From a virus (lineage: Duplodnaviria; Caudoviricetes), in the IMG/VR virus record IMGVR_UViG_2931642416_000001, positions 8,874-72,873 of that record: a stretch of 64,000 nt of DNA, one strand, 5' to 3'. A program made the position numbers and the translations under genes. The notes under the pieces were generated by a model. It ran no database searches. It saw only the letters and a list, made by a program, of their open reading frames with translations, and was not told the DNA's origin. Positions 1-64,000 of this stretch are shown here, in pieces (the stretch's first letter is position 1; each line of letters opens with the position of its first letter).

Positions 1-319
1 CCTGGAGAAGCTGTACGACCTCGCGAACGAGCCGGGCGGGCCTCTCGCGTGGCGGCAGGTGGTGTACATGGAGGTGCCCGCTCTGATCGCGGAGCTTCGT
101 GAGGCCCGCCGGCGGATCGCCGAGTTCGAGGCGCTGCCGACCCGCGAGGAGTGGGCGGGAACCGTCTCCCGCAACGAGCCTCCCGAGCCTGGCAAGACCG
201 TCTTCTACCGCGACGTCGAGACGGCCGAGAAGGACACAGCGACGAACGCCGCCCAGTTGTGGCGGCGGATGCTCTCGGCCCACCCGTGGGAGCCGATCGA
301 CTCCAAGCCTCCCTTCTAG
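1..319 (+). CDS. Phage hypothetical protein (5' probably truncated by window edge)
   Basis: ORF ending at 319 with GC3-rich codon usage; frame open to the window start. Confidence 0.6.
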   Translation, partial: LEKLYDLANEPGGPLAWRQVVYMEVPALIAELREARRRIAEFEALPTREEWAGTVSRNEPPEPGKTVFYRDVETAEKDTATNAAQLWRRMLSAHPWEPIDSKPPF

Positions 320-396
320 ACCTTCCCTCCCTGCCGTGCCCGCTCGGGGGCGGGCGCGGCTCTCCCAAGACCTCAACACACCCCAGGAGATCCACG

Positions 397-819
397 ATGA
401 CTCAGCCGTACACGGCCCTGCTCGACCAGTTCCAGCCCGCCTCGCTGCCCCTCACGGACCGGTCCGCCCAGTACCTGCGCGACACGGTCAAGCTCGTCGA
501 GACCGAAATCGCCCGCCTGATCGAGGCGGAGGCCCACTACCTGCAGGAGGCCGCCGGGGCGAAGGCGGTCCGGGAACTACTGGAAGCGTCCCGCGACAGC
601 TACACCAAGGGACTCGGCGAGCACGCCGGGTCGGATCAGCCGCAGCGCTGGCCGATCGACCCGGCCATCGCGCTGGGCCACGCCGAGACCTGCGCTCACT
701 GCGGCGGGTCGATGAGGTGGGCGGAGACGCATGGCTTCGTCCACGAGGTGGACGGCTGGTGGGTGCCCGCCGGCGAGTCGTGCCAGCAGCCTCAGAGCGT
801 CGGACAGGGCGAGTCATGA
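397..819 (+). CDS. Phage hypothetical protein (coiled coil + CxxC)
   Basis: AGGAGA RBS before ATG 397; CAHCGG motif. Confidence 0.7.
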   Translation: MTQPYTALLDQFQPASLPLTDRSAQYLRDTVKLVETEIARLIEAEAHYLQEAAGAKAVRELLEASRDSYTKGLGEHAGSDQPQRWPIDPAIALGHAETCAHCGGSMRWAETHGFVHEVDGWWVPAGESCQQPQSVGQGES

Positions 820-1034
820 CCAGCCGCCACCTCGCCGCCTTACCTGCCGCTCCGTTCGCCCGCCACACGGGCTGCCACCGTCGCCGCCGCTTCTGGCAGG
901 TGCTCGCCGCTCCAGGCGAGCAGGTCGTGGACGACTTCTCCCGCCCGCGACAGGCGACCGCCCCGGTCTCCGTGGCCGACGACCTGATCCCCTTCCGCCG
1001 CAACCCCTACGACTCCTCGAAGGACGCAGCATGA
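816..1034 (+). CDS. Small phage hypothetical protein
   Basis: ATGA overlaps with the genes on both sides. Confidence 0.5.
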   Translation: MTSRHLAALPAAPFARHTGCHRRRRFWQVLAAPGEQVVDDFSRPRQATAPVSVADDLIPFRRNPYDSSKDAA

Positions 1035-1459
1035 GCACCGAGACCCCCGACCCGATCGCGCAGATCCGTGAGCGCTTCCTGAACGCGACCGAGGGCCCGT
1101 GGTGGTTCGACGAGTCCGACCGGACCTGGCGCCTCCACGGCGTCATGGGCCGTATCCCCGCCCAAGCGGACGGGTTCATCCCCGAGCAGGTGATGAACAA
1201 GCAGATCCTCAAGGCCGCCAAGTGCAACACCCCGTACGCCGAGTACTGGCCGGACGAGGCCGACGCCGCGTTCATCTCCCACGCATGGGAGGACATGCGG
1301 GCCCTGCTGGCGGAGTTGGACGCCGCGCGGGACAAGCTTCGCAAGATCGACGCCTGCCAGGTGGTGTACGACAACGGCACGCCGATGGTCCTCGCCACCG
1401 ACCTGCACGCGATCCTCCGGCCCGCGTCCACTCAGGCTCACTCGGATGGTTTGGCATGA
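1031..1459 (+). CDS. Ead/Ea22-like phage protein
   Basis: N-terminal 'ATEGPW' and 'DAAFISHAWEDMRALLAEL' motifs typical of this family. Confidence 0.65.
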   Translation: MSTETPDPIAQIRERFLNATEGPWWFDESDRTWRLHGVMGRIPAQADGFIPEQVMNKQILKAAKCNTPYAEYWPDEADAAFISHAWEDMRALLAELDAARDKLRKIDACQVVYDNGTPMVLATDLHAILRPASTQAHSDGLA

Positions 1460-1863
1460 GCGAGATCACCCCCGAGAAGGTCGCCGCCGCGCTCACTGGT
1501 GGAGACGACGTCAACGAAGTGCTCAACCGGTGGGTGGACGTGAACGCCATCCCTGGCAGCAGCGCCGTTCGGATCACGGTCACGCCGATCAGCGATGACG
1601 GAGATCCGGACACGGAGAACGCCCAGCACTTCCGGGCGGTCGTCGTCGAGGGCGAGACGGACCCGATCGTGCTGCCCGCCGGAGCGGCCTGCGACTACAT
1701 CAACGGCGACAACGGCTACCACTGGCTGACCTGCGGCACCTGCGAGGAGTCGATGGGGCAGATCACGGCTGGCACGAGCGTCGCGGAGATAGTCACCAAG
1801 ATCGCCGCCCACAAGTGCACTCCTGAGGCCGCTCAGGCAGAGAAGGGCGGCACCGATGCCTGA
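1456..1863 (+). CDS. Phage hypothetical protein
   Basis: Coupled ORF (ATGA overlap); C-terminal CxxC. Confidence 0.65.
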   Translation: MSEITPEKVAAALTGGDDVNEVLNRWVDVNAIPGSSAVRITVTPISDDGDPDTENAQHFRAVVVEGETDPIVLPAGAACDYINGDNGYHWLTCGTCEESMGQITAGTSVAEIVTKIAAHKCTPEAAQAEKGGTDA

Positions 1864-2227
1864 GCCGATGACGTCCGAGCGCCTGGCCGAGATCCGCCGC
1901 AACGAAGCCGAGGTAGCGGACTACATCACCGAGGGGCTGATGCGCCGCACGTCCGCCTACCGGGACCGCACGGACCTGCTGGCCGAGGTGGACCGCCTCA
2001 AGGCCGAGGTGGCGGATCTGAGGAGCCGCTACGACGCTCAGAAGGACCGTGCCGACAAGACGTCGGCCAGGACACGCGGGCTGATGAGAGCGGCTCTACG
2101 CCGTATCGCCGAACTGCAGACGGTACGCGACGCCCTGAACGGGCAGAGCGCCCGCGCTGAGCGGCTTGATTTCGCGGTCAAGGAGATCCGCGACCTGTTC
2201 CACCCGGCCTCTGAGGGCGGTGAGTGA
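1856..2227 (+). CDS. Phage coiled-coil hypothetical protein
   Basis: Overlapping start/stop, codon bias. Confidence 0.65.
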   Translation: MPEPMTSERLAEIRRNEAEVADYITEGLMRRTSAYRDRTDLLAEVDRLKAEVADLRSRYDAQKDRADKTSARTRGLMRAALRRIAELQTVRDALNGQSARAERLDFAVKEIRDLFHPASEGGE

Positions 2228-2490
2228 TGGACACGCTGGAGCAGATCGCCGCGTTCCTGAACACCGCCTCGGGCGGCACGTGGCTCCTCGCCGGTGGTGT
2301 GATCACGGTCCTCCTCACGGTCGCCGCTGTGGCGTGGATGTTCCGCCGCTCCCTCCCTGTGGAGGAGATGGCGGACCCGGCCTACAACCCGGGCCTGGAC
2401 CGCCACCAGAGGGTCCTGCGCGAGGTGTTCCGCGGCGAGGCTGAGCGTTACCCGGTCGACCTCCACGACGTGTTCGAGGAGGACCGGTGA
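2227..2490 (+). CDS. Small single-TM membrane protein
   Basis: Hydrophobic stretch WLLAGGVITVLLTVAAVAWMF. Confidence 0.65.
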   Translation: MDTLEQIAAFLNTASGGTWLLAGGVITVLLTVAAVAWMFRRSLPVEEMADPAYNPGLDRHQRVLREVFRGEAERYPVDLHDVFEEDR

Positions 2491-2798
2491 GGAGCGCGCG
2501 TCTGACCGACAAGGCTGGCAGCGGGAACGGATGGCGGCAGCGCGCTGCCTGCCGAGACGTTGACCCAGTCCTGTTCTTCGGCCCCGCGGGCGAGAAGGCC
2601 GTCTCTGCCTACATCCGCGAGACGGAAGCGGTCGCATTCTGTAACGCCAACTGCCCCGTCATCAGCCAGTGCCTGGAGTGGGCTCTCCAGCTCGGCGAAG
2701 CCGGCGTGTGGGGCGCCACCACGGAGGACGAGCGCAAGGCCCTCAAGCGGCGCCAGCAGCGGGCCGCGCTTCGTGCCGCGGCGAAGGCCGCCACCTAA
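2487..2798 (+). CDS. whiB: WhiB-family Fe-S transcription factor
   Basis: WRQRAAC..DP.LFF, C..CPV...C, GVWGAT..ER motifs. Confidence 0.92.
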   Translation: MRSARLTDKAGSGNGWRQRAACRDVDPVLFFGPAGEKAVSAYIRETEAVAFCNANCPVISQCLEWALQLGEAGVWGATTEDERKALKRRQQRAALRAAAKAAT

Positions 2799-2826
2799 CC
2801 CCCCATCCAAGATCAAGGACTTTGCC

Positions 2827-3243
2827 ATGGGTTCACGTAAACCGCAGGACTACAGCCCCGACGAGTTCGACTCCGTCGTGGAGATGATCCGCAAGGATGC
2901 GTCGCTACGCGCGGACATCGAGGCCATCACCGGGCAGACGGTCTACGGCAAGACGCCCCGCGAGCTGTTCAACCTCTTCCGCACGATCGAGAAGACGACG
3001 GCCGTGCAAGCCGCGGTCGTGAACTACGGCCGCGCACGCCAAGCCGTCCGAGAGACCCGAGCCATGCTCGCTGAAGGGTCGCTCGAAGACCTGGCCCCGG
3101 CCGACCCGGCGCTGCGCCGTATCCAGGACCTGGAAGCGAAGGTCGACGAGCTCAAGAGCACCAACAGCCGGCTGAAGGAGACCAATAAGGCCCTCATGTC
3201 CGGCAAGCCGATCAGCGTCATCAAGGGAGAGGTGGCCTCGTGA
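2827..3243 (+). CDS. Hypothetical helical/coiled-coil protein coupled to the RAMP-like gene
   Basis: AAGGA RBS; GTGA overlap with the ORF at 3240. Confidence 0.75.
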   Translation: MGSRKPQDYSPDEFDSVVEMIRKDASLRADIEAITGQTVYGKTPRELFNLFRTIEKTTAVQAAVVNYGRARQAVRETRAMLAEGSLEDLAPADPALRRIQDLEAKVDELKSTNSRLKETNKALMSGKPISVIKGEVAS

Positions 3244-3953
3244 GCGCCGTCGACATCTTCGGTACCGCGTCCAGCGTCGCCATCTACCGGGTGCGGCTGC
3301 AGGTCCTGGACAAGATCGTGGGCGGGGTGCCGTCCAGCCCGTCGGTCATCAAGGGTTGGCTGAAGACCCGCATGGAGCTGGGCGACCGGGATCTGCAGGA
3401 GCTCACGCAGAAGACGCTGACCGAGCGGTTCCAGGACCGTCAGCCGTCCGCTGACGAGCTGGCCGACGCGCTGCTGGAATCCGATGCGGCTCCGTCCGTC
3501 AACGGGTTCAAGCGCATCCCCGACACGGGCGAGCTCGCCTACGAGGGACGGTGCATGAAGGCCGCGCTGAAGGAGTTCATGAACTCCGCCTACCCGGGCG
3601 TGGAGTGGCCTGGGAAGTCCGCGGTGTCGAAGGGCTTCCGCAAGGGGCTGATGTCGACGGCGGCCGAGCGCGTGTTCGTCGAGGACATCTACATCGGTCT
3701 CGGCGTGAAGGAGCCGACCGGGGTCGAGGAGCGGATCAAGCACGTGATGACCCCGCAGGGGCCGCGCAGTTCGATCAACCGCGTCGAGTACGTCGACAGG
3801 CCGCTGCTGGAGTTCACCCTGAAGGTCCACGACGACTTCCTGCCGGCCGAGGCGTGGGGCCGCATCTGGGAGCGCGGCGAGGACATCGGCGTCGGCTCAG
3901 ACCGTGGTCGTTCCGACGGCAAGTTCGAGCTGGTCTCGTGGGAGCGGATCTGA
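3240..3953 (+). CDS. Stand-alone Cas7/RAMP-superfamily-like protein (Vipr-like candidate)
   Basis: N-terminal strand YRVRLQVLDKIVGG; 'LAYEGRCMKAALKE' resembles the RAMP P.IPGSSLKGALR motif; C-terminal G-rich loop GVGSDRGRSDGKF. Confidence 0.72.
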   Translation: MSAVDIFGTASSVAIYRVRLQVLDKIVGGVPSSPSVIKGWLKTRMELGDRDLQELTQKTLTERFQDRQPSADELADALLESDAAPSVNGFKRIPDTGELAYEGRCMKAALKEFMNSAYPGVEWPGKSAVSKGFRKGLMSTAAERVFVEDIYIGLGVKEPTGVEERIKHVMTPQGPRSSINRVEYVDRPLLEFTLKVHDDFLPAEAWGRIWERGEDIGVGSDRGRSDGKFELVSWERI

Positions 3954-4370
3954 CATGGCTCTCCTGCACTGCGACGCCGCGCTCGTGGATGCGGCTAGCC
4001 CACCCTTGTGCGACAAGCCCAGCCCCGCCTCACGCACGCCAAGCCACACCGACACCTCGTGCCTAGCCACGCTCCCGCCGACCCGGCCCGCTTCGACGAG
4101 CCTCGCCCGCCCGAGCCGTGCACCGCGTCTGGCCGTACCGACACGCCACGTCACATCTACCCGCTCCACACCCACCCGACATGCCATACCTGGCCGCGCC
4201 GTACGCATCCCGACAACCCGACCCTTCCCCTGTCAGGCCGCCACCGACTTGCCATCCCAGATCTAGCCGGGGGCGACAATCCGGGGCCGCTCCGACCCGT
4301 GCAGCGACATGCCACTCCGTTGCCTGTCCTGACGAGCCGACGGGCCAGACCTGATCTGAGCTCGACGCCG
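3951..4370. repeat. Non-coding array of ~11 YGAC-delimited units of 5-nt (NN-NCC) modules; candidate guide-RNA array
   Basis: CGAC at 3972, 4011, 4050, 4094, 4139, 4177, 4211, 4245, 4274, 4305, TGAC 4330, CGAC 4363; e.g. CGAC-at-gcc-at-acc-tg-gcc-gc-gcc-gt-acg-ca-tcc. Confidence 0.8.
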
Positions 4371-4386
4371 GCATAGCGAACGACGA

Positions 4387-4415
4387 AGGGCCGCCCGCAC
4401 CGGGCGGGCGGCCCT
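4387..4415. terminator. Perfect 12-bp GC stem hairpin closing the array
   Basis: AGGGCCGCCCGC-accgg-GCGGGCGGCCCT. Confidence 0.75.
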
Positions 4416-4450
4416 GACAACTAGCAGACACGAGAGGAGGGGCAGGCGTC

Positions 4451-4630
4451 ATGACCCCCGAGGAGATGTACGCCGCGGTCGACGCCCGCCGGCAGGAGTT
4501 GGACCTGCCTTGGTGGCGGATCGCTATCCAGCTCCAGTGCACGTCCGATCAGGTGCGGTGGATGAGGCGCGGCCACGTGTCGAAGCCGTTGCGGGCCCGC
4601 GTCGAGGCGTGGCTGGGGGAGGCGTCGTGA
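4451..4630 (+). CDS. Small HTH-like protein (59 aa; not in ORF track)
   Basis: GAGGAGG RBS; MTPEEMYAAVDARRQELDLPWWRIAIQLQCTSDQVRWMRRG resembles an XRE-type HTH. Confidence 0.6.
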   Translation: MTPEEMYAAVDARRQELDLPWWRIAIQLQCTSDQVRWMRRGHVSKPLRARVEAWLGEAS

Positions 4631-4635
4631 AGACG

Positions 4636-4824
4636 TCAGGAGTCGGCCGACTCCGTCGGAGCCTTGGGCGGGCGGGGAAGCTTGGCGCCTCGCTCGCCCA
4701 CGTACCAGCGAAGGAACTCGCGGATCACGGCGGAACGGTTGCGGTCGCCCACGATCGCGCCGAAGGCAGCCCACAGCTCGTCATCAACCCGGATGGGGCG
4801 GTGTCGCGTGTGGGTGTCTTTCAC
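4636..4824 (-). CDS. Ribbon-helix-helix (CopG/Arc-like) regulator
   Basis: RPIRVDDELWAAF...NRSAVIREFLRWY. Confidence 0.75.
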   Translation of the reverse strand: MKDTHTRHRPIRVDDELWAAFGAIVGDRNRSAVIREFLRWYVGERGAKLPRPPKAPTESADS

Positions 4825-4838
4825 GAGGTCAATGGTAG

Positions 4839-4912
4839 GCGCTGTATATACAGCGCTGCTCAGCGCAAGGTTGCCGTGTATATCCACACCCGCTATCGTC
4901 GTGTATATCCAC
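4839..4912. promoter_or_regulatory. Operator cluster in divergent promoter region
   Basis: Palindrome GCGCTGTATATACAGCGC at 4839-4856; direct repeat CGTGTATATCCAC at 4875 and 4900. Confidence 0.7.
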
Positions 4913-4974
4913 GCCAAGGGCAAGTGCCCTGGCAGATAGGCGTTTGTTCACGCGAGACCGGGGGTCTATTTCGC

Positions 4975-5493
4975 ATGCTCAAAAACACCTGCAAGTCCAG
5001 CGCCAGACGCACTCTGCCCGCGCACGAGACGGGCCATCACCTGACCTACCGCCTGAGCTGCGATACGTACGAGCAGATGCTCGCTGACACCGAGCAGTGC
5101 TGCGAGATCTGCGGCACGCACGCCCGGAAGAACCCAGGCGGCAAGCTCTACATCGACCACGACTATGGCCTTGGCAACTGGGCGGTCCGCGGGCTGCTGT
5201 GCAACTACTGCAACACCCTGATTGGCGACCGGCCAGGGTGGCACCTGCCCGCGCATCTCGACGCCACGCCCTATCTCACTAACCCCTGGTACGCGCGCCG
5301 GCTGGCCGAACTCGGACGCACCCCACATGGTCCTGCCGAGCCCAAGAACGGCTCGCTGGTCGTCGATTACCGAGGACGCATCTGGGGTCGTACAGGAAGC
5401 GGCTGGAGGCAGGCGCCCGGTCGCGGCCGGATCATCTCGTGGGCCTTATTGGTCACCTGGTCCGGCCCCATCTCATTGACCGTTCTTCATTAA
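4975..5493 (+). CDS. Endonuclease VII-domain (HNH-type) protein
   Basis: CEIC...IDHD...VRGLLC..CN..IG motif. Confidence 0.85.
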   Translation: MLKNTCKSSARRTLPAHETGHHLTYRLSCDTYEQMLADTEQCCEICGTHARKNPGGKLYIDHDYGLGNWAVRGLLCNYCNTLIGDRPGWHLPAHLDATPYLTNPWYARRLAELGRTPHGPAEPKNGSLVVDYRGRIWGRTGSGWRQAPGRGRIISWALLVTWSGPISLTVLH

Positions 5494-5593
5494 TCGAACA
5501 ACTGAGTGATCAGGGGGACTGAAGTGGCGCAACCCCGAAGACCGGCCCAGCTCCGAACCGGAACGACCTACTAGAGCAACTGGAGCGCCGAAC

Positions 5594-6607
5594 GTGGCGG
5601 GAAGCTACGCCAAGATCTTTAACGAGATCTGGGCAGACCCGGACTTCAGGTCCCTCAGCAGGGGCCAGCAGTGGCTGTACTTCGCGCTGATCAGTCAGCC
5701 GGAGCTGAACTTCGCCGGCGTGGTGACGACGACGGATCGCCGTCTCACGGGTTGCGCCGCGGGGTTCACGGTGGATGAGCTGCGGGCCGATCTGAAGGTG
5801 CTGGAGGCCCGCAGGTACGTCGTCGTGGACGACGAGCATGACGAGATCCTGGTCCGCTCCTACGTGCGCCATGACGGCGCGTGGCGGACCCCGAACGTCC
5901 TGACGAGCATCGTGCGGGCGGCGGTCGGTGTCCGGTCGACCGCCATCCGGGCCACCCTGGCGGAGGAGTTGGCGCGGCTTCCGCTCCAGGAGTTGTCCGG
6001 CAAGAAGGCCGAAGACATGCGGGCGTCGGTCACAAGGGTTATCGAAACCCTTAGGCCAAGGGTTGCCGCAACGGTTCCCGCAAGGGTTAGCCGAAGCGTT
6101 ACGGCAAGGGTCACGGAGACCCTTCCGGAAGGGTTGGTTCAACCCTCGGCCCAACCCATTGCCGAACCCATCGTTGTTGTTGCTGTTGTAGGTGAAGAAG
6201 TTAAAGACCGTACTTCGGTCACTCTCCCTCACGATCCTTCGCCTCCTTCGGAGTCGGAGAGTGAGGGCGTTCTCATCGAGCTGCCGACCAAGCCGAAGAT
6301 CGAGTGCGGCAGCGACCAGGATCCCGACTTCGTCGCCTTCTGGACGAACTACCCGCGCAAGGTCGGCAAGCCGTCCGCCCGCACCGCATGGCGCAAGGCG
6401 ATCAAGGCCGGCGTGGACCCGAAGGTCGTGATCGAGGCTGCCGCCGCCTACCGGGACGACCCCGAGCGGCGACGTCGCGGCAAGCAGTTCACGCCGCACC
6501 CATCCACCTGGCTCAACGATGACCGCTACGAGCCTGACGAGGACGACGAAGACGACACCTGGACCTGGAGCGACGTCCAAGAGGCTGCCCCGGCGGAGTT
6601 CAACTGA
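5594..6607 (+). CDS. Phage replication initiator (replisome organizer)
   Basis: IW.DPDF..LS N-terminus; FW..YPRKVGK and HPSTWLN C-terminal motifs; lies upstream of the helicase. Confidence 0.85.
   Translation: MAGSYAKIFNEIWADPDFRSLSRGQQWLYFALISQPELNFAGVVTTTDRRLTGCAAGFTVDELRADLKVLEARRYVVVDDEHDEILVRSYVRHDGAWRTPNVLTSIVRAAVGVRSTAIRATLAEELARLPLQELSGKKAEDMRASVTRVIETLRPRVAATVPARVSRSVTARVTETLPEGLVQPSAQPIAEPIVVVAVVGEEVKDRTSVTLPHDPSPPSESESEGVLIELPTKPKIECGSDQDPDFVAFWTNYPRKVGKPSARTAWRKAIKAGVDPKVVIEAAAAYRDDPERRRRGKQFTPHPSTWLNDDRYEPDEDDEDDTWTWSDVQEAAPAEFN
6034..6171. repeat. Putative replication origin iterons inside the initiator gene
   Basis: 12 copies of AAGGGTT/AACCCTT-like heptamers at ~12-bp spacing. 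Confidence 0.75.
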
Positions 6608-7863
6608 TGAACGACGACTACCGGGCGCTGCCCCACGACATCGACGCCGAGAAGGCCGCCCTCGGTGCTGCTCTGATCTCGCCGAACGCGGCTCACGCGG
6701 TGTTCTCCCACCTGTCGATGGATCACTTCTACCGACCTCAGCACAGGCTGATCTTCCGCGGCGTCGTCGACCTGTACCGGCGGGGCGAAGCCGTGGACGT
6801 GCTCACGGTGCGCGCCGAACTCAACAGGACCGGGACGCTGAGTCAGGCCGGTGGCGACATGTACCTGTCGGACCTGGCGGCGTTCGTGCCTACCGCTGCG
6901 AACGTGGGCTTCTACGTTGCCCGGGTTCGCGAGCTGGGCACGAAGGCGATCACGATCCAGGAGCTGTCCCGTATCGCGGGGGAGGGCTACAACGAGTCCA
7001 TCAGCTCCGACGAGATGCTGGTCGCCACCGAGGACGCGCTGACCCGGTTTCGCGCGCTGGCGACGGATGAGAACCAGATCGAGGGGTTCTCGACGCTGGG
7101 CGCGTTCATCGACGAGGCCGACACCGAGTACGACTGGCTGATCCCGGGCGTGCTGGAGCGCATGGATCGCGTCATCGTCGTGGCCTCCGAGGGCGCCGGC
7201 AAGACGACTCTGGCCCGGCAGATTGCCGTCCAGCTCGCGGCCGGCGTCCACCCCTTCTCGCCGCACACGCGGATCCCGCCGGCGCGAACCCTGTACATCG
7301 ACCTGGAGAACCCGCCCGCTCTGGTGCGGCGCAAGGTGCGCCAGCTCGTCAACCTGGGTCGGGAGCACTCCGGCTGGGACGACGACCGGGCGTGGAGGTG
7401 GACCCGGCCGGGCGGCATCGACCTTCGCAAGCCGCACGACCAGCACCTGGTGGACCGTGTGATCGAGCAGTCTCGCGCCGAGTTCGTCGCGATGGGGCCG
7501 CTCTACAAGACGTTCCTCGAAGGCGACGCGAAGGCCGAGACCGTCAACGGGCAGGTCGCCCGCATTCTCGACGGGTTCCGTGCCCGTCACGGTGTGGCCC
7601 TGTGGCTCGAAACGCACGCCCCGATGGAGCAGCAGGGCATGCGCTCTCTCCGCCCGATGGGGTCCGGCGTGTGGTCCCGCTGGCCTGAGTTCGGGCTGGC
7701 CCTGCGCAAGTCGAAGGACAGGCCAAGCCGGGTTCATCTGGAGCGGTTCCGCGGCGACCGCGACGAACGCGCCTGGCCGCACCACCTCGAACGCTCCAGC
7801 CCCTGGCCGTGGAGCGCCGTCTGGGACGGCGGTTTCCCGGTCGAAGAAGCAACCAGCGCTTGA
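6607..7863 (+). CDS. DnaB-like replicative helicase (DnaB N-terminal domain + RecA/AAA_25 ATPase)
   Basis: LPHDIDAEKAALGA..FYRPQHRLIF; Walker A ASEGAGKTT. Confidence 0.9.
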   Translation: MNDDYRALPHDIDAEKAALGAALISPNAAHAVFSHLSMDHFYRPQHRLIFRGVVDLYRRGEAVDVLTVRAELNRTGTLSQAGGDMYLSDLAAFVPTAANVGFYVARVRELGTKAITIQELSRIAGEGYNESISSDEMLVATEDALTRFRALATDENQIEGFSTLGAFIDEADTEYDWLIPGVLERMDRVIVVASEGAGKTTLARQIAVQLAAGVHPFSPHTRIPPARTLYIDLENPPALVRRKVRQLVNLGREHSGWDDDRAWRWTRPGGIDLRKPHDQHLVDRVIEQSRAEFVAMGPLYKTFLEGDAKAETVNGQVARILDGFRARHGVALWLETHAPMEQQGMRSLRPMGSGVWSRWPEFGLALRKSKDRPSRVHLERFRGDRDERAWPHHLERSSPWPWSAVWDGGFPVEEATSA

Positions 7864-7884
7864 CGCCCTGAAAGGACTCTTGCT

Positions 7885-8205
7885 GTGACGGCACCTCCTG
7901 AGACCACTGCGGGCTTACTGAAGATCCGCGAGGACTGGCTGAAGGTCATCGCGATCGAGAGCCCGCACGGCGGGTTCGACATCGCCGTGGTGATCGACGG
8001 CTCTTACGACCGGCAGTACTACGACCCGGCCGACCTGAAAGAGACCTGGGCCAAGCGCCTGAAGGCGGCCCTGGCCGTGGACGGTCTTCCGCTGGGCGTC
8101 CCGCTGAGCCAGTGCCCGAACAAGGCGGCGCTGCTGGGCGGCGAGCCAATGCCGGCGCTTCCTGTCCCGTCCCCCGCTAGAGAGGAGACCCCTAACCATG
8201 GCTGA
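7885..8205 (+). CDS. Phage hypothetical protein
   Basis: AAAGGA RBS, codon bias. Confidence 0.6.
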   Translation: MTAPPETTAGLLKIREDWLKVIAIESPHGGFDIAVVIDGSYDRQYYDPADLKETWAKRLKAALAVDGLPLGVPLSQCPNKAALLGGEPMPALPVPSPAREETPNHG

Positions 8206-8536
8206 CACCAAGATCGACACGCCCGCTGACCAGATGCGGTTGGCGGTTCGACGGCTGCGCTGCGATCACCGCTACCCGATCCAGCCGCCGCACGGCTCCC
8301 TCGCCCACCCCGGCCCCTGCCTGAACTGCGGCTTGCCGCACCCCGGCGACGAGCAGGTCCCCGAAGCGCTGGCAGGTGCGCTGGTCTTCCTACTGGACGA
8401 GCTGGCCCGCCAGTACGACATGCCGCCCTGTGACAAGCCGGACGGCTGCTGCAACGGCTGTGAGCGGCGCGACGACTTCGTGTACGCCAACGGCCTCGCC
8501 CAGATCATCAACGGAGACAAGGGATTTGCCTCATGA
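8198..8536 (+). CDS. Cys-rich phage hypothetical protein
   Basis: GAGGAG RBS; CxxC motifs. Confidence 0.65.
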   Translation: MADTKIDTPADQMRLAVRRLRCDHRYPIQPPHGSLAHPGPCLNCGLPHPGDEQVPEALAGALVFLLDELARQYDMPPCDKPDGCCNGCERRDDFVYANGLAQIINGDKGFAS

Positions 8537-8913
8537 GCGACACCAAGATCACCCCGAATCCGTACAGCCCCTACGCCAACGCCGATCCGGAGTGGCGGCA
8601 TCTGATCCCGTCGCTGTTCGGCATCGTCCCGGAGCCGGGCGTGCTGTGCCTGACCGCGTGCGACCGGATGGCGGTCGCGCCGGAGGAGGCGCTCAAGGAC
8701 GCCACGGACGGGCTCGTCGGTGTGGAGAGCTTGCCGGATGGGCTGTGCCCGAGCTGCGTGGCCATGGCCAAGGCAGGCGAGGTGCCGGTCCCGGCGCGCT
8801 CCCAGGAGTGCCGCGAGTGCGGCGAGTTCGGCACGCAGGGCGAGTGGTGCGCTCTGTGCCGTCAGGACCTGCACGACGAGTGGTGGCCGACGCGAGAGGC
8901 GGCGAAGGCATGA
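8533..8913 (+). CDS. Zn-finger phage hypothetical protein
   Basis: Several CxxC motifs; coupled ORF. Confidence 0.65.
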   Translation: MSDTKITPNPYSPYANADPEWRHLIPSLFGIVPEPGVLCLTACDRMAVAPEEALKDATDGLVGVESLPDGLCPSCVAMAKAGEVPVPARSQECRECGEFGTQGEWCALCRQDLHDEWWPTREAAKA

Positions 8914-9305
8914 GCCTACCCACCTACGGCGAGGTGTACGCGAAGGCCGCCGAAGGGTCGCCGTTCTCGAACTCGACAGAGGGCGACGCCTGGATCACCA
9001 ACAACTGCCAGCGCTGCATCCACGACAAGCCCGCCCGCAACGACGACTACGAGAACGCCTGCCCGATCCTCGGAGTCGCCTACTGCGGGAAGACGCCCGC
9101 CGAGTGGATGCGCAAGGAAGGCTTCCGCCTGGGCGACCAGTACACGTGCCTGTTCTTCCGCGACGAGAACGACGGCGGGCCGGACGAGCCGACGCCGGTC
9201 CCGGACCCTCCCGGCCAACTCACGCTGTGCCCGCGAGAGCCGTTCGAGCGTCCGGGGCGGATGTTCGCCGACACGAAGCCGCAGGAGGTGTCCGTCCGTG
9301 GCTGA
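8910..9305 (+). CDS. Phage hypothetical protein (FSNSTEG..W...C..C family)
   Basis: ATGA overlap; conserved-looking Cys motifs. Confidence 0.65.
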   Translation: MSLPTYGEVYAKAAEGSPFSNSTEGDAWITNNCQRCIHDKPARNDDYENACPILGVAYCGKTPAEWMRKEGFRLGDQYTCLFFRDENDGGPDEPTPVPDPPGQLTLCPREPFERPGRMFADTKPQEVSVRG

Positions 9306-9672
9306 CACCGAGAAGACCCTCAGCGACGAGCTGCGAGCCGCCGCCGCGAAGCTGCGCGAGGCGGCTGCTGACGCGCATGGTGGACCGTGGGGCATGGCTG
9401 ACGTCGGCATCGCGGTGATCTCCGCTGACGTGCAGCCGTACGGCGCTCCGTGCGTCGCGGACCGCCTCTACGAGGGCGACGCACGATGGATGGTCCTCAC
9501 GAACCCGCTCCTGGGTGAGCCTCTCGCCTCCTGGCTGGAGACGACGTCGCACGTCATCGACTCGTTCCGCCTGCCGACCCACCCACTGCACGAGCCGTGC
9601 GACGACCCGTGCTGCTACACCGCTCACCACGCTCTGGCTGTGGCTCGGGTCTTGAACGGGACCTCGACGTGA
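9298..9672 (+). CDS. Phage hypothetical protein (Ead-like)
   Basis: ELRAAAAKLRE...GPW...LASWLE pattern. Confidence 0.65.
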   Translation: MADTEKTLSDELRAAAAKLREAAADAHGGPWGMADVGIAVISADVQPYGAPCVADRLYEGDARWMVLTNPLLGEPLASWLETTSHVIDSFRLPTHPLHEPCDDPCCYTAHHALAVARVLNGTST

Positions 9673-10001
9673 TCGGCCTCGACATGTGGGCGGCCCGCCT
9701 CGTCAGAGCCCCGTGGGCCGACACCGCTCCCGCCGCTCCTGTCGTCGTCTCCGAGGTGGCCGAGTCGAGCCCGATGCTCACCACGTACGCCGACACCGTC
9801 TTGGAGGTGGAGGCGGCGGAGCTGGACGTGGTGGCTGACCTGGACCGGCTGACTGCTGGCGGGCTGTCGCCACTGGAGGCGTGCCGGGCGCTGTTCGGCG
9901 GAAGCGACGCGGAGGCGGGGGACGACTCGAACGGGATCGGCTCTAGCGGGCCCCAGAAGGCCGCTACGGGACGAGAAGAGGCGTCTCCGGTCTCCCTGTA
10001 G
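9669..10001 (+). CDS. Phage hypothetical protein
   Basis: GTGA overlap. Confidence 0.45.
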   Translation: MIGLDMWAARLVRAPWADTAPAAPVVVSEVAESSPMLTTYADTVLEVEAAELDVVADLDRLTAGGLSPLEACRALFGGSDAEAGDDSNGIGSSGPQKAATGREEASPVSL

Positions 10002-10121
10002 CGGACGGGTGGCTGAGAGCCCTTTAGAAGCGGCTCTCAGCGCTCCGAGATCAGAACTCCAGTCCTAATCAAGATCGACATGCAGCCTCTCAGGGGCCAT
10101 GTTCGAGAGAGGAAGCGAACG

Positions 10122-10379
10122 ATGAGCACAGAGACCATCACCGCCGCCATCGTCCCGTGGGGTCAGGTCGAGCCCGGCTGGGTCGTCCTGTCTCGCGGGC
10201 AGATCGTCACCGTCTGCGAGGTCTGGCAGAACTGGGAGAAGGGCGTGGGCCTGCTCATCCTGTGCCCCGCTACCTCAGACAGGGAGGAGCACGTCGAGCA
10301 CCGTGAGGAGCACGCCGACGACCTCACGGCTGTGATCTCGCGGGCGGACGTTCGGCAGTCTGGGGAGGCGTCCCGATGA
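10122..10379 (+). CDS. Phage hypothetical protein
   Basis: GAGAGGAAG RBS. Confidence 0.6.
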   Translation: MSTETITAAIVPWGQVEPGWVVLSRGQIVTVCEVWQNWEKGVGLLILCPATSDREEHVEHREEHADDLTAVISRADVRQSGEASR

Positions 10380-10648
10380 CGCCACCGACAAAAGAAGTCG
10401 TCGAGCAGAGGGGGCTGATCCGCCGCTTCCGCCGCTGGCTGCTGGAGCCCCTGGCCCAGCCGTTCACGCCAGGGTTCATCGCCGTCACCGCCGCGCTCGG
10501 GCTGCCGGCCATGGCGTTCGGCTTCTGGTTCGGCCAGTACGCAATGGAGACGGGCAATGGGCGCGTGCTGGCCATCGTCCTGGTGTTCGCGCTCGCCGGG
10601 TTGGCGGACCTGTTCCGGAGGCTGAACCGGGCGCGGCGGTCGAGGTGA
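10376..10648 (+). CDS. Two-TM membrane protein
   Basis: Two hydrophobic segments. Confidence 0.65.
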   Translation: MTPPTKEVVEQRGLIRRFRRWLLEPLAQPFTPGFIAVTAALGLPAMAFGFWFGQYAMETGNGRVLAIVLVFALAGLADLFRRLNRARRSR

Positions 10649-10652
10649 CGGG

Positions 10653-10883
10653 CTACTCGCCGGCGGGCGTCTTGCGGGGGCGGCCGACCTTGGGCTTGGC
10701 GGGCGGCCAGTGCGGTTCTACGAGCTTCAGGGCGGCGTCGAGGTCTTCGCGGGCGAGGCGGAGGAAGGCGCGCAGGAAGTCGTCCATGGTGCGTTGCCGC
10801 TCGGCGAGCCCGTCTTTGACGGGGTCGTACTCGTCTGGCTGGGGGCGGAACGCCTTGGCGCTCAGGCGGTGCTCGGTCGGCAT
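10653..10883 (-). CDS. RHH-like regulator with C-terminal AT-hook-like GRPRK
   Basis: KAFRP..DEYD...TMDDFLRAFLR; KVGRPRK; upstream operators. Confidence 0.65.
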   Translation of the reverse strand: MPTEHRLSAKAFRPQPDEYDPVKDGLAERQRTMDDFLRAFLRLAREDLDAALKLVEPHWPPAKPKVGRPRKTPAGE

Positions 10884-10902
10884 GAGATCAGTGTGCCAGA
10901 GG

Positions 10903-10961
10903 GGCTAGCCACCTTCTAGTGGGCGTGCTATGTTCATCTCAACAGAAGGTGGCTAGCCACC
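10903..10961. promoter_or_regulatory. Operator pair in divergent promoter
   Basis: Inverted repeat GGCTAGCCACCTTCT (10903-10917) / AGAAGGTGGCTAGCC (10944-10958); palindrome GGTGGCTAGCCACC. Confidence 0.7.
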
Positions 10962-10983
10962 ATACGGAGCCAAGGAGAACGAG

Positions 10984-11175
10984 ATGCAGGTCATGGAGAT
11001 CGGAACCCGGATCCGCTACTGGGACACCGACTATCCGGCGCTGGGCACCATCCTCCGGGCCCGCATCGACGGCCAGGGCGAGGACGCCGAGGCCGAGTAC
11101 CTGATCCGGTGGGACAACGACCCCGACCAGGAGGGCCCCACCTGGTCCTGGTGGATGGAGATCGTCCCCGTCTAG
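10984..11175 (+). CDS. Small SH3-like hypothetical protein
   Basis: AAGGAG RBS. Confidence 0.65.
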   Translation: MQVMEIGTRIRYWDTDYPALGTILRARIDGQGEDAEAEYLIRWDNDPDQEGPTWSWWMEIVPV

Positions 11176-11240
11176 CAGACCCCGAGGGCCCCGAGAGGGG
11201 CCCAACCCCCTCTCCCTGATCACCCGAAGGTGGTGAGAAC

Positions 11241-11723
11241 ATGTCCGACTTCGTCGCGCCGCCCGGTGCCAACGACGCCATCCGCGAGCACCTGGTCAAC
11301 TCCGCTGAGATCGCCCGCCGTACGGGCGTCACCAAGCAGGCGGTCAGCCTGTGGATCACCCGCCACCAGTCGCTAGCGGAGCTCGTCATCACCTGGGTCG
11401 GCTCCCACAACCCGATGTTCTGGTGGCCGGAGGTCGAGGCCGAGCTGGGCCGGCTCGGCCTCCCCGGCGCCCAGGCTGGCGAACCCCGGTGCGGCGCAAC
11501 CAGAGTCCACGACCAGAGGACACTCATCTGCGCCCGGGCGGAGGACCACGACGGCAGCCACATCGACCGCTACCGTCGCGCCCGCTGGGCCGACGGCGGC
11601 CCGGCGACCGACCTTGAGGGCCGGCCCCTGCTGGGCGGCACCGTCCCGACCTCGGACCCGCGGGCGTTCCGCCGTCGCAGGACCACCCCGGCCCGCCTTG
11701 GAAAGACCGGAGGCGCAGCATGA
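11241..11723 (+). CDS. HTH DNA-binding protein
   Basis: LVNSAEIARRTGVTKQAVSLW. Confidence 0.75.
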   Translation: MSDFVAPPGANDAIREHLVNSAEIARRTGVTKQAVSLWITRHQSLAELVITWVGSHNPMFWWPEVEAELGRLGLPGAQAGEPRCGATRVHDQRTLICARAEDHDGSHIDRYRRARWADGGPATDLEGRPLLGGTVPTSDPRAFRRRRTTPARLGKTGGAA

Positions 11724-12052
11724 CCCCCGTCCACCCGCCCGACCTGCACGGCCGGCCGTGCATCGCCTGCACCGACCCCGACGCGTACGAGGCGTGGCAG
11801 GCCACCCAGCGCTCCCACGCCGACCAGTACAGCGGGTGGGCTGAGACGCTCCGGGCCGCCGGCCAGGTGATGAAGGAGCGGTCCGTCTGGGCGGCCGTCC
11901 GCGGCGAGGACAGCGCCGACTACGCCATCCTCAACGTCCGGCTGTGCGGGGAAGCCAACGCTCTAGCGATGCGCGCCAACAGCATCCGCCACCACATGGA
12001 GGTGGTCGCGGCCAGCCACACCGAACCCGTCCAGACGACCCTCCCGGCATAG
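11720..12052 (+). CDS. Phage hypothetical protein
   Basis: Coupled ORF with GGAGG RBS. Confidence 0.6.
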   Translation: MTPVHPPDLHGRPCIACTDPDAYEAWQATQRSHADQYSGWAETLRAAGQVMKERSVWAAVRGEDSADYAILNVRLCGEANALAMRANSIRHHMEVVAASHTEPVQTTLPA

Positions 12053-12061
12053 GAGGACGCG

Positions 12062-12412
12062 ATGGTCGACAAGCTCGTCGCCACCGGCGACGCCGACGCT
12101 GACACCTACCTGCACATCGCCCGCGAGATGCGCGCATGGAAGGCCGCCCTACGCCTCGCCGAGGAGTACGTGGTGGACGGGCACCGGTACGAGAAAGTGC
12201 CGTGGCCGCGCGCCGAAACCGCCCTCAACCCCGTCGGGTACACGCTCGCCGCCGACGTCGTCGACCTCGCCCCGATCGCCATCGACTCCGCCCGCGAGCG
12301 TGCACGCCGGCACCTGGAAGCCGTACAAGCCCGCAACCCCGCGACGGCCGACCTGATCGCCGCTCACGCCGCCTACCTGCTCGGCCCCGAACCGAACGGA
12401 GACCCCCGATGA
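12062..12412 (+). CDS. Phage hypothetical protein
   Basis: AGGAGG RBS. Confidence 0.65.
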   Translation: MVDKLVATGDADADTYLHIAREMRAWKAALRLAEEYVVDGHRYEKVPWPRAETALNPVGYTLAADVVDLAPIAIDSARERARRHLEAVQARNPATADLIAAHAAYLLGPEPNGDPR

Positions 12413-12714
12413 ACCCGATCGTCATGCCCGACCGCACGACCGACCTGTACGTGTGGCTGACCGTCCGCGAAACCGCCGGCCCGTACCAGGTCGACGGCGC
12501 CCACCTGGACGAGGAGGCTGCCCGCGACCAGGCCGAGAAGCTCGCGGAAGCCGACTTCCCGCCCGGCACGGTGTTCTCGTGGGCGCCCGTCACAGGTGAC
12601 GACCCAGACGGGCCGCAGGTGCTGTTCGCAGACACACCCGACCAGGAGGACGTGCAGACCCGCCACCAGGTGCACTGGCGGCCGGTCCGGCTCGGCGGCG
12701 AAGGCGAAGACTGA
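12409..12714 (+). CDS. Phage hypothetical protein
   Basis: ATGA overlap. Confidence 0.6.
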   Translation: MNPIVMPDRTTDLYVWLTVRETAGPYQVDGAHLDEEAARDQAEKLAEADFPPGTVFSWAPVTGDDPDGPQVLFADTPDQEDVQTRHQVHWRPVRLGGEGED

Positions 12715-12784
12715 CGACCCTCACGGGCGGGACCTTCGCTGTCCCGCCCGCCCCTGACCAGACCCCCTGAACGGAGACCGACCG

Positions 12785-12997
12785 ATGACCGCCACGCTGA
12801 CGCAGCAGCCGATCTACACCCTGGCCTGCGACGCGCCTGACTGCGGAGCCACCTTCGAGGCGAAGCATGACTTCGACCAGGGCAGCGATCGGGCGACCCG
12901 ACGTGCTGCCCGCCGCGCTGGCTGGGATGTACCACCGCCGCGCGGCAAGGGCTCCCGCTCGCCGTACGACTTCTGCCCCGAGCACAAGCGCCGCTGA
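12785..12997 (+). CDS. Small Zn-finger protein
   Basis: CD..DC...GW...DFCPEH. Confidence 0.65.
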   Translation: MTATLTQQPIYTLACDAPDCGATFEAKHDFDQGSDRATRRAARRAGWDVPPPRGKGSRSPYDFCPEHKRR

Positions 12998-13065
12998 CCT
13001 CTCGCCCTCTCCGCCTACACGGGAGAGACCGCAACCCAAGACCCCCGAGCAACCGAGAAGGCGAC

Positions 13066-13332
13066 ATGAGCAACGAACTCACCCCGAACGAGCGGGAGGT
13101 CCTCGCCGACGTGTTCGGCGACGACCCGACGTACAAGGAACAGGAGCGCGAGTACGTCGTCGTCTCCTACTGGCGGGGCAAGGGGAGGCTGTCCGCCCAC
13201 GGCCCTTACCCGCAGCACCTCGCCGAGAAGAAGGCCAAGGCCGAGGGCGGCATCGTCGCCGAACGAGTCAAGACCACGACATGGGGACCATGGAGCCTCG
13301 CCTCTCCGGACTCCTCCTCCGAGGAGGGCTGA
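13066..13332 (+). CDS. Phage hypothetical protein
   Basis: ORF with codon bias. Confidence 0.6.
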   Translation: MSNELTPNEREVLADVFGDDPTYKEQEREYVVVSYWRGKGRLSAHGPYPQHLAEKKAKAEGGIVAERVKTTTWGPWSLASPDSSSEEG

Positions 13333-13336
13333 CCCG

Positions 13337-13519
13337 ATGCCTAAGGACACTCGCCGCTCGGGCTACCCGGCTGACGTTGCTGTCCCGGACTGGCTGCTGA
13401 ACACCGCCGTCCGGGCCTGGCAGCAGAACCCCTCCCTGCCACTCAACGACCGCATGCGAGCGGTCCTCGTAGAAGCGCTCACCGAGTACCGGATCGCCTA
13501 CTGGCCCGAGGAGGGCTGA
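13337..13519 (+). CDS. Small phage hypothetical protein
   Basis: GAGGAGG RBS. Confidence 0.55.
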   Translation: MPKDTRRSGYPADVAVPDWLLNTAVRAWQQNPSLPLNDRMRAVLVEALTEYRIAYWPEEG

Positions 13520-13523
13520 CCCG

Positions 13524-13778
13524 ATGGCTACGATCTCCGCCGCGCAGCTCAGCCTCCTCCGCCGCTCCCACGAGGGCACCGTGTACGTGGACCGCGACCC
13601 GGGATCGTCACGCCCGGGAAGCGGCATCCACCGCCGCACCCTCGACGCTCTCCGAAACGCCGGCCTCCTCCGCAAGGGCGACTACGTGCCGTTGAAGGGC
13701 CGCCCGCTGGTCGTCACCACGAAGGGCGTAGCGCTCCTGATCCACCTCGGACAGACCCCTGCCCCGGAGGAGGGGTGA
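13524..13778 (+). CDS. Winged-helix-like small protein
   Basis: RRTLDALRNAGLL...VTTKG. Confidence 0.6.
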   Translation: MATISAAQLSLLRRSHEGTVYVDRDPGSSRPGSGIHRRTLDALRNAGLLRKGDYVPLKGRPLVVTTKGVALLIHLGQTPAPEEG

Positions 13779-13781
13779 CCC

Positions 13782-14021
13782 GTGGCCGACTTCAACATCC
13801 CTCGCGGCCCGATTGACTCCGAGCCGCTACGCGCCATACTCGCCGACCCCAGCGAGTCCACGCGCCTCGCCAAGACGGCCGCCCTCCAGACGGCGCTCGA
13901 CGGTGTCGAACTTGGCGAGTGGGACCGCACCATCCTGGTCTGGTTGGCGGGATGGGAGCCTTCCACCGTCGCCGTCGTCTGCTCGTGGCTGCACCGGGTT
14001 AGGGAGGCGCCCCGTGGGTGA
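13782..14021 (+). CDS. Phage hypothetical protein
   Basis: GVELGEWDRTILVWLAGWE motif. Confidence 0.6.
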   Translation: MADFNIPRGPIDSEPLRAILADPSESTRLAKTAALQTALDGVELGEWDRTILVWLAGWEPSTVAVVCSWLHRVREAPRG

Positions 14022-14415
14022 CCGAGAGCCGAAGCGCATCCAGAGACGACGCACGAAGGGCTACAAGCTCCCCGAGGGGGCGGTCTGCGTAGACCGCACC
14101 ACGAAGTGGGGCAACCCTGTTCGGATCACACCGGAGCGCAGCGAACGCGACGGCAGGCGCATGTACCGCGTCCACGGCAGCCCGATGGACATCAGCGGCG
14201 GACCGTCCTACAACGACCTGGAGACGGCACGCTACTTCGCCGCGAAGTTCTTCAAGTGGGACCTGCTCAACGGACGGTACGGAGACGCCTACCCGTCCCT
14301 GGACGAGATTCGACGCGAGCTGGCAGGCAAGGATCTCGCGTGCTGGTGTCCAGAGGGCCCCTGCCATGCGGACGTGCTATTGGAGATCGCGGACGGAGCG
14401 TACGCCGATGCCTGA
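14014..14415 (+). CDS. DUF4326-domain protein
   Basis: PKRIQRRRTKG..LP, R.TKWGNP, ELAGKDLACWC..PCHADVL. Confidence 0.85.
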   Translation: MGDREPKRIQRRRTKGYKLPEGAVCVDRTTKWGNPVRITPERSERDGRRMYRVHGSPMDISGGPSYNDLETARYFAAKFFKWDLLNGRYGDAYPSLDEIRRELAGKDLACWCPEGPCHADVLLEIADGAYADA

Positions 14416-14752
14416 GCCCATCCCAGCAGAAGCCGAACAGGCTGTCGCTGACGACCTCATGGAGGCGTTCGCCAACGTGCCGTTCCGCTTCTGGACCTGC
14501 CTCAATAAGGCGCACAAGGACGTCACCTGGAACGGCGACGTCGCCTCCTGCGACACGTGCGGGCTCACCTCAACCATGAAGGACGCCTGGACCAAGCTCG
14601 TCCGCGAGCACGAGCGCAAGAGGACCGCCGAAGAGATCGCCACCGCCATCGAGGCCCGCCGCTGCTCGATGGACCGCAAGTTCTGTGTCTCGTGCGTGTG
14701 CCGTCCCGAGGATGCTGCCCTCGCCCGCCAGATAGGAGAAGCCCGTGCCTGA
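14408..14752 (+). CDS. Phage hypothetical protein
   Basis: Coupled ORF; CxxC. Confidence 0.6.
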   Translation: MPEPIPAEAEQAVADDLMEAFANVPFRFWTCLNKAHKDVTWNGDVASCDTCGLTSTMKDAWTKLVREHERKRTAEEIATAIEARRCSMDRKFCVSCVCRPEDAALARQIGEARA

Positions 14753-15014
14753 GGACGTGACCATCGTCGTGGACGAGACAGAGGGCAGCCCCTTCGATCG
14801 GATCCGCCGCATCGCTGTCGGCGCTGCTAACGGCTGGGCGCTGGGGCCGAACGGCTTCTACCAGCAGCCACGGATGACGGGTGCTGACATCGCACATGGG
14901 CAGGTCCGCGCGGACCTGCTACACCTGCTGGAGCTGGGGCTCATCAGCATCGACGAGCAGCGCCTCAACGAGCTGCGCATGTACAAGCCGTGGAGGGAGG
15001 AGGACCGTGGCTGA
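14745..15014 (+). CDS. Phage hypothetical protein
   Basis: AGGAG RBS. Confidence 0.6.
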   Translation: MPEDVTIVVDETEGSPFDRIRRIAVGAANGWALGPNGFYQQPRMTGADIAHGQVRADLLHLLELGLISIDEQRLNELRMYKPWREEDRG

Positions 15015-15450
15015 TGACCTCCGCCACCGCTACGCCGAAGCGCTCGCCGCGAAGTTCACCGAACCGGTCTACCGGTCCGACAGGGACGGCGAGAACGAGT
15101 GGGTCGAGAACCCTGAGCCCGCCGACCGGATCGACCAGACGCCGTACGTCATGGTCTCCGCAGGGGATGGGTGTCGGGCGTTCTACACGCCGTCGTGTGC
15201 CGAGCTCGCTGAGGTGGTCGCCGCTGTACGAGACGAGGAACTGGAACGGCTCCACGCCGTCCTCGCCCGTGTCCGTGCTCAAGCTGCAGAGTGGGCGCAG
15301 CTCGCCGAACGCGGAGACCCCTGTGCAGAGCGGGTAGACCTGGCTATTGCTGACTGTGGACGCGACGTCCTCGCCGCTCTCGACGCTAGCCTGCCCCCAC
15401 CGAAGTCTCTCAAAGTGGAAGACGTGCCCATGGCCAGCGGAGGAGACTGA
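15007..15450 (+). CDS. Phage hypothetical protein
   Basis: DLRHRYAEAL...VRDEELERL pattern. Confidence 0.6.
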   Translation: MADDLRHRYAEALAAKFTEPVYRSDRDGENEWVENPEPADRIDQTPYVMVSAGDGCRAFYTPSCAELAEVVAAVRDEELERLHAVLARVRAQAAEWAQLAERGDPCAERVDLAIADCGRDVLAALDASLPPPKSLKVEDVPMASGGD

Positions 15451-15494
15451 GACCGGCGGGCGAGACAGCAGTCCGCCCTGTTCAAGGAGGCCAA

Positions 15495-15920
15495 GTGACG
15501 CCGATGCCGAACGACCCGGACCTCTTGAGCGAAGCTCTTTGCAAGACCGCACTCGCCGGCGTAACCGTGAACACTCCCACGCAGGGACGGAACGAGGTCT
15601 ACCACCTGCTGAACCACGAGCTCAGGCCGCTCTGTGGCTGCGGCGAAGCCGACGGGCGGCGTCTAATGGCCGTCGAAGCTCCCTGGATGCTCCGCTGTGG
15701 TAGGTCCGGGTGTCTGGAGCACTGGCGATTCATCAAGAAGGCCAACGAGGTGCTCGTCACAGCAGCAGGGGACTGCTATCACGACTACGTGGATTGCGAG
15801 GCGTTCCTGAACGGACGTCGCGGCAGCCTGCATGCGCAGTACCACCTGCATGATGTTGAACAGACGGACGTGTTCAAGGCTGAACGAAAAGGAAAGCGCC
15901 CTTGCCCGACCTGCCGGTGA
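15495..15920 (+). CDS. Cys/His-rich metal-binding hypothetical protein
   Basis: YH....C motifs and terminal PCPTC. Confidence 0.6.
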   Translation: MTPMPNDPDLLSEALCKTALAGVTVNTPTQGRNEVYHLLNHELRPLCGCGEADGRRLMAVEAPWMLRCGRSGCLEHWRFIKKANEVLVTAAGDCYHDYVDCEAFLNGRRGSLHAQYHLHDVEQTDVFKAERKGKRPCPTCR

Positions 15921-16141
15921 GCGAGCTGCTCCTTAACCTCGATGAGCCTTCTACCCGAGAGCACGTCACCCGATGCGCCGCCTGCAAGCACACCCTGCGC
16001 ACCCCTGAGTCTCGTGCTCTCGGCATCGGCCCTGACTGCGCGTCCAAGCTCGGCATCGCACCCCGCAAGCCTCTCCGGATCACTGGTGTCCCTACCGGGT
16101 GGGACGTGGAGGGACAGACAGACCTACTGGAGGAGACGTGA
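15917..16141 (+). CDS. DUF6011-domain Zn-finger protein
   Basis: C..C...L..PES...GIGPDC. Confidence 0.8.
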   Translation: MSELLLNLDEPSTREHVTRCAACKHTLRTPESRALGIGPDCASKLGIAPRKPLRITGVPTGWDVEGQTDLLEET

Positions 16142-16335
16142 CCCGCTACTTCCATCCGATGCACGTCTACGACACTAGGGACGGATGGACCTGGGGTGTG
16201 CTCGCCTACGAGGAGCCGGCCGGGTTCTGCGTGTGGGATGAGGGGCTTCAGATGTTCATCGGCGCAGGCATCACAGAGCCCGTGGCGATGCTCAGCCTGG
16301 GGGAGCCGTACGAGACCCCGGACGGCCGGATATGA
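16138..16335 (+). CDS. Small phage hypothetical protein
   Basis: GGAGGAG RBS; overlap. Confidence 0.55.
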   Translation: MTRYFHPMHVYDTRDGWTWGVLAYEEPAGFCVWDEGLQMFIGAGITEPVAMLSLGEPYETPDGRI

Positions 16336-16523
16336 CCGCCGTCGAACACTTGTGGTCGGTCGATCAGGACGCCTACGAGGACGTCAGCGACGACGGACGG
16401 TACGTCGAGTGGAAGCCCACCGGGTACGCCTCGTTCCGCTGCTCGTGCGGCATCTTCGAGCACGGCCGCTCCGACATGATCGTGGCGCTCGCCAAGCTAC
16501 ACCTCGGCGAAGACGAGTTGTGA
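16332..16523 (+). CDS. Small phage hypothetical protein
   Basis: ATGA overlap; CSCG. Confidence 0.55.
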   Translation: MTAVEHLWSVDQDAYEDVSDDGRYVEWKPTGYASFRCSCGIFEHGRSDMIVALAKLHLGEDEL

Positions 16524-16688
16524 GACGATTACTGTCGTTCCCGCCACTCCGGCATACGCCAGACTCTCACTAGACAGCGAAAGCGGCCCTCCGCACCACC
16601 GGAGAGCCGCCTCGTCCCACTAGTCCTCGCCCACCGCAATGCCCTCATAAGCGGTCTCCTGTAAGCGTACTGCTCAGAGGGGGACAAA

Positions 16689-17561
16689 GTGGCCCTGGAC
16701 TGCCCCGTCGCATCCTGCGACCGCACCATGCCCGGCTCGGCCCGCATCTGCGGAGCCTGTGAGGCCGAACTCGACCGCGAACTCGCCGCCGTCCCGGACC
16801 TGTGGGCGGACCTCGATCTCGCCATCACTAGGCAGACCCGCCTCACCAGCGGGGGAGTCGGCGGACGCGGCAACGAGAAGCCACTCCCGTGGAACGAACG
16901 AGCATCGGAGGCGGCTGACCATCTCGCCGTGATCCTGCTCGGCTGGACCCGAGTCCTCGTCGCCTCCGTCCACCCCTTGCAAGGCCCCGTCTGCGCCTCC
17001 TGCGACCACCCGTCGTGCACGTACATCCACCTCGGCCGCGAACCCCACCACGACCCCGTCCACGTTTCTCGTTGGCTCCGCAGGCACGCCGGCCCGCTCA
17101 TCGCCCACCCCGCCGGCCCCGACGCCGTCGAGGAGATCCTTCTCGCCGCCAGGAACGCCCGCTACGCCACCGACGCCCCACCGCGGGATCTCGTCTACGC
17201 CGGCCCGTGCGACGCCTGCGAAGGCGACCTGTACGCCCGACCTGGCGCTGTGTCGGTCTGCTGCCGCTGGTGTGTGGACGAGGACGGGCAGCGGCCCCGC
17301 TACGACGTCCACGCCCGCCGCGAGTGGATGCTGAAAGCCCTCGAAGACCGACAGTTCGGCGCCCCGACGATCGCCCGCGCGCTGACGTCGCTGATCCGGC
17401 CGATCAAGCCCGCCCTGCTACACACCTGGATCTCCAGGGGCAAGCTCCAGCCGGCAGGGCTGGACGAGTCGGGGCGCATGGTTTTCCGCGTGGGCGACGT
17501 GATCGACCTCATGGCCTCGGGCGACACGAGGGGTCGTCAGCGTGACCTGGTAGTTGCGTAG
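16689..17561 (+). CDS. Zn-finger + C-terminal HTH protein; putative late-gene regulator
   Basis: Several CxxC; C-terminal LHTWISRGKL...FRVGDVIDL; last large early gene. Confidence 0.7.
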   Translation: MALDCPVASCDRTMPGSARICGACEAELDRELAAVPDLWADLDLAITRQTRLTSGGVGGRGNEKPLPWNERASEAADHLAVILLGWTRVLVASVHPLQGPVCASCDHPSCTYIHLGREPHHDPVHVSRWLRRHAGPLIAHPAGPDAVEEILLAARNARYATDAPPRDLVYAGPCDACEGDLYARPGAVSVCCRWCVDEDGQRPRYDVHARREWMLKALEDRQFGAPTIARALTSLIRPIKPALLHTWISRGKLQPAGLDESGRMVFRVGDVIDLMASGDTRGRQRDLVVA

Positions 17562-17893
17562 ACAACGATCAGGTGACATGATCCCTGGTGATAGCTTCGG
17601 CGAGAGCCGTCGAGAAGCCCGTCCATCTCCTCCCCGAGTGGGCGGGCTCTCGCCATTTCTGGGCTCCTATACGCCGCTAGAGACTTCAAGACGCGCGCCC
17701 TGTGCTGGAGGCGCGCTGCTCGCGTGACCACTCCTGCCCCCGTAGGTGACTGTCGCGTGAGCCGGGTTGGCGGCCCTCGTCCCGGCGAGGGAGCGGGGCC
17801 GCCAACCCACCCCCATATGCGTGCGGCCCTGACTAGCTGGGGGGTTGGGTCCAGGGCCGCACAACAACCCCCTACAGCCCCCTGGAGACACGC

Positions 17894-18208
17894 ATGCCCC
17901 GGTTCAGGAAGAAGCCCGTCGAGATCGAAGCCATGCTCCTCCCCATCGACCCCACACCCGCGCAGGGCATGGAGGTCTACCAGTGGATCGAGCAGCACAT
18001 CGGCTCCACCCAGCCCGCTGGTGAAGGCCCCGGATACAAGCCTGTCGCTACAGGGGTCACGATCGACCCCACCGACGGCCAGATCGTCATCCGCACCCTC
18101 GAAGGCGATATGAAGGTCAGTCCCGGCGACTACGTCATCCGCGGCGTTGCTGGAGAGTTCTACCCGTGCAAGCCGGACGTGTTCGCCGAGACGTACGAGG
18201 CGGTCTGA
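17894..18208 (+). CDS. PGDYG-like phage protein
   Basis: FRKKPVEIEA...IRTLEG.M...GDYVIRG..GEFYPCKPDVF..TYE. Confidence 0.85.
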   Translation: MPRFRKKPVEIEAMLLPIDPTPAQGMEVYQWIEQHIGSTQPAGEGPGYKPVATGVTIDPTDGQIVIRTLEGDMKVSPGDYVIRGVAGEFYPCKPDVFAETYEAV

Positions 18209-18209
18209 G

Positions 18210-18530
18210 ATGGCAGAGACGACGACCGCCAAGCCGTACCTGTGGGCCGACGCTGATCGCCTGATGTGGCGTACGGAGTCAACCGGCGGCAAGATCGTCA
18301 TGCCGCACGAGCCGTTCCTAACCTGGCTACGCTCGGAGAACATCGACCCCGCCAGGGCGAAGCGGTGCGAGGTCTACGAGGCCCGCGACGGCAAGCCGCC
18401 GTACGCGATCGTCACCCTGTACGAGCTGGACGAGAACGGCCGCAGAGTCCTCGACGAGGTACGCGAGGAATGCGTGACCTACACCGAGATCGTGCCCCTG
18501 TCGTCGCTGCCTCCCTTGACGGAGGTGTGA
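18210..18530 (+). CDS. Phage hypothetical protein
   Basis: ORF with codon bias. Confidence 0.6.
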   Translation: MAETTTAKPYLWADADRLMWRTESTGGKIVMPHEPFLTWLRSENIDPARAKRCEVYEARDGKPPYAIVTLYELDENGRRVLDEVREECVTYTEIVPLSSLPPLTEV

Positions 18531-18533
18531 GCG

Positions 18534-19016
18534 GTGAAGGTCTACCTAGCGACCAGCGGGTCATACTCCGACTTCCGTGTCCAAGGAGTTTTCGCCCGCG
18601 AAGAGGATGCCGCAGCGTACGAACTCGGCGAGAGCGTCTCCGAGTACGAGCTGTGGGAAGGCCCGCAACAGGTCCGGGATTGGCACGAACTGACCTGGTA
18701 CCCGGACCTGCCCGAGCCCGTGTATGAGCGGGACAGCTACTACGGCGGCACGATGAAGATGCCGAACCCGTATGAGGAAACCCTCGTCTACAACCGCCGT
18801 CACTACGACGGGGACGAGCGCCGAGTCGAGCACCACTGGAGGGACGCGGGCGGGGCTCACATCGGCTGCCTGAGAGTGTCCGGCTGGAGTCTGGAGCACA
18901 TCCGCAAGGTGTTCGGGGAGCTGCGGGCCGAGTGGCTGTACTGCAAGTCGCTCGGCATGGTGTGGGACCCGAAGAAGTTCAAGTGGACGCCCGGCGAGGT
19001 GGACACCGATGTCTGA
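18534..19016 (+). CDS. Phage hypothetical protein
   Basis: VYL.TSGSYSDF.V.GVF motif; GGAGG RBS. Confidence 0.65.
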   Translation: MKVYLATSGSYSDFRVQGVFAREEDAAAYELGESVSEYELWEGPQQVRDWHELTWYPDLPEPVYERDSYYGGTMKMPNPYEETLVYNRRHYDGDERRVEHHWRDAGGAHIGCLRVSGWSLEHIRKVFGELRAEWLYCKSLGMVWDPKKFKWTPGEVDTDV

Positions 19017-19398
19017 CCTGCTCTCCTGGTTGAAGGCCACGATAGAGGGCGACAAGGCAGCAGCCGAGAAGGCGCAGCCGGGCCCCTGGCACATCGGCAA
19101 GGCGGTCGATCCGACCAGGCCGTGCAACGTGCACACCTTCCCCGGCGCGCGTGGAGTGGCTGACGAACTGCTGTGGCTCGATGCCGAGCACGTCGTTCGC
19201 CACGACCCCAGGGACACGATCGCCCGCTGCACGGCAGAACTGGCGCTGCTCGACGAGCACGCCGAAGCGAAGGCGCACTACGACAAGCACCTGTCAGCGC
19301 CAGCAGGGGAGCTATACGGCCTCTACTCGGCGATCAAGTGGCTGGCTTCCGGCTACCGCCATCGCGAAGGCTTCAACCCTGAGTGGCTGCGCGAATGA
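19009..19398 (+). CDS. DUF6221-family protein
   Basis: L..WL...I..D, GPW, H..RHDP, LA..Y..R.GF..EW. Confidence 0.8.
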   Translation: MSDLLSWLKATIEGDKAAAEKAQPGPWHIGKAVDPTRPCNVHTFPGARGVADELLWLDAEHVVRHDPRDTIARCTAELALLDEHAEAKAHYDKHLSAPAGELYGLYSAIKWLASGYRHREGFNPEWLRE

Positions 19399-19514
19399 GC
19401 AGGTCAGAAGCCCTAAGCAATCCTTAGACCTCCGGGCGGGTATGAGGACACACCTACCGTGTGCGCCTTCGCTGGGAGCACCCGCCCGGAACAACCCCCC
19501 ACCCTGGAGCCGGC

Positions 19515-19691
19515 ATGGACGCCCTACAGCTCGACCTCGCCACGCTCGTAGGCCGCCTCCAGCAGGTGCAGGACGAAGGCGGCTGGGAGCACGCCTGCCC
19601 GATCGTGTTGGACCGCATCCTCACCTGCGACCTGCCACGCCTGCGCGAGCACCTCAGCGTGGAAGCTGCCGCGCTACTCGACGCCGGCTAG
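19515..19691 (+). CDS. Small hypothetical protein
   Basis: GGAG RBS before ATG. Confidence 0.45.
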   Translation: MDALQLDLATLVGRLQQVQDEGGWEHACPIVLDRILTCDLPRLREHLSVEAAALLDAG

Positions 19692-19738
19692 TAACCCGAC
19701 TCGAATACCTGTTCGTCCTGCTGGGTATCCTCGCTTCC

Positions 19739-19969
19739 ATGCCGCCCGTCGTGAAACTCCCAGCTCACCCCGCTGGAGCAGGTCACATCCTGGCGTGGCG
19801 GCAACGCGCCGACCGGACGTGGGAAGCACTGGTCGAGTACGTGATCGACGCGCCTGGTTTCCGCGGCGGCCTACAGAAACCCGCACAGTCATGGATGCCG
19901 GCACGCGAGGTCCAGCCCGTACAGGGCGAGGACTACAGCAGAGTGCCACGCACTAGGCAAGACGAATGA
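19739..19969 (+). CDS. Small hypothetical protein
   Basis: W...ADRTW.ALV.Y...W.PA..V.P..GEDYS.VPR pattern. Confidence 0.55.
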   Translation: MPPVVKLPAHPAGAGHILAWRQRADRTWEALVEYVIDAPGFRGGLQKPAQSWMPAREVQPVQGEDYSRVPRTRQDE

Positions 19970-19983
19970 CAGACCCGCTCTGC

Positions 19984-20520
19984 TCAGGAATCACCTTGAA
20001 GGTTCCGGTAACGGGCCCATCCTTCCTTCATCTCAGCACGCGTCCTGAGCCCCGTCCGCGCTTGTATTCGCGCCATGTACGTGTGAACAGTGGACAGAGT
20101 AACCTCAAGCCGCCGAGCGATCTGGCGGTCCGTGAGGCCCTGCACCACAAGATCCATACAGTCCTGCTCGCGCGGCGACAAGGTTCCCCACGTCTTATCA
20201 AGCTCGCCTCGAATACGTCCCAGTGACTCAGCAGCCGCAACGAGATCTTGCACTGCGTCCTGCCGCTCAGCCGCATCCAATTCCGGCGACACCACCTGAT
20301 CGGCAAGGGTCGCCACCTGCTCCTCCTGCTTGGCTTCCACGGCAGCGAGGTCGATCTGTCCGCCAGGGAATTGCAGAGAGCTGACGCGGTCGATCAAACG
20401 CCCGAAGGCATCCCTGTGCCTCCGCATGACCAGCCACACCGCCAGGACGACAGCTACTGGCCACGCCACGGCGCCGACCAGGCCGGCAATGGCCTCGATC
20501 AACTTCGCCCAATCCGCCAC
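19984..20520 (-). CDS. Membrane-anchored LuxR-type HTH protein (moron)
   Basis: N-terminal TM AWPVAVVLAVWL; LSPREQDCMDLVVQGLTDRQIARRL...TV..Y. Confidence 0.8.
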   Translation of the reverse strand: MADWAKLIEAIAGLVGAVAWPVAVVLAVWLVMRRHRDAFGRLIDRVSSLQFPGGQIDLAAVEAKQEEQVATLADQVVSPELDAAERQDAVQDLVAAAESLGRIRGELDKTWGTLSPREQDCMDLVVQGLTDRQIARRLEVTLSTVHTYMARIQARTGLRTRAEMKEGWARYRNLQGDS

Positions 20521-20609
20521 ACGCCGATACTGCCTGGCCCGTCAGGCTGCCGGTAGGGCTGTGGCTTGACCGTGACATCAAGAACCCTGCGGCTGATCCC
20601 CGCAGGTTA

Positions 20610-20642
20610 GACGGCCCCGAGCTCCCCGGACTCGGGGCCGTC
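20610..20642. terminator. Hairpin terminator
   Basis: GACGGCCCCGAG...CTCGGGGCCGTC. Confidence 0.6.
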
Positions 20643-20650
20643 GCCACACC

Positions 20651-20887
20651 TCACGTCAGAGCGAAGATGACCTTCTCCTGGTGAATGGTGCAGTGGTAGG
20701 ACCGCAGGGGGCCGAACACGCCCACGAACGGCCCGCCCATCGGCAACTCCCTCGCGGGCACGACCCCCTCATCCACGAGGCCGTCGGTGTGGAACCCGGA
20801 CGAGCAGCACCAGATCCCATCCAGGTTGGAGCTGGTCATCGGGTTGAGTGACCGGCGCTTGAGCAGGGTTACACCGTGTCGGATCAT
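20651..20887 (-). CDS. Small hypothetical protein
   Basis: GGAG RBS upstream of MIRHG. Confidence 0.4.
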   Translation of the reverse strand: MIRHGVTLLKRRSLNPMTSSNLDGIWCCSSGFHTDGLVDEGVVPARELPMGGPFVGVFGPLRSYHCTIHQEKVIFALT

Positions 20888-21076
20888 CGTCGAATCTCCT
20901 TCCGGGAGGGTGGCTAGCAGCACTGGATTGTGCATGCCGCCGGCGCTACTGTCCCCTCCTGCCGGTTTCGTCACTCTCGGTACAAGTCGGCACCCTCTGG
21001 ATACCTACTCTGCGTAACGACAGCAGGAGCGTCTGACCCAGAACCCGCCTCGACGACTTGAACCCTTGGAGGCGAC

Positions 21077-21622
21077 ATGGGGCGGCAAGCCCGCAAATGC
21101 AAGGGCCGCAAGACCAACGGCGAACCCTGCAACAACTACGCCATCACCGGCGGCATGGTGTGCCACGCTCATGGCGGACGCGCCAAGCAGGTGAAGGCGA
21201 AGGCGGCCGAGAGGGTAGCGGAGGAGAAGGTGCGCGCCGCTCTGGCCCGCATGGATGTGGACCCGATCACCGACCCGCTGTCGGAACTGTCGAAGATCGC
21301 AGGCCAGGTCGTCGCCTGGAAGGACACGATCGCCGGCACCGTCAACGAGCTCACCAGCCTCCGCTACTCGACCGAGGGCGGGGAACAGCTCCGGGCCGAG
21401 GTCGCCTTGTTCGAGCGGGCGCTGGACCGGTGCGAGAAGTTCCTGTCGTCCATGGCCCGGCTCAACATCGACGAGCGTCTGGCCCGCATCTCCGAACGGC
21501 AGGCCGACATCATCATCAAGGCGATCACCGCGACCCTCGCCGAGCGAGGCTTGTCGGTGGAGGAGCAGGCGGAGGCGCGGCGTGACGTTGCTCGTAGACT
21601 CCGCGTTGCGTCGAGCGGCTGA
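21077..21622 (+). CDS. terS: Terminase small subunit (HGGxSTG-like N-terminus)
   Basis: C.G..TNG.PC...VC..HGG; directly upstream of TerL. Confidence 0.75.
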   Translation: MGRQARKCKGRKTNGEPCNNYAITGGMVCHAHGGRAKQVKAKAAERVAEEKVRAALARMDVDPITDPLSELSKIAGQVVAWKDTIAGTVNELTSLRYSTEGGEQLRAEVALFERALDRCEKFLSSMARLNIDERLARISERQADIIIKAITATLAERGLSVEEQAEARRDVARRLRVASSG

Positions 21623-23033
21623 CGCCCTCGACGAGGCCGGCCAGCCGAGCCCGTACCTGAACGACCCGGTCGGCTGGGTTAAGGAACGGCTCGGCGGCCA
21701 CCTGTGGTCCAAGCAGCGCGACATCGCCGAGAGCATCGTCCACCACCGCCGCACCGCAGTGAAGTCCTGCCACAACGCCGGCAAGAGCTTCCTCGCGGCG
21801 CAGATCGCCTGCTGGTGGATCGACGTCCACCCGCCCGGCGAAGCGTTCATTGTCTCCACCGCCCCGACCTACGCGCAGGTGCACGCCATCCTGTGGGAGG
21901 AGATCCGCAAGGCGGCGAAGAACCCGGCCGGCGACCCTCTCCCGGGCCGGGTGCTGCAGTCGGATGAGTGGAAGCTCGAAGACGGCACCCTGGTGGGGTG
22001 GGGCCGCAAGCCTGCGGACCAGGACCAGCACGGATTCCAGGGCATCCACCGCCGCTACGTCCTGGTCATCCTCGACGAGGCGTGCGGCATCCCCGAACAA
22101 CTCTGGGTCGCCGTAGAAGCGATCACCACAGGTGCCGACTGCCGGATCCTGGCGATCGGTAACCCGGACGACCCGAACACGGAGTTCGGCAACGTGTGCC
22201 GGCCCGGCTCCGGCTGGAACACGATCCGCATCTCCGGGTTCGACACCCCAAACTTCACCAACGAGCCCTTCCCCGAGCACCTGCGACCACTCATGCTGTC
22301 GCCGGAGTGGGTGGAGGACAAACGGCGCCGCTGGGGCGAAACCTCGCCCCGGTACACGGCCAAGGTGCTGGGCGAGTTCCCCGAGGTCGGCGACGACACG
22401 CTGATCTCGCCGCGCTGGATCGAGGCCGCCCAGCAGCGGACGCTCAACCCGGGCCCGGTGAACGTGCTCGGCGTGGACGTGGCCCGCTTCGGCTCCGACC
22501 GGTCGGTGTTCTGCCTCGCTCGCGGCCCTGTCGCTCGCATCATTGGCGACCACGCACACGCCCGCACCACGGAGACGACTGGCAAGGTCATCGCCGCCAA
22601 GCGCGAGCACCAGGTGCACGAGATCCGCGTGGACGGTGTCGGCGTTGGCTCCGGTGTCGTCGACGAACTCTTGGAAGCAGGGCACGACGTCCTGGACATG
22701 CAGTCCGGTGCCGGCGCCATGGATCGGGAGCACTTCGCCAACGCCCGCGCCGAATGGTGGTGGGGGCTGCGCGAACGGTTCGAGCAGGGTGACATCGACC
22801 TCGACCCCGAAGACGACGAGCTCGCCGCACAGCTTGGGACGCTCAAGTACAAGTACACGGCCCGCGGCCAAGTCCTCATCGAGTCGAAAGACGACATGAA
22901 GAAGCGCGGCCTGCCCTCCCCGGACCGGGCCGACTCGGTGATGCTCGCCTACGCCCACGTACCTCCGCCTGACGAGATCGTCGACGGCGACGAACTCGAC
23001 GACGAACTGGCGCTGAGCATCAGCCCGTACTGA
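21582..23033 (+). CDS. terL: Terminase large subunit
   Basis: SCHNAGKS Walker A; ILDEA Walker B; IGNP; GVDVARFGSD nuclease; SPDRAD. Confidence 0.95.
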   Translation: MTLLVDSALRRAADALDEAGQPSPYLNDPVGWVKERLGGHLWSKQRDIAESIVHHRRTAVKSCHNAGKSFLAAQIACWWIDVHPPGEAFIVSTAPTYAQVHAILWEEIRKAAKNPAGDPLPGRVLQSDEWKLEDGTLVGWGRKPADQDQHGFQGIHRRYVLVILDEACGIPEQLWVAVEAITTGADCRILAIGNPDDPNTEFGNVCRPGSGWNTIRISGFDTPNFTNEPFPEHLRPLMLSPEWVEDKRRRWGETSPRYTAKVLGEFPEVGDDTLISPRWIEAAQQRTLNPGPVNVLGVDVARFGSDRSVFCLARGPVARIIGDHAHARTTETTGKVIAAKREHQVHEIRVDGVGVGSGVVDELLEAGHDVLDMQSGAGAMDREHFANARAEWWWGLRERFEQGDIDLDPEDDELAAQLGTLKYKYTARGQVLIESKDDMKKRGLPSPDRADSVMLAYAHVPPPDEIVDGDELDDELALSISPY

Positions 23034-23049
23034 GCTGAGGGAGGCCGCC

Positions 23050-24753
23050 GTGGGTATCGCCTCCCGACTCCAGGAGACCTTCTACCGGGTGACCGGCCGG
23101 ACCGAACTGGCCGAGGTCGTCAAGGCCGAACGGCAGATGGTCGCCCACCTGCAAGAGTCGATCGCCGACCTTGAGGCCCGCATGTACGAGCCGGGGTGGC
23201 AGCGGCTCACCGCCACGGTGGAGGAGGAGTTCTCCCGGGGCGGGCTGGAGCAGATCACAGCGGTGTGCCGCATCATGACGATCAAGTCGCCGCTTCTCCG
23301 CCGCGGCCTGTCGCTCCGCACGGGCTACGTGTGGGGGCAGGGCGTCCAGATCAGCGCCCGCGCCACGGGGGAGCAGGGGCAGGACGTCAATAGCGTCGTT
23401 CAGCGCTTTTTGGACGATCCCGGGAACCGGCGCACGCTGACCGGCGACCAGGCGCACGAAGAGCTGGAACGGGCCCTCTATAGCGACGGCAACGTGTTTC
23501 TCGCCCTGTTCACCAGCCCGCGCACTGGACGGGTGCAGGTGCGGACGCTGCCTTGGGACGAGATCACAGACGTCATCTGCAACCCCGAAGACCGCAGCGA
23601 GCCCTGGTTCTACCGGCGCGAGTGGTGGCAGGACGTCCGCACCGACTCCGGCGTGATCCAGGAGAGGCGCGTCGCCTACTACCCAGCGCTCGGCTACAAC
23701 CCGCCCCTCAAGCCGCGACGGCTGACGTTCCCCTACTACGGGGACAACCAGCTCGCCGAAGTGCTGTGGGACGCCCCCGTCTACCACGTGCGCGTCAACG
23801 CACAACTCGGCTGGAAGTTCGGGGTGCCCGACTCGTACGCCGCGGTCGACTGGGCGCAGGCGTACAAGTCGTTCTTGGAGGACTGGGCGACCCTCATCAA
23901 GGCGTTGTCACGGTTCGCCTGGCGCCTCACAAGCAAGGGCAGCAAGCAGGCCGCGGCCCGCGCCCGCATCGCACAAGCTCCAGCCACCGACCGCTACAGC
24001 GGAGATCCGCAGCGCGCCGGCGCCACGGCGTTGATGACGCCCGACATGAGCCTAGAAGCGATCCCCAAGAGCGGGGCAACGATCGACTCCGAGTCAGGCC
24101 GGCCTCTCGCCGCCATGGTTGCCGCCGCCCTCGACGTGCCGGTGACGATGCTGCTCGGCGACCCCGGCACCACCGGCGCCAGGGCGACGGCGGAAACGCT
24201 GGACACCCCCACCGAGCGAAGCATGGAGCTGCGCCGCTCCGTGTGGGCGGAAGCGTACCGGCGCATCCTCGACCACGTCATCGACCAGGCCGTCAAGGCT
24301 CCGCAAGGTGCCCTCAAGGGCAAGGTCGTGCGGGACGACGACAACATCGAGACCGTCGAGCTCGCCCAGGACACCGACCGGACGGTGGACATCTCGTTCC
24401 CCGACATCGACGACCTCGACCCCGGCGTCATCATCGACTCGATCACCAAGGCAGACGGCACTGGCTACCTGCCGCCCCTCGTTGTCGTACGCCTCCTCCT
24501 GGAAGCGCTCGGCGTGAGGGACGTCGAGTCCATCCTCGAAGCGCTGACCGACGAGGAAGGCAACTTCCGGCCCCCTGAAGGATTAGCGAAGGGTGCCGGC
24601 CAAGCTGCCATCGATGCCTTCCGTCGTGGGGAGGACCCGGCGGCGCTGCTTGCCGACCGCAAGCCAGGCCAGGCGAACGACGGGCCGGCCGATCCTGAGC
24701 AGGCCGACAAGCAGGACCAGGCCGACACCTCTGAGGATGACGACGAGGAGTAG
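23050..24753 (+). CDS. Portal protein
   Basis: Position after TerL, 567 aa, DGNVF and G.PD motifs. Confidence 0.85.
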   Translation: MGIASRLQETFYRVTGRTELAEVVKAERQMVAHLQESIADLEARMYEPGWQRLTATVEEEFSRGGLEQITAVCRIMTIKSPLLRRGLSLRTGYVWGQGVQISARATGEQGQDVNSVVQRFLDDPGNRRTLTGDQAHEELERALYSDGNVFLALFTSPRTGRVQVRTLPWDEITDVICNPEDRSEPWFYRREWWQDVRTDSGVIQERRVAYYPALGYNPPLKPRRLTFPYYGDNQLAEVLWDAPVYHVRVNAQLGWKFGVPDSYAAVDWAQAYKSFLEDWATLIKALSRFAWRLTSKGSKQAAARARIAQAPATDRYSGDPQRAGATALMTPDMSLEAIPKSGATIDSESGRPLAAMVAAALDVPVTMLLGDPGTTGARATAETLDTPTERSMELRRSVWAEAYRRILDHVIDQAVKAPQGALKGKVVRDDDNIETVELAQDTDRTVDISFPDIDDLDPGVIIDSITKADGTGYLPPLVVVRLLLEALGVRDVESILEALTDEEGNFRPPEGLAKGAGQAAIDAFRRGEDPAALLADRKPGQANDGPADPEQADKQDQADTSEDDDEE

Positions 24754-24756
24754 GCG

Positions 24757-26652
24757 ATGGCGATCACAGCAGAGACGCTGAGGATCGCCGAGCAGCTCCG
24801 CCGGCAGGTTGGCTTCATCGTGGACGGCGTCACCCGCTCCCTGACTGCTGCCTGGGTGAGGGCGTGGGATGAGGTGGTGTTCGATCTCGCCGCCGCGATC
24901 ACCGAACTCCTCCAGATCGGCGACGGTCGGTGGCCGACGAGGCGGCAGATCGAGCGGACCAGCCGCGCCATGCGGGCATTGGACATCGTGGGGGCGAGCC
25001 TGGAACGCCTTGCCACCTTGACGCGCTCCCAGACCGCTACAGCAGCCGCAGAAGCCGCACGGGTGGGACTGCAGGGGCAGGGAGACCTGGTCGCCTCACA
25101 GCTCCCGTACGGGTCCACTCAAGCGCTCGCAGCCCGCTACAGGGCCCAACAGCCGGACACCATCGACGCGATCGTGCGCCGCACCGCCGAGCAGATCAAC
25201 GCCGCACACTGGCCGCTCGCCGATGAGGCAACCGAGGCGATGAAGCGCGAGCTCGTGCGGGGCGTGGTGGTTGGCGACAACCCGCGCACCGCTGCGGCCC
25301 GCATGGTGAAGAACCTGGAAGGCGAGTTCAACGGCGGCCTGACCAGGGCGCTCAACCTCGCCCGCACCGAAACCCTTGATGCTCACCGGCAGGCCGCCGA
25401 GATCGGGCAGGAGCAGCACGGCGACGTCCTCGAAGGGTGGGTGTGGCATGCGGAGCTCAACTCCAGTAGGGGCCGGACCTGCCCGAGCTGCTGGGCCCTT
25501 CACGGGAAGGTCTTCCCGTTAAGCGTTCCGGGGCCGATCGATCACCAGCAAGGCCGCTGCAGCAGGACACCGAAGACCAAGAGCTGGGCGGATCTGGGAT
25601 TCGACATCGACGAGCCTGACGACCTCATCCCCGACGCCCGGCAGGTCTTCAACGACCTGCCCGAGTCGGAGCAGGTCGCCATCATGGGCCGCCGCCGCCT
25701 CGACCTGCTCACGTCCGGCGACATCAGCTGGGACGACCTGTCCGAGCTGCGTACCACCGATGGATGGCGGGACTCGTACGGGGTGCGATCGGTCAAGGAT
25801 CTGGAGCGCATCGCCTCCGGTCGCCAGCCGGAACCGCAGACACACGTCACGCCTCGACCGGCACCGCAGCCCGCGCCGGCCCCCGCTTCTGAACCCATGC
25901 GGGCAGTGCCGGAGGATGCGCAGCCCTACCACCGGACGCTCGACGGCATCGAAGACCTCGCCGACCTCGTCGAAAGCGGCCCGCCAGACGACCGGAGGCC
26001 GCTTGGCGGCGGAGCAGTCGCCGAGGTCGAACTACTCACCTATCCCGACGGCCGCCAGGTGGTCCGCAAAACGGCACGGCCCGGCTCAGGCGGAACGCAG
26101 GAGGCGGCGAGCGAGCAGCTCGCCAGCCTGGTTGCCCGCACGCTGGGCTTGCCGGCGCCGGGCGTCTACCGCAACTCCGACGACGCCATCTTCATGGAGT
26201 ACGTCGCCGGCAAGACAGCTCAGGAGATCATGGGCTGGGGCGGCGACCTCACCCCGGACCTTCGGGCGGCGATCGACAGCAACGAGGGCGCCCTTCTCGG
26301 CCTCTTCGACGTGCTGATCTTCAACTGGGACCGCAACGCCGGCAACTGGCTGCTCGACGACCGGGGCCGTCTGGTGCCGATCGATCACGGTGTCGCCTGG
26401 ACCGAGATGCCGTCCGAAAGCGTCGAGAGCCTGCTGGAGTACATCCAGTCGCCGTTCGCCGACCGGGTGACGGGTGACACCAACCCGTTCACGAAGGCAG
26501 ACATCGCCGAAGTCAGGCAACGCCTCGAAGGGCTGAGGGCCGACTTCGACCACCTCGGCCACGGCTCCTGGATCGACTACGGGATGCAAGTCCTCGACCT
26601 GCTCGCCGACCGTGCACGAGGGCGCCGGAACCTGATCGCGAAGGTACGGTGA
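24757..26652 (+). CDS. MuF/gp7 minor head protein fused to a PI3/4-kinase- or HipA-like kinase domain
   Basis: RA..LARTE, TCPSC..LHG, HQQGRC MuF motifs; Pro-rich linker; LGGG..V...K, E.LAS, N.DRNAGN, IDHG kinase motifs. Confidence 0.85.
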   Translation: MAITAETLRIAEQLRRQVGFIVDGVTRSLTAAWVRAWDEVVFDLAAAITELLQIGDGRWPTRRQIERTSRAMRALDIVGASLERLATLTRSQTATAAAEAARVGLQGQGDLVASQLPYGSTQALAARYRAQQPDTIDAIVRRTAEQINAAHWPLADEATEAMKRELVRGVVVGDNPRTAAARMVKNLEGEFNGGLTRALNLARTETLDAHRQAAEIGQEQHGDVLEGWVWHAELNSSRGRTCPSCWALHGKVFPLSVPGPIDHQQGRCSRTPKTKSWADLGFDIDEPDDLIPDARQVFNDLPESEQVAIMGRRRLDLLTSGDISWDDLSELRTTDGWRDSYGVRSVKDLERIASGRQPEPQTHVTPRPAPQPAPAPASEPMRAVPEDAQPYHRTLDGIEDLADLVESGPPDDRRPLGGGAVAEVELLTYPDGRQVVRKTARPGSGGTQEAASEQLASLVARTLGLPAPGVYRNSDDAIFMEYVAGKTAQEIMGWGGDLTPDLRAAIDSNEGALLGLFDVLIFNWDRNAGNWLLDDRGRLVPIDHGVAWTEMPSESVESLLEYIQSPFADRVTGDTNPFTKADIAEVRQRLEGLRADFDHLGHGSWIDYGMQVLDLLADRARGRRNLIAKVR

Positions 26653-26656
26653 CGTC

Positions 26657-26878
26657 GTGGCCGTCGTGGTGAACATCGTCAGCGTGCGGGACGGGCAGCT
26701 CGTCTCCCGCGCGACCTTGGCCGATGACGGAACCGTCACCTACCAGGGCGACGCCGCCCGGTCCGCTGTGCGCCGCTGGCTGCTCGCGAACCGTGGCCGC
26801 ACCGAGGCCGACGCCATCCGTGCTCTCGCCGTCGACGGGTGGTCCAACGGCTACCTCATGGTGCAGCGCGACCAGTAG
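26657..26878 (+). CDS. Small protein; candidate immunity protein for the MuF kinase
   Basis: Immediately downstream of the MuF fusion; GWSNGY motif. Confidence 0.55.
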   Translation: MAVVVNIVSVRDGQLVSRATLADDGTVTYQGDAARSAVRRWLLANRGRTEADAIRALAVDGWSNGYLMVQRDQ

Positions 26879-27047
26879 ACCGCACCCTCCCTGACCTCTC
26901 GGCTGTCCCGTTCGCGCCCTCTCAGCTGCCCGGATGGAGGCTGATTGCGCCCTACGGGCCGCGTTGGCGTCGCGGTGTAGGGCGGGGAGCTAGCCAGCCC
27001 GCAGCGGCGGGACGGCCGACCTCTATCCATCCCGCTCGGAGGACCTG

Positions 27048-27200
27048 ATGTCCGTGCCCGAACTCCTGACCATCATCGCCGCCCTGTGTCTGCTCGCCGC
27101 AGCCATCTACGCCGCCGTCCACAAGGCGTGGATTGCCGCGCTCGTGTGCACAGCCGGAACCCTGCTCGTCTTCGCCGGCTTCCTGCCTGACATCACCTGA
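27048..27200 (+). CDS. 50-aa two-TM membrane protein (not in ORF track)
   Basis: GGAGG RBS; MSVPELLTIIAALCLLAAAIYAAVHKAWIAALVCTAGTLLVFAGFLPDIT. Confidence 0.65.
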   Translation: MSVPELLTIIAALCLLAAAIYAAVHKAWIAALVCTAGTLLVFAGFLPDIT

Positions 27201-27213
27201 CCTGGAGGTCACC

Positions 27214-28671
27214 ATGCCCGATCAGCAGGCGCTCACCGAGCGCGTGTCGCTCGCTGAGGCCGCCGGAGGGCAGGCCCCGAAGGGGCGCCGCTTCCGGGCA
27301 CGCATCATCCAGGGCGACATCCAGGGCTCCAGCGGCTTCTATCCAGCGGAGATGCTCAAGCGGGACGCTGCAGTGTTCCGCGAGGGCCTGCCGGTATTTC
27401 TCGACCATCCGGGCGCCACCGAGTCCTACGACCGGCCTGAGCGGTCAGTCAGGGACCTCGCCGGCAAGCTCGCCTCTACCGCCGTGTACGAGCGGGACGG
27501 CCTGTATGCGGACGTCGAGGTGTACCCGCACTGGGCTCCGGTGGTTGAGGCCATGGCCGGCGACATCGGCATGAGCATCCGAGCCTCCGGGACGGTCGAG
27601 GCGTCGAAGGACGAGTCGATTCGTGGGCCGATCGTCACGTCGCTGACCGAGGCCGCGTCCGTGGACTTCGTGACCGCGGCTGGCGCTGGAGGGAAGGTCG
27701 TCGCTCTCCTGGAGTCCGCGAGGGCCCAGTCAGGAGACCTGCTCCGCAAGGCCACCGAAGCGCGTCCCTTCTCGGGCAGCCCCAGCGGCGGCGACATCCT
27801 TTCCTGGCGGGAGCAGCGCGCCCTCACCGAGGCGGCCAACGTCGGAGCGTGGCTCGAATCCCGCATCCACAGCATGTTCACCCAGCTCGCCGACGACATG
27901 TACGGCGACGGGCGCCTGACACGAGAAGAGCGCATCACCTGCTCCTCCGCGATCGGCGACGCCCTGGCCGCGTTCACCTCCCGCATCGAGGCCGACGCCG
28001 CCCACCTCTACCAGCGCGACCCGTGGCGAGAGCCCGAGGCCGTGCCTGCCGAAGTCGCTGAGACTACGGCCCCTGACGTACCGGCGCCGCCGGTCACCAC
28101 CCTGAAGGAGGTAGCCCCCGTGAGCGGAGGCACCGCACAGGGCACGCCGAACGGCGGCCCGATCGACCTGAGCGAGGCGGCAGAACTGCGCACCGCCCTC
28201 GCCGAGACCAAGCAGAAGCTCGCCGAGGCCGAGCTGGAGATCGCCAAGTTGGGCGACCAGTCGCGTGAGCTGGCCGAGACCAAGGCGAAGCTGGAGGAGT
28301 CCACGCGGGAGAACCTGCGGCTCAAGGCCAACGACGCCGCTCGCGCCAAGACCGCGGAGACCCTGGCCGAGTCGACACTGCCTGAGACGGCGCATGAGCG
28401 CGTCATCGAGGCCGTTACCGGCAAGAACCTGCCCCTCAACGACGAGGGTGCTCTGGACGAGGCCGCGTTGGTCCGCAACATCAAGGCCGCGATCGAGTCC
28501 GAGCGCGCTTACCTGACCCGATTCGCTGAGGCGGCTGGCATCGGTCAGGTCCGCGGGCTCGGCGAGAGTGGCACCCCGCGGGTCAACGTGGAGTCCGAGC
28601 TGAACGACATCTTCGTGTCGCTCGGCATGAGCGAGAGTGCGGCCTCCGTCGCCGCGAAGGGGCGTGGCTGA
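27214..28671 (+). CDS. Capsid maturation protease/scaffold fusion
   Basis: FLDHP, IGMSI, SVDFVT...AGG; C-terminal coiled coil. Confidence 0.85.
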   Translation: MPDQQALTERVSLAEAAGGQAPKGRRFRARIIQGDIQGSSGFYPAEMLKRDAAVFREGLPVFLDHPGATESYDRPERSVRDLAGKLASTAVYERDGLYADVEVYPHWAPVVEAMAGDIGMSIRASGTVEASKDESIRGPIVTSLTEAASVDFVTAAGAGGKVVALLESARAQSGDLLRKATEARPFSGSPSGGDILSWREQRALTEAANVGAWLESRIHSMFTQLADDMYGDGRLTREERITCSSAIGDALAAFTSRIEADAAHLYQRDPWREPEAVPAEVAETTAPDVPAPPVTTLKEVAPVSGGTAQGTPNGGPIDLSEAAELRTALAETKQKLAEAELEIAKLGDQSRELAETKAKLEESTRENLRLKANDAARAKTAETLAESTLPETAHERVIEAVTGKNLPLNDEGALDEAALVRNIKAAIESERAYLTRFAEAAGIGQVRGLGESGTPRVNVESELNDIFVSLGMSESAASVAAKGRG

Positions 28672-28672
28672 C

Positions 28673-29035
28673 ATGGCTACCAACCGCGTGTTCGAGCACG
28701 GCCACCAGTTCGAGGCCAACGTCTCTGCCGTCACCGGCACCGGCGCCGGCGGCAAGGTGCTGTCCGGTGACCCCGTCGTCATCGGCCAGCTTCCGGCCGT
28801 CGCCCTCACCACCGAGGACGCCGACGGCATGGCCACCATCCAGACCGACGGCGTCTTCAACCTGCCGGTCAAGGGCGAAACCACCACCAACGCCGCCGTC
28901 AGCGTCGGCGACATCGTCTACTTCGACAGCGACAAGCTCAACAAGGACAACACCAACGGCGTCCGATTCGGCTACGCGCTGGAGGCCGTCTCCAGCGGTG
29001 CGACGACTCGTATCCGCGTCAAGGTCGGCTACTGA
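28673..29035 (+). CDS. Capsid cement/decoration protein (DUF2190)
   Basis: SGDPV.IG...VA, GVF.L, G.A.EA pattern. Confidence 0.8.
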   Translation: MATNRVFEHGHQFEANVSAVTGTGAGGKVLSGDPVVIGQLPAVALTTEDADGMATIQTDGVFNLPVKGETTTNAAVSVGDIVYFDSDKLNKDNTNGVRFGYALEAVSSGATTRIRVKVGY

Positions 29036-29058
29036 GGCCGGGAAGGACTACCACCACC

Positions 29059-30249
29059 ATGACCGATCTGACGACCCTGCCGGACGAGGGCACCCGTCCC
29101 GCCGCAGAGGCCACCCCGGCGTGGCTGAAGGAAGGCGCCGGGCAGGGCATTCGTAGCCTGCGCGCCCGCCGCCAGGCCGACCCGAACTACGGGGGCAGGC
29201 TGGTGGAAGCGGCCCGCCTCTACCAGCGGGCTTGCCATGGCGACCGCAGAGCCCTGATCGACTTCGAGGAGGCGATGACCACCAGCGACTTCGGTCTGCT
29301 GTTCGCTGACATCCTCGACAAGCAGCTGCTGGGCGCCTACCAGGACTGGCCGTCCACGTGGCAGATGTACACGCGCCGCGGCACTGTGCGCGACTTCCGG
29401 CCGGTCAAGAGGTTCGCCCTTGACGGCGCGGCGTCCACCCTGGACGAGGTGCCGGAGCGCGGCGAGTACCCCGAGGCTGCGCTGATCGCATCCGAGTACG
29501 AGTACCGCGTCACCAAGCGGGGCCGCCGCCTCGACTGGACGTGGGAGATGCGCGTCAACGACGACCTGGACGCCTTCCGCGAGCTTCCGATCATCCTGGG
29601 GCGTGCGGCGAAGATGACCGAGGACAAGTTCGTCACCGGGCTGTACGCCAGTGCGAGCGGCCCGAACAGCACGTTCTTCTCCGCCGGGCACGGCAACGTC
29701 GTCACCGGCAACCCTGCGCTGTCCGTCGAGGCGCTTGAAGTCGCCATGACGGTGCTGGCGTCGCAGCGAGACAGCGACGGCAATCCCATCTTCATCGACA
29801 ACCTCGTGCTTGTTGTCCCGCCTGCGCTTGAGGTCGTGGCCAACAACATCCTCAACGCTGTGCAGATCGACGCCGCGACTGGCGGCGGCGATGGCACGGG
29901 CCACAACCAGTTGCGCGTCAACAACTGGCTCGCCCGGCGCGTCAGCGTGGTCGTGAATCCGTGGCTGCCGATCGTCTCGGCCACTGCCAACGGCAACACT
30001 TCGTGGTATCTGATCGCCCAGACCATGGCCGGGAGGCCGGCGATGGAGGTCGGTTTCCTGCGCGGCTACGAGCAGCCGCAGGTGTTCGTTAAGGCCCCCG
30101 ACTCGCTGCGCGTTGGCGGCGGGATGGCCGCAGTGGAGGACGGCGACTTCGAGACCGACGCCATCCGCCACAAGGTGCGCCACGTCCTGGGCGGCGTCCT
30201 GATGGACTACAAGATGGCCGTCGCCTCGAACGGCACCGGCACGCCGTGA
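29059..30249 (+). CDS. Major capsid protein (Mu gpT-like, HK97 fold)
   Basis: TTSDF..L, V.DFR, L..VPE.GEY, INDDL-like, LVVPP.LE. Confidence 0.9.
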   Translation: MTDLTTLPDEGTRPAAEATPAWLKEGAGQGIRSLRARRQADPNYGGRLVEAARLYQRACHGDRRALIDFEEAMTTSDFGLLFADILDKQLLGAYQDWPSTWQMYTRRGTVRDFRPVKRFALDGAASTLDEVPERGEYPEAALIASEYEYRVTKRGRRLDWTWEMRVNDDLDAFRELPIILGRAAKMTEDKFVTGLYASASGPNSTFFSAGHGNVVTGNPALSVEALEVAMTVLASQRDSDGNPIFIDNLVLVVPPALEVVANNILNAVQIDAATGGGDGTGHNQLRVNNWLARRVSVVVNPWLPIVSATANGNTSWYLIAQTMAGRPAMEVGFLRGYEQPQVFVKAPDSLRVGGGMAAVEDGDFETDAIRHKVRHVLGGVLMDYKMAVASNGTGTP

Positions 30250-30476
30250 GCCTGCCGCAGCCGCGCAACGCCACGGAGACGTACCTGGCTGCGATTAACG
30301 ACCGGCTCGGCGAAATCCTCGACCGGCTCCCCGCACGCACGCAGGAGCCGGACGAGGGGCAGGTCGAGCTGCGAGAGCCGGCCACGCCGAACTCTGACAG
30401 CGACAAGCCCGCGGAACTGGCTGAGCCAACACCGCGGGCGCCTCGCAGACGAACGAAGAAGACAGGAGGGGCCTGA
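30246..30476 (+). CDS. Small head-associated protein
   Basis: GTGA overlap after the capsid gene. Confidence 0.6.
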   Translation: MSLPQPRNATETYLAAINDRLGEILDRLPARTQEPDEGQVELREPATPNSDSDKPAELAEPTPRAPRRRTKKTGGA

Positions 30477-30811
30477 TGGGCACCACCGCCAAGGGCGTGG
30501 CCGGCGGCCTCGCCAGCCTGAACGCGTCGGGCCGTGTTCCGGCGTCGCAGAAGATGCTCACTGCCACGGCGACGCTGGACTTCGCGTCCATCGCCGCGGG
30601 CGCTGTGGGCACGCTGACCGCTACCGTGACCGGCGCCGCGACGGGCGACTTTGTGATCGTCGCTCCGCCCGGCAACCTGACCGCCGGCCTGGTGCACTCG
30701 GCCTTCGTGTCCGCGGCGAACACGGTGACGGTCCGGATCATCAACGGCACCGCAGGCGCTGTCGACCCGGCGTCCGCTTCGTGGGGTATCGCCGTCATCC
30801 CCGCCTCCTAG
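30476..30811 (+). CDS. Virion structural protein
   Basis: GLASLNASGRVP; LDF.SI.A...VTGA..GD. Confidence 0.7.
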   Translation: MGTTAKGVAGGLASLNASGRVPASQKMLTATATLDFASIAAGAVGTLTATVTGAATGDFVIVAPPGNLTAGLVHSAFVSAANTVTVRIINGTAGAVDPASASWGIAVIPAS

Positions 30812-30821
30812 GAGGTGCCGG

Positions 30822-31178
30822 ATGGCGATCGACTACACCACCGACCGAGGCCGGGTCAGGCTGCTCATCCCTGATGTGGACGAGGCCAACCTGCTGCTCG
30901 CCGACGACCAGATCGACGCCTTCCTCTCGCTGGAAGGCTCAGTCAAACTGGCCGCTGCCCAAGCCTTGGACGCGATCGCCTCCTCCGAAGCGCTCGTGTC
31001 CAAGGCCATTCGCACGCAGGATCTGCAGACGGACGGGCCGAAGGTTGCTGCCGAGCTACGCGCACGAGCGTCAGAGCTTCGCCGTCAGGTCGACGAAGGC
31101 GTCGGCGACGACTCGGTGGGATTCGACATCGTCGACTTCGACCCGTACACCGGCTACCTCGGGTACGAGCCCTGCTGA
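30822..31178 (+). CDS. Head-tail adaptor
   Basis: GRVRLLIPD..L..DDQI.AFL motif. Confidence 0.75.
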   Translation: MAIDYTTDRGRVRLLIPDVDEANLLLADDQIDAFLSLEGSVKLAAAQALDAIASSEALVSKAIRTQDLQTDGPKVAAELRARASELRRQVDEGVGDDSVGFDIVDFDPYTGYLGYEPC

Positions 31179-31189
31179 GAGGAGGCTGC

Positions 31190-31621
31190 ATGTCTCCTCT
31201 CGCAGGCCACCAGCCGATCGCGGCCAGGTGGTCCGAGCATCACAGGCCGGTTGCCACTGGTTCCCAGACGGGCCGCTGCACCATCACGCGGCCCGGCGTC
31301 GGGGAAGGCACAACCGACCCAGACGGAACCTGGCATCCACCTGCGGCAACGACGGTCTATTCGGGGCCATGCAGGATCACCGCGCCGTCCCCATCGTCGA
31401 TCGTCGTGGTGGGGGAGCAGCAGACAGCCGTTGCCTCGTACGAGGTCGCGATCGAGTGGGACGCGGCCGAGGTCCTAGAACACGATCTCGTCACCCTGGA
31501 CAGCGCCCCGGACCCGGCGATCGTCGGCAAGCAGCTCATCGTCACCGATATTGCGTATGCGACCGAACGATTCGAGCGGGTCCTGCGCGCGAAACTCAAC
31601 CTCAGCGAACCGGAGGCGTGA
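31190..31621 (+). CDS. Head closure protein (DUF6093-like)
   Basis: C.ITRP...TVYSGPCRI. Confidence 0.75.
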   Translation: MSPLAGHQPIAARWSEHHRPVATGSQTGRCTITRPGVGEGTTDPDGTWHPPAATTVYSGPCRITAPSPSSIVVVGEQQTAVASYEVAIEWDAAEVLEHDLVTLDSAPDPAIVGKQLIVTDIAYATERFERVLRAKLNLSEPEA

Positions 31622-32061
31622 TGGGCTGGGACGTCTCCGAAGTCGACGGCCTGATCAAGCACATCGCTGCGGCACCCCCGAAGGCGGAAGCGCTCACTCG
31701 TGTCGTGGTCAAGAAGATCGCCTTCGATACCGTTGCCGGCGCACAGGGCCTCGTACCCGTCGACACCGGAAACCTGAAGAACACGATCGGCCAGGACTTC
31801 GACGACGACGGCATGGGCTTCGAGGCAGGCCCGACCGCCAACTATGGCGCCGACGTCGAGTACGGCACACAGCCGCACGAGATCCGACCCCGAGACGCCA
31901 AGGCCCTGCACTGGGTCGACAGCGAAGGCCAGGACATGTTCCGCCGCCGCGTCTGGCATCCCGGAACCGAGCCTCAGCCGTACATGCGGCCCGCGTTCGA
32001 GAAGGCCACAGCGCCGATCGACGACGTGATGTCACAGGTGGGGAAGAAGGCCCTCGAATGA
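31621..32061 (+). CDS. HK97 gp10-family tail completion protein
   Basis: PVDTGNL, Y...VEYGT, HPGT.PQPYMRPA. Confidence 0.85.
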   Translation: MGWDVSEVDGLIKHIAAAPPKAEALTRVVVKKIAFDTVAGAQGLVPVDTGNLKNTIGQDFDDDGMGFEAGPTANYGADVEYGTQPHEIRPRDAKALHWVDSEGQDMFRRRVWHPGTEPQPYMRPAFEKATAPIDDVMSQVGKKALE

Positions 32062-32492
32062 TCCCTGTCGCGCCGTCGACTCCGCACACCGATGCCGTGG
32101 TGGAAGCCATTGCCGCGATCCCCATGCTGGTCGACCGGGCCAAACTGCCATCAGGGGCGGGATGGCAGGGCACCCCGGGATCGTCAAGCTTCGTCCGGTA
32201 CGCGGTCGTCTATCCGTTCCCTGGCACGCCTGAAGGCAACACGGCCGAACCGTACGAGTACCTGAACTATCAGGCGCAGATCAGCATCTTCGGTGCGACA
32301 GCAACCCAGGCCGAACGCGGGTTCGACGACGTGAATGCCGCCCTGATCGGCCGGCGCCTGGACGTCGCCGGGCGGTCCACTTACCCGGTCCAGGCACCCC
32401 CTGGTCAGAGGCCGTTGAGGCGGGACGACTCCCTGCCGACGCCTGTGTATATGGCGGTCGTGGAGATCCAGTTCAAGTCTCAGCCCGCCTGA
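32058..32492 (+). CDS. Tail terminator protein
   Basis: Synteny; YAVVYP. Confidence 0.7.
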   Translation: MIPVAPSTPHTDAVVEAIAAIPMLVDRAKLPSGAGWQGTPGSSSFVRYAVVYPFPGTPEGNTAEPYEYLNYQAQISIFGATATQAERGFDDVNAALIGRRLDVAGRSTYPVQAPPGQRPLRRDDSLPTPVYMAVVEIQFKSQPA

Positions 32493-32564
32493 CCCCATCC
32501 CGTAATTCGTAGCCCGACACCGGCAGGTGCACGGGCTCTTCGGCATGCCCGAAAGGAGCCCGTA

Positions 32565-32897
32565 GTGGCTACCCGCACAGCTCAGGCGGTCACCGTCGCT
32601 GGTGTCACGCCCACCTACAACGCCGCGACGGCGACGACCGGAGACAAGGTGAAGGCCGGACCTCGCAACTGGGTCCACTACAAGAACGGCTCCGGTGCCG
32701 GTATCACCGCCACCGTGTCCGGTGTCGGTCAGACCTCCTACGGGGTGGATCAGCCCGACAAGGTCTACAACATCGCTGCTGGCGCGGAACTGCTGATTCC
32801 GCTGCTTCCCGAGTTCGGCGACCCGGACGACAACGGGCTGGCCACGATCATCTGCTCGTCCGTCACCAGCGTGACGTTCGCGGCGCTGCGGATCTGA
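32565..32897 (+). CDS. Virion structural protein
   Basis: AAAGGAG RBS; beta-rich. Confidence 0.65.
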   Translation: MATRTAQAVTVAGVTPTYNAATATTGDKVKAGPRNWVHYKNGSGAGITATVSGVGQTSYGVDQPDKVYNIAAGAELLIPLLPEFGDPDDNGLATIICSSVTSVTFAALRI

Positions 32898-32898
32898 C

Positions 32899-33111
32899 AT
32901 GCCGCGCAACCGGATCAAGGTCCGATCTAAGACGACGGGCCTCACCGCAGAGATCGCCGCAGAGGCGCTCGACCACTTCCCCGACTACGAGCCCGTCGAA
33001 GCTGCGCCGGAAGCGGTGTTCGTCGAGCCTGACCTCCCGCCTGCAGAGGCGGTCGAGACCCCCAAGACTTCGCGCCGCAGCACGGCGGCCAAGACCACTG
33101 AAGAGGAGTGA
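32899..33111 (+). CDS. Small hypothetical protein
   Basis: Fills the gap before the tail tube gene. Confidence 0.55.
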   Translation: MPRNRIKVRSKTTGLTAEIAAEALDHFPDYEPVEAAPEAVFVEPDLPPAEAVETPKTSRRSTAAKTTEEE

Positions 33112-33114
33112 CCC

Positions 33115-33600
33115 ATGGCTGCCGACCTTCTGGGCGACGGCAACGTCAAGGTGACGTTCTGCCTGACGATCGCGAACATCTCCGCGCCGACCGCGGCCGA
33201 GTGCAATGCGGGCGTGGACCTGCAGGAGTACATCACCAAGGACGGGCTCGGCATCAGCCCCGAGCAGGCCGCGGTGGACAACACCGCCCTGGCTTCGCGG
33301 GACGAGACCGAGGACGCCGGTTCGGTGAAGTACTCGATCGAGCTGACTGTGAAGCGGAAGGAAGTCTCCGCCGAGGACATCGGCTGGAACACCCTCACCG
33401 ACCGGACGCTCGGCTATCTCGTCGTCCGCCGCAACATGGCGCACGAGACCGCCTACGCTGCCGGCCAGCACGTCGAGGTGTACCCGGTCCGGTGCGGCCG
33501 GCCGAACATGCAGCCGCCGGAGCTGAACGCGGCGCAGCGGTTCGTGACGAAGATGTTCAACCACTCCACCTCCGACCCGGACGCGCTGGTGGCGGCATAG
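33115..33600 (+). CDS. Major tail (tube) protein
   Basis: IA.ISAPT.AE.NAG.DL...GYLVVRR...V.VYPV. Confidence 0.85.
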   Translation: MAADLLGDGNVKVTFCLTIANISAPTAAECNAGVDLQEYITKDGLGISPEQAAVDNTALASRDETEDAGSVKYSIELTVKRKEVSAEDIGWNTLTDRTLGYLVVRRNMAHETAYAAGQHVEVYPVRCGRPNMQPPELNAAQRFVTKMFNHSTSDPDALVAA

Positions 33601-34121
33601 TGCAGAGCATCGACGACATCCTCGGGCAGATCCGTCTGCCCGAGCGTAGCTACCAGCTCTGCGTACGGCCGGACCTTCAGGCCCAGTGGGAGCAGGCCGA
33701 AGCGGAACTGGAGGCTGCCCAACGCGGCGACTCCGGCTCTCTCGCCGGCGTCAGCGCCGCGGCCAAGGCGGCTGCAAAGAGGGTGCAGCAGATCGAGGCG
33801 GAGATGGCCGAGCACACGGTCCCCATCACGCTGCGCGCTCTCACCCACAAAGCGTGGTCTGATCTGATCGCTGCGCACCCGCCCAGGGAGGACTCTGACG
33901 ACGGGCTGTGGAACGCTGAGACGTTCAGCCGGGCGCTGCTTGCGGCGTGCGCGGTCGACCCGGAGATGAGTGTCGAACAGGCCACATCGTTGGTTGATCG
34001 TCTGCCGCTCGGCCAGTGGAACGGCCTGCAGGCGATGCTGTTCGACCTGAACGCGTCCGGTGTCGACCTCCCAAAATCCAGGCGAGCCTTCGAGATTCTC
34101 CGGAACTCGCGGAAGAAGTAG
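33600..34121 (+). CDS. Tail assembly chaperone (G)
   Basis: W..LIAAHPPR motif; position before tape measure. Confidence 0.8.
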   Translation: MQSIDDILGQIRLPERSYQLCVRPDLQAQWEQAEAELEAAQRGDSGSLAGVSAAAKAAAKRVQQIEAEMAEHTVPITLRALTHKAWSDLIAAHPPREDSDDGLWNAETFSRALLAACAVDPEMSVEQATSLVDRLPLGQWNGLQAMLFDLNASGVDLPKSRRAFEILRNSRKK

Positions 34122-34489
34122 CACTCGCCGCCGCGTACGGGGTGCCGCGGTCGATCCTGCTCGGTCGGCAGCGCAAGTCTGTGATCGAGCGGGAGTACGA
34201 CGAGAAGGGGCGCCTGGTTCGCGAGGTGCTGACTCACGATGCTGAGTGGCTGGAAGAGGATCTCGCCTACGCTAAGGCGCACCGGCGGAACAAGCTGGAC
34301 GAGTGCCCTGCTTGCGGGCTCCCTCTCTCAGAGACGACCGATCCTGAGAATGAGGGGATGTACGAGGCTCCGCCCCCGATGCGGTGCCACGCCTGCACTC
34401 CTCTGGAGCACAGGAAGAACGAGTACAGAGAGTCCCCTCCGGGGCTGCTGTTCCGCGTCTACCTGAAGGTTCGGTCGGCCCTCAGATAG
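34070..34489 (+). CDS. Tail assembly chaperone GT extension via -1 frameshift
   Basis: Slippery C CCA AAA at 34070-34076 leads into the -1 frame open to 34489. Confidence 0.75.
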   Translation, partial: PKIQASLRDSPELAEEVALAAAYGVPRSILLGRQRKSVIEREYDEKGRLVREVLTHDAEWLEEDLAYAKAHRRNKLDECPACGLPLSETTDPENEGMYEAPPPMRCHACTPLEHRKNEYRESPPGLLFRVYLKVRSALR

Positions 34490-34913
34490 AGCGCAACATC
34501 GCGTGCATGATGGCGCCCAGCACGATCCCGCCGAGGCTAAGGATCATGCCTGCGATGGAGAGGGGCCGGTTGTTGGCGGTCCCGATTCGTGCCTTCGTGA
34601 GCCCCACCCCGGAGAAGATCACGCCCACGACGGCGAGCAAGATGCCGATCCGGGCGAGCAGCATGGTCAGGTCGCACACCACGGCCAGGATGCCGACGAT
34701 CAGCCCCACGAGCCCTGCCCAGTTGTGGGTTGTGGGGGCTGGCATTGGGGGCCGGTAGCCGGGGGGCGGACCCTGCCACTGCTGCTGCTGTGGCTGTGGG
34801 GCGTACAGGCCCCCGCCTGGGTTGGGCGGCTGCTGCGGGTATTGCCCGTACGGCTGTGACGGCTGCTGCGGATACGGCTGGCCGTACTGGTCGTGAGGGC
34901 CGGGGTGCGCCAT
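34482..34913 (-). CDS. DUF4190-like Pro/Gln-rich membrane protein (moron)
   Basis: PQ/YGQ-rich N-terminus; three TM segments, ..SIAGMILS. Confidence 0.75.
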   Translation of the reverse strand: MAHPGPHDQYGQPYPQQPSQPYGQYPQQPPNPGGGLYAPQPQQQQWQGPPPGYRPPMPAPTTHNWAGLVGLIVGILAVVCDLTMLLARIGILLAVVGVIFSGVGLTKARIGTANNRPLSIAGMILSLGGIVLGAIMHAMLRSI

Positions 34914-35048
34914 GTGGGGCTCCTGAGGGAGTAGGGGTGCGCGCGTAAGACGCGCCGACAGCGGGTGCGGTTTGCACCGTTACACGACAGGACCGCTCAA
35001 GTCCTGCAATCGCGCAATTTCGGGCTCCAGGGCGGAGGTGACTCCGCC

Positions 35049-38000
35049 GTGGCCGACCGCACCGTAACCGTCCGCCTCGATGCCGACGTCAAGCCGTACA
35101 TGTCGGCGCTGGCCAAGGCAGAGGCGGCGACGAAGCGCCTGCGGGACGCCATGTCAGGCGACCTCAAGGTTGACGCCGACACCCGTGCGGCGACGGCGCA
35201 GATTCAGGCGCTGCAGCGCGAGGTAGACCGTCTCTCTGGCAAGAGGACCACTGTCTCCGCTGACGCGGATACGGCGCGGGCGCAGGCGGAGTTGGACGAG
35301 CTTCGGCGACGCCTGGACGAGCTCAATGTCCGCCGCGTGATGAATGTGGACCTGGACGACGGGGCTGCCCGGTCGGAGCTTGGCTCGATCCAGCGGGATC
35401 TGGAGAGGCTGAACGCCACCAGCGCCGATCCCAAGGTTCGTGTGGACTCTGCGGCTGCGCTGGCGCAGGTGCGCACGATCCAGTCGGAGATGGCACGGGT
35501 CGATGGCCGGTCGGCCAAGGTCAAGGTCGACGCTGACGTGAGCGGAGCCCTCCGCAACATCGCGATCGTCGCCGCGGCACTGGCGAGCCTGCCGTCTGCA
35601 GTGTCCATCGGTGTGGGCGTGGCGGGCTTGGGCGCGGCGTTCGGTGCGGCTGCTGCTGGCGCGGCAGGATTCGCCGCAGTTGCAGTGCCTGGGATCTCTC
35701 GGGTGACGGATGCGCTCAAGCAGGCCGAGACGGCTGGCGGCGGTGCCGGCGGCGCGATGAAGAGTGCCGCCCAGAAGGCCGCCGAGGCGGCGTCCGCTGC
35801 GCTGCGGCTGGCCGAGGCGCAGGACCGGGTCACCGACAGTGCCCAGGCGGTTAAGAGTGCTCAGCAGGCCGTACGGGACGCCATGGCCGGCGTTCGGTCC
35901 GCCCAGCAGGACGCGGCTCGGGCGGCAGAGGACGCCGCTGACCGGCAGGCTCAAGCGGCCGCTCGCATCGCCGACGCGGAGCGCTCTGTCCAGGACGCTC
36001 ACCGCGCCACCCAGCGGGCGATCGAGGACCTCACGCGGGCACGTGAGAGGGCCCAAGAGCGAATCGAGGACCTTGCTCTGGCGACGGAGCGCGGGGCTCT
36101 CTCGGAGGAGAGGGCTCAGCTCAGCATCCGCCGAGCGCGGGCCGAGCTGCAGCGCATCCTGAACGATCCCAAGGCGTCCGCGCTGGATAAGGAAGACGCC
36201 GCGCTCCGGCTGCGAGAGGCCGAACTGTCTCTGCGCGAGATCCAGGAGCGCAACGGAGACCTCGCCAAAGAGCGCGAGGAAGCCGACCGGAAAGGCGTCG
36301 AAGGCTCAGACGAAGTCGTCGCAGCCAAGGAGCGGATTCTCGACGCCCAGCAGCGTGAGGCGGACGCTGAGCGGGCTCTCGCGGACGCTCGGGCGGAGTC
36401 GGCGCGTGCCGCCCGCGACGGGGCACGTGATGTCGCCGATGCGAACACTCGCGTCGCTGACGCTCAGCGGAAGGTGGCCGACGCCCAGCAGGCGCTGGTT
36501 AAGGCCCAGCGTGACCACCTGAGGGCCGTTCAGGCGCTCAAGGTTGAGCAACTCCAGCAGAAGGCTGCCCTGGAGCAGACTGGCGGCGCTGCTGGTGGGG
36601 CCGCGTCGAAGATGGCGGAGCTGTCGGCGGAGGAGAAGAAGCTCGCTGCGGCGATCAAGTCGTTCCAGGAGGACTACCTCGCCTGGCAGAGGTCGCTACA
36701 GCCGGACGTTTTCTCTGTCATTGAGAAGGGGCTCGACGTCCTCCGGGTCGGCATGGACCGGGCAACGCCGCTGGTCAAGGGAGGAGCAGCAGGTCTCGAC
36801 CGGTTTGCCGACTCCGCGAAGAAGGCGCTGGAGTCCAAGGAATGGACCAACTTCTTCGACGACCTCGGACGACGGGCCCCCGACGCAATCGCCGGCCTCG
36901 GCAACGCCGCCATCAACGTGGCAGGCGGGCTGCGCGGCATCGTCGAGGGGTTCCTGCCCTACACGGGGCCCCTGACGGACTGGGTGGAGTCCATCACCCA
37001 GGACTTCGAGGACTGGGGGACCAACCTCAAGGACAGCCCCGAGTTCAAGGAGTTCCTGGCCTACGCCGCCGAGCAAGGGCCGAAGGTCGCAGAGATCGTC
37101 AGGAACATCGCCGAATTCATCGGCAACGTGGCTGCAGCCGGCGGCCAGCTTGGGCCTGGCGTTCTCGACTTCTTCGTGTCCTTGTCGGAGAAGCTGGCCT
37201 CTCTGCAACCTGCTCAGGTCGAAGCCATCGCGAAGGGTGTAGCGGCGATCTTCACGGCTGCCAAGCTGGGCACCACGCTCAAGCTCGGCGGGTTCGTGCT
37301 CCTCGCTGACGTGCTGTCCAAGATGAGTCCCGGCCAGATTCAGGCTCTCGCGATTGCCATCGTTGCGACTGTCAGCGCCGTGAAGGGCTACCAAGCCGTG
37401 ACAGGCGCGGTCGAGTGGTGGCAGACCCTGTCCGGCAGCCTTGACAAGGCGGGCAAGTCTGCGGAGGGTGCCAAGGGCAGGTTCTCTGGCCTGTCGGGGA
37501 CGCTCAAGGCCGGCGGCATGGCGGCGGTCCTGGCTGCTGTGGCGGTCGTCGCGGACAAGGTCGGCGATGCCCTTTCCGGCCTGAACCCGGACATCGATGG
37601 ACTCGCCAAGCAGATGGCGAGCCTCGCGCAGCAGAGTCGGCCGGCCGCCGCTCAGCTCAACGTGTTCGGGTCGAACCTGGACACGCTGGCTGGCGACATG
37701 GCCCGATCTGGCACTTGGTTTGCGCCGGTGGTGGGCCAGTTCGAGTCCTTGGGGGACACGGTTGGTCGTCTGACGAGCAGTAACCCGTTCGCGCAGCTCA
37801 CCACCGAGGTGGCGTCCATGGCGTCGTCCGTCACGGGCGACCTGTACAGCATGGACACGGGTCGGCAGAGGCTGGAGAACTTCGACAAGACCCTCACCCA
37901 GATGGTGCAGAGCGGCAACAGCAAGCAGGCCGCGGCTCTGTTCAACGAGCTTGCCAAGCAGGCTGGGCTCGCTGGCGGGGACGTGGACAAGCTGCGGGCT

Positions 38001-39479
38001 TTGCTGCCTGGCTACAGCTCGGCTGCTGCGGCTGCCCAGCAGGCGACGGCCCCGACCGGGGACGCGCTGAAGGATCTGGGGAACTCGGCGGATGGGGCGG
38101 CCACGAATGTGGACACGCTCCGCTCGGCGATCAGCCAGCTCACCAGCCTCACGGCTACTGCCATGCAGTCGGAGATCAACTACAAGCGGGCGGTGGATGA
38201 CGCAGCCGCCTCCATCAGGGAGAACGGCCGAGCCCACGACACCAACAGCGAGGCCGGGCGTCGAAACCGTGAAGCGCTGATCGGGCTGGCGGAGAAGGCC
38301 AACGCCTACCGGGACGCTCTCATCGAGCAGGGCACTCCGCTCGATGAGGTGACTCGGAAGGTCGGCGCGCAACGGGATTCCTTCATCGGCCTGGCGGAGA
38401 AGATGGGCTTCTCACGCAAGCAGGCCGAGGAACTCGCAACCAAGTTGGGTTTGATCCCAGGCAACGTGAAGACGGACGTCAAAACGCCGGGCGGCAAGGA
38501 AGCCCTCGACCTCATCCGAGAGTACGAGAAGAAACTCCGAGAGCTCGACGGCAAGACGATCACCACCACGATCCGCGAGTACTACATCCGCAAGCAAGAG
38601 AACCTCAAGGCCCGCGCCGGCGGCATCTTCGCCTACGCCGAGGGCGGCATTCAACGGTTCGCTGCTGGTGGGCGTAGCACGCCGCCGAACATGGCGACCG
38701 GCCCGACCATCTTGTACGGGGAAGGCGCCGACCAAGAGGCGTTCATCCCGTACGAGCAGCGCTACAGGTCGAGGGCGATCGATCTACTCTCGCAGGTGGC
38801 GTCCGATTTCGGCCTGGAGGTTTACTCCGCTCAGGCCTCGCAGCAGGTGCAGAGCCTGACGAGCGCGATCGATGCGACGAGCATGCAGGTCGGTACCGGC
38901 CTGACAGGCGCGGTGAGTGCTCTGCAGGCGACGCTGGGGCAGGCTGGTTCGCTGACCTCGTCCATCTCGCAGGTCGGGGCCTCGGCGGAGCAGCTTGACC
39001 AGTCGTGGCTGGCTGGCTCGCAGGTCATCGGGGACTCGATCAACCTGCTCGGCGCGGGCGTGGACGGGCTATCCGGCAGCGTGTACGAGCTGACGCAGAC
39101 GATGGCCGCGATCGGCTCCAAGGGCGCTGTGGGAGCGTCAGCGAAGAAGACCACGGGCTCCCTCAAGGGCAAGTCGGGCGGTTTCGTCGAGGGCAACCAG
39201 CCCAAGAAGCCGGCTGGTGGCATGGTGTCTGGCTCTCAGCCGGTCTCTGGGTATGCGTCGAGCGGTCCGGTGAACGCCAGCAAGGTGTCCAAGCCTCAGC
39301 AGATCTCGGGCTCCTACGGTGGCCTGGGCGGCTCGTACGGCGCGGGCTCGAACGGCTCGGGAAGTGCGAGCGTCGCCCCGCAGGTGACCAAGACGGTCAA
39401 CTTCTACGGGACCACCGTGAAGGAGACGGTCGACTCCGACATCTTGTGGGCCAAGGCCGACCTGTACACGCGCGGCTGA
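35049..39479 (+). CDS. Tape measure protein
   Basis: GGAGG RBS; ~1476 aa Ala-rich coiled coil; AGG..GE...EAFIP C-terminal motif. Confidence 0.92.
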   Translation: MADRTVTVRLDADVKPYMSALAKAEAATKRLRDAMSGDLKVDADTRAATAQIQALQREVDRLSGKRTTVSADADTARAQAELDELRRRLDELNVRRVMNVDLDDGAARSELGSIQRDLERLNATSADPKVRVDSAAALAQVRTIQSEMARVDGRSAKVKVDADVSGALRNIAIVAAALASLPSAVSIGVGVAGLGAAFGAAAAGAAGFAAVAVPGISRVTDALKQAETAGGGAGGAMKSAAQKAAEAASAALRLAEAQDRVTDSAQAVKSAQQAVRDAMAGVRSAQQDAARAAEDAADRQAQAAARIADAERSVQDAHRATQRAIEDLTRARERAQERIEDLALATERGALSEERAQLSIRRARAELQRILNDPKASALDKEDAALRLREAELSLREIQERNGDLAKEREEADRKGVEGSDEVVAAKERILDAQQREADAERALADARAESARAARDGARDVADANTRVADAQRKVADAQQALVKAQRDHLRAVQALKVEQLQQKAALEQTGGAAGGAASKMAELSAEEKKLAAAIKSFQEDYLAWQRSLQPDVFSVIEKGLDVLRVGMDRATPLVKGGAAGLDRFADSAKKALESKEWTNFFDDLGRRAPDAIAGLGNAAINVAGGLRGIVEGFLPYTGPLTDWVESITQDFEDWGTNLKDSPEFKEFLAYAAEQGPKVAEIVRNIAEFIGNVAAAGGQLGPGVLDFFVSLSEKLASLQPAQVEAIAKGVAAIFTAAKLGTTLKLGGFVLLADVLSKMSPGQIQALAIAIVATVSAVKGYQAVTGAVEWWQTLSGSLDKAGKSAEGAKGRFSGLSGTLKAGGMAAVLAAVAVVADKVGDALSGLNPDIDGLAKQMASLAQQSRPAAAQLNVFGSNLDTLAGDMARSGTWFAPVVGQFESLGDTVGRLTSSNPFAQLTTEVASMASSVTGDLYSMDTGRQRLENFDKTLTQMVQSGNSKQAAALFNELAKQAGLAGGDVDKLRALLPGYSSAAAAAQQATAPTGDALKDLGNSADGAATNVDTLRSAISQLTSLTATAMQSEINYKRAVDDAAASIRENGRAHDTNSEAGRRNREALIGLAEKANAYRDALIEQGTPLDEVTRKVGAQRDSFIGLAEKMGFSRKQAEELATKLGLIPGNVKTDVKTPGGKEALDLIREYEKKLRELDGKTITTTIREYYIRKQENLKARAGGIFAYAEGGIQRFAAGGRSTPPNMATGPTILYGEGADQEAFIPYEQRYRSRAIDLLSQVASDFGLEVYSAQASQQVQSLTSAIDATSMQVGTGLTGAVSALQATLGQAGSLTSSISQVGASAEQLDQSWLAGSQVIGDSINLLGAGVDGLSGSVYELTQTMAAIGSKGAVGASAKKTTGSLKGKSGGFVEGNQPKKPAGGMVSGSQPVSGYASSGPVNASKVSKPQQISGSYGGLGGSYGAGSNGSGSASVAPQVTKTVNFYGTTVKETVDSDILWAKADLYTRG

Positions 39480-39521
39480 GCCGCCTTTCAACATCAACAC
39501 GTGAGGAGGGCAGGCTCAGCC

Positions 39522-39773
39522 ATGCCTTGGGATCCAAACAGCGGCCAGACGTTCGGCGAGTACATGAGAGACGGGGAGCCGCTCGGAGAGGGCCGCACCG
39601 CTGACGTGGTCGTGGGGGAGCGCACCTTCCTGACCACTGATCAAGTGCGTGAGGGGACCCGCGACGACGGAACCCGCTTCCAGCATCGGATGGATCAGCG
39701 CGGCCATGAGGTGATCCGAGAGACCAGCCCGGACGGCCGCGAACGCCAGCACGTCCGCATCAACCTGCCTTAG
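39522..39773 (+). CDS. Small hypothetical protein
   Basis: GAGGAGG RBS. Confidence 0.6.
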   Translation: MPWDPNSGQTFGEYMRDGEPLGEGRTADVVVGERTFLTTDQVREGTRDDGTRFQHRMDQRGHEVIRETSPDGRERQHVRINLP

Positions 39774-39782
39774 GAGGGCGTT

Positions 39783-40253
39783 GTGGCGTTGCAAGACGGC
39801 GTGTTCTCCGACACGTGGATCAAGGCGCTCGGGAACACGATCGCTCTCGACCTGGATGACACCACGCCGGGCGTCCACAAGGGGGCGCTGTTCACGGGGT
39901 CGGTCGCGGGCGGCACGATCGATTTCGATCAGACAAACCCGGCGTACGGATCGAGCCCGTGGAACGCCAACGAGGCCAGTGGGCCCGGCTACACGGCAGG
40001 CGGTCTGAACATCACAGTGGTGTCCCTGGGCGTGCTGTCCACCGCGAACAAGATCGGGTGGAAGATCAGCACTCTGCTGTGGACGTCCACCACGATCACC
40101 GCAGAAGGGCTGCTCGTCTACACGTCGACCCTGTCCAATCGGGCGCTGCTGTACCGGTGGTTCGGTCAGCCCTACCCGACCGCTGACGGCGATTTCCAGA
40201 TCACGTTCCACGCTGACGGCGTCTTCCGCGAGAAGCTGCGCGCCGCCGCCTAA
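39783..40253 (+). CDS. Tail-associated structural protein
   Basis: K.ALFT...NE.SG.GYTAGG motif of tail fibre-associated proteins. Confidence 0.7.
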   Translation: MALQDGVFSDTWIKALGNTIALDLDDTTPGVHKGALFTGSVAGGTIDFDQTNPAYGSSPWNANEASGPGYTAGGLNITVVSLGVLSTANKIGWKISTLLWTSTTITAEGLLVYTSTLSNRALLYRWFGQPYPTADGDFQITFHADGVFREKLRAAA

Positions 40254-40319
40254 CTCCGCTGTTTCGACCTTCGACCCTCGCCGACGTGCGGGGGTTTTCG
40301 CATGTAAAGGGGGCCGAAC

Positions 40320-40799
40320 GTGGCCAAGTCTGGATATTCGATCACGACGGAGGGGGCGGTGGCGCTGTCGGCTGCCACCGCCAAGACCATCCTGGGCGTC
40401 AAGAGCGGCGCGACGACCGCCAATCATGGCGTGGACTGGACCCGGTACAAGATCGGTTTCGATGGAACGTCCGCTGCTGCTGTTCCCGTCCTGGTCGAGC
40501 TGTGCGCGTGCTCTTTCGGGGCGAATCCGCCGGGAACCGCCAGCACGTCGGTGACGATCAACCAGGTGCGAGGTCGTCTGGCGTCGACCGGCTTCTCGGC
40601 GGCGAAGAACTGGACCACCGAACCGACCACGATCGTCGTCATCGACTCGTTCCTGCTGACACCGAACGGCGGCACCGTCCTGTACGACTTTCCGCTGGAG
40701 ACGAACCCCGACTCGCCGCTCGGCGAGGGGTTCGTGATCCGCTGCACGGCACCTGCCGCAGTCAACGTCAGGGCGTCCATGGGCTTCGAGCGCTGCTGA
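40320..40799 (+). CDS. Virion structural protein
   Basis: Beta-rich ORF in the tail cluster. Confidence 0.65.
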   Translation: MAKSGYSITTEGAVALSAATAKTILGVKSGATTANHGVDWTRYKIGFDGTSAAAVPVLVELCACSFGANPPGTASTSVTINQVRGRLASTGFSAAKNWTTEPTTIVVIDSFLLTPNGGTVLYDFPLETNPDSPLGEGFVIRCTAPAAVNVRASMGFERC

Positions 40800-41482
40800 T
40801 GGCGATCGCGATTGCCACGTCGCCGCCGCTTGTCTCTACCGCCTCTGCGACGTCGCTGCCCACCGCCGCGTTCGACGCGCCCGCTCAGAGCCTGCTGGTC
40901 GCCTGCACGATGATCGGCGGCCTGGCTGCGCTGTCCAACTCCGGCGCCGCGCTGACGTGGACACAGCGGCACATCACCGCTGACAACAAAGACGCCATCT
41001 GGACTGCCCCCGTTCCCGATGCCCGAACAGGGATGACGGTGACGGTGGCGCGGGACACAGCCGCGACCTTCGTGGGCGGCTTCTCCGTGTACGTGTTGAC
41101 CGGCGCCGGGCTGAGCAATCCAATCGGGGCGACCGGTAACGGCACCAGTACCACCAACAACATCACGCCGACCGGCTACAACTCCACGATCGCCAACTCG
41201 CGCGGGTTCGCTGTCGCCCGGGACACCGCTGCTGGCGGCACACCAACGTCGACCGATGACGAGCAGGCGTGGGTGCGCGGCATCAACACCGCCGGCATGA
41301 GCGTCGTCAAGGCAGCCAACACCGCCACCCCCGGCACAGGCGTGACGTTCAACTTCGATGCCTTCGGCACCTCCGCCGCGAACTGGACGTGGATCGCGGT
41401 GGAGATCACCGAAGAGCAGCCGATCCCCCCGACCCGCGTCTGGACGCCTCCGACCGCCGTGCATCGCGCTGCGAACTGGTAA
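40799..41482 (+). CDS. Thr/Ala-rich tail-associated protein
   Basis: TGATG coupling. Confidence 0.65.
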   Translation: MAIAIATSPPLVSTASATSLPTAAFDAPAQSLLVACTMIGGLAALSNSGAALTWTQRHITADNKDAIWTAPVPDARTGMTVTVARDTAATFVGGFSVYVLTGAGLSNPIGATGNGTSTTNNITPTGYNSTIANSRGFAVARDTAAGGTPTSTDDEQAWVRGINTAGMSVVKAANTATPGTGVTFNFDAFGTSAANWTWIAVEITEEQPIPPTRVWTPPTAVHRAANW

Positions 41483-41494
41483 GGGAGGGGTGCG

Positions 41495-42574
41495 GTGGCC
41501 CGCTCCGGACGCTCATTTCCGAACCGCCCCATCGTTGCCCGCCATCCCCGCATGTTCGGCAACAGCGTCACCCTCGGCGCGTTCGAGCTAGAGGTTGAGT
41601 TCCCGGCGATAGCGGTCACCACCCCGGACGCGCGGGTCCTGCTCGGCCCGTTCGAGACCGAGATTGAGTTCCCGCCTTTGGCGTTCTCGTACGATCAGCG
41701 GCCCACGCTGGGCGTGTTCGAGATCGGGGTCGAGTTCCCGCCGCTGTCGATCACAGTGCCGATCAAACCCGGCGACTCCCTGACAGGGGCGGCGGGGGAG
41801 GTCGAGTGGAACGGCACTCTGTGGGGGCCCAGCACGAGCGTAAGAGTGCTGCTGCCGGTGCAGGGGTGGATGGGCACACCGAACATCGACAACCTCAACG
41901 AGGAACGCCCCAACAGACACGGCGCGTGGGATGCGCGCAAGCTGGCCCAGCAGCGGCTGGTCACGCTGAAACTCCAACCGGACTCAGCGTCCGACCCGAC
42001 GCAGATCGACACGCTTCTCGACCAGATCGCCGCAGTCACAGGCATCCCCGACAGTGAGGATCCTCTGCCGCTGGTCGTCAAGTCGTACGGGGAGCCGCGG
42101 CTGGCCTACGGGCAGATCATCGCCCGCGACATCGAGCTGGACGAGGCGTACAACGTGGGCTTGCCCACAGTGAGCGTGCTCGTGGCGTGCGCTGACCCGC
42201 GCCGGTACAGCTTGGAGCGGCGCGGCGCGACAGTGCCGTTGGAGAGCGTCACAGGGCTCGGAAACGCGGGCAACATCGCCACGCATCCGCTCATCCGGGT
42301 CGAAGGGCCCGCCGTGGATCCGACCCTGGCGAACCAGACGTCCGGCCGGATCCTGGAGCTGTCCATCACTCTGACCGGCGGACAGCTCCTAGAGATCGAC
42401 ACCGACAACGGCACGATCACCCTGGCAGGCGAGTCCCGCATGAGCGCCTTGACCGGCGCCAGCGTCCCGGTCCAAGACTTCGTCCTAGCGCCAGGACCGA
42501 ACGACATCCAGTACAGCGCGACCAGCGGCGGAGCCAACGGCGCGGACTTCCTCTGGCGTGATGCCTGGCTGTAG
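41495..42574 (+). CDS. Distal tail protein (Dit) with N-terminal repeats
   Basis: GW...P, R...HG, DPRRYS, N.GN....P.I...GP, L.PG.N; three LG.FE..EFP repeats. Confidence 0.8.
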   Translation: MARSGRSFPNRPIVARHPRMFGNSVTLGAFELEVEFPAIAVTTPDARVLLGPFETEIEFPPLAFSYDQRPTLGVFEIGVEFPPLSITVPIKPGDSLTGAAGEVEWNGTLWGPSTSVRVLLPVQGWMGTPNIDNLNEERPNRHGAWDARKLAQQRLVTLKLQPDSASDPTQIDTLLDQIAAVTGIPDSEDPLPLVVKSYGEPRLAYGQIIARDIELDEAYNVGLPTVSVLVACADPRRYSLERRGATVPLESVTGLGNAGNIATHPLIRVEGPAVDPTLANQTSGRILELSITLTGGQLLEIDTDNGTITLAGESRMSALTGASVPVQDFVLAPGPNDIQYSATSGGANGADFLWRDAWL

Positions 42575-42587
42575 GTGACGGGGGTGA

Positions 42588-44417
42588 GTGGTGCCCGCCG
42601 TCATCCGCTCGTGGACCCAAGGGATCGGCCCTAATACCGCGACGTGGCAGGTTAACGCCCCCACAGGCGTCACGGCGGGGATGTCGCTGCTGGCGTTCCT
42701 GAGTGTGGACGGGGGCGGCGTCGCCAACATCACCGGCGGCGGCACCTGGCAGCAGATCGGCCACATCGCCGGCACGCCGGGCGTCCTGACGGCGGTGGAC
42801 GTCTGGTGGCGGCTCGGCACCAACGCCGAGCCGTCCCAGTACACGGTCAACCAGGCCGGCACCGCGGACGGCGTGTGCGTCGTCGTCGCCATCGCGGGGG
42901 CGGTCACTACTCAGCCGCAGGTCGGACTGGGGAATGCATTCACCAACAGCCAGGCGGCCATCTCGCCGTCGATAGTCCCGGCTACCTCTTCGGGATTGGA
43001 ATTCCGGTTCGCCGCCGGTACCCCATCGAACGTGGCCGTCAGCTGGTCGACGCCAGTCGGCTTCGATGAGCTGGCGGACATCCAGTCTGAGGACGACGTG
43101 TCCGGGCAGGTCGTGTGGCGGCGTGTGTCGAGCACGACGGCAACGGGGCAGCAGTTCCACCTGGCGAACGCCAGCCTCCTGTGCCTGGCAGCGCTCGTCG
43201 TGGTCGTGGAGTCGTCCACGGCGCAGGTGCCGGACCCGCCCGTCGTGCAACCTTTCACACCAGGTCGCGGAACCAGCCGCTACCGGTATGTGGTCACCCG
43301 GCTGCTGGACCGCACCTACCTCGGCGACCTGGATCTGAAGGGCGTCTCGTTCGACAAGCGGATCTTGCAGGCGGGCAGCTTCAGCGCCACGATCCCGATC
43401 CCTAACCGGCGGGTCCGCTCTCAGGTGGCCGACATCATCCCGCTGGACGACACCGTCCTAGACCGCGGCCCTGGTGTGATCACGGTGCAGATCTACAGGG
43501 ATGGCGATCCGTGGGGCGAGTACTGGATCACCGCAGCGACAATCGGGCGCTCCCGGAGGGGTACGCCTGCTGTGCAGCTCCGGGGCTCCACCCTGGACGC
43601 GTATCTCAGCCATGTCGAGATCCAGAACGATCTTTTTTACACCAACACGGACCAGATCGACATCGCGCGCGCCCTGCTCAATCACGCGCAGGCTCAGGCC
43701 GGTGCGAACATCGGCCTGGCCCTGCAATCGGGCACGTCAGGCGTGAAGCGGGACCGCACCTACTTGGACAGCGAGGGCGGCACCTACGGGCAGCGGCTCG
43801 TCGAGCTCGCCCAGGTCGACAACGGCTTCGAGTGGGCGATTGACCTCGCGCTCGTCTCCGGCGTGCTGGAACGTCAGTGGCGCTGGGGGTACCCGACGCT
43901 TGGGCAGGCCGAACCACAGCACGTCCTGGTGGATTCGGCGCACGGCGGCGACATCTTGGAGTGGAGTGAAGAGATTGACGCCCTCCGCGGGGCGACGAGG
44001 TGGCGGGCGCGCGGCTCGTCCATCTCGACGGACGCCTCTACGTCGGCGACTCCGCTCGTGTCCACCGTCGCGTCCGCGACCGCTCATCTGGCCGCAGGCT
44101 GGCCGCGGCTCGACCGGACGATCTCATATCCGACGGCGACCGTGCAGGCCACGTTGGACGATTACGCCGCGTTCTGGGCAGCGAAAGCGCCGGGCGCGCT
44201 GCGCGTGGACCAGGTGACGATCGCGCTCGGCGCCAACCCCACGCTCACGCCGAACAGTCTCGGCGACACGGCGATGATCAAGCTGGACAACGAGTGGCAC
44301 GTCCGCCAGTCCCGGATCCGGCGCGTGATCGGCATGCGAGTCACCCCTACCAGCCGTGACTCCGGCAAAGAGGAAGCGCAGCTCGTGCTTGAGGGACAGG
44401 AGGCCCCGGGTGCCTGA
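42588..44417 (+). CDS. Minor tail/baseplate hub protein (Gp37-like) with N-terminal accessory domain
   Basis: YRY....L...G.L....F...L.AGSFSATI; DQ.DIAR.L; GWPRL. Confidence 0.75.
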   Translation: MVPAVIRSWTQGIGPNTATWQVNAPTGVTAGMSLLAFLSVDGGGVANITGGGTWQQIGHIAGTPGVLTAVDVWWRLGTNAEPSQYTVNQAGTADGVCVVVAIAGAVTTQPQVGLGNAFTNSQAAISPSIVPATSSGLEFRFAAGTPSNVAVSWSTPVGFDELADIQSEDDVSGQVVWRRVSSTTATGQQFHLANASLLCLAALVVVVESSTAQVPDPPVVQPFTPGRGTSRYRYVVTRLLDRTYLGDLDLKGVSFDKRILQAGSFSATIPIPNRRVRSQVADIIPLDDTVLDRGPGVITVQIYRDGDPWGEYWITAATIGRSRRGTPAVQLRGSTLDAYLSHVEIQNDLFYTNTDQIDIARALLNHAQAQAGANIGLALQSGTSGVKRDRTYLDSEGGTYGQRLVELAQVDNGFEWAIDLALVSGVLERQWRWGYPTLGQAEPQHVLVDSAHGGDILEWSEEIDALRGATRWRARGSSISTDASTSATPLVSTVASATAHLAAGWPRLDRTISYPTATVQATLDDYAAFWAAKAPGALRVDQVTIALGANPTLTPNSLGDTAMIKLDNEWHVRQSRIRRVIGMRVTPTSRDSGKEEAQLVLEGQEAPGA

Positions 44418-44802
44418 CGTTTTCCCCAACGATTTGATGGGCGAGATCCGGCAGCTCCAGCGAGATGTCGAGGAGCTCAAGGCCCTCATGCGTTCCCAGC
44501 CAGGCAAAACCGTCGCGTCGCAGGGGTGGGCCATGCACTCCATGACGGCACCCGACACCTCCGGCCTCCCATCAGGCGCAGGGCATGTCTACTTCCGGGG
44601 CGGCCTGCTGCGGTACCGCGCGGCTGGCAACGTCGGGGAGGTGACGCTCCCGGCGCCCGTCGTTCTGGCCGACATGGGTGACATCGCCACAGCCGATGCT
44701 GGATCGACGTACACGGCTACCGTGCAGCAGTTGATCAACGAGATCAAGACGGTAGTCAGGGCCTTCCGCGCCGACGCGCGCTCGAAGGGCCTCATGCAGT
44801 AG
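44410..44802 (+). CDS. Minor tail protein
   Basis: DL..EIRQLQRDVEELK. Confidence 0.6.
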   Translation: MPDVFPNDLMGEIRQLQRDVEELKALMRSQPGKTVASQGWAMHSMTAPDTSGLPSGAGHVYFRGGLLRYRAAGNVGEVTLPAPVVLADMGDIATADAGSTYTATVQQLINEIKTVVRAFRADARSKGLMQ

Positions 44803-44873
44803 CTGCCCCCATAGTCGTGCCGTCCCGCTACCGAGGATGGGCGGGACGGCACCCCAATCACGAGGGGATGTGC

Positions 44874-45311
44874 ATGAAGCGGTTCGTTCCCCTCGCCGAG
44901 CACCCGTTCGAGCTGCTGTTCGGGCTGCTGTTCCTGCTCAACGGGACAGCCATCTCGTTCGGGGCTGGACCACCTGCCAGCATCAACGCCACCCTCCCTC
45001 CCGCCGTCGTTCTGGCTTGGGGGGCGATCCAGCTACTGGCGGGGCTGCTCATCGTCGCCGGGATCATTCTGCGCTACTGGCGCCCAAGCCTGCTCCTGCT
45101 CGGGCTGCGCCTGGAAAGGGCCGGCTTGTGGCCGCTCGCCGCGGCTGTCTCCGTCTACGGAGTGGTCGTGGTCCGCTACGCCGGCGCCCCAGCCGTCTAC
45201 ACCGCGGGCGTGCTCGCCGCTGTCGCTGCCGCCTGCGCCGCGAGGGCAAGAACGCTGGCACGTCTGGAGAAGACCATCATCAAATACTCGGGAGGTGCGG
45301 GTGGCGACTGA
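44874..45311 (+). CDS. Multi-TM lysis-region membrane protein
   Basis: Four hydrophobic segments. Confidence 0.7.
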   Translation: MKRFVPLAEHPFELLFGLLFLLNGTAISFGAGPPASINATLPPAVVLAWGAIQLLAGLLIVAGIILRYWRPSLLLLGLRLERAGLWPLAAAVSVYGVVVVRYAGAPAVYTAGVLAAVAAACAARARTLARLEKTIIKYSGGAGGD

Positions 45312-45705
45312 GTGGCTGACGCCCGCGGTGATCACCTTGCTGGGCGGCGGCCTCACGTCAGCGCTTGGGGTACTCGTCAAATCTCGCATCGACTTGAAGA
45401 AGGCACGACTGGACGAGGAACGGCAGCCGATCGAGCTGGAGAACGTGTTCATCGGCGGCGCCGAGAAAGCTGTCGCTGCGCTACAGGTGGCGTTGGACCG
45501 GGCAGAGTCCACGATCAACCGCCTGGAGCAGGCGCTGACCGAACGGGATCAGAAGCTTCAAGAGCGCGACCTTCGGATCGCTGAGCTGGAGATGGAAGTG
45601 ACCCGGACGCTGGCACGTCTGGCCCGGCTACAGGACCAGTGCGAGAAGCTGCAGACCCGTCTGGCTGACCTGCGGATCGATCCGCGTGAGGGAGAGACGC
45701 CGTGA
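45301..45705 (+). CDS. TM + coiled-coil lysis-region protein
   Basis: N-terminal TM; heptads; GGAGG RBS. Confidence 0.7.
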   Translation: MATEWLTPAVITLLGGGLTSALGVLVKSRIDLKKARLDEERQPIELENVFIGGAEKAVAALQVALDRAESTINRLEQALTERDQKLQERDLRIAELEMEVTRTLARLARLQDQCEKLQTRLADLRIDPREGETP

Positions 45706-46547
45706 GAGCTGGTGAGCCGCCCATCACCCGGCGTGCCGCGCACAACTCAGGAACCGGCAACAAGCCGCCGCGGCGGGTGGTCATTCACGCCACCTGCCCC
45801 GGCGTCGGCTATCCGGCCGCGTCAAAGAAGGGCGCTGCGTCAGGGACGGCGAAGTACTTCCAGATGCAGTCCTCAGGCGGCAGCGCCCACTACATCTACG
45901 ACTCCTCCCGGCATGAGGAGCACTGCGTTCCCGAGAACACGATCGCCTGGCACGCGCCCCCGAATCCGCACACGATCGGGATCGAGATCTGCGGCGAAGC
46001 CTCTTACACGCGCGAGCAGTGGCTGTCGTCAGAGGTGTGGCCGGCGGTCGAGGAGGCCGCGGCCCGCACCCGGGAGCTGTGCCTGCGCTACGACCTGCCG
46101 ATGAGGAAGCTGACCGTGGCGCAGGTGCGTGCGGGCGCGGCCGGCGTGTGCGGCCACGTGGACGTTTCTCTCGCCTTCCGGCAGACAGACCACAGCGACC
46201 CGGGCCGGCACTTCCCCTGGGACGAGTTCATGCATCTGGTCAACAGCGACGGCGAGGGGCCCGATCCTGTCACCTCGCGGACGGAGGACATCGTGAACGC
46301 TCTGCCCGTTCTGTCGGTTGGCGCTGACTGCTACGACGTGAAGACCGTCCGGGCGCTGCTGTTCGCCCGCGGTGGCCTCAACGAGAAGGTGTACGGCGGC
46401 GCTGTGGGCTTGCGCTCGTGGCAGGAGTCCACCAAGTACGACGCCGCCCTCAGCGAGGACGTGAAAGCCTTCCAGCGCCGCTCCAAGCTCGCCGATGACG
46501 GCGTGGTGGGCCCGCTGACGTACGCCGCTCTGCTGAGGGTGTCGTGA
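45702..46547 (+). CDS. Endolysin: N-acetylmuramoyl-L-alanine amidase + PG-binding domain
   Basis: VVIHAT, SAHY, AWHA, IGIEICG, GH.D, H.DPG; FQ...L..DGVVGP.T. Confidence 0.93.
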   Translation: MRAGEPPITRRAAHNSGTGNKPPRRVVIHATCPGVGYPAASKKGAASGTAKYFQMQSSGGSAHYIYDSSRHEEHCVPENTIAWHAPPNPHTIGIEICGEASYTREQWLSSEVWPAVEEAAARTRELCLRYDLPMRKLTVAQVRAGAAGVCGHVDVSLAFRQTDHSDPGRHFPWDEFMHLVNSDGEGPDPVTSRTEDIVNALPVLSVGADCYDVKTVRALLFARGGLNEKVYGGAVGLRSWQESTKYDAALSEDVKAFQRRSKLADDGVVGPLTYAALLRVS

Positions 46548-46754
46548 GCGACGGTCTTCTGGCCCGGTGGTGGCCGCTGCTCTACCAGACGTCTCTTCCA
46601 CGGCATCCCGAGCTCGTGGAGGAGAGCACGCCTGAGCGCGTGCCGGGCCTCGTCGACGAGGCCAACTGACGAGCCCTCTGCGGCTCACCCAGAGCGTCCC
46701 CGCACGGCGGTGGGCGCTCTCTTCGTATTCACCTCATCGAGGAGCATCCTCAAA

Positions 46755-47306
46755 ATGCGCATCACCAAGAGCGCGATCGTCCTGTCCGCTGCCGCCCTCG
46801 CGGCCGGTCTCGTCGGCGCTGTGCCGGCGTCTGCCACTGCTGACGTGCCGGGCCTGCAGATCACGCAGGTCGGCTACAACGCGTACGGCCCGGACACGAT
46901 CTACAACCGCAATCAGGAGTTCGTCGACGTCAAGGCCGACGGGGCCGCGGGTCGTGCCGTGAACGTCACCGGCCTGACTGTGGCCGACCAGTGGGGCAAG
47001 TCCCACGAGGGCGCGGACGACAACCCGCACGGCTGCAACACCTACAAGGTGACGTCGTTGCCTGGCATCACTCCGATCGACGGCAACGTGCTCCTGCCTG
47101 CCGGGCACACGATCCGCGTCTACTCGGGCGCTGGCACGCCGTCCGTGTCCGCGGGCGGAACGGTGCACGCCGTCTACATGGACTCGCGGTGCGGCTACCA
47201 CGGCCACATCTGGGGCAACGGCGGTGACACCGCCTGGATCACCCTCGGGTCGAACAGCGAGAGCTTCGCCTACGACTTCGACAACGGCTACACGGTCAAA
47301 CCCTGA
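46755..47306 (+). CDS. Secreted lamin-tail-domain (LTD)-like protein
   Basis: Signal peptide; I..V.YNA.GPD...N.EFV; IWGNGGDTA. Confidence 0.75.
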   Translation: MRITKSAIVLSAAALAAGLVGAVPASATADVPGLQITQVGYNAYGPDTIYNRNQEFVDVKADGAAGRAVNVTGLTVADQWGKSHEGADDNPHGCNTYKVTSLPGITPIDGNVLLPAGHTIRVYSGAGTPSVSAGGTVHAVYMDSRCGYHGHIWGNGGDTAWITLGSNSESFAYDFDNGYTVKP

Positions 47307-47316
47307 GGAGGGTGTC

Positions 47317-47505
47317 ATGAACGTTGGTAAGTACGCGAAGACCTTCGTCGCCGCGCTGTTCGCCGCTGTGGTCGTCGCCAAGTCCGCGGTCACCGATAGT
47401 GTGATCTCTCCGCAGGAGTGGATCGACATCACACTGGCGGTGCTCACGTCTCTGGGCGTGTGGGCGGTGCCGAACGCTCGGCGGTCTGAGGACCTGCCGC
47501 GCTAG
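47317..47505 (+). CDS. Holin
   Basis: YAKTFVAAL...EW..I.LA.L..LGVWAVPN. Confidence 0.8.
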   Translation: MNVGKYAKTFVAALFAAVVVAKSAVTDSVISPQEWIDITLAVLTSLGVWAVPNARRSEDLPR

Positions 47506-47709
47506 TCTGGTTTGTACGTCCGAGCATCCATCGGGGTAGCGTCCGGAGCGCCACTGGTTCGGCAGCCCGCCAGCGGCTTCCGCCCCCGGTCCAGGTCCGG
47601 CGCGAACCGCTGGCATTGGTTCGCCTACTCCGATGGATGCTCGGACCTCCTGCCTCTGCCACGGGAGACCGTGGCACCCGCATGAGCGGTACAGCGGCGG
47701 GACTCCAGC

Positions 47710-47750
47710 AAGAAGCCCTCGCTCTCCTTCGGGAGGGCGAGGGCTTCTTT
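47710..47750. terminator. Bidirectional terminator
   Basis: AAGAAGCCCTCGCTCTCC-ttcg-GGAGGGCGAGGGCTTCTTT between convergent units. Confidence 0.75.
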
Positions 47751-47757
47751 GCGTTGT

Positions 47758-48546
47758 TCAGGGCTGTACGCGCTCGATCTCGATGGCCAGCACGCCGAGC
47801 GCTTCCTTCTCTGGCCCGTAGATGCGGCGAATGTTGGCGAGCTGCTGCTCACGCGAGGAGTCGGGATTCACGCGCTCCGGCCCCTCGGTGTCGAGCAGTT
47901 CCTCGAAGCTGTCGTAGACCGCAACCCGTACGACCTTGGTCAGGCACTCATCACCGTCGCATCGGAACAGGATGCGCTGCCCAGCGGCGAGGTCGCGCAG
48001 GTTCGAGTAGAGGACCCGGACCTCGACGGACTTGCGGCCAGCAGAGACCAGATCGAAGTAGGGGCGGTAGAGGTTCATGTCGCGTGCCGGGGTCTCCCTG
48101 CGCTGCCAGCCATCGAGGCTGAAGGCGTCGCCGCGCTGGTAGGCGCCAAGGCCGGCGCGGATGTAGGAGACGACGTCGCCAGGCAGATCGTCCAGGGGGA
48201 ACCATTCGATCTTGTCGCACTTGCTCGGTTCGGCATTCACCGGTTCCCCACCCCATCGGCTCGTGGCGAAGAAGACGCCGATGCGGGCCTGGCCGTCGGG
48301 GTCGGCGTGGTGGCAGACGCCGGCGAAGTCGAGGTCTGCGGGGTTGATGTCGATGCCCAGCTCCTCGCGAGCCTCCCGTGCGGCCCCCTCAGGTAGGGTC
48401 TCGCCGGCGTCGAGGCAGCCCCCCGGGACGGACCAGAGGCCGTCGGCGAACCCCGTGTTGGCTCGCAGCAACAGCAGGACCTTGTCCCCCTCGATGAGGA
48501 TCAGGTGGACGCCGACGTGGGGCCGGAACGGTTCAGGTGTGGACAT
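47758..48546 (-). CDS. NUDIX hydrolase-ASCH/PUA domain fusion
   Basis: Nudix box GG.LD.GET..EGAAREAREELGI; ASCH MNLYRPYFDLV..GRKSVEVR. Confidence 0.88.
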   Translation of the reverse strand: MSTPEPFRPHVGVHLILIEGDKVLLLLRANTGFADGLWSVPGGCLDAGETLPEGAAREAREELGIDINPADLDFAGVCHHADPDGQARIGVFFATSRWGGEPVNAEPSKCDKIEWFPLDDLPGDVVSYIRAGLGAYQRGDAFSLDGWQRRETPARDMNLYRPYFDLVSAGRKSVEVRVLYSNLRDLAAGQRILFRCDGDECLTKVVRVAVYDSFEELLDTEGPERVNPDSSREQQLANIRRIYGPEKEALGVLAIEIERVQP

Positions 48547-48633
48547 GGCCGTGCTCCCCGTGGTGGCGATGAGTCGTGGGTGTCACGCTACGCGGCCACA
48601 CGGGGAGCACGGGGTCTGTTTGCCGGGATGGAT

Positions 48634-49317
48634 CTAGACGTCGCTGCCGGGCAGCTGGGCGCTGGCCATCGCGTGGACCATGGCGGCGAGGTGGTCGGCG
48701 AGCTGCTCCGGCGTGCGGTTGTCGGTGTGCAGGTGGTAGGCGGTGGAGTCAGTGTCGGCGATCTGGTCGTAGTGGTCCTGCAGCCGTCGCAGCAGGGCGC
48801 GGTCGGCGATGAGGTCGCGATCGGATGCGGTCTGGTCGGGTTTGCCGGTCATCCGCGCGGTCAGCTCGTCCAGGTCGGTGTGCAGGTAGACGGTCAGGTC
48901 CGGCTGGGCCAGGTAGCCGACGAAGGGCGCGATGGTCGCGACGACGGTGCCATTGTCGAGGCCGTGGACGGCGGAGTGGTTGGCTATAACGGAGTTGATG
49001 TAGCGGTCGGCGACGGCATGCCCGGTCTCCAGGGACTGGCGGGCCAGGTCGGAGGCGTGTAGCGCCCCGGCGAGGTAGAAGGCCAGCTGCGGTAGCGCCT
49101 GGGCGTGGGCGTTGATGTACGGCTGCAGATCAGAGACTGGGGCGGGCACCGTGTGGAAGGCACGGCAGTCCAGCCGTTCGGCGAGGTGTCGGGCGAGGGT
49201 GGACTTGCCGGATCCGCTGATGCCCTCCAGGACCACGAAGATGCCCGATCGTGCTGTCTTGGCCGGCTGGTAGGCGGCGGGCAGCTGGTTGCTGATGCCG
49301 GGGGCGATGATGGTCAT
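48634..49317 (-). CDS. Thymidylate kinase-like NMP kinase
   Basis: LEGISGSGKST P-loop; ADRY; PDLTVYL. Confidence 0.85.
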   Translation of the reverse strand: MTIIAPGISNQLPAAYQPAKTARSGIFVVLEGISGSGKSTLARHLAERLDCRAFHTVPAPVSDLQPYINAHAQALPQLAFYLAGALHASDLARQSLETGHAVADRYINSVIANHSAVHGLDNGTVVATIAPFVGYLAQPDLTVYLHTDLDELTARMTGKPDQTASDRDLIADRALLRRLQDHYDQIADTDSTAYHLHTDNRTPEQLADHLAAMVHAMASAQLPGSDV

Positions 49318-50345
49318 CAGAGGGTCCCTTCGGTGAAGGCGTCCAGGTGGGCGGAGACGGCCGCCAGCAGGCCGGCCGGGTCTTGTGCGTACGGGGTGAC
49401 GTCCAGGCGGAGGTCGGGGCGAAGTAGACACGGGCTGAGCTCGCCGGCCGAATCCAGGCGCAGCGCCCAGAACCCCTCGATGCACTGCGCTCGCTTGGGG
49501 CAGGTGGTGCACTGGCCGACGTGGTGGCGGCCGAGGGAGGCGTCGATGACCTCGATCGTCATTGGTCCGCGCTGGCCGGGGACGTTGAAAACGTGGCGCC
49601 CCTGTCCCGTACCGGAGGTGACGACCTCCCCGCTGGTGGCGATCGAGCGCAGGTAGGCGGTGATGTCCCCGGAGGGGACCTTGGCGCTCAGCTGGTTGTG
49701 GTCGGTGTCGACCAGCTCGATGATCTGCAAGCTGGTGCCGAGCTCGCGCGCGTAGGCGATGATGTCCATCACCTCGTGCGCGTTCTGCTCCTGCAGCAGC
49801 AGGTTCAGCTCGACGATCGGGATTACCTCGATGGCGGCCTCGATCCCGGCCTTGATCTTGGCGATGTCGCCCGGCTTGCCTTCCGCGATGGCGGCGATGG
49901 AGGCGTCGGAGAAGTAATGCAAGCTGACCTTGATCCGGTCGAGTGCGGTGGCGGCCAGCCAGTCGAGGTCCTTGGTGAGGGTGAGCCCGTTGGTGATGAG
50001 CGTGGTGGTGTAGTCGCTCATGTCGTGTGCGGGCAGGCCCTGCAGGATCGGGCGGGCCAGCGGGGACAGCAGCGGTTCGCCACCGGTGAAGAAGACGCGG
50101 CGGATCCCGGCGGCGGTCATCGCGTTGATCGCGGTCAAGAAGTCGTCGGCTCCCATCGCCCGCCGACGGGGCTGGATGGTCCGGTCGTGGTGGGTGATCC
50201 GGGGCGGGATCTCTCCTTCGTTGTGGCAGAACCAGCACCCGAGCTGGCAGCGGGGAGTGAGAGAGACTCGCAGCTGGCCGCCGCGGCGGGCGAAGTCGCC
50301 GCCCAATGGCGCCGCAGTGGGGAAGCCGAGCGCGGTCGGTGGCAT
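49317..50345 (-). CDS. Radical SAM enzyme, MoaA-like
   Basis: CQLGCWFCHNEG; TGGEPLL; ITNG; C-terminal C..C....C..G..LRL...G.L.PCL. Confidence 0.88.
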   Translation of the reverse strand: MPPTALGFPTAAPLGGDFARRGGQLRVSLTPRCQLGCWFCHNEGEIPPRITHHDRTIQPRRRAMGADDFLTAINAMTAAGIRRVFFTGGEPLLSPLARPILQGLPAHDMSDYTTTLITNGLTLTKDLDWLAATALDRIKVSLHYFSDASIAAIAEGKPGDIAKIKAGIEAAIEVIPIVELNLLLQEQNAHEVMDIIAYARELGTSLQIIELVDTDHNQLSAKVPSGDITAYLRSIATSGEVVTSGTGQGRHVFNVPGQRGPMTIEVIDASLGRHHVGQCTTCPKRAQCIEGFWALRLDSAGELSPCLLRPDLRLDVTPYAQDPAGLLAAVSAHLDAFTEGTL

Positions 50346-50509
50346 GATGCCTCCTCTGGTCCGGTGTGACTCCAGAAAGCCCCGAACCGGTGCCCCATGC
50401 AGGCGCGCTTGCATAGGTCGGCAACGGTTTGCATGTACTGCAAACCGGCGTGCCTCCAAGGCGTTGGCCAGCTACGGTGAAGCGGGGACTCTCTTCTGTG
50501 GAGCAGCCG

Positions 50510-51799
50510 ATGACACTGCGTCACGCTGGCGAGATCGTAAGAGCAGCTCGACAGGCCAAGGGCATGACGCTGGCCGATCTTGGCCGGTTGACGGGGTATT
50601 CCGCCTCTCAGGTCTCTCGCCTGGAGCGCGGAATCGTGCCCCTGACCGACACGGTGGTGCTGCGTAGTTTTGCTTCCGCGTTGGGATTGTCGCCAAGGGC
50701 GGTTGGGCTTCTCCCCGACGCCGGCGTCCACGCCGCGACGGATCACGCTGTTACACGCCGCCATGCTGCGGATACATTACGTGGTGGGAGTCATGACGAC
50801 GAGGGGACCGATCCGATGCGGCGTCGCACACTGCTCACAGCAGCCGGACTGAGCATCCCGCTGTCCCTACTCCAACGCCTGGACGACGCCCTGGCGGTGC
50901 CGCCGCAACCGGACGGCATGGCCGAGCCGGCACAGATCGCCCAACGGCTACGGTCAGCGCGCCACCAGTTCGACGCTGCCGAACTGGCCGCCCTTGTAGC
51001 GGCCCTGCCCGGACTGCTCGCCTCAGCGCGAGAAGCAGCCGAACGGGCCGACAACCCGGCAGGGTGGGCGCTGGTCTCGGCGAGCTACAACCTCGCCACC
51101 GACACCCTCAACAAGATCGGCAACAAGTCGTCCGCCCGGCTCACCGCGGACCGAGCGATGCTGTACGCCGACCGGTCACAGGACCCCGTCGCCAAGGCGG
51201 CCTCGGCGCGCGCACTGGGCATGATGCTGCGCACCCAAGGCCGCCCCGACCTCGCCACCGCCGTCATGACCAACGGCATCGACCAACTGGCGACGACCGG
51301 ACACCAGACGACTGCCCAAGCCAGCATGTACCTGCGGCTGCTGTGCGCCCGCGCCTACACCTACGCCTGGGCCGGAGACCGGCAGCGAGCCCTCGACGGC
51401 ATCGCCGAGGCCGAGCAGGCAGCCGGCCGGATCCCGGCAATGAAGCCCACTGCCTTGCCGTTCGCGACGCTCTACCGCGTCGACATCCACTACGCGCTCG
51501 GCGATGCCGGCGCAGCCGTGCACGCCGCTCGGGACCTGCGAGACGAGATGTACCCGACGCCCGAGCGGCGCGGGCGTCTCCACACTGACCTCGCCCGCGC
51601 CTACTGGCGGTGGGGCAGGCCCGAACAGACCGCGGCCGAGCTGTTGGCGGCGTACCGGCACGCGCCGGCGGAGGTGCGGGATAGGCCGTCAATCCGGCGG
51701 ATCGCGGCCGAGGTGGTGGAGCGCCACCCGTGCGTCGCTGGTGTGCGCCAGCTCGCCACGGCGATTGCCCGCCCTCCCGCTATGCCCGCCGCCATCTGA
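50510..51799 (+). CDS. XRE-family HTH regulator with TPR-like sensor domain
   Basis: AARQAKGMTLADLG..TGYSASQVSRLERG; MRRRTLL; ERR.R..D.ARA...AP.EVR.RP. Confidence 0.88.
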   Translation: MTLRHAGEIVRAARQAKGMTLADLGRLTGYSASQVSRLERGIVPLTDTVVLRSFASALGLSPRAVGLLPDAGVHAATDHAVTRRHAADTLRGGSHDDEGTDPMRRRTLLTAAGLSIPLSLLQRLDDALAVPPQPDGMAEPAQIAQRLRSARHQFDAAELAALVAALPGLLASAREAAERADNPAGWALVSASYNLATDTLNKIGNKSSARLTADRAMLYADRSQDPVAKAASARALGMMLRTQGRPDLATAVMTNGIDQLATTGHQTTAQASMYLRLLCARAYTYAWAGDRQRALDGIAEAEQAAGRIPAMKPTALPFATLYRVDIHYALGDAGAAVHAARDLRDEMYPTPERRGRLHTDLARAYWRWGRPEQTAAELLAAYRHAPAEVRDRPSIRRIAAEVVERHPCVAGVRQLATAIARPPAMPAAI

Positions 51800-51870
51800 C
51801 TGGCCTTCGGCAACGAGAAGCCCCCGCCCGGTCCTCGCGGATCGGGCAGGGGCTGCTTCGCGTTGTACGG

Positions 51871-52467
51871 CTACTGTTCGCGGTATCCCTCGCTCGTGAG
51901 GTCGACGCGCCGGTTGTGAAGGTAGCTCTCGACCTCGCCCGGGTCGGAGAACGAGCGGATGTCCTTGTCGCTGATGCCGTCCACCGTGAAATCCTCGGTC
52001 ACCTCGTTGCCGTTGACAGTGATGGTGATCGTGTCCGTGCCCCAATCGGGCTTGTCGTTCTCGCGAGTGAAGGTGATCGTGCGCGGGGCCATGGTGACGA
52101 TGCGGGTCGGCCACCCGGCTACCTCGGCCTCTCCCTCGATGACGTACAGCAGTTCGTCGTCGCTGTCGCCGTAGCCCTGCTCCGTTGCCCATGTCTGCGC
52201 GTCAGCGGGGAGGTCGTGCCAGGTGATGGTCGACTCGGCGAGTTCGGTTGCGCCCTCCGGCATCCGGTCGCCAGACGTGGCAGAGATGAGGGTGTACGTG
52301 GTCACGGTGGACTCCTGGGGGATGAGGTCGATGGGGACGATGGCTGCGACTCGGCGGCCGTGCCGGGTGATGTAGGTGATCTGTCCGGCGTACTCTGCGC
52401 GGTTCACCAGGTCCCCGAACTTGGCGCGTCCTTCGCGGAGGCCGATCTCGTTCTCGCTCACATCCAT
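51871..52467 (-). CDS. Phd/YefM antitoxin domain fused to an acidic C-terminal domain
   Basis: IGLREGRAKFGDLVNRA...ITYITRHGRRVAAIVP. Confidence 0.8.
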   Translation of the reverse strand: MDVSENEIGLREGRAKFGDLVNRAEYAGQITYITRHGRRVAAIVPIDLIPQESTVTTYTLISATSGDRMPEGATELAESTITWHDLPADAQTWATEQGYGDSDDELLYVIEGEAEVAGWPTRIVTMAPRTITFTRENDKPDWGTDTITITVNGNEVTEDFTVDGISDKDIRSFSDPGEVESYLHNRRVDLTSEGYREQ

Positions 52468-52471
52468 GAGA

Positions 52472-52498
52472 GTACACAGTTTGCATTGTGTACACAAT
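52472..52498. promoter_or_regulatory. Operator palindrome upstream of the Phd-like gene
   Basis: ATTGTGTACACAAT at 52485-52498 plus half-site GTACACA at 52472. Confidence 0.65.
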
Positions 52499-52566
52499 AG
52501 GCTTTGGTCTGGGAAAACGAGAGGCTCGCCCCAAGCAGGGCGAGCCCCATGTGTCGTACGGCTAGC

Positions 52567-52842
52567 TCAGGCTCGACGCCAACGCCAGTACGGGTCGGAG
52601 CTCTTGTAGGTGCACTTGTAGCGGACCTTCGTCACCTTCGCGTACCCGTACCGCCCGTGCGCTGCTTTCGGACAGAACGCTCCCGGAGTGATGCACTCCC
52701 AATGGGACCCGACCTGCCGGTAGCAGGAGGCGGCGGCAGCGTTCACGTGCACTGTCGTCGCGGAAGCAGGCAGCGAAGCGACGGCGGGGGCGACCATAGC
52801 GGACCCGGCGAGGGCAGCGGACACGAGCAGGCGTCTGAGCAC
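52567..52842 (-). CDS. Small secreted Cys-rich basic protein
   Basis: AGGAG RBS; signal peptide; C...C.TPGAFC...C...WRW. Confidence 0.65.
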   Translation of the reverse strand: MLRRLLVSAALAGSAMVAPAVASLPASATTVHVNAAAASCYRQVGSHWECITPGAFCPKAAHGRYGYAKVTKVRYKCTYKSSDPYWRWRRA

Positions 52843-52988
52843 AGAGACTCCTGAGGTGGGGGATGGAACGTGACAAGGGTGAGACGCCGGCCGGTTGGCG
52901 GAAGTTGCCGGGAGTTGCTGTCCGGATGCGGACACAGAGAAGCCCTCACCCTGCCGTAGGCAGAATGAGGGCTCTTCCAGAAAGGGGA

Positions 52989-53324
52989 CTACGCGTCGGC
53001 TAGGAGTCGATCGGTGGCGTCCGCGGGCGCCACATGCATCACCGCTCGCTGCGTCTCCCAACCGGGGGTTGCGTCGCCGATGCTGTGGATCGCGGAACGG
53101 AGGAAGCAGAGGGCCTTGACCATGGCGTCGGCAGGATCGTCGGCTTCGACGATCATCTGGACGTCCACCACTCCATCCGTGATGGTTGCGGCCAGATCAG
53201 GATCCTCGACTGCCGAATCGGTGTCTTCCAGGTCGAGTAGGGCGTTCATCAGGTCGTTGAGGCGCTCGTCGAATCCTGTGAGATCGCCGATGCACTGAAC
53301 TTCCTGGATCGTCATGTACTTCAT
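52989..53324 (-). CDS. Acidic HicB-like partner protein
   Basis: Coupled to the upstream basic HicA-like gene; V.ADDPADAM. Confidence 0.55.
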   Translation of the reverse strand: MKYMTIQEVQCIGDLTGFDERLNDLMNALLDLEDTDSAVEDPDLAATITDGVVDVQMIVEADDPADAMVKALCFLRSAIHSIGDATPGWETQRAVMHVAPADATDRLLADA

Positions 53325-53551
53325 GGCGTGTCCTCGTCCCAACAGGTCGCTCTTCGCAGTTGGCCGAGCAGGTTCCTCTTGTAGTTGTTCCCCGATGGCG
53401 TGCACTTCACTGTCTTCATGTGAAGACCGCATGGGCACTTCATCATGAAGTACTTCTTTCCTTTATCGACATCCCAGCCTTGAGCCTCCGCGTCGGCCAG
53501 GACCTCTTCCAGCTCCTTGATCGGGTGTCGCGGTCTGACCACTTTGTCCAC
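53321..53551 (-). CDS. HicA-like small basic protein
   Basis: KELEEVL..AE.QGW.V.KG...CPC...V..TPS...NL..QLRR. Confidence 0.6.
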   Translation of the reverse strand: MDKVVRPRHPIKELEEVLADAEAQGWDVDKGKKYFMMKCPCGLHMKTVKCTPSGNNYKRNLLGQLRRATCWDEDTP

Positions 53552-53735
53552 CTGTCGACGACTTCGAGTCTACGTTCCGGCCCAGTGCCCCGATAGACCG
53601 CCCCCGCCGTAGATTGGCATAGCGTGTGACGCGCGTCTTCCTTTTTTGGTTGACACCTGAAGATGCGGAAGTCCAGTCGCACACTCGTTCGGTCATAGGA
53701 TCCTGGCGAACCACCACGCACCGGGGGAGACCGCC

Positions 53736-54017
53736 ATGGCTGACTACGAACTGCCGCAGGATTTGATCGACGCGCAGAAGGCGTTCTACGCGGCCGAGGC
53801 GCGCTGCGCTGAGCTGGTAGCCGCTGAGCCCTCACCTGTCGCCATAGCGGCGCTGGAGGCGGAGCTGAGCGACGAGCAGCGTCAGGCCCTCGCCGCGGCG
53901 CGGGAGGAGCGGCTGCAGGCGGTCGAGGTGCTGCACCGGCATCCGTTCTGGAAGGATCTCCCGGCCGGCGACAAGATGAAGGTTCAGGCGAAGCTGCGCG
54001 AGGCCGCCAAGGGGTGA
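53736..54017 (+). CDS. Hypothetical protein
   Basis: GGGGGAG RBS; LP.DLI.AQ...HPFW. Confidence 0.65.
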   Translation: MADYELPQDLIDAQKAFYAAEARCAELVAAEPSPVAIAALEAELSDEQRQALAAAREERLQAVEVLHRHPFWKDLPAGDKMKVQAKLREAAKG

Positions 54018-54058
54018 GCCCCGGCCCCATCGTGGGAAGGCCGGGGCTCACAAGCCGG

Positions 54059-54187
54059 CTACTGCTCGGCGACCAGCAGTGTCGTCGTGATCTCGCCGCT
54101 GCCTTTGCACATCGAGCAGGTCATGCCGTCCTTGACCTTGGCGCCCTTACAGTCCCAGCAGGTCTCGCGGATCTGGTCGGTGCTCAT
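54059..54187 (-). CDS. 42-aa DnaJ-type zinc finger protein (not in ORF track)
   Basis: CWDCKG...CSMCKGSG; GAGGGAG RBS. Confidence 0.6.
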   Translation of the reverse strand: MSTDQIRETCWDCKGAKVKDGMTCSMCKGSGEITTTLLVAEQ

Positions 54188-54228
54188 GGTGGTCTCCCTC
54201 TGTGGTGTCGGGTTGGGTAGTTGGTCCG

Positions 54229-54495
54229 TCAGACAGCGAGGTCGAGCTGCTGTAGGTGCTGGCGCTCCTGTGGTGTGAGCCCGCCGTAGATGCCGTACGG
54301 GATGTCCTCAGCGAGGGCGTAGGCGAGGCAGGCCGCGCGGGCAGGGCAAGCGGCGCAGATGCGTTTGGCGGGGCCGGCCGGGGCGCCATGCTCGGGGAAC
54401 CAAGCCTCTGGGTCGGCCTCGACGCAGAACGCGCCATCCATCCACGAGGTGGCGGTCACATAGTCGTCCATGTCGGCGAGAGCGTCGATCAGCAT
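54229..54495 (-). CDS. whiB: WhiB-family transcription factor (second copy)
   Basis: W...A.C...DPE.WFP...AKRIC..CP....CL.YAL...GIYGGLT..ER. Confidence 0.9.
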   Translation of the reverse strand: MLIDALADMDDYVTATSWMDGAFCVEADPEAWFPEHGAPAGPAKRICAACPARAACLAYALAEDIPYGIYGGLTPQERQHLQQLDLAV

Positions 54496-54654
54496 GGGGC
54501 TTCCTTCGTCACTTTGAGTAGTTCGCGTGATGTCCACGGGATGTCTACGAGCGATGTCCCGGAGACATCGTTTGGACATCCACCCCCCGCGTACGCGCGC
54601 ACGTGTGGAGAGGTCCGGGAGCGGGTGGGGCGGTCGCCGGGGGAGAGGGGCTCA

Positions 54655-56976
54655 CTATCCGTCACTGTCCCCGCCTCCCGGGGTGTGGGACTCCAGTGGT
54701 GGCGCCGGGTCGGGCCCACCCTCTACCTGGGCCTCCCCGCCCCTGCCCGAGGGGCCATCTGGGGGTATCCGCAGCTGAGCATGTGGGCCTCCCTCGGCCG
54801 GCTTGGGGTCGTCTCCCCCTTCGGCTCGCCCGGACCGCAGCTCCTCCTCCGCCTCCAGCGCGCCCACGACCAGCTCGCGCTCCCCCGCGCTCCGCCGCCA
54901 CTGCCCCTGCTTCGGCTGCTCGATCAGTCCCCTGCGCCGCCAGGCCGCCCGCCGTGCGCTCGCCCACGCGCGGCTGCGAGGCGAGACGGCGTCGTTGGAC
55001 ATCGCGGTGGTGACCAGGCCGGGGGAGAGGTGCACCTCCACCAGGGCCCGCAGGTGCGGGTCGGCGATCTCGGCCGTGAGCGCGTCCATCTCGCCGGGAG
55101 GCTCGATCGTCTCGCTCACCACCAGGCGGGGTCGGCCATCAGCAGCGGCCACACGCCGCCCCTTCCGGCCCGCGCGTTCCCTCGCCTCCCGGACCATCTC
55201 CCGCTGGCGGTCGCTGGCGTGCTGCAGCAGCGTGTCCGGCAGCCCCGCCCACCTGTCCCGGTAGAACGGCAGCCGGTCCGCGGTCGAGGGTTCCAGCGTG
55301 GGCGCGATCCCTTCCGTCGCCGCTGCGGCCTCCATCAGCATCACGTCCGTCACCTCCGGCGTGAACAGCAGCGTTGTGTCATCGGAGCCGGACGACTGGA
55401 CGTAGAACGCTCCAGGAGGGAGCTCGCTCGTCCTGAACCGGTTCCAGCCGCGCAGCAGGAACTGGGAGTCTGCGTCGTTGCGGGTGCGGCCGGCGAAGCT
55501 CGTGGTGAAGTTCGGCAGCAGCTTTGGATGCACCGAATCCTGGTTGAAGTACTGGGTGGCGCCGTGAACGGCGAGGTTAAACGCCCGCCCTTCCGACGTC
55601 ACCTTGTTGGTGTCCTCGACGATCGCCGCAGCTGCCTTGCGGGTTTTGGCCCAGATGACGCGCACCTCATCGGCGAAGATCTCCACAGCAGGCCACTCCC
55701 GGGTAGCGGGGAGGACCTGGTTGTGCTCGGGCAGCAGCAGCTCGGCGCGTAGGGGAATCATCGCCGCAGCGTCGGCCATCATCTCCGCGGCCTGCTCCTC
55801 CGTGACGGCGATCCGGTCGATCCGGGGCAGCAGGTGGGCGTACGCCTTGCCGCCCGACTTGAGGTCGATCACCCAGATGAGCTTCGGCGTGTAAGCAGCA
55901 AGCAGGGCCCGTAGGCGCAGCAGGTTGGACTTGGTGGAGCCCGTCTTGCCGCCGTACAGGCCGTGGATCGACCCGTAGCCCTCGACGAACGGCCACACGT
56001 AGAACGGCTCACCGTCGTCGGTGCAGCCCAGCCACACCGCGTCGTAGGCCGTCGTCGGCATCTGCGGCGGGTCGAACGCGACCGTGCGTGCTTCGATGCG
56101 GCCTTCCTGCCAGATCAGTACTGCTCGGGCGGAGGAGGTGTGCTTGGGGTCCTGCCTGATGTCGCGGATGCTGCCCTTCGGCCAGTGCATGCCGGTCTCG
56201 ATGTGGCGGCGGGCGGCGGGCTTGTCGATGTCCTCCCGGGTGACGTTCACGGGCAGGCGGAGCGGGAAGGCCACCTGGCCGGCGCCGGTCACTTCGGGCC
56301 GGGTGACGGTGACGCCGGCGAACCCGTTCGCGGCGAACACCATCGGCAGGGTGGCAGCCCAGTTGCGGACGCGCTCGCGCAGGTGCCGCCATGCGCGCAC
56401 GTCACGCGGCAGCCACCAGGCCGCGACAACGGCCAGGGTGAGGGTGAGCCAGGCCACGTTGAGGATCTCGGTCGGCCCCCACACGGTGGCCGCTGTCATC
56501 CACAGGCCGAGCACTACGAGCGCTCCGGCTACCGTGTCGGCCTGCACGGGCAGCACGCCCGTCCGGTCGACAAGCACTCGCGCTGCAGCGGCCAGAACAG
56601 CCATCGCCATGGCCACGGCTGCCCACGGGGCGGCCAGCAGGTGAGCGGCAGCAGCGAAGACGTACAACGCCGAGCACGCCCACCAGACGGCGTGGAGGTC
56701 CCGGTGCCGCCACAGCCGCCGTCCGATACGCCGGGCGAGCCACCATCCCGGTACTCGCGCCAGCCACCACAGGAGCGGAACCGGCCACACCAGCAAAAGG
56801 ACAGGCAGCGGCAGGCGCACGAACCACGGCGCCTTGCCCTCAGGGAGGGGAGGTGCTGGCACCAGCTCAGTGCCTGTCCCGCCCTCGCGGTGAGCGGTCA
56901 GTGCTCCCCGGGCTGGGCGCCGCATCAGATGCCACAGCGTCGCGGCGACACCGACGAGGAGCAGTGACAGCAGCAT
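54655..56976 (-). CDS. TraB-like FtsK/SpoIIIE conjugative DNA translocase
   Basis: N-terminal TMs; GKTGSTKS Walker A; IDLKSG; IFADE Walker B; GRA...ATQ; C-terminal wHTH-like region. Confidence 0.85.
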   Translation of the reverse strand: MLLSLLLVGVAATLWHLMRRPARGALTAHREGGTGTELVPAPPLPEGKAPWFVRLPLPVLLLVWPVPLLWWLARVPGWWLARRIGRRLWRHRDLHAVWWACSALYVFAAAAHLLAAPWAAVAMAMAVLAAAARVLVDRTGVLPVQADTVAGALVVLGLWMTAATVWGPTEILNVAWLTLTLAVVAAWWLPRDVRAWRHLRERVRNWAATLPMVFAANGFAGVTVTRPEVTGAGQVAFPLRLPVNVTREDIDKPAARRHIETGMHWPKGSIRDIRQDPKHTSSARAVLIWQEGRIEARTVAFDPPQMPTTAYDAVWLGCTDDGEPFYVWPFVEGYGSIHGLYGGKTGSTKSNLLRLRALLAAYTPKLIWVIDLKSGGKAYAHLLPRIDRIAVTEEQAAEMMADAAAMIPLRAELLLPEHNQVLPATREWPAVEIFADEVRVIWAKTRKAAAAIVEDTNKVTSEGRAFNLAVHGATQYFNQDSVHPKLLPNFTTSFAGRTRNDADSQFLLRGWNRFRTSELPPGAFYVQSSGSDDTTLLFTPEVTDVMLMEAAAATEGIAPTLEPSTADRLPFYRDRWAGLPDTLLQHASDRQREMVREARERAGRKGRRVAAADGRPRLVVSETIEPPGEMDALTAEIADPHLRALVEVHLSPGLVTTAMSNDAVSPRSRAWASARRAAWRRRGLIEQPKQGQWRRSAGERELVVGALEAEEELRSGRAEGGDDPKPAEGGPHAQLRIPPDGPSGRGGEAQVEGGPDPAPPLESHTPGGGDSDG

Positions 56977-57272
56977 CAGGTGTCCTCAGGGGAGGGGAGC
57001 GTCTGCGGCGGGTCGAGTGAGCCGATGCCGGCGGCGAGGACCACCAGGACAGCAGCGATGCCATGGAGAGCGTGCCAGCAGAACCGGGCGCACGCGGCCA
57101 GCAGGAGTAGGGCGACAACGACGGCGATCTGGAGTGAGCGGCCTGCGATCCGCCTCCATCCGCATGCCTGGAGTTGAGCGCGGATCTGGCTCGGGGTGAG
57201 CGCCTCGGGCGACACCTCGCGCACACCACACACGAGTAGGGCTAGGAACAGCCACGGCAGCAGAGTTATCAC
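56976..57272 (-). CDS. Small membrane protein (Spd-like)
   Basis: Hydrophobic; coupled between the Spd-like gene and traB. Confidence 0.55.
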   Translation of the reverse strand: MITLLPWLFLALLVCGVREVSPEALTPSQIRAQLQACGWRRIAGRSLQIAVVVALLLLAACARFCWHALHGIAAVLVVLAAGIGSLDPPQTLPSPEDT

Positions 57273-58699
57273 GCCATGCTCCGCCTCGGGTCGGCCTTAC
57301 GTCGCTGACGCCACGGCAGCTCGGCAACCCACTCCTTGCGTTTACGGGAGGCGTGGGCGGGATCGACGTCCGCATGGGTGGCGAGATCCTTGACAGTGGG
57401 GTAGCGGTCTTCGGCGACTTCGCTCTCCCAGAAGTCACGCATGACCTGCGTCTTGGATGCGTCCCGAGGGTCTTCGTTGACTCCGTTGTTGACGCCGCCG
57501 CCGATCAATTCCGGGGTCAACAGCGGGGTCATGTACGGGTCGGCCGCAAGTAGCTGCGCAAGGTCGTACGAGGCGTTGTCGTTGACGTCGAACTTGAGTC
57601 CCCCGTTGACCGATTCGACGGTCAACGGGGAGGTCATCGGGAAGGTCAACTTACCCGCCTCTCGGGAGGGCGGAACGGCACCGTTGTTGACCTTGCCGTT
57701 GATCCCAGAATTGACCTGCGCCGAGGTTACGTCGAAGGTCACACGCTCGGTCAACGCCATCAGCGTCACCGCCGCCTTGTCGAGCGCGCGCTGGGTAGCC
57801 TCCGCCGAATCGAACCGCTGCTCCTGTTCGATCGCGGCGATGGCCTCGGCGCGCTTCTCCTGCGTGACGGGGTCGGCCCAGCGGGCGATCCGCTGACGGG
57901 CGACGAGGGCGTCAACGCTGCGCAGGGTGTCGATCTGGTCGAGCAGCGCCTGCTGAGCCGTCTCGTCGGAGGCGAGGCCGGCGTGCTCGACTGCCTGCGC
58001 GACCCTCTTGCGGAACAGGCCGAGCGCCTTGCGCCGCTTGCTGGGCTTGGCGTGCTGCTGGTCGTCCACCCGCAGGACGGCGAGCGCTGCTCGGCTGATG
58101 CGCCGCTGACGGTCGACGTCGCCCGCGGTCCTGTCGGTTGCCTCCGCTAGGCCGAGCCGCACTAGGACGCGTTCGGGGGTGAGCCGCCAGTTGATGCGGC
58201 CGGTGCCGCGGATGCGGTGGCGTTCGATGGCCATGCCGCGCTCCCAGAGCCAGGCGGCGACCAGCGGGGCGGCCAGGCGGAAGACGGCCTCGGGGAGGCT
58301 GCGGGCGTCCATGCTGGACAGGACGGCGGTCAGGCAGGTCAGCGCCCACACCGCGATGCCGTCGATGCCGGCGGAGAAGTTGGCGCGCATGTTGCGGCGG
58401 GCGCGTACGGCACTCGTGATGATCGCGACTTCGATGAAGGCGAACAGCAGCAGCCGCAGCGGCCCGTCGAGGCCCAGCACGTCCCCTGAGAAGCGCCACA
58501 TGCCCTGCGCGGACACGCCCGTCGCGATGGACGCGGCCACGACCGTCAGCAGCTCCTCGATCGGCTTGCCGGAGAGGAGACGCCGGCCCTGCGCCATGAG
58601 GCCGCGCAGGAGGAAGACGGACAGGACGAGCCCGAGAATCCCGGCGATCCATGGGACGTACCACGGGACAGGTCCCGTTAATTCAAGTAGGTTCTGCAT
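57269..58699 (-). CDS. SpdB/KilB-like multi-TM protein with C-terminal HTH
   Basis: Four to five N-terminal TMs, coiled region, C-terminal PTVKDLA..ADVD..HASR. Confidence 0.7.
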   Translation of the reverse strand: MQNLLELTGPVPWYVPWIAGILGLVLSVFLLRGLMAQGRRLLSGKPIEELLTVVAASIATGVSAQGMWRFSGDVLGLDGPLRLLLFAFIEVAIITSAVRARRNMRANFSAGIDGIAVWALTCLTAVLSSMDARSLPEAVFRLAAPLVAAWLWERGMAIERHRIRGTGRINWRLTPERVLVRLGLAEATDRTAGDVDRQRRISRAALAVLRVDDQQHAKPSKRRKALGLFRKRVAQAVEHAGLASDETAQQALLDQIDTLRSVDALVARQRIARWADPVTQEKRAEAIAAIEQEQRFDSAEATQRALDKAAVTLMALTERVTFDVTSAQVNSGINGKVNNGAVPPSREAGKLTFPMTSPLTVESVNGGLKFDVNDNASYDLAQLLAADPYMTPLLTPELIGGGVNNGVNEDPRDASKTQVMRDFWESEVAEDRYPTVKDLATHADVDPAHASRKRKEWVAELPWRQRRKADPRRSMA

Positions 58700-58934
58700 C
58701 GATCGGTCCTCTCGGTGATGCGGGAGTCCGGTTGCAGGGCCTCTCGCTCGGGTTGCAGCCTGAGCGGGAGGTCCTTATTCGTTTGTGGAGGTTGGTGGCC
58801 GTCCCTGGGGAGGTCCCGGCCCGCAGCGAGCGCCACGACTGGTGGAAGTCGGGCGGCGCGAGCCCTCCCTCAGGGGCGGCGTCTGCACCCCTGCCCTGGC
58901 CCCCTCCAGTACCAGGGCAGGGGTGGTCTAAGGG

Positions 58935-59258
58935 TCAGCGCCGAAGATGACGCAGATAGATGCCGTATGCCCTCTGCATCAGCGCGACGCGTAGATCACC
59001 TTCGGAGATGCGGCCCTTTGCCGCCGCCTTGGCGTAATCGCCGGTGATCGGCACGGGCCCCAACTGGTTCAGCATGTAGAGCAGAGTCACTGCAGCCAGC
59101 ACGTCGCAGTCCTCGGCGGGCCGCCACGGCTTCGTCTGATGGCCTCGCCGGCCAGCCTCGGTGAGCCACCAGCCGCCTTCGGCGTCGATCTCGAAGGAGT
59201 AGACGGCACCTTCGGGAGCGATGGCGGCGAACTCGTCGCGGAAGTCGCGGGGGATCAC
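58935..59258 (-). CDS. Hypothetical protein
   Basis: AAGGA RBS; coupled ORF. Confidence 0.55.
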   Translation of the reverse strand: MIPRDFRDEFAAIAPEGAVYSFEIDAEGGWWLTEAGRRGHQTKPWRPAEDCDVLAAVTLLYMLNQLGPVPITGDYAKAAAKGRISEGDLRVALMQRAYGIYLRHLRR

Positions 59259-59404
59259 GGCTTGTCCTTCGGTTCCGGAATGACCTGCTTGACCAGGTGG
59301 CCGGCTGCGCGCTTGCGGCAGGCAGTCCCAGTGGGGCCTTCCCAGTCGCCGTCGGCGTTCTCTTCGACGGTGTCGCCGCACGCCAGGCAGAAGAGGAAAC
59401 CCAT
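59255..59404 (-). CDS. Small Zn-ribbon protein
   Basis: GGAGG RBS; CLACG...C...H. Confidence 0.5.
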   Translation of the reverse strand: MGFLFCLACGDTVEENADGDWEGPTGTACRKRAAGHLVKQVIPEPKDKP

Positions 59405-59628
59405 CACGCGCCTCCCGTCTGTCTGCACGGGGCGATGCTGCGACGCAGCCGGGCGGCGGTGAGGCGGCGCCACTGCCTGAACAGCAGCAGCTCGTCCTCG
59501 GCGCGGGCACGCCGCAGAAAGCCGTCTGGGCATGGCGAGTCGTGGCGCACGTCTTCAGCGGGGGGAGGCCCGTCATCTCCGCTGGAGGTGACCGGGCTCT
59601 CCCGGCTAGGCAAGTCGGGGAGGGCCAT
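59404..59628 (-). CDS. Small hypothetical protein
   Basis: First ORF of the transfer operon, divergent from GntR. Confidence 0.4.
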   Translation of the reverse strand: MALPDLPSRESPVTSSGDDGPPPAEDVRHDSPCPDGFLRRARAEDELLLFRQWRRLTAARLRRSIAPCRQTGGA

Positions 59629-59759
59629 GGCACGACCATAGGCAGTTACTCATCAGTAGTCTAGGTAATAGTCTTCAAATCATCATCTGATGTCCTTAAG
59701 ATCCCTAAGTAGATTGAGCTAAATGAAGGACTGATGGTAGGCAGACCTACCGTCGAACC

Positions 59760-60173
59760 GTGATCGACTATGAGTCGGAGTTCCCCGTGTACCTGCAGGT
59801 GGCGAACCTGATACGCGCCCGTATTGAGGCGGGGGAGTGGCAACCCCGAAAGCGGCTGCCAACGGTCACTGACCTGGTGCACGAGTACGGCGTCGCCCGC
59901 AACACGATGATGCAGGCGATCGAGCACCTGCGAGACCTCGGCATCATCTACACGGTCCGGAACCGTGGATCGTTCGTCCGCCTCGGGTCGGATCTCGTCA
60001 CTGTCATCGAGCTGGGGCCTGGGGCTCGCAGCTTCTCGCGACTGGCGAACTCAGACGAGCGCGAGCGTCTGGAACTCGATGAAGACGGATGGGTCACCGT
60101 GATCGAATCAGGCGACGGGGCGATCGAGGTCTACCCGGCCGGCCTGGTCGAGATTCACGGCCCCCAGCAGTAG
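59760..60173 (+). CDS. GntR-family repressor (Kor/TraR-like)
   Basis: PVYLQVA..IRARI..GEW....LP...L..EYGVAR.T..A...L...G. Confidence 0.88.
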   Translation: MIDYESEFPVYLQVANLIRARIEAGEWQPRKRLPTVTDLVHEYGVARNTMMQAIEHLRDLGIIYTVRNRGSFVRLGSDLVTVIELGPGARSFSRLANSDERERLELDEDGWVTVIESGDGAIEVYPAGLVEIHGPQQ

Positions 60174-60232
60174 GAAGAACGAAGGCCGGTTCGCTCGCCT
60201 CGCGTCAGACCGGCCTGTGCCCTACTTCTCCT

Positions 60233-60526
60233 TCACGTTGCTCCGCCGAGCGTCTGTAGGACGCTAGCTGTGACCACGCGCTTGACTCCGCCCACCTCGA
60301 TCACTTGGGCAGGGAACTCGCCCCGCTTGATCAGCTCGTATGAGTAGCTGCGGCTGATCCCAAACGCGAGGCCGGCGGTGGGTGGGTCCACGGTGGCGGG
60401 CCACTGCTTGATCTCGTTCAAGGTGGGGACATCGGCTGGCGGCTTCTCGGCGAGAGATAGCGAAGGGTGCGCCTCCAGGAAATCTGCGAGAGCTCGAAGT
60501 GCTGAGATGATTACGTCTTGGCTCAC
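60233..60526 (-). CDS. Excisionase-like HTH protein
   Basis: PATVD..TAG.AFGISRS.SYELI.RGEFP..VI.VG..RV.TA.V. Confidence 0.75.
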   Translation of the reverse strand: MSQDVIISALRALADFLEAHPSLSLAEKPPADVPTLNEIKQWPATVDPPTAGLAFGISRSYSYELIKRGEFPAQVIEVGGVKRVVTASVLQTLGGAT

Positions 60527-60792
60527 AGGCCACCGCGGTTCTTGGCTGCCTTCGCTTTGCGCATCTTGAGCGTCATTGCCTCGTAGTAGGCCGTCCTGGC
60601 GTTCGTGGCGCGCTTCACTCTCTCGGCGTACGGCATCGTGGAGTCGGGATCCACGCGCTCAAGCCAGTAGTCCAGCGATGCGGGGGAGCGTCGCCGCATG
60701 TTGACGGTGGCGGCCAAACGGTCGGTCTCCTTCGCCCAGCGGGCGTTGGCCGCGATGCGGGCGATAGTTCGTCGTTCAGCGGGAGTGGGCAT
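60523..60792 (-). CDS. Conserved actinobacterial mobile-element protein
   Basis: ER...ARIAA..RWA...DR.AAT...VDPD...ER..RA..AR..Y. Confidence 0.7.
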   Translation of the reverse strand: MPTPAERRTIARIAANARWAKETDRLAATVNMRRRSPASLDYWLERVDPDSTMPYAERVKRATNARTAYYEAMTLKMRKAKAAKNRGGL

Positions 60793-60807
60793 GTACAGCC
60801 TCGGCTC

Positions 60808-61482
60808 TCACAAGTCGGCAGGCACCCAGAAGTAGCACTCCTCGCCGCTGGAGAACCCGCCATCTGTGGGAAGGATGGTGACAGTGATGTAGCCAGGTGC
60901 GTACGTCACCAGGTTGTTGGCGAGCGTCTCGCCGCCTTTGGAGACGCGCTCCCAGTAGCAGCCCTTCAGGCCCTTATCGAGGGTGCGGTAGCGGCCCGGC
61001 TTGATGCCTCTCTTGCCACCGACCTGGTGTTCGCCGTCGTCAAAGCCGCCCATGGCTTGCTTCCACGTCTTGATGTACTTGGGGCAGAAGTGCAGGACGG
61101 CGCTGCGCTCCACGGACCCGATCATGCTCTTGTAGGTGGCGATCCCTTCGACGTTGGGAGGATTTCCGCCCTGGTCGTCGTAGATCGTTTCTGAGCTGCC
61201 TTGGCCGCAGAAGTCGTGCCCGAAGCTGATCAGGTCTTCGTCGGTGGCGTCTTGGTAGCCTTCCGGGAGCTTCTTTCGGGCGTCCCTGATGAACGCCTTC
61301 TCCTTGCCGGTGAGCTGCCGGGTGGAAGTGGGTGTCTCGCTCGCGGCCCGTGTAGTGCTCTCCGTCGTCTCTGCGGGGAGGGAGGAAGCCGGCGTCGCGG
61401 CGGTGGGAGCTGCCGTGGTTGAAGTCGAGCAGGCAGTCAATGAGGCCGCGATCACGGCTATGCGGACCGTGCGTAAGCGCAT
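60808..61482 (-). CDS. Lipoprotein (DUF732-like + IKPG.Y domain)
   Basis: Lipobox LTAC; G..FC...A...CP; IKPGRY...CYWER. Confidence 0.8.
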   Translation of the reverse strand: MRLRTVRIAVIAASLTACSTSTTAAPTAATPASSLPAETTESTTRAASETPTSTRQLTGKEKAFIRDARKKLPEGYQDATDEDLISFGHDFCGQGSSETIYDDQGGNPPNVEGIATYKSMIGSVERSAVLHFCPKYIKTWKQAMGGFDDGEHQVGGKRGIKPGRYRTLDKGLKGCYWERVSKGGETLANNLVTYAPGYITVTILPTDGGFSSGEECYFWVPADL

Positions 61483-61725
61483 GGCGTGACTCCAGAGACG
61501 GAAGGTCCGGACGAAAGAAGACGCGCTGCCGCCGACTGTGGAGTACACAAGAGAGCGGCGGCGTGGGCCCGACAGCTCCGTGAGGAATCTGCTTCCACGC
61601 CGCCGCGTTCACCCCCTCTTACCCTCGTTTGTCATGGGCATGCCTAGACACGCCTAGGCATGTCTGGGGCTGTCTGGGCGGTTCCCGGCGGACTGGGGGC
61701 GTCCTGGGATCACTACCGTTCTTCC

Positions 61726-61980
61726 ATGATCAATTGGGAGCCTGATCCTGAGCGGCCTCGCTGGGTCCAGCTCATGGAGGTTCTCCGCACGCGGATCCTT
61801 GAAGGGGTCTACCAGCCGCGGACAAAGATCCCCAGCTTGACGCAGTTGACCCAGGAGTTCGGGGTTGGAATGAACACCGTGCGCCATGCAGTAACGGACC
61901 TGGAGGAGCAGGGGTACGTGCTGCCGGTGTCCTCGCTTGGCACGTTCGTTCGGCCGAAGGAAGGCTGGCCGAAGGTGTGA
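61726..61980 (+). CDS. GntR-family wHTH protein (second copy)
   Basis: PRWVQL..VLR.RI..G.Y....KIPS..QL.QEFGV..NTVR.A...L...G. Confidence 0.85.
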   Translation: MINWEPDPERPRWVQLMEVLRTRILEGVYQPRTKIPSLTQLTQEFGVGMNTVRHAVTDLEEQGYVLPVSSLGTFVRPKEGWPKV

Positions 61981-61981
61981 C

Positions 61982-62233
61982 CTATCCGGTTGTCTGCGCG
62001 ATCAGGAGTTGCTGGCATAGGACGGCAGACAGGGCGTCGAGGTCGGGCTGTAGGACGCAGTCATGCAGGCCGGCGGCGGCCTGTGCTGGCGTAGGGGGAG
62101 CGATGCGGACAGCCGTCCACATTTCATTCCGCCTGTGTCGAATGCGCCAGCCTGGATAGGTCTGCTCTATGAGGGCGAGCTTGTGATCTTCGGTGCTGTA
62201 TGTGGGTTCTGGGTGGGATGACGTCATTGTCAT
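61982..62233 (-). CDS. Small hypothetical protein
   Basis: YPGWRI...W.A.R motif; GGGGG RBS. Confidence 0.5.
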   Translation of the reverse strand: MTMTSSHPEPTYSTEDHKLALIEQTYPGWRIRHRRNEMWTAVRIAPPTPAQAAAGLHDCVLQPDLDALSAVLCQQLLIAQTTG

Positions 62234-62546
62234 TTGAAAGCTGCCCCCCTGGCCGCTTCTCGTTCCGGGTGTCCCGTCTTGCTCCCCCGTGTCGGGATCC
62301 GTTCATATTGCGTCATCTCTGGTTGATTCGGAAGGGTTCTTGAAGTCTCAACCATGACGGTCAAGTGACCGTCATGGTTACCTGCCATGTCTGGAGGGAT
62401 TGCAGGGAGTGCCCGAGCGGTGGGAGTGGAATGGGAGTGGATCTCCGCGTTTCGCGTTGACGTGAGTTGAGATCCGTTGAGGCCGAACTTGGGCCTGAGC
62501 TGGGGGAAGAGTGTTTCGGTGCTGGTTCGCTACGGCGGATCGCGTT

Positions 62547-62592
62547 GTTCACACCGAAGAGGTCACTGGTTCGATCCCAGTATCGCCCACCA
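62547..62592 (+). other. att core: 3' half of tRNA-Val(CAC), not an intact tRNA
   Basis: GTTCACACCGAAGAGGTCACTGGTTCGATCCCAGTATCGCCCACCA gives anticodon loop, T-arm and CCA; no matching 5' acceptor strand or D-arm upstream. Confidence 0.85.
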
Positions 62593-62593
62593 A

Positions 62594-62640
62594 GGTCAAG
62601 GGCCACATCCCAACATGGGAAGTGGCCCTTTTGATCTTTC
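62594..62640 (+). terminator. Hairpin terminator after the tRNA 3' end
   Basis: AAGGGCCAC.TCCCA..TGGGA.GTGGCCCTTTT. Confidence 0.7.
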
Positions 62641-62659
62641 CGGTGACCAGCTGAGTGAC

Positions 62660-63140
62660 TGTCCCGCTCGGGGGCGTCACCAGGGAAGATCCGATCCATG
62701 ACAGTCGCGCCGTCCTGGATGACGGGCTGGATCTGGTGCCGATAGACTTTCTTGGTGACTGCTGATCCGCTGGCATGTCCGATCAGCCGCGCGATGCTCT
62801 CGATGGGGACACCGTCTGCGGACAACAGTGACACGAAGCTGTGCCGCATCTCCCGAGGCGTCCAGTCGGCACCGACCAGACCGGCCCGCGTGATCACCCG
62901 GCGGAACTCGCGACGCACGTTGCCTGCGCTCATCATGGTGCCGTTCCGGGTGGCGAAGATCAGTCCCGCATCCTGACCATAGCCTGGGGCTGCGCCACGG
63001 ACGTTCAGATGATCCCAGAGCGCGACCAGGGCCCGAACGCGTCGACGGGGAAGCCGGAGCGTACGGCGCGACTTGGGAGCCTTGGTGTCCCCGCCGGCAC
63101 GCACCGACCGCCAGACATGGACGGCGAAGTCTTCGCGCTC
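62660..63140 (-). pseudogene. Tyrosine integrase C-terminal remnant
   Basis: K..KSRRTL.LP, REMRHSFVSLL, LIGH, T..VYRH; N-terminal domains missing. Confidence 0.85.
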
Positions 63141-63319
63141 CCAACCGTTCGAGCTGAGGCACACACCACTCAGGTTCCCTTCCTGGATCAAGGCAATGGG
63201 GCCGATCGTCACGCCGACCTCCAGTGAGGCCCGCGCATGCCTGCGAGTGCCCGGCTCGCTTGGGAGGCGTCCCCCCGTCACCTGCTGTCCTCTGGGAAGT
63301 GTCACGTGATCCGTCGTCA

Positions 63320-64000
63320 CCGTGTAGGCATTCCCGCCCTCATAGTCACAAGCGTCTGCCTCTCCGCGCTGGCCGCCGGTGATCTCGGGGTGTTGTGGTG
63401 CATGACGTTGTTCGCGGCACCGGACGCGAGCGTCCAGGTGACGCGGCCGAACGTGGTCCTGTTGATCCTGGCGGGACTGGTGGTGGCCTGGCGTTGTGGG
63501 AGTTCCTGCCCGGGCCGCTGGCGGAGCAGGACCGGGACGCAATGCGGTTGCGCGTAGTGCTGTACGTCGCGGCGGCGTCCGCCCTGGTCACCCCGTTCCT
63601 GACGGCCTGGTCTCCGTGGGTGGCGGTGGTGACGTTCGCGCCGATGCTCGGGGTCGTGCTCCTGCTCTCTCCAGCCCTGGGAGGCACCCGAAGACATGTC
63701 CTCATCCTGCGTGTCAGCGGCGCCCTGGGATGCGGGTGCGCCGCCGTCGGCTTGGGGTTGGCGTTGGCCGGGCACGCAGTCGGAGCGCTCGCATCGGTCG
63801 CCGACTTGGCGTCCTTGATCTGGAACGTGCTGGCCCCGCGGGCGCAGCGGGACGACAACCGCTTCCAGCGGGCCACTGTCAAGTACGGCATCCTCGCTCT
63901 GGTGCTGCCCGTCGTGCTCACGATGGCGGGCACGACGACGTCGTGGCGGTCGCCGGTCTCCTGGCCGTGGTCTGGCTGGCCCGTTCCGCCGACTTCATGA
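63320..64000 (+). pseudogene. Frameshifted multi-TM membrane protein (probably outside the prophage)
   Basis: Hydrophobic segments continue from ORF 63237 into ORF 63395 near 63490. Confidence 0.5.

Follow-up and report, generated by a model that had tools for sequence, protein, structure and literature searches.

Gene content of the locus

The stretch of DNA analysed here (the window) comprises 64,000 nucleotides of a 72,873-nt virus record in IMG/VR. A PHROGs scan of its 25 larger ORFs identified terminase, portal, capsid, tape measure and tail proteins, an endolysin, a replication initiator and DnaB, and the window is a prophage carrying the full gene set of a siphovirus. The locus described below consists of a small partner gene (2827-3243), a stand-alone gene for a RAMP protein (3240-3953), a non-coding array of five-nucleotide repeats (3954-4385) with a boundary element near its vipr-proximal edge (3969-4001), and a hairpin on its vipr-distal side (4387-4415). 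All of the genes around the array lie on the + strand. A blastn search of the region against a phage collection gave no match.

Scans for CRISPR components were uniformly negative. No cas family was detected among the 25 ORFs covered by PHROGs or the 58 further ORFs covered by a Pfam scan, and no 18-mer is present three times, or twice within 20-120 nt, in the 64-kb window. Cas5, Cas6, the large subunit Cas10, Cas11, adaptation genes and a repeat-spacer array, the parts expected of a class 1 CRISPR-Cas system, are all lacking from the window. This bears out an initial annotation, made from the sequence alone, which had seen no other cas gene and no CRISPR repeat.

A stand-alone RAMP protein and its small partner

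The + strand ORF at 3240-3953, read from the sequence and here called vipr, encodes a Cas7-like RAMP protein of 237 residues; its GTG start codon is overlapped by the TGA stop codon of the gene upstream. Structure prediction gives a RAMP fold, with high confidence and with structural matches to Cas7 and Csm3; the model comprises an RRM core, a helical insert (residues 34-80), a β-hairpin thumb (residues 161-186) and, ahead of the final strand, a glycine-rich loop. Its structural alignments with the Cas7 family show 7-21% sequence identity. In an alignment of 32 homologs the invariant or nearly invariant residues are G28 and G29; E102, R104, C105, K107, K111 and E112; and G217, G219, R222, R224, D226, G227 and F229. 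The motifs named in the initial annotation are thus invariant or nearly so, and the RRM/RAMP fold that it had expected is predicted. A profile search with this family recovered 895 cluster representatives, and Pfam searches with 20 distant relatives gave only sub-threshold matches to the Cas6 C-terminal domain, in 3 of the 20 (E 0.002-0.06).

The overlapping upstream gene (2827-3243, + strand) encodes an all-helical protein of 138 residues with a C-terminal coiled coil, a candidate vipr-accessory (vap-like) protein. An AF2 model (pLDDT 83.4) has four helices. Pfam returned only sub-threshold coiled-coil matches and PHROGs none; Foldseek of the model against the PDB gave nothing at E≤0.001 (best E 1.8), and a search of the ESM Atlas nothing above chance. 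Most related loci have a homologous ORF immediately before the RAMP gene, and 14 of these homologs, when aligned, show 16-59% identity to the window's copy. Judged from sequence, this conserved cassette of small partner and RAMP gene matches the 'vipr plus vap' layout described in the published account (10.64898/2026.04.26.720920), and the translationally coupled 2827-3243 would then be the accessory partner of the system.

A pentameric array begins at the vipr stop codon

The vipr stop codon runs directly into non-coding DNA at 3953/3954, as had been noticed at the outset. The tract is C-rich (A 68, C 189, G 104 and T 56 in the 417 nt of 3954-4370) and strongly periodic. Its lag-5 autocorrelation over 3954-4370 is 0.439, compared with 0.312 ± 0.02 in 500 dinucleotide-preserving shuffles (z 6.21), so that the peak proposed earlier as a check on the array is present. 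The corresponding z values are 1.76 at lag 10, 2.45 at lag 15 and -1.97 at lag 3, the last of which, beside the lag-5 value, indicates that the tract is not coding-like. When the whole 64 kb was scanned in 150-nt windows with a step of 25, the ten highest lag-5 excesses all started between 4051 and 4301, the top one being 0.175 against a mean of 0.012 (sd 0.037); the array is the strongest lag-5 signal in the window.

The array at 3954-4385 can be written as NNRCC pentamers on the + strand or, on the minus strand from which the presumed vrRNA guides would be read, as GGYNN pentamers, in runs of approximately 5-8 with GTC between them (CGAC on the + strand). Between 3954 and 4385 there are 16 copies of CGAC, where 1000 shuffles average 7.4 ± 2.0 and never exceed 14; the complement GTCG is absent from the + strand there. 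The initial annotation had described about 11 units of 21-45 nt; this is roughly right, and its example units at 4139, 4177, 4211 and 4245 read as written, but the 15 CGAC intervals span 8-45 nt and therefore include shorter units as well. Many of the window's units are degenerate or out of register: a strict NNRCC run of four units occurs only once, at 4181-4200. Tandem Repeats Finder reported nothing on the array because the units are too degenerate.

A profile anchored on 225 GTCG sites in 14 arrays gives a sharper picture. G has a frequency of 0.88 at position -5, 0.84 at -10 and 0.79 at -15, and C of 0.61 at -3, so that the pentamer before GTC opens with G (0.88), G (0.69) and C (0.61); the register resumes at +3. 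Among 233 spacings between punctuation marks 88 are of the form 5n+3, the commonest being 33, 38, 39 and 28 nt. In 57 clean units the third position is C 182, G 60, T 34 and A 28 times, that is, a pyrimidine in 71% of clean pentamers (216/304) and a purine in 29%, and the NN positions are near-uniform.

Two structured elements flank the repeats. At the far end lies the perfect 12-bp, G+C-rich hairpin that had been seen to close the array (4387-4415), with folding energies of -29.9 kcal/mol on the + strand and -28.8 on the minus strand (z -5.1 and -4.1); 0 of 200 shuffles fold as well. A comparable hairpin occupies this place in no more than a subset of the related loci (L002, L004, L006 and L012). 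The vipr-proximal edge is marked by a conserved boundary element at 3969-4001, whose + strand sequence is YGCGACGCCGY followed, after a loop that varies in length, by GATRCGGCTAGCC. A covarying stem of 5 bp and a palindrome of 8 bp lie within it, and its halves, by reading of the sequences, stand 16-25 nt apart. A regular expression found it in 25 of 30 arrays, as 19 distinct sequences in which the Y/R pair is C-G in 5, T-A in 14 and broken in 0. One related locus, L027, has a variant of the element, which is repeated before its second array; in general there is one conserved structured element per array. Folded alone, the window's copy shows no unusual stability (z +0.4 and +0.7).

A + strand run of five GGYNN pentamers at 48892-48916 was dismissed as chance; by sequence reading it appears to lie within a minus-strand ORF. 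GUC was also considered as a ribozyme site and rejected, an Rfam scan of 2400-5600 (E≤10) showing no hammerhead; the scan returned only six chance-level rows (E 1.4-6.9), far below gathering scores.

The array accompanies the gene in all related loci

In all 29 related loci an array directly adjoins the homolog downstream, in the same orientation. The set is made up of 13 loci from bacterial genomes, 15 proviral loci from IMG/VR (3 are copies of loci in the genome set) and Microcystis phage Mae-JY09, whose homolog has 34% protein identity and is likewise followed by an array. The prophages belong to high-GC actinomycetes (Nonomuraea, Streptosporangium, Actinomadura, Microbispora and relatives); L012, for example, is from Nonomuraea wenchangensis CGMCC 4.5598 and L005 from Actinomadura sp. 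WMMA1423. The array content has diverged more than the gene: vipr DNA is 75-82% identical over approximately 700 nt to its nearest relatives, and the arrays share only patches of 38-104 nt. The homologs thus carry five-periodic arrays of mostly different NN content beside a conserved gene, the point on which the initial annotation had proposed to test them.

The locus is very probably a VIPR system

VIPR (Viral Interference Programmable Repeat) systems are virus-against-virus RNA-guided systems first described in 2026 (10.64898/2026.04.26.720920), where a survey of 667 loci in seven types is reported. The viral systems with GGY/NN RNAs to which the initial annotation had likened the locus are in print (10.64898/2026.04.26.720920 and 10.64898/2026.04.26.720927), GGY/NN being the published guide motif (bioRxiv 10.64898/2026.04.26.720920). 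As described in these accounts, one protomer binds each 5-nt repeat and the NN dinucleotides form a gapped code (10.64898/2026.04.26.720920; 10.64898/2026.04.26.720927). The same arrangement, a subunit per 5-nt module and a gapped NN code, had been proposed for this DNA from its sequence.

Very probably, in our view, the early region of this siphovirus, integrated in a Streptosporangiaceae-type actinobacterium, carries a VIPR system whose guides are most likely read from the minus strand. The reading is favoured because the minus strand of the array is the GGY/NN motif, with near-uniform NN, and because the array is linked to the homolog, in the same orientation, in all 29 related loci. Three features expected of such a system are found: on the minus strand a pentamer array of at least four units with a fixed GGY and a variable NN, a minimal locus outside any CRISPR-Cas context in the 64-kb window, and carriage by phages or prophages, seen in the siphovirus genes of the window, the 15 relatives on IMG/VR contigs and the one in a sequenced phage.

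By analogy with the work on phage SUSP1, 3240-3953 would encode Vipr, a minimal Cas7-like RAMP that polymerises on guide RNA, one protomer per 5-nt repeat, burying the fixed GGY trinucleotide and presenting the variable NN dinucleotide. The NN string would pair with double-stranded DNA, every third base being skipped, and the bound complex would silence the transcription of a rival phage, satellite or prophage. The tract 3954-4385 would encode the guides, most likely on its minus strand, with the repeat GG(C>G>T>A)NN, each guide being a short run of approximately 5-8 pentamers, most often 6. GTC between runs, with no NN after it, may be a register break that ends one filament, or a processing site, and the hairpin-plus-palindrome element would mark the vipr-proximal end of the array.

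Several observations weigh against this assignment. The third position is a pyrimidine in only the 71% of clean pentamers given above, and the published pocket is said to exclude purines; the units contain 5-8 pentamers, against 9-16 in the published description (10.64898/2026.04.26.720920). An hhalign comparison of the 32-sequence profile with SUSP1 Vipr detected no sequence similarity (probability 0.2%); RAMPs share little sequence similarity, according to the same report (bioRxiv 10.64898/2026.04.26.720920). Natural targets were not found in the searches made, which are described below.

Probable strand of the presumed guides

On sequence grounds the array is probably transcribed from its minus strand. 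Three arguments favour this. The repeat equals the canonical motif at all three fixed positions on the minus strand only. D221 of the glycine-rich loop, nearly invariant among the 32 aligned homologs, stands by eye where SUSP1 Vipr has the guanine-reading D177 in the published description. Finally, the single conserved structured element then lies 3' of the repeats, like the tail described in 10.64898/2026.04.26.720920.

A rather unlikely alternative is that this is the same kind of system but that its guides come from the + strand, in one transcript with vap and vipr, so that the handle is RCC (mostly GCC) and the locus belongs to a VIPR branch with a cytosine-based handle. The initial annotation had proposed this reading, taking the sense (NCC) strand as the RNA. 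The surrounding genes are all on the + strand and the array begins at the vipr stop codon. Eight loci (L003, L007, L009, L018, L021, L023, L030 and L027) have an array that continues up to the ribosome-binding site of the following + strand gene, so closely in several of them that a minus-strand promoter would not fit. The far-end hairpins of the window, L002, L004, L006 and L012 could end a + strand transcript, and the boundary element would stand in the position of a leader, also before the second array of L027. RNA of the + strand is weakly structured (-32 to -50 kcal/mol per 200 nt, against -77 to -88 for the minus strand), falling below its own shuffles in 4 of 4 arrays. The GGY repeats of SUSP1 share the strand of vipr, and the minus-strand reading here is the reverse arrangement. 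Handles do change, since Vipr-linked arrays with other fixed trinucleotides, for example GAC/NN, CAC/NN, WGT/NN and TGH/NN, are described in passages of 10.64898/2026.10.21.760802.

Against + strand guides, the + strand motif is the canonical GGY/NN exactly reverse-complemented, with its parts correctly ordered, a coincidence that for a freely evolved handle we estimate, without computation, at roughly 1 in 30 to 1 in 60. The strong hairpins between the vipr stop codon and the array in L002, L005, L007, L008, L026 and L027 would fit the ends of convergent transcripts at least as well. The 16-25 nt between the halves of the boundary element do not suit a -35/-10 promoter, and consensus scans found no + strand promoter; indeed these scans found no sigma-70-like promoters and no terminators on either strand of 2400-5000, nor in L014. 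Two promoter-like sites in L027 were dismissed because they lie inside an ORF.

In its most developed form, which we think unlikely, the + strand reading would have a large actinobacterial Vipr clade recognise a GCC/NN handle, the mirror image of GGY, in guides transcribed with vipr, with GAC as the register break and often six protomers per guide; six protomers make one turn of the Vipr filament as published. If true, the pocket of an ancestral RAMP could be re-specified to a pyrimidine-rich, intrinsically unstructured guide, and there would be a second, orthogonal VIPR chemistry. The minus strand remains the reading adopted here.

Searches for targets, and other readings of the array

The NN guides of 57 clean units were compared with the window's own contig and 14 related loci (182,622 nt), at skip lengths of 0-3, and showed no excess of matches over 20 order-shuffled sets. 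One window guide of seven pentamers matched 4 times across 401 genomes from the family to which L001's genome belongs, where a reversed control matched approximately 18 times; five genomes with related loci yielded 0 matches to it. IMG/VR contained 0 exact matches to long guides taken from L005 and L008, and when up to 3 mismatches were allowed, the L005 guide still had 0 matches in 104 genomes of its genus. The published target search used nhmmer and accepted an NN match of at least 80%. These searches are low in power because the units are short.

The blank searches and the many degenerate or out-of-register units in the window might suggest a decaying, non-functional relic, or an array that acts as DNA, for example as a set of protein-binding sites, instead of as a guide RNA gene; a dimer that binds DNA would fit the 8-bp palindrome of the boundary element. 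We regard this as very improbable. All 29 loci retain the array beside the gene, even where protein identity is only 34%, and conserved fixed positions combined with variable NN are the mark of selection acting on a repeat code; vrRNAs described in the published accounts are also internally degenerate (10.64898/2026.04.26.720920 or 10.64898/2026.04.26.720927). That the periodicity arises from base composition or from a coding frame overlapping the tract, as a G+C content of 70% and long chance ORFs on both strands might allow, is refuted by the dinucleotide-preserving shuffles (z 6.2, with no 3-nt periodicity), by the scan in which the array gave the top lag-5 signal of the window, and by recurrence of the same pattern in all relatives, and has a negligible chance of being correct.

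Comparison with known systems

Read as VIPR, the locus is a further example of a kind of system already known. The closest described relatives are the type II systems (Vipr, vrRNA and vap) of Escherichia phage SUSP1 and a Pseudomonas fulva prophage (10.64898/2026.04.26.720920; structures in 10.64898/2026.04.26.720927). As in type II, on the published description, a small stand-alone RAMP protein forms a two-gene cassette with a small partner, next to a non-coding pentamer array with a fixed GGY and a variable NN, in a phage or prophage and with no CRISPR array or other cas genes. The G-loop GVG(S)D....G[KR]F is common to SUSP1 Vipr and the 237-residue protein.

The differences are in layout. 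GGY lies on the strand opposite vipr here, but on the same strand in SUSP1. Only GTC separates the short units here, whereas each guide in SUSP1, as described, has 9-16 repeats and its own structured tail of approximately 40 nt, so that there is one structured element per array here and one per guide in SUSP1. Position 3 is C-biased but 29% purine, as opposed to the published GGY, and the protein has 237 residues with the helical insert at 34-80, compared with 195 residues in SUSP1 Vipr. The locus therefore departs from type II as typified by SUSP1, with its vipr-strand vrRNAs of 9-16 repeats and a conserved 3' tail on each. The 'staggered arrays' shown in fig. S18 of 10.64898/2026.04.26.720920 may be the same architecture as that found here.

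Non-canonical VIPR-like arrays have also been found with a genomic language model (bioRxiv 10.64898/2026.10.21.760802). These resemble the present array in being 5-nt periodic, intergenic and beside a Vipr-like fold. They differ from it in their GAC, CAC, WGT and TGH handles and approximately 10 repeats; GTC-punctuated short runs and an RCC handle go unmentioned in the passages on them.

The best structural matches are CRISPR Cas7 backbone subunits (Csm3, Cmr4, type VII Cas7 and the domains of Cas7-11), with which the protein shares the RRM core, the thumb and the glycine-rich loop. By analogy the two would also share the principle of subunits polymerising on guide RNA at a fixed step, which would be 5 nt here and is 6 in the CRISPR backbones. 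Unlike CRISPR-Cas systems, the window has no CRISPR repeats, spacers, Cas5, Cas6, Cas10, Cas11 or adaptation genes. VIPR systems have been proposed as viral ancestors of the CRISPR effector backbones, and they offer programmable DNA binding through a gapped code that is new and needs no PAM. Our loci indicate that prophages of high-GC actinomycetes commonly carry the system, in a layout that differs from the SUSP1 type in its inverted array, short guides with a 3-nt break and single conserved end element. This layout makes it possible to test how guide ends are defined when there is no tail on each guide, and how strict the GGY handle and its strand are.

Fold and family of the Vipr protein

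The 237-aa protein encoded at 3240-3953 (+) matched no family in Pfam or PHROG, and its named homologues, from Nonomuraea, Streptosporangium, Actinomadura, Microbispora, Sphaerisporangium and their relatives, are all annotated as hypothetical. A word-indexed search found 350 homologues at E≤1e-3, and a HMMER profile search reached 895 cluster representatives at E≤1e-3 (557 of them at E≤1e-10), indicating a large protein family. An AlphaFold2 model built from a 32-sequence alignment was confident (pLDDT 87.8, pTM 0.77), and Foldseek returned 152 PDB chains at E≤0.001, with Csm3, Cmr4, type VII Cas7 and Cas7-11 at the top. A viral structure library gave three matches at E≤0.001, all phage proteins, one of them named as a RAMP superfamily protein. 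The predicted structure thus bears out the RAMP/Cas7 fold proposed in the initial annotation, and the motifs on which that proposal was based are invariant or nearly so across the alignment.

A pentameric array accompanies the gene

Directly 3' of the ORF lies a C-rich non-coding tract. Lag-5 autocorrelation over 3954-4370 was 0.439, where 500 shuffles that preserve dinucleotides gave 0.312 (z 6.2), which confirms the 5-nt periodicity originally claimed for 3951-4370; lags 10 and 15 were slightly elevated and lag 3 fell under expectation. When the whole 64 kb was scanned with a sliding lag-5 measure, the ten best 150-nt windows all began within 4051-4301. CGAC occurs 16 times in 3954-4385 (7.4 ± 2.0 expected from 1000 shuffles), and GTCG is absent from the + strand there. 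No 18-mer recurs in the tract, and Tandem Repeats Finder picked up nothing there; what repeats in the array is a degenerate code rather than a fixed sequence. The perfect 12-bp hairpin said to close it is present at 4387-4415 (-29.9 kcal/mol, z -5.1).

A 5-periodic, C-skewed tract begins at the gene stop, or no more than about 100 nt from it, in all 13 bacterial-genome loci (protein identity 54-83%; one locus is an Acidimicrobiales MAG). Matching downstream arrays were found in 15 of 15 IMG/VR loci, three of which are the same DNA as genome loci and give identical figures, and in Microcystis phage Mae-JY09, at 34% protein identity. The side and orientation of the array relative to the gene were constant in all loci compared. 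Over some 700 nt the gene DNA shares 75-82% identity with its nearest relatives; their arrays have only 38-104-nt patches in common with that of the window, mostly at the vipr-proximal end, so that both the downstream array and its differing content in homologues are as the initial annotation had anticipated.

The stretch 4011-4054 of the window's array matches 3836-3879 of L021 and 4853-4896 of L012, two related loci, at 84-89% over 44 nt. Vipr-proximal units are common to other loci and distal units are not, an age polarity that recalls CRISPR arrays at their trailer end. Mae-JY09 is a sequenced phage whose reported host is cyanobacterial. Downstream of its Vipr-like gene, at the right end of the phage, come an array of like design, C-rich and punctuated by CGAC, and a terminal hairpin; annotation is hypothetical or absent throughout this locus (PP395641.1 37713-38976).

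Anatomy of the arrays

Fourteen arrays were read on the minus strand and their profile anchored on 225 GTCG sites. The pentamer before GTCG is G (0.88), G (0.69), C (0.61), N, N; a GGCNN-type pattern returns at -10, -15 and further upstream, and the register resumes immediately past GTC, with GG at +3/+4 and next at +8/+9. The array therefore consists of GGYNN runs split by GTC triplets to which no NN is attached. Spacings of 5n+3 account for 88 of the 233 between punctuation marks, the commonest spacings (33, 38, 39 and 28 nt) corresponding to 5-7 pentamers. In 57 clean units the third pentamer position was C in 182 cases, G in 60, T in 34 and A in 28, and both N positions were near uniform despite a 70% G+C genome. 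The GGYNN/GTC pattern is almost perfect in the related loci L005 and L006; the array in the window is more degenerate, and its units contain slips of 1-2 nt.

Among related loci the shortest arrays measure about 400 nt and the longest exceed 2,500 nt, very long examples being those of L027 (1814-3535, 1.7 kb) and L029 (3793 to beyond 6292, >2.5 kb with >50 punctuation marks). A single unit of L006 (4872-4949) consists of ten identical consecutive GGCTT pentamers; recent expansion by slippage could explain it, as could a role as guide against a TTx-periodic target.

Of 30 arrays, 25 have on the side nearest vipr a boundary element comprising YGCGACGCCGY, a variable loop and GATRCGGCTAGCC, with 19 distinct sequences represented. 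Its Y/R pair is C-G in 5 of the distinct sequences and T-A in 14, with no mismatches, kinship being ignored in these counts. The two halves, as read from the element sequences, are 16-25 nt apart, a gap that suits a hairpin rather than a -35/-10 promoter. In L027 a further array, from 3905, follows an intervening gene of 120 aa, and because a variant of the element again stands in front of that array, the element belongs to the array.

Assignment to VIPR and comparison with SUSP1

VIPR systems were first described in 2026 (10.64898/2026.04.26.720920, 10.64898/2026.04.26.720927), with further literature in 10.64898/2026.10.21.760802 and 10.64898/2026.10.15.759431. As outlined there, they comprise a stand-alone phage-encoded RAMP protein (Vipr), usually one accessory gene, and vrRNAs, the guide RNAs, made of GGY/NN pentamers (10.64898/2026.04.26.720920). 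One Vipr protomer serves each repeat and the NN bases pair with DNA (10.64898/2026.04.26.720920, 10.64898/2026.04.26.720927); the pairing skips every third target base and silences competing mobile elements, and other architectures exist, including 'staggered arrays' (fig. S18) (10.64898/2026.04.26.720920). Since the locus in the window combines the testable features of such systems, namely a RAMP fold, a minimal non-CRISPR locus, a GGY/NN pentamer array and a viral setting, with a partner gene as candidate accessory gene, we file it with them. Judged by sequence and predicted fold, the gene at 3240-3953 and its array are a VIPR system, and the initial VIPR-like proposal was essentially right. 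VIPR as a kind has been in print since April 2026; what the locus adds is the record of a large clade in actinobacterial prophages whose array is inverted and punctuated by GTC.

The vipr gene of Escherichia phage SUSP1, the studied type II example, was found in KT454805.2 as a 195-aa ORF with H17, E71, M72, R138, D177, W178 and R179, residue numbers that agree exactly with those in the structural preprint (10.64898/2026.04.26.720927). SUSP1 arrays carry GGTNN on the gene strand and a hairpin tail after each guide, whereas in the window the gene and the GGY repeats are on opposite strands, the short presumed guides are set off only by GTC, and the clade has one structured element per array.

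Guide strand and targets

The guide RNA is probably transcribed from the minus strand, as judged from the repeat and its surroundings. Only there is the repeat canonical GGY/NN at all three fixed positions, and by eye the G-loop Asp D221 takes the place of the guanine-reading D177 of SUSP1 and Arg R176 that of its thumb residue R138. The conserved hairpin would then lie 3' of the repeats, as the published tail does. Six loci also have a strong hairpin separating the end of vipr from the array, which is what two convergent transcripts would call for. Transcription from the + strand, which we consider rather unlikely, would match the direction of all neighbouring early genes. In at least eight loci the array adjoins the ribosome-binding site of the next + gene, leaving no room for a minus-strand promoter, and some loci have a strong far-end hairpin. 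Folding predictions also give the C-rich (+) RNA far less structure than the G-rich RNA and, in four of four arrays, less than shuffles of the same sequence. A newly evolved + strand handle would hardly be expected to match the exact reverse complement of canonical GGY/NN by coincidence. Neither strand around the array showed a recognisable promoter.

Target prediction is independent of the strand, the NN positions being identical on both. The guide-target search gave no enrichment and no convincing target; the 10-16 specified bases per unit afford little power.

Partner gene and prophage setting

The 138-aa partner gene (2827-3243, +) ends inside the vipr start codon and is present directly upstream of vipr in most loci. 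The predicted structure of its product consists of helices alone, among them a long coiled coil; no matching fold or family was found. The window represents a siphovirus-type prophage (source virus record 72,873 nt) with large terminase, portal, capsid/protease, tape measure, tail proteins and endolysin, and an early region encoding WhiB (2487-2798), a replication initiator and a DnaB-type helicase. None of the 25 + 58 other ORFs scanned in the window is a cas gene, in agreement with the earlier statement that no other was present.

Just past the closing hairpin is a small ORF of 59 aa (4451-4630, +) with a strong ribosome-binding site, and convergent to it an ORF (4636-4830, -) that by eye is a candidate ribbon-helix-helix regulator, with no Pfam match at E≤1e-4. 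Directed at the array, this ORF could feed its minus-strand transcription. Its C-terminal codons (reverse of TCAGGAGTCGG) also occur beside the arrays of four related loci (L001, L002, L012 and L017). A recombination endonuclease VII domain protein (4990-5493, +; PF02945, E 2e-11) is encoded after the VIPR cassette and ahead of the replication genes. Directly past the endolysin region, 47758-50459 (-) encodes a NUDIX/RNA-binding fusion-like protein (PHROG matches) and a radical SAM protein (PF04055, E 3.6e-19), which may be prophage cargo. Past the lysis genes, 54655-61548 holds large minus-strand genes, one with a weak FtsK/SpoIIIE-like PHROG match (E 4.5e-8), and a GntR-family regulator (59760-60173); this region is reminiscent of an actinomycete integrative conjugative element adjoining the prophage.
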